Source: Macrostomum lignano
Taxonomy: Eukaryota
Assembly (NCBI GenBank): GCA_002269645.1
Contig: NIVC01000041.1
Coordinates: 1 to 64,000 of the forward strand
Direction: 5' to 3'
Length of the DNA: 64,000 bases
The translations under genes and the position numbers were made by a program. Of this stretch, positions 1 to 64,000 are shown piece after piece. Position 1 is the first letter of the stretch. Each line of letters begins with the position of its first letter. The notes beneath the pieces are model-generated. The model was not told the origin of the DNA. It saw only the letters and a program-made list of their open reading frames with translations, and did no database searches.

Positions 1-18375
<18,375 letters not shown>

Positions 18376-18766
18376 GCGCTTCTAGGTTTCTCCCCTGCTG
18401 ACTCCCCTGCTTGCTGGATCGCATGACAAAAGAGTAGTGAATGAGTATAGCTGAGTTGCTACCAAAGGCATGGCTTTTAAGACCGGTTTGCAGTGAACCG
18501 TATTTTTTACGCTCGTACAAAGAATGCGCGAGATTCTCTGAGATACTCGAATTTTTTGCTAGCCTGAACTCGTGTCTCGGCGCCATGAGAGTCTGGCTGT
18601 TTCAGCAGAACTGCCTGCGAAATCGTATTTGTAGTGAGTAGCGGAAAGCCTCCATTGGACTCACTGCAGTGCTCTAAATAACTGAAGCTTTGGCTGCATC
18701 ATATTCAGCTCTGCCTCCATTAGGCTGCCAGCACCAGCTGTTGATTGACTGGCTGCTCTGGTTACA

Positions 18767-19165
<399 letters not shown>

Positions 19166-19429
19166 AGGCCTTAACTGTGCATTAAATTGCACTTCCTGAG
19201 CTGCTGCAAAAATGACACGCAATGTCAACTGTTTGGCACTAAATTAAATCAGAAAACCAAACAGAGGAAGTTCAGCACTTAGAACCTTAACTTAGTGAAT
19301 ACACTCTACACTATGGGGTCTCCGTACAAAATCTAATGACCACTAATATTTCCATTTTTATGCACCGCATCAATGCTGCTTAGTTACTCTCTTGTCAATT
19401 GTGGGCAGAGTGAGGCAGGTGTCAGATAG

Positions 19430-19565
19430 GTGGGTGTCAGATATTTGGATGTCAGATATTTGGATGTCAGATATTTGGATGTCAGATATTTGGATGTCAG
19501 ATATTTGGATGTCAGATATTTGGATGTCAGATATTTGGATGTCAGATATTCGGGTGTCAGATAGT
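19430..19565. repeat. 15-bp minisatellite GTCAGATATTTGGAT
   Basis: Direct, about 9 copies. Confidence 0.92.
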
Positions 19566-20809
19566 GAACAGGCACTGTGCACCAATCCAGCTTGAACAGC
19601 CATCCCCACAGAACAGCAGTCTAAGCAGCGGACGAGTGGCTGTTCATTAATCACAATAATCAGTCAGCACAAACACAGCCCGTTTTCCAGCGTATTGATT
19701 TAAATTTTATTAAGTTTTAGCTTCGTAAAAATACACGATTAGCTAATTCAACTACTAATTCAACTACTATTCAAATACTCGTAAGTAGTGCATGCGCATA
19801 TTAGGCTATTATTTAGCAACATAGACAATCGGCATCCCAGCTGGCTTTGGATGGGAATTAATTAGGTGTGTCATTAGAATTCAAAATAAAGCAAAACATC
19901 TACCTATTTAACCTGACTCCCCACTACCCCAACTTGCCTACCTGACCGCAGGCTTCAGCAGCGAGTTCCTCCGATGGCATCGCCCAGGTCCGCGTCGGCA
20001 TCCGCAATCTCTGGCGGCCAGACGCTGATGGTCTCGTCAGCAGATGCGGGAAACCGCACCGCAGCATCTGGCGCCCTCTCCGGTGTCGGAAAACTTCGTT
20101 AAGCTTGAAATTCTCAATATTCGAGACAAGCATTGAAATTGCGTACATGTCCCCGACGTCTACTGACAGTAGAAAACCCGAGTATTATCAATATTTTAAC
20201 TGGTTAAGTATAATTTTAACACCTAGTTAACCTGCTTGTAGATAGAGCCTAGGGTGCTGCCATACGCGTTAATAATAGCTATTGACCTTGTAATTCCATG
20301 GGTAAGGAAGCTTATTGAAATTGTGTAAACATTTTTAGTAATTTTCATCGCTTTCTCTTTTTAGAAAACGTAGCCCTACGAGCTCGCTTCAAACAACGTG
20401 TCAGAAACTGAGCAAAACACATAAATGACCTTTGTTTTTTTGCTTTACAAAAACTGTCATTTATCAGGGTGCCCTGTGTTGCGCGCATTGTCATTTGATT
20501 CTTTCTCTCTGCGATAAATTATCGACCAACTTCCAAACTTTATTTATAGTTTTGAGAAGCAACCGACTTTGTATGTGAAAAAATGCCCAATGATCTCTGA
20601 ATTTGAATGTGCTATCAATCAATTAAAATATATCTGATATCATTTGTTGTCTGTTGCTGGTCAATTACGGCAGACCTAATGAGTAGTGATGAAAGTGCAT
20701 GCTACACTTTTTAAAGAAAAATAGCTCAATTATTAAGCTGACTGAATTAAACTGGTACTGTAGTCTGAAGACAATTAATTCATCGTTATTTTAGTACTTT
20801 AAAACGTTA

Positions 20810-21155
20810 TATGAGTCTTCCTGCACTCAGTCAGCACAGATTCGGGCAGACTAAAGGAACATGTCTTCCTGAACTCAGTCAGCATAGATTCGGGCAGACT
20901 AAAGGAACATGTCTTCCTGCACTCAGTCAGCACAGATTCGGGCAGACTAAAGGAACATGTCTTCCTGAACTCAGTCAGCACAGATTCGGGCAGACTAAAG
21001 GAACATGTCTTCCTGAACTCAGTCAGCACAGATTCGGGCAGACTAAAGGAACATGTCTTCCTGAACTCAGTCAGCACAGATTCGGGCAGGCTAAAGGAAC
21101 ATGTCTTCCTGCACTCAGTCAGCACAGATTCGGGCAGGCTAAAGGAACATGTCTT
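20810..21155. repeat. 48-bp minisatellite (about 7 copies) overlapping the F-box gene stop codon
   Basis: Unit TCTTCCTG(C/A)ACTCAGTCAGCACAGATTCGGGCAGACTAAAGGAACATG. Confidence 0.93.
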
Positions 21156-22259
21156 TCAGCACGTGATCCAGCTGCCACCGCAGCATGGCTGTCCAGTCCT
21201 CTCTGCAGTTCGGCTGTCCTACCAGCCAAGCGTGGCCTTCAAGGTCGTCCAGACCAGCTCGTCGCACCAGATGCCGAGCATCGGATCCGCTCTGGTACTT
21301 CGATTCGCCGACTATTGCCAGCAGCAGCGGCACTGGGTGCCGAGGTCGTCGACCTGGAACGGCGGCAAAGGGCGCCATGACCCGCCTGACAAGCTTGTCC
21401 AGTTTGTGTCGCTGAAGTTGGTTCGGCAGCAGCAGCAGCTGGACGGCGTGACACTCGGCCAGTAGACGACGAGCTTCCCGACTGAGCTCGTTGATGGCGC
21501 CATCAGCAGCATCTGGGTTGGCATACGAACTCAGGAAGTCGGACAGCGCTACTCGGTTGCTGAACCAGCGATAGCGTCGGATGTCGGCCTGAGTTTCGCC
21601 GGGGTTTGAATTAGCCACGATGCTGTAGGCCACGCGGGTTAGCAGGGGGTCTGAAAAGGAAAAATAATTTCGACAGATTTATCGTACAGAACAAAACACT
21701 GCATCTGTTGCAGTGGGTCACGGGCAGACTCCAAGTCTCAAGCCTCACCAACGCTGCAGCAGGCGTAGACGGTCTGGAGTTCAACAGTCGCACCACATCC
21801 GGCCGCATCAGCCAGTGACAGGCGCCCCTCAGGCAGAGTGGCGAACAGGCCCGGGTCCTCAGCCAGGGTGAGCACCTCCACGCCACGGATGTCCATGTGC
21901 AGGTAGCCCTGTCGCCTCGCTCGAGCCAGGCCGTCCACCAGCTGACGGCAGTCCGCCTCAGTTCCGGCCGCTCGCAGCTCCTCGCCAGTCAGCAGGAAGT
22001 CCAAGCCGCAGGAGCAGCAGAAGCCTGTGCCACCCTGTGCCAGACTGTGCCCGCTGAGCGCCTGCCAGCCCCGGCTATCGATGAGGCGCAGGAGGCTGCG
22101 TCTTCGCGCGTAGGATAAAAAAAAGTGCGCCGAACCGATCACGGATTCGAACTCGCGACTGGCGGCTGCGCAGGCCAGCAGGTCGGAGACTGCTGTCAGG
22201 CGCAGGAAAATCTTCGCCAGCAGCTCCGGGGGCAGCCTGGGCAAGCCGCTATTCGGCAT
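21139..22259 (-). CDS. F-box protein, 2 exons, about 340 aa, C-terminus FBXO4-like
   Basis: Exon 22259-21749 (ATG; LPRLPPELLAKIFLRL..DLLACAAASREFESVI is an F-box), donor G|GTGAGG, 98-nt intron, acceptor ttttcAG, exon 21650-21139 (TAG). Phases match (G+AC = Asp). Confidence 0.8.
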
Positions 22260-22539
22260 GTTGATCAATCCAATCTGTTGACTCAAGTCCGACTGCAGTC
22301 GCGGCAGCTCATTATTTATCGCATGCCCGACCGTTCATCATTTTTGTTCTTTTTAATGAGCTCGACTCTCGAGTTGCGATTTTGTTTGACTGCTCACACT
22401 GCTTGTCGTTTGGGGAACGGATTTGGGAGGAGAAGTGAGTCTGAGCCTTACTAGGGCTCGGATGATTTACCGCGTTGAAAACTAAAACTGAGTGCACTAA
22501 TTTTGGTAAGGTAGCAGTGGCGTCGGTTCTCAAGCCATG

Positions 22540-25500
22540 ATAGTGTCACTGACTTGACTGTGTCACTGACTTGATTGTGTCACTGACATGATTGTGTTAC
22601 TGACTTGATATTGTCACTGACTTGATATTGTCCCTGACTTGATATTGTCACTGATTTGATAGTGTCACTGACTTGATAGTGTTACTGACTTCATGATATT
22701 GTCACTGACTTGATTGTGTCACTGACTTGATATTGTCACTGACTTGATTGTGTCACTGACTTGATATTGTCACTGACTTGATATTGTCACTGACTTGATA
22801 TTGTCACTGACTTGATATTGTCACTGACTTGATATTGTCACTGACTTGATTGTGTCACTGACTTGATATTGTCACTGACTTGATATTGTCACTGACTTGA
22901 CTGTGTCACTGACTTGATTGTGTCACTGACATGATTGTGTCACTGACTTGATATTGTCACTGATTTGATAGTGTCACTGACTTGATGGTGTTACTGACTT
23001 CATGATATTGTCACTGACTTGATTGTGTCACTGACTTGATATTGTCACTGACTTGATTGTGTCACTGACTTGATATTGTCACTGACTTGATATTGTCACT
23101 GACTTGATATTGTCACTGACTTGATATTGTCACTGACTTGATATTGTCACTGACTTGATTGTGTCACTGACTTGATATTGTCACTGACTTGATATTGTCA
23201 CTGACTTGACTGTGTCACTGACTTGATTGTGTCACTGACATGATTGTGTCACTGACTTGATATTGTCACTGATTTGATAGTGTCACTGACTTGATAGTGT
23301 TACTGACTTCATGATATTGTCACTGACTTGATTGTGTCACTGACTTGATATTGTCACTGACTTGATATTGTCACTGACTTGATATTGTCACTGACTTGAT
23401 ATTGTCACTGACTTGATATTGTCACTGACTTGATATTGTCACTGACTTGATTGTGTCACTGACTTGATTGTGTCACTGACTTGATATTGTCACTGACTTG
23501 ATATTGTCACTGACTTGATTGTGTCACTGACTTGATTGTGTCACTGACTTGATATTGTGACTGACTTGATTGTGTCACTGACTTGATTGTGTCACTGACT
23601 TGATATTGTGACTGACTTGATTGTGTCACTGACTTGATTGTGTCACTGACTTGATATTGTCACTGACTTGATATTGTCACTGACTTGATTGTGTCACTGA
23701 CTTGATATTGTCACTGACTTGATTGTGTCACTGACTTGATATTGTCACTGACTTGATATTGTCACTGACTTGATATTGTCACTGACTTGATATTGTCACT
23801 GACTTGATTGTGTCACTGACTTGATTGTGTCACTGACTTGATATTGTCACTGACTTGATTGTGTCACTGACTTGATTGTGTCACTGACTTGATATTGTCA
23901 CTGACCTGATATTGTCACTGACTTGATTGTGTCACTGACTTGATTGTGTCACTGACTTGATATTGTCACTGACTTGATATTGTCACTGACTTGATATTGT
24001 CACTGACTTGATTGTGTCACTGACTTGATATTGTCACTGACTTGATATTGTCACTGACTTGATATTGTCACTGACTTGATTGTGTCACTGACTTGATTGT
24101 GTCACTGACTTGATATTGTCACTGACTTGATATTGTCACTGACTTGATATTGTCACTGACTTGATATTGTCACTGACTTGATATTGTCACTGACTTGATT
24201 GTGTCACTGAATTGATTGTGTCACTGACTTGATATTGTCACTGAATTGATATTGTCACTGACTTGATATTGTCACTGACTTGATATTAACAGTGACTTGA
24301 TATTGTCACTGACTTGATATTAACAGTGACTTGATATTAACAGTGACTTGATATTGTCACTGACTTGATATTAACAGTGACTTGATATTGTCACTGACTT
24401 GATATTGTCACTGAATTGATATTGTCACTGACTTGATATTGTCACTGACTTGATATTAACAGTGACTTGATATTGTCACTGACTTGATATTAACAGTGAC
24501 TTGATATTGTCACTGACTTGATATTGTCACTGACTTGATATTGTCACTGACTTGATTGTGTCACTGACTTGATATTGTCACTGAATTGATATTGTCACTG
24601 ACTTGATATTGTCACTGACTTGATATTAACAGTGACTTGATATTGTCACTGACTTGATATTGTCACTGACTTGATATTAACAGTGACTTGATATTGTCAC
24701 TGACTTGATTGTGTTCACTGATTTGATATTGTCACTGACTTGATTGTGTCACTGACTTGATTATGTCACTGACTTGATTGTGTCACTGACTTGATTGTGT
24801 CACTGACTTGATTGTGTCACTGACTTGATATTGTCACTGACTTGATTGTGTCACTGACTTGATATTGTCACTGACTTGATATTGTCACTGACTTGATTGT
24901 GTCACTGACTTGATTGTGTCACTGACTTGATATTGTCACTGACTTGATATTGTCACTGACTTGATTGTGTCACTGACTTGATTGTGTCACTGACTTGATA
25001 TTGTGACTGACTTGATTGTGTCACTGACTTGATTGTGTCACTGACTTGATTGTGTCACTGACTTGATATTGTCACTGACTTGATTGTGTCACTGACTTGA
25101 TATTGTCACTGACTTGATATTGTCACTGACTTGATATTGTCACTGACTTGATATTAACAGTGACTTGATATTGTCACTGACTTGATTGTGTTCACTGATT
25201 TGATATTGTCACTGACTTGATTGTGTCACTGACTTGATTATGTCACTGACTTGATTGTGTCACTGACTTGATTGTGTCACTGACTTGATTGTGTCACTGA
25301 CTTGATATTGTCACTGACTTGATTGTGTCACTGACTTGATATTGTCACTGACTTGATATTGTCACTGACTTGATATTGTCACTGACTTGATATTAACAGT
25401 GACTTGATATTGTCACTGACTTGATTGTGTTCACTGATTTGATATTGTCACTGACTTGATTGTGTCACTGACTTGATTATGTCACTGACTTGATTGTGTC

Positions 25501-26725
25501 ACTGACTTGATTGTGTCACTGACTTGATATTGTCACTGACTTGATTGTGTCACTGACTTGATATTGTCACTGACTTGATTGTGTCACTGACTTGATATTG
25601 TCACTGACTTGATATTGTCACTGACTTGATATTGTCACTGACTTGATATTAACAGTGACTTGATATTGTCACTGACTTGATTGTGTTCACTGATTTGATA
25701 TTGTCACTGACTTGATTGTGTCACTGACTTGATTATGTCACTGACTTGATTGTGTCACTGACTTGACTGTGTCACTGACTTGATTGTGTCACTGACTTGA
25801 TTGTGTCACTGACTTGACTGTGTCACTGACTTGATTGTGTCACTGACTTGATTATGTCACTGACTTGATCATGTCACTGACTTGATTGTGTCACTGACTT
25901 GATTGTGTCACTGACTTGATTGTGTCACTGACTTGACTGTGTCACTGACTTGATTGTGTCACTGACTTGATTATGTCACTGACTTGACTGTGTCACTGAC
26001 TTGACTGTGTCACTGACTTGACTGTGTCACTGAATTAATTGTGTCACTGACTTGATTGTGTCACTGACTTGATTATGTCACTGACTTGACTGTGTCACTG
26101 ACTTGACTGTGTCACTGAATTAATTGTGTCACTGACTTGATTGTGTCACTGACTTGACTGTGTCACTGACTTGATTGTGTCACTGACTTGATTATGTCAC
26201 TGACTTGACTGTGTCACTGACTTGATTGTGTCACTGACTTGATTGTGTCACTGACTTGACTGTGTCACTGACTTGACTGTGTCACTGACTTGATTGTGTC
26301 ACTGAATTAATTGTGTCACTGACTTGATTGTGTCACTGAATTAATTGTGTCACTGACTTGATTGTGTCACTGACTTGATTATGTCACTGACTTGACTGTG
26401 TCACTGACTTGACTGTGTCACTGAATTAATTGTGTCACTGACTTGATTGTGTCACTGACTTGACTGTGTCACTGACTTGACTGTGTCACTGAATTAATTG
26501 TGTCACTGACTTGATTGTGTCACTGACTTGACTGTGTCACTGACTTGATTGTGTCACTGACTTGATTATGTCACTGACTTGACTGTGTCACTGACTTGAT
26601 TGTGTCACTGACTTGACTGTGTCACTGAATTGACTGTGTCACTGACTTGACTGTGTCACTGACTTGATATTGTCACTGACTTGACTGTGTCACTGAATTG
26701 ACTGTGTCACTGAATTGATTGTGCG
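22540..26725. repeat. Large 17-bp satellite GTCACTGACTTGAT(ATT/TGT), about 4.2 kb (about 245 units)
   Basis: Direct; several variant units and block duplications. Confidence 0.97.
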
Positions 26726-27029
26726 CGTCATTCGTACTGTCTTACAAGTGCCACTCTGTCACCAACATGGCAGTAACAAATTAACACAATCTATTAGAAA
26801 ATTCATATTTAATTGGTAACATATTTCAACTTGTTTTACTAACACATAACGCATAGAAATAGTTTGTATGCAATAAAATAAAAATTTAATTAGCACGATT
26901 TATATGAGTAGTGCGTAGCGAATATAAAGGTAAAATTCACGAGATCAAGAGGGATGACACTGCTTCAAAATAAAATTTTTACAAACATTAAGTGAGAATT
27001 TTCTTTGGTTTCCTATGACACCCGGTGGG

Positions 27030-27190
27030 AGCTGTGTGCATGAGTGCGTGCCGGTGTACAGTATTGGCGCTTGCAGGTGCTCAGGAGTCGCGTCAGCGCT
27101 GGCTGTGGGAGGATTTCGCCGAAGGCGTCGCGTCAGGGTGCCAACAGCCAGCCCTACTGTAATTATGGGTATTGTAAACCCCTTCGCTTT
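27030..27190 (+). mobile_element. 5'-truncated copy of the SINE-like repeat at 140-415
   Basis: Shares gtgtg(c/a)atgagtgcgtgcc..gtacagtat, gtgctcagga and cgctgg.tgtgg..gatttcgc blocks with 280-415. Confidence 0.45.
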
Positions 27191-27349
27191 GAAGTGAATT
27201 TGTCAATAGATAAGAACATTAAATTTTATTGCACTAGGTAAACAAATTCATGGTTTAATCCCCTTCCGCATGTCGTTTTTTACGGGCTATGAGAATTTCC
27301 CGCGGGGGTTTCCAGTCGGAATTTCAAGTCAAATCCAATCGGATTTGAA

Positions 27350-28045
27350 ATCGCTAGTCTAGTCTACTCTTAGTTCTCTAATCTAGTCTACTCTTAGTTC
27401 TCTAATCTAGTCTACTCGTAGTTCTAATCTAGTCTAGTCTAGTTCTAATCTAATCTAGTCTAGTTCTAATCTAATCTAGTCTAGTTCTAATCTAATCTAG
27501 TCTAGTTCTAATCTAATCTAGTCAAGTTCTAATCTAGTCTAGTCTAGTTTTAATCTAATCTAGTCTAGTTCTAATCTAATATAGTCTAGTTCCTAATCTA
27601 ATCTAGTCTATTTCTAATCTAATCTAGTCTAGTTCTAATCTAATCTAGTCTAGTTCTAATCTAATCTAGTCAAGTTCTAATCTAGTCTAGTCTAGTTCTA
27701 ATCTAATCTAGTCTAGTTCTAATCTAATCTAGTCTAGTTCTAATCTAATCTAGTCTAGTTCTAATCTAATCTAGTCAAGTTCTAATCTAGTCTAGTCTAG
27801 TTTTAATCTAATCTAGTCTAGTTCTAATCTAATATAGTCTAGTTCCTAATCTAATCTAGTCTATTTCTAATCTAATCTAGTCTAGTTCTAATCTAATCTA
27901 GTCTAGTTCTAATCTAATCTAGTCTAGTTTTAATCTAATCTAGTCTAGTTCTAATCTAATATAGTCAAGTTCTAAACCTCGGGAAAACCTCGGGAAAACC
28001 TCGGGAAAACCTCGGGAAAACCTCGGGAAAACCTCGGGAAAACCT
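27350..28045. repeat. AT-rich TCTAA/TCTAG-based repeat followed by (AAACCTCGGGA)n
   Basis: Direct. Confidence 0.92.
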
Positions 28046-28348
28046 CGCTGTGGAAAATTCTCGTGTTCTAGTTTTCTGAAGCCATGGTGTGTATTGACTT
28101 ACTGCGAACTTGGAGCAACACTATTGAAGTCTGGCGAACTAACTGGATTAAAAAAAACTACTCTGGTTTGTCTATGGTAAAAAGCTGTTTTGACATGGCG
28201 CATCGAAAATCAAGAAAAAATCTCTACTTTGCTTTGGTTCTCGCTTATTAGTAGTGATTGACACATCTACAAGTAGGTATAGTAGTATAGTAGTACATTC
28301 CGACATTCCCAGCATATTAATAAATCGAGTTTCCACTTCACCAGTTAA

Positions 28349-31272
28349 TCAGACAAAACAGCGAAGGCGAAGAGCCAGCGGCACCGAAACCAGCGACATC
28401 AGCAGCGTCAGGACATTCGAACCTCGGAGTCGGAGAACTCCGCTAGAAGGCAGAGGCTGCCCCGCCGTCGCCGCTGGAACCTGCTGACTTCGGCGACTGC
28501 CTTCATCTCGACCTTCGTCTCCGGCCACTTCAAAACTCGAAGCGCCGATGTCGTCTTCCTCTCCAAAAGCGGCATTGTCCTTCAGGACACCAACGTCGCT
28601 GCTACCGCTTCTGCCGCTGCCGCCGTCGCCGCCGCCGCCTCGACCTCTGCCGTCGCCGGTCAGCCAATGAACGGCCAGGCCCAGCGGCCAGTTGGCCGAG
28701 TGGCCATCGATTTTGTCCGTGACGAACAGTCGCTGCTCCGGCGGGAAACCGTAGCCTTTGGACAGCAGGTTGGAGATGTGCACCAGGCCGATACAGGCAT
28801 AGGGCGCGTACCGTCCAGTGCTGACTGGGCTGGCGCAGGCCGTCCGGGCAGCCGAGATCAGGTACGCTACGCTCAGGTTGGCAGGCACTGGCTGGGCGGC
28901 ACTCGGCCACCGAGAGTAGTACGTGTTGGCCGAGTAGTAAAACGAGGAGACGGCCACGAACCGCTCCGAGATCGGCACGGGCAGCCTGGGAGTGGCCGAA
29001 GGAACCTCAAGCTATTATCGACTGTCTCACCTGTGCTCTCCCCTTATCTTATCTATAAATCAGTCTCACCTGTGCTCCCCCCTTATCTTATCTATAAATC
29101 AGTCTCACCTGCGCTCCCCCTTATCTATAAATCAGTCTCAACTGTGCTCCTCCCTTATCTATAAATCAGTCTCAACTGTGCACCTCCCTTATCTATAAAT
29201 CAGTCTCACCTGTGCACCCCCCTTATCTATAAATCAGTCTCACCTGCGCTCCCCCTTATCTATAAATCAGTCTCACCTGTGCACCCTGGCAGCCTGCAGC
29301 CGGTGCTCGTGCTGCTGTGAGCACAGGTCGTACCTTTCAGCGTCGTCAACCTGACTGTCGCCCTGCACCACAACCGTGATGGCACCGAAGCTGAAGTTGG
29401 CCGAGAAATTCGCCGCCAGGCAGGGCGTCACAAAGTGTCCATCGCCGCTATCCTCGCTGTGCCCGAGCAGGTCGAGCGTCACCTGAAATTGTCGGGGAAA
29501 TTTTTTCGAAAACAATACAATACGCATTCACGCTACTGTAAGTAGCTAGAATTATAATGCTTAGATTTTTTAATAAACGTTATTTTGAAATGCTAAATTA
29601 TCAATAAAATCTGCATCGCGGAGCAAATGTCTCAAATGTGTCACCAAAATCTGCCTCGCCTGGTTTCACAATAATTAGCCTCAACTGTGTCACAATAATT
29701 AGCCCCACCTGTGTCACAATAATTAGCCTAACCTGTGTCACAATAATTAGCCTCACCTGTGTCACAATAATTAGCCTAACCTGTGTCACAATAATTAGCC
29801 TCACCTGTGTTACAAAAATTAGCCTCAACTGTGTCACAATAATTAGACTAAATTGTGTCACAATAATTAGCCTCAACTGTGTCACAATTATTAGCCTCAC
29901 CTGGTGTCACAATAATTAGCCCCCACCTGTGTCACAATAATTAGCCTCACCTGTGTCACAATAATTAGCCCCCACCTGTGTCACAATAATTAGCCTCACC
30001 TGTGCCACAATAATTAGCTGCATTTGTGCCACAATAATTAGCTGCATTTGTGTCACAATAATTACCTGATTACATATTATAATTAACCCTCTAAACGCAC
30101 CTTGGACATGCCCAGAGTCTGGTAGCTATGCTGATGCAGCACGAACACTCTTCCCCCCAGCGTCCGAAAATTCGCCACAAACTCATCGGACATGGCCGGC
30201 CATTCCGGCTGGAAAACGATCTGCGTTGACCCGCCGCCCATGTCCAACAGTCCGTAGGTGTTGCCATGGCGACCCAGCGAATTCATGAGAAAGTTCACAG
30301 CCAGCCAGCCGTACAGAGCCTCCTCAGTGCCCGTCAGCACTCGGGCCGACACCGAACCCAGCCTCCCGCCCTTGCCTGCCGCGTCTGACAGCGCCCGCTT
30401 CGCCGCCTTCAACAGCCGCAGCTGGTCGGAGCGCTGAAGGCTGCGCAGGCCGGCCGTGGCCGCCAGGACCGCCTGTGGCGGCGGCGCCTCCGCTGGCACC
30501 CGCTCGCTGGCGAAGGCCAACAGCGGCGCCAGGTTGCCGGCCACCCGCTGGGGGAAATGGCGATAAGCGGACAGGCCCGGCCGGACGCTCTCGTAGTCTA
30601 GGCGGACCAGGCGGAGGCCGGCCGAGTGGCTGGGATCCGGCCGGAAGTGCATCACGTTGATCCGGGTGCCGGTGCTTCCGGCATCGAGTACCAACAGGTA
30701 TTTGTCAGCAGCAGCGTTCGGTTGCTGCGTCGGTTGCTTGGCGGACTGTGTCGGTTGCTGGGTGGATGAAGTCGGTTGCTGGGTGGAATTCGGCGGTTGT
30801 TGGGCGGATGAAGTCGGTTGCTGGGCGGAATTCGGAGGTTGCTGGGTGGAATTCGGCGGTTGCTGGGTGGAATTCGGCGGTTGCTGGGTGGAATTCGGCG
30901 GTTCCTGGGTGGAATTCGGCGGTTGCTGGGCGGATGAAGTCGGTTGCTGGGCGGATGAAGTTGGTTGCTGGGTGGATGAAGTCGGTTGCTGGGCGGATGA
31001 AGTTGGTTGCTGGGTGGAATTCGGCGGTTGCTGGGCGGATGAAGTCGGTTGCTGGGCGGATGAAGTTGGTTGCTGGGTGGATGAAGTCGGTTGCTGGGTG
31101 GATGAAGTCGGTTGCTGGGTGGATGAAGTCGGTTGCTGGGTGGATGAAGTCGGTTGCAGTGTGATATTCCGGTCAAATGTTTTCAGCAGTTTGCCATCTG
31201 ATGGAGATGCCGGCTGAGACCCCCAAACACTGATCCACCACCGAGGCTCAAGAGAAATAGAAAGCAGATCAT
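28349..31272 (-). CDS. GDA1/CD39-family nucleoside triphosphate diphosphohydrolase (apyrase; ENTPD5/6-like core) with signal peptide, mucin-like repeat and hydrophobic C-tail
   Basis: ACR motifs: DAGSTG (ACR1), ATAGLR (ACR2), GTEEALYGWLAVN (ACR3), DMGGGSTQ (ACR4), NWPLG (ACR5). Exons 31272-30101, 29482-29277, 28985-28349 with matching phases. One extra G is needed in the G5 run (plus-strand C 31220-31224) to join the signal peptide MICFLFLLSLGGGSVFG to the catalytic frame. Confidence 0.88.
29020..29282. repeat. About 33-35-bp minisatellite containing copies of the NTPDase exon-2 donor
   Basis: Plus strand TCTCACCTGTGC..CCCCTTATCTATAAATCAG repeated. Confidence 0.9.
29640..30065. repeat. 24-bp minisatellite TGTGTCACAATAATTAGCCTCACC
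   Basis: Direct, about 17 copies in NTPDase intron 1. Confidence 0.93.
30740..31158 (-). repeat. 21-bp coding repeat (about 20 units) translating as QQPTSS(T/A) / QQPPNST
   Basis: All units are 21 bp, with no stop in the frame that continues into DKYLLVLDAGSTG. Confidence 0.85.
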
Positions 31273-31294
31273 CTGCTGGCCTCCAACAATATTG

Positions 31295-31308
31295 GTTACC
31301 ATGGAGAC
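31295..31308. promoter_or_regulatory. RFX X-box-like motif GTTACCATGGAGAC
   Basis: Reverse complement GTCTCCATGGTAAC fits the 14-bp X-box consensus; about 25 bp upstream of the NTPDase ATG at 31272. Confidence 0.5.
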
Positions 31309-31984
31309 GCTGTTAAGTTAATTGCAGGTAATTTCGTCGAAAATTTCTCTAACTGTTGCACTCGAAAATCTTCGACAGCAATGAATGCTTTTTTATTGAG
31401 AGAATGCAATTGTGGAAATATTTTCTGCGAGCTTCTGGTTGTTTGGCCGTCTGCTTTTTGCAAATGAAGAAGACTTTGGGGCTGTTCGCGTATTTCCCTG
31501 CCACCGCATGGCTCTCAGGGAAGGATATGGGAATTATTTGTACAGTTTTAGCCTCCCAAAAAACAAAAAAAACTGCCGAGAAAAAACCGCGCATGCGGCC
31601 TGCTGGTTCGAGGGGAATTGTGGTTGGGCAGGCAGGCAGCTGCCGGTGTCGAAAGCTTTGGCGCAACCGCAGTTTACCCTGCGGAATATCCGGGCGGGTA
31701 GATTGATTGGCCCAGATAAACTGCAGAATAAGTGCGCCTGCTGCAGCCAAGGTTTTGATATTTTAGAGGGGAAATGGGATCGCACTTTGATTCAGTGCGT
31801 GTCTGACGCCACCGAGGAGGGGAGGAGATTTGACCTAAAATTTTTGTTAAATACCAAAAACTGAGGAGCTCACCAGGGGTTAATTGAACACGGGAGTTGA
31901 AAAAATCTTGCAGCTGTGATTGACAGCACAGTTGGCAGGTGGCTTCTTGATGTGGCCGCTGCGGACAGTGTCCTCTTTATCGCA

Positions 31985-32585
31985 CTCCTCTCCTCTCCTC
32001 TCCTGTCCTCTCCTCTCCTCTCCTTTTTTCTGCTCTGCTCTCCTCTCCCTTCATCTCTCCCGTCATTTCCTCTCCTCTCCTCTCCTCTGCTCTTGCTCTC
32101 CCTCCATCTCTCCCATCATCTCCTCTCCTCTCCTCTCCTCTGCTCTTGCTCTCCCTTCATCTCTCCCATCATCTCCTCTCCTCTCCTCTCCTCTGCTCTT
32201 GCTCTCCCTTTATCTCTCCCGTCATCTCCTCTCCTCTCCTCTCCTCTGCTCTTGCTCTCCTCTCTTTTCCTCTCCTCTCCTCTCCCTGTAATTTCCTCTC
32301 CCATAATCTCCCCTCCTCTCCTCTCCTCTCCTCTCCTCTCCTCTCCTCTCCTCTCTTTTCCTCTCCTCTGCTCTGCTCTCCTCTCCTCTCCTCTCCTCTC
32401 CTCTCCTCTCCTCTCCTCTCCTCTCCTCTCCTCTCCTCTCCTCTCTTTTCCTCTCCTCTGCTCTGCTCTGCTCTGCTCTCCTCTCCTCTCCTCTCCTCTC
32501 CTCTCCTCTCCTCTCCTCTCCTCTCCTCTCCTCTCCTCTCCTCTCCTCTCCTCTCCTCTCCTCTCCTCTCCTCTCCTCTCCCTTC
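31985..32585. repeat. (CTCCT)n-based pyrimidine tract
   Basis: Direct. Confidence 0.96.
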
Positions 32586-33249
32586 TCTTATTCAATCAAG
32601 TCACTTTACAGCCACGCCGAGGTTGCAGCTTAGTGAATCGCAGTCATACGCTCGAACATTTAGAGACGTGAACTTATTGCATCTGGTACGATGGCGGCTG
32701 TTCATTTACACATTTTTATCCAACGCCTGCTTCGACCGTCAGAGTCGCATGAAATGCTATGCGGATCTGACGGTTCAAGAATCTCTCAAGCTGCATCTCG
32801 GCAGTGTCTTCAAGCAGGAAAGACACGCGAAGACCATCTGGCAGGCCTGCATATACATTATCCATTTGCTAGTTAGCCCCGCAACGAAAATCTGAACAAG
32901 CCGAGTAATTGAAAATCCCAATAGGCCCAAGATTGGGGTTCGGGATAATTGGATAGCGTTTGCAGGGAAGAACACGCACCTGATCCCTGCACTGCTGGTG
33001 CAGTTTAAGCTGACTTCCCCTAAGAATGAATCGGTCCGTATTTTTCGGCAGATAAAATCTATAGTAGGATTCCCTATATCCGGTCATCATGTACTTTTCC
33101 AAACCAACGACTTTCTTTATCTCCTTTGAAGATATAAGATCCTGTAATATTGTAATGGCCCTGCATCATTTTGAAAATTATGTATTTTGTTATACTCTGT
33201 GATGCTTTGTTAAACTTTGCCATTCCTAATAGCTTGCAGCACAAATAAT

Positions 33250-33570
33250 ACTGACACTACTGGCACTGCTGACGCTACTGACACTACTGACACTACTGAC
33301 TGACACTACTGGCACTGCTGACGCTACTGACACTACTGACTGACACTACTGGCACTGCTGACGCTACTGACACTACTGACTGACACTACTGACACTACTG
33401 ACACTACTGATACTACTGACTGACACTACTGACACTACTGACTGACACTACTGACACTACTGACACTACTGATACTACTGACTGACACTACTGACACTAC
33501 TGACACTACTGATACTACTGACTGACACTACTGACACTACTGACTGACACTACTGACACTACTGACTTTC
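33250..33570. repeat. (ACTACTGAC)n-type repeat
   Basis: Direct. Confidence 0.93.
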
Positions 33571-33949
33571 TATTGCGTAGCTTTTGTATTCAACACAAAT
33601 ATAAAATCAGGTCGCACCCTGTGTACTCGTACGAGAAAACGGAAACACACCAGAAGTGCAGATCTACCGAATTGCCATTTCAACGGCTGCTGATTGCCCC
33701 CCCCCCAGCAACAGACCCCAGGCTTTTTGCCCGGGGAGTTCGGCTCCCCTCAACAGTTCGCTACGTGCCAGAACTTGTTATGTCAAGCAGTTCCTCTTGA
33801 CTTTGAAAGGCGCTCTGTACGACAGGTCTGTTTGACTCTCCGAGCCTTCATCTATTCGCATTTTACAAGTAAGACACTTCATCCTCTGGTCGCTAAGCAT
33901 CTTAGGCAGCATTTGCAGTATCGGGCACTGAACTTCAGCTTTCCATGTA

Positions 33950-34800
33950 TCACTGCTACAGCTTCATCAGTGTAACTCCTACAGCTTCATCAGTGTCACT
34001 CTTACAGCTTCATCTGTGTCACTCCTACAGCTTCATCTGTGTCACTCCTACAGCTTCATCTGTGTCACTCCTACAGCTTCATCAGTGTCACTCTTACAGC
34101 TTCATCTGTGTCACTCCTACAGCTTCATCTGTGTCACTCCTACAGCTTCATCAGTGTCACTCCTACAGCTTCATCTGTGTCACTCCTACAGCTTCATCAG
34201 TGTCACTCTTACAGCTTCATCTGTTTCACTGCTACAGCTTCATCTGTGTCACTCCTACAGCTTCATCTGTGTCACTCCTACAGCTTCATCAGTGTCACTC
34301 TTGCAGCTTCATCAGTGTCACTCCTACAGCTTCATCTGTGTCACTCCTACAGCTTCATCTGTGTCACTCCTACAGCTTCATCTGTGTCACTCCTACAGCT
34401 TCATCAGTGTCACTCTTACAGCTTCATCTGTGTCACTCCTACAGCTTCATCTGTGTCACTCCTACAGCTTCATCAGTGTCACTCCTACAGCTTCATCTGT
34501 GTCACTCCTACAGCTTCATCAGTGTCACTCCTACAGCTTCATCTGTGTCACTCCTAAAGCTTCATCAGTGTCACTCCTGCAGCTTCATCTGTGTCACTCC
34601 TACAGCTTCATCTGTGTCACTCCTACAGCTTCATCAGTGTCACTCCTAAAGTCTCACCTGTGTCATTCGTACAGCATTTTCAGTGTCACTCCTACAACTT
34701 CATGTGTGTCACTCCTACAGCCTCACCTGTGTCACTCGTACAGCATTTCAGTGTCACTCCTACAACTTCACGTGTGTCACTCCTACAATCTTATCTGTCA
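33950..34800. repeat. 23-bp minisatellite TGTGTCACTCCTACAGCTTCATC
   Basis: Direct. Confidence 0.95.
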
Positions 34801-35216
34801 TTGTAATTTAAATTTTAAAGTAAGTTAAAGTTAGAGTTCATTTTTCGCAGCACACTACTTATTGATAGGCAAGTAGACAATTTTTTTCAAATTCAAAAAA
34901 TAAATAGCAAAACTGATCCTTTTCTCAACTGAGATAATATTTTCCGAACGAAGTTAAAAGTACAGTCAAAGTTCAGGTGCTCAGCGCGAGGACTATAATT
35001 TCGTTGCCTGTGTGTTAGCCTGAGCCAGAGCACGTTGGCAGGCTGCCAGAATGAATGAATGATGCCAGCAGATTTATATTTTTGCCTTGCCCTTTTCGCG
35101 TCAGCTAGAAATGAGAAAATAAAAATATTTGTTTTAGTCTTAATTGTTGAAATTCTTAGTTAAATTTCGGTTGCTAGGGTATCCTGAATATCGGCTAAGC
35201 CAGTGGCTTCGTTGCT

Positions 35217-37362
35217 TCACCAAAGATTTCTTCTTTTGCCGCGCAGGGGCTTGAATCCCCTAGCGTAGATTATGTCCTCGCTGGCCCACGGGATCTGGCT
35301 GCCGAACTGGATGTCTGCGGGTAATTTGTTGCGGGCGCTTATAAGGTGCTTTGGGGGCGCTTATCAGGGTAATTTGGGGGCGCTTATCAGGGTAATTTGG
35401 GGCTTTGTGGGCGCTTTTAAGGGTGCTTTGGGGGCGCTTATCAGGGTAATTTATGAGCGCTTGTAAGGGTGCTTTGGGACGCTTATCAGGGTAATTTATG
35501 AGCGCTTGTAAGGGTGCTTTGGGACGCTTATCAGGGTAATTTATGAGCGCTTGTAAGGGTAATTTGGGGCTTTGTGGGCGCTTTTAAGGGTGCTTTGGGG
35601 GCGCTTATCAGGGTAATTTATGAGCGCTTGTAAGGGTGCTTTGGGACGCTTATCAGGGTAATTTATGAGCGCTTGTAAGGGTAATTTGGGGCTTTGTGGG
35701 CGCTTTTAAGGGTGCTTTGGGGGCGCTTATCAGGGTAATTTATGAGCGCTTGTAAGGGTGCTTTGGGACGCTTATCAGGGTAATTTATGAGCGCTTGTAA
35801 GGGTGCTTTGGGACGCTTATAAGGGTGCTTTGGGGGCGCTTATCAGGGTAATTTATGAGCGCTTGTAAGGGTGCTTTGGGACGCTTATCAGGGTAATTTA
35901 TGAGCGCTTGTAAGGGTGCTTTGGGGGGGCTTATACGTAAGGGTGCTTTGGGGGCGCTTATCAGGGTAATTTGGGGGCGCTTATCAGGGTAATTTGGGGG
36001 CGCTTATCAGGGTAATTTGGGGGCGCTTGTAAGGGTGCTTTGGGACGCTTATAAGGGTGCTTTGGGAGCGCTTATAAGAGTGCTTTGGGGGGGGGCTTAT
36101 ACGTAAGGGTGCTTTGGGGGCGCTTATCAGGGTAATTTGGGGGCGCTTATCAGGGTAATTTGGGGGCGCTTATAAGGGTAATTTGGGGGCGCTTATCAGG
36201 GTAATTTGGGGGCGCTTATCAGGGTAATTTGGGGGCGCTTGTAAGGGTGCTTTGGGACACTTATAAGGGTGCTTTGGGGGGGGGCTTATAAAGGTGTTTT
36301 GGGGGCGCATAAAAATTTTGCTTTGGGGGCGCTTCTGAGGGTGCTTTGGGGGCGCTTATAAGGGTGCTTGGGGGCGCTTATAAGGGTGCTTTAGGAGCGC
36401 TTATAAGGGTGCTTTGGAGGCGCTTATAAGGGTGCTTTGGGGGCGCTTATAAGGTGCTTTGGAGGCGCTTATAAGGGTGCTTGGGGGCGCTTATAAGGGT
36501 GCTTTAGGAGCGCTTATAAGGGTGCTTTGGGGGGCTTATACGTAGGGTTATTTGGGGGCGCTTATATGATGTACTATATATATATTTACGTCGTATATGC
36601 TCTTTTATTTCTGGGCAATCTTTCAACGGATACAATTAACTCTCTCAGTGAGATTCCTATAATTGACGCTGTCATGCTTAATTGGTTACTAATTAATCCG
36701 CCACTGATAAAGCACTGGCTACTAATCAATCCATACAATAATATTGTAAATTCTCACTATCTACATGCACACAGTCATGATTGGATTTCATAGAAAAGTA
36801 CATTCTGTCCTAATTTGCCCAATTACTCAATACTCACCGTAGGTTTTGTACCGTTTTTTCACCTGGCCCGTGGTCGTTTGCACTTTGTAGTTGAAACTGC
36901 CTGCAATTTAGGGAATAGGAATGCTATCTATTTATAAAACTACGACTTCAAAAGTTGCGGTCAAATTATAAATTCCAATTAGTCAAGCTGCATTGAAGAA
37001 CAGGATGGAGTTAAAAGGAGAGGAGAGGAGAGGAGAGGAGAGGAGAGGAGAGGAGAGGAGAGGAGAGGAGAGGAGAGGAGAGGAGAGGAGAGGAGAGGAG
37101 AGGAAAAAGTTGAAAGATGGGTAGCAGGCGGAGGTTCAGCAGAGGTCTAGCAATTTATCGTGTTGCTACAGTAACGAGTTAATAAAAGTATCGCTATTGC
37201 CCTTTGAAGCGAAGTTGTCCCGTTAAAACTTTGATGCGCCCGTTGAACTCGCGCGGTTGCCTCACCTTCTTCATCAGCATCCCGCTGCGTTTCCAACTGG
37301 AGGGCGCCAGCGGTAACCAATAACAACAGTAGCGTTGTGGCAAGTCTTAGATGAAGGAACAT
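35217..37362 (-). CDS. Secreted prohormone-like precursor, 85 aa, with amidation signal (..YARGFKPLR-G-KRR)
   Basis: Exons 37362-37266 (ATG, signal peptide MFLHLRLATTLLLLLVTAGA; donor G|GTGAGG), 36900-36838 (ttgcAG..G|GTGAGT; SFNYKVQTTTGQVKKRYKTY), 35314-35217 (ccgcAG; DIQFGSQIPWASEDIIYARGFKPLRGKRRNLW*). All junctions are phase 1 and the frame is open. Confidence 0.75.
35320..36560. repeat. About 22-bp minisatellite family GGGGCGCTTAT(C/A)AGGGT(AAT/GCT)TT
   Basis: Direct; fills intron 2 of the prohormone gene. Confidence 0.93.
37015..37105. repeat. (GGAGA)n
   Basis: Direct. Confidence 0.95.
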
Positions 37363-37475
37363 TTTTACCTGTTGCCTTTAATTTGACTGTGGAGAGGCTG
37401 AGAGTCGCATGGGGGGCAAAGTTCGAAATTTAAGGATTAAATTCTATTCCAAAGTAGATCCTCTGCTCAAATCTG

Positions 37476-37480
37476 ATTGG
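37476..37480 (-). promoter_or_regulatory. CCAAT box upstream of the prohormone gene
   Basis: Plus-strand ATTGG about 115 bp upstream of the ATG; short motif, may be chance. Confidence 0.3.
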
Positions 37481-37929
37481 ACGAGCCGTCATCAAGAGCT
37501 TCGAAGCTGATTTGGGACCAATGATGGAAATCGCTGCATCAAATATGATCCAAAAAACTGGTTGATGAACTGTCATAAATTTCAGCCAGGTTATTTACAG
37601 TTTAATCGGGGCTGGGTGCCAAATGATAAGCCAATTCACTTCAGCTCCTTTCTGAGTCAAACTTTTGAGAAAAAAAGCATTTTATATTTCTTCTAAATGA
37701 AATCCAGAATAGAAAATGATTTATTTAAAAAAAGCCGAGGGCAGAGAGGATAAAAGTCTCCCCAGACTATCGTAGTATTTTTTGAATAGCGAGAAAATTT
37801 AAAGCTAATAATTTCGTATCGGCCTGTGTGAAAATGGGGCTGCAAATCACAGCATGGGAGGCTCTTGACTGGCTTTAACGAGGTCTTTTGGAACATAAGA
37901 CTGATTTCTTGTGGAGAAAAGATTGATAG

Positions 37930-38320
37930 ATACAGTGAAAGGATACTGACAGATAGAGTGACAAGAGAGTGACAGACAGAGTGAAAAGAGAGTGACAGAA
38001 GGAGTGAAGGGATAGTGACAGAAGGAGTGAAAGGATAGTGACAGAAGGAGTGAAAGGATAGTGACAGACAGAGTGAAGGGATAGTGACAGAAGGAGTGAA
38101 AAGATAGTGACAGACAGAGTGAAAGGATAGTGACAGACAGAGTGAAAGGATAGTGACAGACAGAGTGAAAGGATAAGTACAGATATAGTGAAAGGATAGT
38201 GAATGAGGAAAGAAAAGAGAGTGACAGCAGGAGTGAAAAGAGAGTGACAGAAAGTGTGAAAAAAGGATGACATGAGTGAAAGAAGAGTGACAGAAGATTG
38301 AGGGCAGAGTGACAGGAGTG
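37930..38320. repeat. Degenerate about 22-bp purine-rich repeat GTGACAGACAGAGTGAAAGGATA
   Basis: Direct. Confidence 0.85.
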
Positions 38321-38367
38321 AAAAAAGCCAGAAATGCACTAAACAACAGCAAATACGCGATCAGAGC

Positions 38368-40326
<1,959 letters not shown>

Positions 40327-41252
40327 CGTGCGGTTATCGGCAGTGTCAGCTGCTGGCTAAATATGTAACTATAGTGCTGCAAAAGGACTGCCTGCTTCGA
40401 TTTAATATTCATAACTTCCGCGTTTCTGGGCAGAGGTGGGCCACAGACTACAGGAATTACTAGTATATGGCAATACAAAACGGCCATACATATTGCTCAT
40501 TAAATCATGATGTCTATGGTTGACACCCACACCCCATGGCCCATAATTCATCAACGCAGCTCATGCGCTCGTATAACTCAGCCACATAGTCTATGGTACA
40601 ATCACAATATTACTTTGTGGGCGATGATGAAAAAGCCAGAGGGCGCCGAATATACCAACAATTCATACTTTGCTAATTTATTCTTAATAGCAACTACAAC
40701 TATATAGCTCAACTATAAGAGATAAAATAAAGAAGCGCAACGAAGCAAAAAACGAGAGAAAGAAGTGAGACTGCTGTCAATGGGATTACAGGAATACAAT
40801 GGGATTGCAGAGAACGAAATGTCCGGTCTCTCATCGGACGGAACTTCAATTCGTGACAACGTTGTTCGATTTTTCATTTCCCGATTAGCTTCGAAAAGGA
40901 CGCTTTGCCTCTGACTGTATTCTGCTCTGATTCTTTAATCGACTATCACCCTTGATAGCCACGTGATCATGGTCCCATAGTGATGACCTTCGAACGATAC
41001 TAAGACACAAAAAAATTTTGCAACCCTAAAAAATTGCACTTTGAAAGTTCATGGAAGTGGGAATTTATAAATTAAGGGCTTAAGTTTTAACTTGAAAATT
41101 AAGTATAAAGAAATTTAAATTGGAAGGTTTTTAAACTTTATTTGAAACAGCAAGCATAAGATCCCACTCAATAGGGGTTACTATTAGTAGTAACCATCAG
41201 CTTTTGTCAGCGTTGTTAAAGAGATAAATGAAATATTTAGTTCATGACAGAG

Positions 41253-43121
<1,869 letters not shown>

Positions 43122-43467
43122 GCAGAATGCTGCTGCAGCAAATCCCAGATGTTACTGTGAAGGTTTGGTGCATCGATTGCCAGGCAGTGCCCGCTTCATT
43201 TTTATTGAGGCCGGCTTGATTTGCAGAGGAGTGGAGAAGGGAGGAAAGATGGGACGAGAGTCAGGAGGCAACCCCCATTTTAGCCGCACAACAATTCACG
43301 ATTGTGCTCACCTAGACTCAGAGCTGTTCTCAACCGTGCTTTCACAATCTTTCATCCTCTCTTGGACCGCACTGGATACTTTGAGTCTCAATGCTCAGCG
43401 GAGATGGGCTGAAAATCCCCCTATTCACCGGAAGTCGACTCCCTAGAGCACCGAGACTGCTGATTTT

Positions 43468-43495
43468 GTTGTCCTTAGCAACGGACAATAGCAAC
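43468..43495. promoter_or_regulatory. RFX X-box-like motif GTTGTCCTTAGCAAC plus a second TAGCAAC half-site
   Basis: About 350 bp upstream of the Ly6 ATG; imperfect left half-site. Confidence 0.35.
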
Positions 43496-43559
43496 CGGGC
43501 TCATTCTTGGCGCGTATTGTGTGGGCATGAACAAAAACTTGGCTAGTTTATGGGTCATA

Positions 43560-44840
43560 TAGCTATAGCTCACTGACTACAGCTCACTGACTACAGCTCA
43601 CTGACTATAGCTCACTGACTATAGCTCACTGACTATAGCTCACTGACTATAGCTCACTGACTATAGCTCACTGACTATAGCTCACTGACTATAGCTCACT
43701 GACTACAGCTCACTGACTACAGCTCACTGACTATAGCTCACTGACTACATCTCACTGACTATAGCTCACTGACTACATCTCACTGACTATAGCTCACTGA
43801 CTATAGCTCACTGACTATAGCTCACTGACTATAGCTCACTGACTATAGCTCACTGACTATAGCTCACTGACTATAGCTCACTGACTACATCTCACTGACT
43901 ATAGCTCACTGACTACATCTCACTGACTATAGCTCACTGACTACATCTCACTGACTATAGCTCACTGACTATAGCTCACTGACTATAGCTCACTGACTAT
44001 AGCTCACTGACTACAGCTCACTGACTACAGCTCACTGACTATAGCTCACTGACTACATCTCACTGACTATAGCTCACTGACTACATCTCACTGACTATAG
44101 CTCACTGACTATAGCTCACTGACTATAGCTCACTGACTATAGCTCACTGACTATAGCTCACTGACTATAGCTCACTGACTATAGCTCACTGACTATAGCT
44201 CACTGACTATAGCTCACTGACTACAGCTCACTGACTACAGCTCACTGACTATAGCTCACTGACTACATCTCACTGACTATAGCTCACTGACTACATCTCA
44301 CTGACTATAGCTCACTGACTACAGCTCACTGACTATAGCTCACTGACTACAGCTCACTGACTACATCTCACTGACTATAGCTCACTGACTACATCTCACT
44401 GACTATAGCTCACTGACTACAGCTCACTGACTACAGCTCACTGACTATAGCTCACTGACTATAGCTCACTGACTATAGCTCACTGACTACAGCTCACTGA
44501 CTACATCTCACTGACTATAGCTCACTGACTACAGCTCACTGACTACATCTCACTGACTACATCTCACTGACTATAGCTCACTGACTATAGCTCACTGACT
44601 ATAGCTCACTGACTATAGCTCACTAACTACAGCTCACTGACTATAGCTCACTGACTATAGCTCACTGACTATAGCTCACTGACTATAGCTCACTGACTAT
44701 AGCTCACTGACTATAGCTCACTAACTACAGCTCACTGACTATAGCTCACTGACTATAGCTCACTGACTATAGCTCACTGACTATAGCTCACTGACTATAG
44801 CTCACTGACTATAGCTCACTGACTGCAGCTCACTAACTAT
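43560..44840. repeat. 14-bp repeat (AGCTCACTGACTAT)n, about 90 copies
   Basis: Direct. Confidence 0.97.
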
Positions 44841-45354
44841 AAATTTTGGAACTTCTATATGAATAAATAATCAGAACTAGAAATAATTACAATTCTTAGA
44901 TAATCTGTCAGTGTAAGCCAGAGTGCATAACACACAAACGGACACATAATACATCGCAGTATATTTATTTATATGCAAGTCACAGTCGCCGTCGAGCTCC
45001 CCCACATTGGCGCGGTGTGTCAGAACTGCGCAAGAGGTGATGAAAGTGCGAAATGTATAAAAGACAACAATTATTTTTGTCGAGTACAAAAATACGTAAT
45101 TCAAAAAGAAACAAATACAACAAGTACAGATTAACAAAAAAATTTAAAAAATTCTCCTTGTCATTTTGGCCAGATACCGCCGGTTGGGTGCGTGCAAAAT
45201 GGGTTGTTAGCAAAATAACAAAAATAAACATATTTGAAAATCATCTTTTACTGTTTCTCTGATTCATCTGGCACAATAAAACAAAAGAAAACAAAGAAAG
45301 CATGGGAAAACAAAGAGTTCATTGCTGCTGCTGTTGGTTCTGATGCCCCACTCT

Positions 45355-47130
45355 GGCCCGAAATCCCGAAATCCCTAACTCCCGATTTTGTCCCAAAATC
45401 CCAACTTGATCCTGAAGAAATCCCAACTCGATCGCGAACGACTCCCAATTAGATCACGAAAAAATCCCAATTCGATCCTGAAGAAATCCCAATTCGATCT
45501 TTCTATAGAAATCCCAATTCGATCCTATAGAAATCCCAATTCGATCTTTCTATAGAAATCCCAATTCGATCTTTCTATAGAAATCCTAATTCGATCCCGA
45601 AGAAATCCCAATTCGATCCTGAAGAAATCACATTTCGATCTTTCTATAGAAATCCCAATTCGATCTTTCTATAGAAATCCCAATTCGATCTTTCTATAGA
45701 AATCCCAATTCGATCTTTCTATAGAAATCCCAATTCGATCCTATAGAAATCCCAATTCGATCTTTCTATAGAAATCCCAATTCGATCTTTCTATAGAAAT
45801 CCCAATTCGATCTTTCTATAGAAATCCCAATTCGATCCTATAGAAATCCCAATTCGATCTTTCTATAGAAATCCCAATTCGATCCGATAGAAATCCCAAT
45901 TCGATCTTTCTATAGAAATCCCAATTCGATCCGATAGAAATCCCAATTCGATCCGATAGAAATCCCAATTCGATCCGATAGAAATCCCAATTCGATCTTT
46001 CTATAGAAATCCCAATTCGATCTTTCTATAGAAATCCCAATTCGATCCTATAGAAATCCCAATTCGATCCGATAGAAATCCCAATTCGATCCTATAGAAA
46101 TCCCAATTCGATCCTATAGAAATCCCAATTCGATCCTATAGAAATCCCAATTCGATCTTTCTATAGAAATCCCAATTCGATCCGATAGAAATCCCAATTC
46201 GATCCTATAGAAATCCCAATTCGATCTTTCTATAGAAATCCCAATTCGATCCTATAGAAATCCCAATTCGATCCTATAGAAATCCCAATTCGATCCTATA
46301 GAAATCCCAATTCGATCTTTCTATAGAAATCCCAATTCGATCCTATAGAAATCCCAATTCGATCCTATAGAAATCCCAATTCGATCTTTCTATAGAAATC
46401 CCAATTCGATCCGATAGAAATCCCAATTCGATCCTATAGAAATCCCAATTCGATCCTATAGAAATCCCAATTCGATCCGATAGAAATCCCAATTCGATCC
46501 GATAGAAATCCCAATTCGATCCGATAGAAATCACAATTCGATCCTATAGAAATCCCAATTCGATCTTTCTATAGAAATCCCAATTCGATCCTATAGAAAT
46601 CCCAATTCGATCCGATAGAAATCCCAATTCGATCCTATAGAAATCCCAATTCGATCCGATAGAAATCCCAATTCGATCCGATAGAAATCCCAATTCGATC
46701 CGATAGAAATCCCAATTCGATCCTATAGAAATCCCAATTCGATCCTATAGAAATCCCAATTCGATCTTTCTATAGAAATCCCAATTCGATCTTTCTATAG
46801 AAATCCCAATTCGATCTTTCTATAGAAATCCCAATTCGATCTTTCTATAGAAATCCCAATTCGATCTTTCTATAGAAATCCCAATTCGATCTTTCTATAG
46901 AAATCCCAATTCGATCTTTCTATAGAAATCCCAATTCGATCTTTCTATAGAAATCCCAATTAGATCCGATAGAAATCCCAATTCGATCCTATAGAAATCC
47001 CAATTATATCCCGAATAAATCCCAATTCGATTTTATAGATATCCCAGTTCGATCCTATAGAATTCTCATTTCGATCCCATAGAAATGCCTATTCGATCCT
47101 ATAGAAATCCCAAGTCGATCCCGAACAAAT
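45355..47130. repeat. 22/26-bp minisatellite GAAATCCCAATTCGATC(CTATA/TTTCTATA/CGATA)
   Basis: Direct; same family at 48650-48900. Confidence 0.96.
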
Positions 47131-47251
47131 CCAGCCCAATAAAGCAGCAGCAACATGCAGAACTTTCTGCCTCACTAATGCATTTTTGCAGCGAAGCCCT
47201 ATTTTGCCACATCCGTGTACTTTAATTGTCCGTGATTTCTACCTGAAGCGG

Positions 47252-55481
<8,230 letters not shown>

Positions 55482-55699
55482 GAATGGGCGGAAGAGACTG
55501 GGTGCCAACCCTTGCAGAGGTCAGCTGTGCTGCAGTTCAGCCCTGGCCGCCTTGGCTGGAACAGTTGTCAGGCATGTGTGCACGCGAATCAAAGCCAGTG
55601 TTGCGGGGCGATGAGCGGCCAGACAAAGCCCGCCAATAATCTGGCGGCTAAAATTTCTCCAACAAAAAAGAAACTTAAAGTGCGAGCCGAAGCAAGATG

Positions 55700-55732
<33 letters not shown>

Positions 55733-55788
55733 GGGCCAAGCCCGTTAACAGAGCGTTTCTTTCTTCTTCTCTTTCCATTTTACTCACC

Positions 55789-55960
55789 ATCTCGACACGT
55801 CTCTCGGCCGCAGCTCCCACAGCTCTCTTTCCGTAGCAGACCAGCTGTTCGAACGACTAGTGCTATGCCCCCCCCCCGACGAATCGAGTAGGGGGAGGGG
55901 TGGCTCACCGGGGGTTACGCAGTTGCTGAGTGCGTAAAAGCTCTGCGGCTGATTGGCTGC
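55789..55960 (-). promoter_or_regulatory. Putative HUNK promoter (CCAAT) and non-coding first exon
   Basis: Minus-strand GCAGCCAAT at 55952-55960 (same 9-mer as 11304-11312); downstream donor ATG|GTGAGT near 55788. Confidence 0.4.
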
Positions 55961-56905
55961 GGCACAAAAAGCAGTTTTAGCAGACGCAGGCAATCCAAGG
56001 CGAAAGAAACCTCAAGGCAAGATGGAAAACGCGCAGAACTCGAATAAATGGTTGCAAATTGAAACATTGCCAAAAGCGTCTGCTTGTAGCAGCTTTAATT
56101 TCTTTTCCAAACAACGCGTTTTAGTCGAGCAGGTTGTGAACAGACCGTGAGACCCTTACGAGTAGGCGATCTCTCTATCCACTCAGCCCCTACCAGACTA
56201 TGAACAGAACAGGTCTTCAAAGCTGTGTCTCCTCTCGACAACTCAACTCATTACAGAATACAAAAACTGCAAGAATTCCTAACAAAATATTGCATTGCTT
56301 GACAAACTCAGACCGGTCTGGCTAACAGACAGGCGCTAATGACGCTCTTCTCTTCTGCACTTTTCAGCAGCAGCAGCAGCAGCAGCAGCCCATTTAGAAA
56401 TCAGATAAAAATTGTAAACAGAAAAATAATTTTGAGTACCCAACAGACAAGGCGGTTTTCCTGTCATTATTCAACCTTTGTTTAATACCGTGTTTTGACA
56501 ACGAACTAACCAGATCGTGTTAGAGTTTGTTTGTCTAAAAAGCAGCCAATTTAGTGCTCAAAAAAGTTGCAGGGCTCAGCAACACCTGACCTTAGACTGT
56601 CACATGTCACATGTCAATCAAGCATCATATCTAAGCGGACTTTGACTGCTTGTGGCAATATTTGGCTACAGAGAACAGCTCTTTTAGAAGAAATTATTTT
56701 ATAAACTGGCGCGTACGTCACTCACCGAGCTCAGTTGGATTGCTTGTTAAAGTTGGTTGAGTCCCGAATAGCTGCTCAACACGATGAAGCTTTGAGACAA
56801 AGGGAGAGGCTGGGGACCAGTGACAACGCGGAAGTAATATCGGGGGCATCTCCACTCCCAGCCAGGTTGCACAGAGAACTAAATAATGCAGACGCAAGAT
56901 GAAGC

Positions 56906-56920
56906 GTTGCCATGAGCAAC
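56906..56920. promoter_or_regulatory. RFX X-box-like palindrome GTTGCCATGAGCAAC
   Basis: Fits GTYNCC-N3-RGYAAC; flanked by a GC..GC extension of the palindrome. Confidence 0.5.
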
Positions 56921-57314
56921 GCAGGAATCTGCGCTCCGCACGGGCGGTCAGACCAGCGGCTAGCAGTATCCCCATAGGGAATGCTTAAGAACCAGGATCA
57001 GACACTCAGGATAGGCTAACCAAAATTAGATAGGTGCTTCCAAGTCTCCAAACCCTATTGTTTTGTAAACTATTGTTTCCCAGCCTTGGAAAGTGGAGAC
57101 AATTTAAAAAAGGGTTGAATCTCGGGACTTCAGCATAGCTGGCTTACTTTATCTTACTTGTACTGCCGAAACCTGCTTGTTCAGCCGCTATATTTTCTAG
57201 TTTAACAATCGAAAGTAGGCTAGTTAAACTACTTTAAGTAGATCAATGTTGATTTAAACTTATCTGTTCGATAATTTTCAAATAAACGTGAATACAAAAT
57301 AAAACAAAGAATAG

Positions 57315-59090
57315 AAACGCCCCTGATAGAATCGCCCCTGATAGAATCACCACTAAAAGAATCGCCCCTGAGAGAATCGTCCCTAAGAGAATCGCCTCTG
57401 AGATAATCACCCCTGATAAAATCGCCCCTAGAGAATCACCACTGAGAGAATCACCCATGAGAGAATTGCCCCGGAGAGAATCGCTCCTGAGAGAATCGCC
57501 CCTGAGAGAATCGCCCGGAGAGAATTGCTCCTGAGAGAATCGCCCCTGAGAGAATTACCCATGAGAGAATCACCCCTGAGAGAATCGTCCCGAAGAGAAT
57601 CGCCCCTGAGAGAATCACCCCTGATAAAATCACCCCCTGAGATAATCGCTCCTGAGAGAATCGCCCGTGAGAGAATCGCCCCTAGAGAATCACCCCTGAG
57701 AGAATAACCCATGAGATAATCACCCCTGACAGACTCGCCTCTAAGATAATCACCCCTGATAGAATCGCCCCTGATAGAATCACCCCTGAGAGAATCACCC
57801 CTGATAGAATCGCCCCTGAGAGAATCGCTCCTGATAGAATTACCCTAAGAGAATCGCCCCTGAGAGAATCGCTCCTGAGAGAATCGCCCCTAGAGAATCA
57901 CCACTGAGAGAATCACCCCTGAGAGAATCGTCCCTAAGAGAATCGCTCCTGAGAGAATCGCTCCTGAGAGAATCACCCCTGATAGAATCACCCATGAGAG
58001 AATCGCCCCTAGAGAATCACCCCTGAAAGAATCACCCATGTGAGACTCACCCCTGAGAGAATCGCCCCTTAGAGAATCGCCCCTGAGAGAATCGCTCCTG
58101 AGAGAATCACCCCTGAAAGATCGCCCCTGAGAGAATCGCACCTAGAGAATCACCACTGAGAGAATCACCCCTGAGAGAATCGTCCCTAAGAGAATCGCTC
58201 CTGAGAGAATCGCTCCTGAGAGAATCACCCCTGATAGAATCACCCATGAGAGAATCGCCCCTAGAGAATCACCCCTGAAAGAATCACCCATGTGAGAATC
58301 ACCCCTGAGAGACTCGCCTCTGAGATAATCACCCCTGACAGACTCGCCTCTAAGATAATCACCCCTGATAATATTGCCACTGATAGAATCACCCCTGATA
58401 GAATCGCCCTTGATAGAATCGCCCCTGATAGAATCGCCCCTGAGAGAATCACCCCTGATAGAATCGCCCCTGAGAGAAACGCTCCTGATAGAATTACCCT
58501 AAGAGAATCGCCCCTGAGAGAATCGCTCCTGAGAGAATCGCCCCTAGAGAATCACCACTGAGAGAATCACCCCTGAGAGAATCGTCCCTAAGAGAATCGC
58601 TCCTGAGAGAATCGCTCCTGAGAGAATCACCCCTGATAGAATCACCCATGAGAGAATCGCCCCTAGAGAATCACCCCTGAAAGAATCACCCATGTGAGAA
58701 TCACCCCTGAGAGAATCGCCCCTTAGAGAATCGCCCCTGAGAGAATCGCTCCTGAGAGAATCACCCCTGAAAGGATCGCCCCTGAAAGAATCACCCCTGA
58801 TGGAATCGCCCCTGAGAGAATCACCCCTGATAGGATCGCCCCTGAAAGAATCACCCCTGATGGAATCGCCCCTGAGAGAATCACCCCTGATAGAATCGCC
58901 ACCGATAGAATCGCCCCTGAGAGACTCGCCTCTAAGATAATCACCCCTGATAATATTGCCACTGATAGAATCACCCCTGATAGAATCGCCCCTGATAGAA
59001 TCGCCCCTGATAGAATCGCCCCTGATAGAATCGCTCCTGATAGAATTACCCTGAGAGAATCGCCCCTGAGAGAATCGCCCCTGAGAGAGT
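57315..59090. repeat. 15-bp minisatellite GAGAATCGCCCCTGA (diverged block)
   Basis: Direct. Confidence 0.96.
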
Positions 59091-59894
59091 CTGTCTATCT
59101 GACCAGACCCTTCCTTCGCATCAGAAAAGGACCGTGTCTCAGCAATTTGGAAATCTGGCGATAAATCTTGTGATAGGAGAAACTTTCAACTTTCAATCTG
59201 CATTCAATTTAATTGAAAATCCGCTATCTTGTTATAAAAAGCTGCTTCCAGAGAAAATTTCAGCAGCGTCCTTGTACTTTAGCTGTCCATGAATCGACAG
59301 CTAATAGTTCAGGAAAAAGACAAGTTGGCAAAACCGTATGCACTTAAACAGATTCATTCACTCATTGTTTAATTTTTTAATTCACAGAAAAATTAATACA
59401 TCACGTTTCGCTTTTAATAATAAGATAAAATAATGGAAAATTCTGGGCCCTCATTTCAGACATAAACAGATATATTACGATCCTCATCCACTTGGTTCCC
59501 AGGCTCTTTTCTGCCTTGATCATTGTCCAAAGCTGGCATCCACAGGCGAATGGAGGAGCAGGGGGGCGACCTCAGAGTCGGTTAATTAAGTCCCCCAATG
59601 CCGGGCAAATTAGAGCGCTCAAGAAACTTTAATATTAAATGTGCGTGGAGAGGGGGGACCAGGGAGGGAGCGGTTTGCTTGTGGTTCCGAGAGATAAGAG
59701 GGAACTCCCTGATTTTAATCATGCCTTCTAGTAGCTCGCTAGATATTTCTTCTAAACAGAATTTGCCGCTGATCGAACCTCCGTCGATTGGGGATCAGTG
59801 ACTAACAATATCATCCCGAAAGAAGCTGCACTAAAAAGAAAATTCCTCGATGAACCGCACTGCATAAGAGAATCATCTCTGGGATAAAAATCGC

Positions 59895-60447
59895 CCTAGA
59901 TATAGAATCGCCCCCTGAGAGACTCGCCCTGATAGAATCGCCCCTGAGAGAATCGCCCCTGATAGAATCGCCCCTGATAGAATCGCCCCTGATAGAATCG
60001 CCCCTGATAGAATCGCCCCTGAGAGAATCGCCCCTGATAGAATCGCCCCTGATAGAATCGCCCCTGATAGAATCGCCCCTGATAGAATCGCCCCTGAGAG
60101 AATCGCCCCTGATAGAATCGCCCCTGATAGAATCGCCCCTGATAGAATCGCCCCTGAGAGAATCGCCCCTGATAGAATCGCCCCTGAGAGAATCGCCCCT
60201 GATAGAATCGCCCCTGAGAGAATCGCCCTTGAGAGAATCGCCCTTGAGAGAATCGCCCTTGAGAGAATCGCCCTTGAGAGAATCGCCCTTAAGAGAATCG
60301 CCCTTGAGAGAATCGCCCTTAAGAGAATCGCCCCTGAGAGAATCGCCCTTGAGAGAATCGCCCTTGAGAGAATCGCCCTTAAGAGAATCGCCCTTGAGAG
60401 AATCGCCCTTAAGAGAATCGCCCTTGAGAGAATCGCCCCTGAGAGAA
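59895..60447. repeat. 15-bp minisatellite AGAATCGCCCCTGA(T/G) (homogeneous block)
   Basis: Direct. Confidence 0.96.
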
Positions 60448-60728
60448 ACTTGAAGCAGAGCGCAGTCGGACGGATAGGAGGAGAACACAGAAAGTGCAGG
60501 CATACCAAAGTCTGGTGTTGGAGAGAGGCGACAGGCCCAGTTCGCGCATGCAGTACCAAATGTACAATCGATAAATGAAAGAGCTCCCATGCACAAAAGA
60601 TTCAAATTGCCTTTGCGTGGGAAAGAATTTCTATCGCGAGGTAATACAGACTCCTTAACGACCCCAGTTGTGGATGGAATAATATTGAACATAAATGGGT
60701 TGTTTTTCGAGTTCTGACTGAGGCCAAC

Positions 60729-63700
60729 ATGCTACCCCGCTTGGCTAAACAGAGGCAGTGCGGGTTCGATTTTCCAAGCACCGGAATAATCGATTTAGAA
60801 AAAAAGACTGCCAGAGGTGGCTGGTGGCAGAGGCTTTGGAAATCCGACCCGACTGCATCTTTCAGTTCTGCTGGCGGGATAACTCAGGTGAGTGTTTTGA
60901 GCAGCTGGGGGTATCTCACCTTGCCGTTTCTCTTCCATTGTATTTGTCTTCTATGGAGACGCATTGGAGAGGTGGGGAAAATTTTGATGAGGCGAAAAAG
61001 AAGACGCCTCTGAGGCCAGCGGTTTTGGGTTCCACGGGAGCGCGTGAGGATTTTCCCAGACTGGCGGCTCTAAGGGCCCTAAGCTGATCTCCTATTGGTC
61101 CGGCCTTGTTCCCCACTAAAACAGGCTATAAAATCCTGTGCGAAGAAGCCTAAGGAAGGCTTAAACTTCCTACTGAACGCGAAGTTGCTCAAGTTTGATC
61201 AGAATAAAACTCATCCAGCTGCTCGGCATGAACAAGAACTCAACGGACGTTGAAGCTCGGGTCGAAGTGGACGACAAAGCCGCTTCTGACGCTGCTAATG
61301 AAGTCAGCAACGATGCTGTTGCTGACGAGGAGTCCACTGAACAACAGCAGCGACCGCAGCGGCCTGTGAGGCAGCGGCTCACCCGTCAGGAGCGGCGCCG
61401 TCAGAAGAAACTCGAACGGCGAAGGCGGCAGCTTCGCGAGGCGAAAAGTTTCTGCAAGAAGTTCATCGCCTTCATATTTAGCCACCTGGGCCTATCGGGC
61501 TTCATAGTGGCCTACACCTTTGTTGGCGGGCTGATCTTCCGGGCGATCGAGATGCCCGAGGAGCGGCTGGTCAAAGATGAGGCTGTCAGCTTCCGGAGGA
61601 GGACTACCGAACTGCTGGTCGAGCAGCAGCTGTCTGAGCTCTGCCCTGCCGAGTCGAACTCGAGCTCAGCGATCGGCTTAGCCTGCTCGGAGAGTCTCAA
61701 CCGCCGACTCAGAGAGTTAGCCAACCAGACCGTGTCGGGCATCATCTCCAATGTCACCTGGTTGGTGAAGGAGAGAGGCTGGAACGGCAGCTTCGATGAG
61801 GAAGAGTTTACGTGGAATTTCGCTGGAGCCCTGCTGTTTGTTGTGACCGTGATTACCACAATAGGTGAGTAGCAACAGTCTGCTATCTGCTTGTATTTGC
61901 CAGCAATAATCTACCATATTAATACATTACTTTAATATTTGTGCAAGCAACAGTCTCAAAAAGTGCACAAACTCAGCTTAAACTCGTACTACGCAGTAAA
62001 ACAACCTGGCAACATTGGGAAGTCAATGATGATAGCATATTTTACAAATCAATTAGCTAATTGAAAAAAAAGATAATTTTTATTCGAATGAAATTAACTT
62101 CGAATTTCATCTAAAGCCAGCCTGGAGCGTGTTCGAAATAGTGTACCGGAACTCGGCAGAATGCGATATTCGAGTATGAGCACTGATTATTTGACTGAGC
62201 AATGCGTCCCGTCTCCCTGCTCATTCTCTGGCTGAGATTCTGAGTACGAGTAACACATTATTGTGGGACTTGTGCCCGAAAATTGGTCGTGCGATTCACA
62301 GTTATGAGGGCCAAACCCCAGCATGTGATCTTGGTTATAAAATTAGTGCTTTTGGATAATGTGAGGCCGTACTTATGTATGGAAAGTTGTAAAATCATCT
62401 CACATCATATTCACCGCGGCCTAAACACGATTGAAATTTTAGAACCAACACAAGAGAACATGTTGACTAGCTTGTACTTGAAATTCCTGAGATGCAAAGC
62501 CCGAGACAAGATTACAGAAATCACCCCATCCCGTTAATCCCACCCACGACATTCTGGGACTGGCTTGATCCAACTCTATAGCTCTTCGATATACTCGTGT
62601 GCGGAGCCAGTACTGGCTTATCGTCCTTAATCATGCTCAGAAAATAGCCCGCAGACAGATGAAGGAGAGCCGCGGAGGCCGCGATCGCAGTTCTGTTTGG
62701 TATCAGCTATGTTAGTAACGCTATATGCGCGATCGAATTTGCTTAGGAAAGCGTTAATACAGTTGCGCAGTTTTGAGTGACTAAGTCAAGCCTTGGGGGC
62801 CTGTCTGCTTTCTAGTGCTGTCCTTTTGTGTCTGGTTGTCATAATTGTAAAGTCATTTTCACTACTGTCTGTCTTTATCAGTTTGGTTATTCATTGTCAC
62901 ATACTGTCCACTTGTCCGTCAGTCTTTTACGGGGTAACGTCAGCCTGTCTGTCTATCTGCCTGTCTATTAGCAGCATACTGTCTGTGTCTGCCTGTCTAT
63001 TAGCAGCATAGTGTCTGTGTCTGCCTGTCTATTAGCAGCATAGTGTCTGTGTCTGCCTGTCTATTAGCAGCATGGTGTCTGTGTCTGCCTGTCTATTAGC
63101 AGCATAGTGTCAGTGTCTGCCTGTCTATTAGCAGCATGGTGTCTGTGTCTGCCTGTCTATTAGCAGCATAGTGTCAGTGTCTGCCTGTCTATTAGCAGCA
63201 TAGTGTCTGTGTCTGTCTGTCTATTAGCAGCATAGTGTCTGTGTCTGTCTGTCTATTAGCAGCATAGTGTCTGTGTCTGTCTGTCTATTAGCAGCATAGT
63301 GTCTGTGTCTGTCTGTCTATTAGCAGCATGGTGTCTGTGTCTGTCTGTCTATTAGCAGCATAGTGTCTGTGTCTGTCTGTCTATTAGCAGCATAGTGTCT
63401 GTGTCTGCCTGTTTATTAGCAGCATGGTGTCTGTGTCCGTCTGTCTGTCAATCACCCTTGAACTGCCCCCCTCCGCTTGCCCATTTCTGTCAACCCGTTT
63501 CGCACCCCAGTCTATTTTCACAGGCCAATGCCATCTGTTAACGAACGCCAAAAGTGCAAACTCGACCGCGTGTGGGGAGAAATTAGAAATGGGAAGTTAA
63601 TAAGACTACCAATCCCGACAGCCTTGACTAAGATTTAGCCGAAATCCCCTTCAATTTGAGCCGGGACTGAAACTCGGCTCCCCACGGGAACACAAAATTG

Positions 63701-64000
63701 CCCCAAGAGGCGACTGAGCTGTAAGGAGCCGGGGAAGAAGCAGTTGGGATCTTGGCAAGCGATTGTCTTGGGCAACTGGCTCCTAAAATGCAGAACTTAG
63801 TTTCAAACAAGTGTTATAAGACAGTGAAAACTCTCAACATACAGTTGCTTTTTTCGAAACGAATTTTGCAAAGATTTTTTTGCATAGCGCTGAATGGGGC
63901 TTCACCTTGGGCAAGGCGAGTCGAGAAAAAATCTGAGCTAGAAATTCTTCTAGAAGCCAATCAAATTACCCAACAACCGCCCGCACTGCCAGGCTACGGG
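60729..64000 (+). CDS. Two-pore-domain (TWIK/K2P) potassium channel, 5' part
   Basis: Main exon 61219-61864: FSHLGLSGFIVAYTFVGGLIFRAIE (M1), cap, WNFAGALLFVVTVITTIG (pore 1), donor G|GTGAGT. The next exon starts at 63993 (ccAG|GC TAC GGG), completing TIGYG. A possible upstream coding exon 60729-60887 is in phase 0; otherwise the ATG is at 61228. Confidence 0.9.
62940..63450. repeat. 32-bp minisatellite TGTCTGCCTGTCTATTAGCAGCATAGTGTCTG
   Basis: Direct; lies in the K2P intron. Confidence 0.93.

What the first reader, a model, noticed from the sequence alone, without database searches (positions are those of the whole stretch)
35217..37362. Hidden three-exon neuropeptide precursor predicted to release a 32-residue ..ARGFKPLR-amide
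Seen: three small minus-strand exons (97, 63, 98 nt), invisible as one ORF, splice with canonical sites into an 85-aa protein: signal peptide, acidic spacer, KKR site, YKTYDIQFGSQIPWASEDIIYARGFKPLR, then G-KRR. Established: Gly followed by basic residues is the prohormone-convertase/PAM amidation signal. Inference: the product is a single-copy peptide ending F-x-x-x-R-amide, like the tachykinin/natalisin class but with KPL instead of xGx, and it embeds an allatotropin-like ARGF. I do not recognise it as a described flatworm peptide, so it may be a new family.
Basis: partly seen in the sequence, partly recalled or inferred. Interest (0 to 1): 0.85.

Follow-up and report, generated by a model that had tools for sequence, protein, structure and literature searches.

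The report
Candidate flatworm amidated neuropeptide gene
Three small exons in this Macrostomum lignano window do splice into an 85-residue protein with every textbook mark of an amidated neuropeptide precursor. It matches no known peptide family, and no transcript or orthologue could be found to prove the gene is real.

Summary
Minus-strand exons 37362-37266, 36900-36838 and 35314-35217 (97/63/98 nt) join through GTGAG donors and CAG acceptors into 258 nt, or 85 aa. The product has a signal peptide with an AGA|L cleavage site, an acidic spacer, a KKR site, one peptide, then G-KRR-NLW-stop.

The window is Macrostomum lignano. A public UniProt model of this locus (A0A1I8JMK5) uses the same exon1/exon2 junction, but it is chimeric and frameshifted.

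Bare GT/AG splicing to a 'G-KR' end is nearly free by chance. With strong splice consensus, this is the only such model on either strand of the window. Five percent of 400 shuffles gave any model, and none matched its codon score. The proposed frame is the best of three in every exon.

An exhaustive HMMER search, Pfam and the literature gave no homologue. The FxGxR-amide (tachykinin), allatotropin, NPY and pyrokinin motifs are not met.

Verdict: a plausible orphan prepropeptide gene (about 0.5) that remains unverified. The rivals are a chance model, 5' exons of the downstream ENTPDase gene, and a secreted protein that is not a neuropeptide. Interest is modest.

The parts
37266..37362 (-). Exon 1 (97 nt): ATG, signal peptide and the start of the acidic spacer. 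It ends in phase 1 at donor AAG|GTGAGG.
   Evidence: An in-frame TAA lies 18 nt upstream. Read-through without splicing gives only a 71-aa ORF.
37303..37362 (-). Signal peptide, residues 1-20 (MFLHLR / LATTLLLLLVTA / GA, with an A-x-A site before L21).
   Evidence: Read directly from the sequence. It passes a crude von Heijne-type rule that only 5 ATGs in the window pass. AF2 predicts a helix over residues 3-21.
36901..37265 (-). Intron 1 (365 nt), containing a (CTCCT)18 microsatellite.
36838..36900 (-). Exon 2 (63 nt, phase 1/1): the rest of the spacer, KKR, and the first residues of the peptide. Its donor is ACG|GTGAGT.
   Evidence: The stop-to-stop ORF is only 26 codons and the exon nearly fills it. 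The same exon1/exon2 junction is used in UniProt model A0A1I8JMK5.
36851..36859 (-). KKR (residues 47-49): the predicted prohormone-convertase site that frees the peptide's N-terminus.
   Evidence: The role is inferred from established convertase specificity.
35315..36837 (-). Intron 2 (1523 nt), about 80% of it a 23-nt minisatellite (35329-36566).
35217..35314 (-). Exon 3 (98 nt): the bulk of the peptide, then G-KRR-NLW and TGA.
   Evidence: It is the second-best codon-score island in the 6.6 kb around the locus, both strands. GC3 is 0.75. The sequence is unique in the window.
35241..35314 (-). Exon-3 part of the predicted mature 29-mer YKTYDIQFGSQIPWASEDIIYARGFKPLR. The first 4 1/3 codons are at 36850-36838.
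   Evidence: The calculated monoisotopic mass of the amide is 3460.793 Da.
35229..35240 (-). G79-K80-R81-R82: the amidation donor Gly plus a basic cleavage site.
   Evidence: The role is inferred from established PHM/PAL and carboxypeptidase chemistry.

Best explanation
This is a small, unannotated three-exon gene of Macrostomum lignano that encodes an 85-aa secretory prepropeptide.

Inferred pathway:
1. Signal peptidase cuts after A20.
2. A PC2-type convertase cuts after KKR49 and within or after KRR82.
3. A carboxypeptidase trims the basic residues.
4. PHM/PAL converts G79 into a C-terminal amide.

The result is one 29-residue peptide, YKTYDIQFGSQIPWASEDIIYARGFKPLR-NH2, plus an acidic 26-residue spacer peptide. 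The product would act as a neuropeptide or peptide hormone, presumably on a GPCR. It appears to be lineage-specific (an orphan).

Shown here: the sequence architecture, splice-site quality and coding bias. Inferred: transcription, splicing, processing, amidation, neuronal expression and signalling.
For: - The exons, phases and translation are exact.
- Both donors are strong (GTGAGG, GTGAGT) and both acceptors are CAG.
- The proposed frame has the best codon score in all three exons.
- The exons are among the top coding-like islands of the 6.6 kb around the locus.
- It is the only strict-consensus signal-plus-amidation model in 128 kb of real sequence. Only 5% of 400 shuffles gave any such model, and none reached its codon score.
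- A public gene model built independently on an older assembly uses the same exon1/exon2 junction and frame.
- The upstream gene has its own stop codon and an AATAAA signal.
- The downstream ENTPDase gene has a plausible start of its own.
- The layout SP - short spacer - KKR - ~29-mer - GKR(R) - short tail is exactly that of verified planarian prohormones such as Smed-npy-3 and npy-8.
Against: - No transcript, EST or peptide evidence could be reached.
- The exact 85-aa product is absent from 5.8 billion clustered proteins.
- No orthologue turned up among 1.84 billion representatives, although NCBI M. lignano proteins and flatworm-like Logan transcripts are in that collection.
- There is no AATAAA or ATTAAA within 1.3 kb downstream of the stop, only AATATAAA at +137.
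- Exon 1 has a weak codon bias (GC3 0.50).
- The filter criteria were post hoc.
- In the real-sequence null, the CDS codon score is only in the top 8%.
Confidence: 0.5

Rival explanations
1. There is no gene. A signal-like ATG ORF, a short ORF and a 'G-KRR-stop' ORF happen to lie within 2.2 kb on one strand and can be joined on paper.
For: With only GT/AG required, every signal-like ATG in the window, and 8 of 10 shuffles, can be completed to an amidation-type C-terminus. No homologue, exact protein or literature record exists. There is no canonical poly(A) signal. 8% of stop-free 85-codon stretches of the real window score as well on codon usage.
Against: Under strict splice consensus it is the only model in the real window, and 0 of 400 shuffles match its codon score. 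The frame is the best of three in all three exons. A third-party model uses the same exon1/2 junction.
Confidence: 0.25
2. Exons 1-2 are real but belong to a larger transcript. They would supply the signal peptide and 5' end of the ENTPDase5/6-like gene 5.6 kb downstream, or be fused to the upstream gene as in UniProt A0A1I8JMK5. Exon 3 would then be intronic or an alternative terminal exon.
For: The phase-1 donor of exon 2 is in frame with the CD39 ORF through the acceptor at 31197 (tctccatcAG|A). As assembled, the CD39-frame ORF 31312-30083 has no ATG before its ACR1 motif. The public model links exons 1-2 to the repeat region just upstream of the enzyme.
Against: An ATG at 31302 opens a signal-like ORF right at the head of the CD39 ORF, and one extra G in the G5 run at 31224-31220 fuses them in frame, so the enzyme probably has its own start. 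A related Logan transcript has SP + 12 aa + ACR1 with no resemblance to exons 1-2. The public model rests on an indel-ridden assembly, a weak donor (cg|GTTCGC) and an acceptor inside exon 1. This reading leaves the coding-like, correctly phased exon 3 unexplained.
Confidence: 0.13
3. The gene is real and secreted, but the product is not a neuropeptide. It could be, for example, a small gland or seminal-fluid protein whose basic clusters are not processed.
For: Nothing here shows neuronal expression. AF2 (single sequence, low confidence) puts KKR inside a predicted beta-hairpin at residues 34-51. Macrostomum has many lineage-specific secreted proteins (background knowledge).
Against: The protein has no cysteines and no confident fold: mean pLDDT is 59 and the C-terminal 29-mer is disordered. 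Two dibasic/tribasic sites bracket one peptide that ends in Gly, which is the classical prohormone layout seen in verified planarian precursors.
Confidence: 0.1

Closest known systems
Planarian NPY-superfamily prohormones (Smed-npy-3, -8, -10; Collins et al. 2010, PMC2953531)
   Same: Same precursor architecture: signal peptide, short spacer, KKR/KR, a single 28-31-residue peptide, G-KR(R), short tail. Smed-npy-3 also gives a 29-mer. Tyr at -9, Ala at -8, a basic residue at -4 and Pro at -3 from the C-terminus resemble YAIAGRPRY-amide of npy-10.
   Different: The C-terminus is KPLR-amide, not RPRF/Y-amide. A profile built from nine planarian NPY peptides gives the candidate no score at all, whereas 82% of its own shuffles get one. 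Pfam Hormone_3 does not hit even at E<=10.
Protostome tachykinin-related peptides (FxGxR-amide) and arthropod natalisins (FxxxR-amide, often FxPxR-amide)
   Same: Both have a C-terminal Arg-amide with Phe at position -5. The Pro at -3 matches the FxPxR form of some natalisins; that motif is recalled from memory, so it is a lead and not a test.
   Different: The defining Gly of tachykinin-related peptides is replaced by Pro. Those precursors carry several short copies, whereas this one has a single 29-mer. Natalisin is known only from arthropods. No precursor similarity was detected.
Allatotropin (GFK...ARGF-amide type)
   Same: It shares the tetrapeptide ARGF.
   Different: In allatotropin, GF is the amidated C-terminus of a 13-14-mer that begins GF[KR]. 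Here ARGF is internal and is followed by KPLR-G-KRR. There is no further similarity.
Pyrokinin/PRXamide peptides (planarian Smed-ppl-1: YFSPRM/L-amide)
   Same: It shares a Phe...Pro...basic/hydrophobic C-terminal pentapeptide and amidation.
   Different: The order is F-K-P-L-R, not F-x-P-R-L, so the PRX-amide core is absent. ppl-1 is multi-copy.

Membership tests
Generic amidated neuropeptide / peptide-hormone precursor | N-terminal signal peptide | tested here: met
   MFLHLR + LATTLLLLLVTA + G-A|L, an A-x-A site. It passes the crude rule, which only 5 ATGs in the window pass. AF2 predicts a helix at 3-21. SignalP itself was not available.
Generic amidated neuropeptide / peptide-hormone precursor | Peptide flanked by di/tribasic convertase sites, with a C-terminal Gly before the basic residues | tested here: met
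   KKR49 | Y50...R78 - G79 - KRR82.
Generic amidated neuropeptide / peptide-hormone precursor | The mRNA exists with these junctions, and the peptide is processed, amidated and made in neurons or endocrine cells | not testable with these tools
   No M. lignano transcript data could be reached. The spliced protein could not be looked up and is absent from the protein collection.
Generic amidated neuropeptide / peptide-hormone precursor | Conservation of the peptide and its processing sites in related species | tested here: inconclusive
   The exhaustive HMMER search returned only the same-locus model plus two repeat artefacts. Coverage of other Macrostomum species in that library is unknown.
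Tachykinin-related peptides (protostome) | C-terminal F-x-G-x-R-amide | tested here: not met
   The C-terminus is F-K-P-L-R-(G), with Pro in place of the invariant Gly.
Tachykinin-related peptides (protostome) | Activation of a tachykinin-type GPCR | not testable with these tools
   This needs a receptor assay.
Natalisin | Multi-copy precursor of short F-x-x-x-R-amide peptides, restricted to arthropods | tested here: not met
   The pentapeptide fits F-x-P-x-R. However, the precursor holds one 29-mer, the animal is a flatworm, and no precursor homology was found.
Allatotropin | A 13-14-mer that starts GF[KR] and ends in GF/GY-amide | tested here: not met
   ARGF is internal. Gly-dibasic follows KPLR, not GF.
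NPY/NPF superfamily | C-terminal R-x-R-F/Y-amide and a family profile match | tested here: not met
   The end is KPLR-amide. An HMM of Smed-npy-3 to -11 gives no score. Pfam gives no hit at E<=10.
NPY/NPF superfamily | Intron inside the codon of the penultimate Arg (recalled from the flatworm npf literature) | tested here: not met
   No intron interrupts the ...KPLRG... codons. Exon 3 runs uninterrupted from D54 to the stop.
Pyrokinin / PRXamide | C-terminal F-x-P-R-[LMV]-amide | tested here: not met
   FKPLR-amide has L and R in the opposite order. Planarian ppl-1 peptides are YFSPRM/L-amide.

The most novel reading that the evidence does not exclude
The gene is real and conserved in Macrostomorpha. 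It would found an undescribed flatworm family of long, single-copy F-x-P-x-R-amide peptides that signal through a tachykinin/natalisin-type or orphan rhodopsin-type GPCR. That would show an R-amide peptide system in an early-branching flatworm lineage that planarians and parasites lack.
Probability: 0.12. Interest if true: 0.5.

Novelty: new member of a known kind. Interest (0 to 1): 0.3.

Why it matters
If real, it adds one unannotated, lineage-specific amidated peptide to the signalling toolkit of a regeneration and reproduction model flatworm. It also shows that small, multi-exon prohormone genes split by minisatellite-filled introns are missed or mis-fused by current M. lignano annotations. 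An Arg-amide peptide is unusual for flatworms: only one R-G-KR terminus occurs among the planarian prohormones. Receptor pairing would therefore interest people working on neuropeptide evolution. It would not change any general concept, since orphan neuropeptide precursors are common in every phylum.

Tried and rejected
- Word-indexed homology search with the 85-aa protein: no hit.
- Exhaustive HMMER over 1.84 billion representatives: three hits. One is the same-locus UniProt model. The other two, a bacterial repeat adhesin and a fish Ig-repeat protein, score only 24-28 bits per repeat unit, and their E-values are inflated by 6-8 identical repeats. They were rejected as spurious, so exon 2 is not an Ig-domain remnant.
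- Pfam at E<=10: nothing.
- Literature strings (PLRamide, GFKPLR and others): the only hit is a typo for FXPRLamide. The planarian prohormone supplement has no PLRG and only one R-G-KR terminus.
- McVeigh 2009, McVeigh 2012 and Koziol 2016, the main flatworm npp catalogues, are not held. Identity with an npp family listed only in those papers cannot be formally excluded.
- NPY-superfamily hypothesis: rejected by a profile test.
- Exact-sequence contig look-ups for the neighbouring GPCR, P0003 and P0001: nothing on record. The spliced protein was not accepted for look-up.
- AF2 on the single sequence: low confidence and uninformative beyond the signal helix.
- Rfam on 30-42 kb: nothing.
- Paralogues or repeats of the exons within the window: none.
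- Poly(A) signal search: no canonical hexamer.

Full report
**What is in the sequence**

On the minus strand, exon 1 (37362-37266, 97 nt) opens with ATG. An in-frame TAA lies 18 nt upstream, and the exon ends at AAG|GTGAGG. Exon 2 (36900-36838, 63 nt) follows ...ccctaaattgCAG and ends at ACG|GTGAGT. Exon 3 (35314-35217, 98 nt) follows ...attacccgCAG and ends in TGA.

The 258-nt CDS translates to MFLHLRLATTLLLLLVTAGALQLETQRDADEEGSFNYKVQTTTGQVKKRYKTYDIQFGSQIPWASEDIIYARGFKPLRGKRRNLW.

The peptide between KKR and G-KRR is 29 residues (Y50-R78), not 32.

Intron 1 (365 nt) carries a (CTCCT)18 microsatellite. Intron 2 (1523 nt) is almost entirely a 23-nt minisatellite. Without splicing, exon 1 reads through to an unremarkable 71-aa ORF. 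The exon 2 ORF is only 26 codons from stop to stop, and the exon nearly fills it. Exon 2 is symmetric (phase 1/1), so skipping it would keep the frame but remove KKR.

**Where the window comes from**

The only real hit of an exhaustive HMMER search was P0003, which is UniRef100_A0A1I8JMK5 of Macrostomum lignano. Its first 261 residues are 99.6% identical to the window ORF at 40326-39544. The best hit to the ENTPDase exon is another M. lignano model, A0A1I8FH34. Both models align to this locus in alternating frames. They were therefore built on an indel-rich older assembly of the same region. The window is M. lignano, a hidden polyploid with SL trans-splicing in roughly 30% of genes and a mean intron length of about 1.1 kb (PMC10468722).

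P0003 is a chimera. It leaves the upstream gene through a weak donor (cg|GTTCGC) just before that gene's own stop codon, and it enters exon 1 at an internal AG. After that it drifts out of frame across three indels and jumps to the minisatellite ahead of the ENTPDase gene. This gives partial third-party support that exons 1-2 look like exons. It says nothing about exon 3.

**Is the model more than chance?**

I enumerated all models on both strands with a signal-like ATG ORF, at most two introns of 40-2000 nt, a 50-150-aa product, and [KR][KR]-x5-45-G[KR][KR]-x0-10-stop.
- With bare GT/AG, all five signal-like ATGs of the window can be completed, as can 8 of 10 dinucleotide shuffles. 'Splices with canonical sites into such a protein' is therefore not evidence by itself.
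- With GTRAG donors and YAG acceptors, the candidate is the only model in the real window.
- Under that strict rule, 20 of 400 shuffles gave at least one model, and 0 of 400 gave one with a codon score as high as the candidate's.

A codon log-odds table trained on 2034 codons of confident exons in this window puts the proposed frame first in each exon. The whole CDS scores +0.16 against -0.44 and -0.46 bits per codon, and GC3 is 0.50/0.70/0.75 against 0.76 in the training set. Among maximal stop-free scoring segments in the 6.6 kb around the locus, both strands, exon 3 ranks 2nd, exon 1 ties for 5th and exon 2 ranks 8th.

Three caveats apply. The criteria were post hoc. Against real, non-shuffled stop-free stretches the CDS is only in the top 8%. 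There is no AATAAA or ATTAAA within 1.3 kb downstream, only AATATAAA at +137.

**Mechanism (inferred)**

The N-terminus has a basic n-region, a 12-residue hydrophobic core and an A-G-A|L site. The spacer L21-V46 is acidic (pI 4.2). KKR and G-KRR are classical convertase and amidation signals. The predicted product is YKTYDIQFGSQIPWASEDIIYARGFKPLR-NH2 (3460.793 Da monoisotopic, pI 8.4).

I consider it unlikely.

A single-sequence AF2 model is low-confidence (pLDDT 59). It shows only the signal helix, a hairpin at residues 34-51 and a disordered C-terminal peptide. That is compatible with a prohormone rather than a folded domain.

**Comparison with known families**

No homologue was found in any of these searches:
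- the 5.8 billion-cluster search;
- the exhaustive search of 1.84 billion representatives, where the two extra hits are repeat-inflated artefacts of 24-28 bits per unit;
- Pfam at E<=10;
- the literature.

The planarian prohormone catalogue contains no PLRG and only one R-G-KR terminus, Smed-npy-9.

The overall architecture is the same as in verified planarian NPY-superfamily precursors. Smed-npy-3, for example, is SP - NKDELDILF - KKR - 29-mer - GKR. The last nine residues loosely resemble YAIAGRPRY-amide of npy-10. Even so, a profile of nine planarian NPY peptides gives the candidate no score, while 82% of its shuffles score. No intron splits the penultimate-Arg codon. It is therefore not an NPY family member.

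The other families fail on their defining motifs. Tachykinin-related peptides require F-x-G-x-R-amide, and here Pro replaces Gly. Natalisin (F-x-P-x-R in some insects, recalled from memory) is multi-copy and restricted to arthropods. Allatotropin ends in GF-amide, whereas ARGF here is internal. Pyrokinins end in P-R-L/M-amide, as in planarian ppl-1 with YFSPRM-amide, not P-L-R-amide. The candidate works like a generic amidated prohormone but belongs to no named family.

**The main structural rival**

All three neighbouring genes lie on the minus strand. The upstream gene ends at 38368 and has an AATAAA at about 37724.

Downstream, an ENTPDase5/6-like gene has a CD39-frame ORF at 31312-30083 with no ATG before its ACR1 motif LVLDAGSTGTR. 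The phase-1 donor of exon 2 is in frame with that ORF through the acceptor at 31197. Exons 1-2 could therefore, in principle, be the enzyme's 5' exons.

Three points argue against this. An ATG at 31302 opens a signal-like ORF (MVTNIVGGQQMICFLFLLSLGGGSVFGG…) directly at the head of that ORF, and one extra G in the G5 run at 31224-31220 fuses the two in frame. A related Logan transcript (P0006, SRR30276804) has a signal peptide, 12 residues and then ACR1, with no similarity to exons 1-2. The rival also leaves the correctly phased, coding-like exon 3 with its R-G-KRR-x3-stop ending unexplained.

**Verdict**

The interpretation as an amidated prepropeptide is the best available reading (about 0.5). 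It remains unverified because no transcript, orthologue or peptide data were reachable.

The rivals are a chance model (about 0.25), exons belonging to a larger transcript (about 0.13) and a secreted protein that is not a neuropeptide (about 0.1).

The tachykinin/natalisin and allatotropin resemblances do not survive a membership test. 'New family' is premature. At most this is a new, orphan member of the well-known class of amidated neuropeptide precursors. Interest is modest (0.3).

Noticed in passing
window 30083-31312 (-), G5 run at 31220-31224: The ENTPDase5/6-like (GDA1_CD39) gene has no in-frame ATG before ACR1 as assembled. An ATG at 31302 with a signal-like ORF sits in the +1 frame. 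One extra G in the G5 homopolymer joins it to the enzyme ORF, which suggests an assembly or haplotype frameshift. A (PTSSTQQ)n minisatellite (about 31170-30700) lies in frame between the signal and the catalytic domain.
   Followed up: partly
window 28300-40326 (-) versus UniProt A0A1I8JMK5 and A0A1I8FH34: The public M. lignano gene models for this region are chimeric and frameshifted. One fuses the upstream gene, candidate exons 1-2 and the repeat ahead of the ENTPDase gene. The other starts inside the ENTPDase gene. Their names ('Myb-like', 'DAGKa domain-containing') look unreliable.
   Followed up: partly
window 7758-8840 (-): An intronless 360-aa rhodopsin-type GPCR ORF (7tm_1, E = 9e-15). 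It is only weakly similar to solved peptide receptors (SSTR4, OX2R). It is a possible orphan peptide receptor about 27 kb from the candidate. Exact look-up found no record.
   Followed up: partly
window 36838-36900 (-): Exon 2 is symmetric (63 nt, phase 1/1), so skipping it keeps the frame but deletes the KKR site. Its A6 run encodes the two lysines, so a homopolymer length error there would destroy the model. The older-assembly model reads this stretch with three indels.
   Followed up: partly
window 33946-34787, 35329-36566, 37934-38327, 38938-39536, and many others: Minisatellites are exceptionally dense. Several unrelated 23-nt units occur, (AGAC)~150 sits inside or next to the upstream gene, and there are many 20-30-nt arrays elsewhere. 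These create long spurious ORFs throughout the window.
   Followed up: no
window 31577-31747 (both strands): A GC-rich island with coding-like codon scores on both strands, between the candidate and the ENTPDase gene. No ORF or family could be assigned.
   Followed up: no
window 49959-55508 (-), 61195-61872 (+), 21738-22286 (-): Exons of a Ser/Thr protein kinase, a possible two-pore/Ion_trans_2 channel exon (below the Pfam cut-off), and an F-box protein ORF. These appear to be ordinary neighbouring genes.
   Followed up: no
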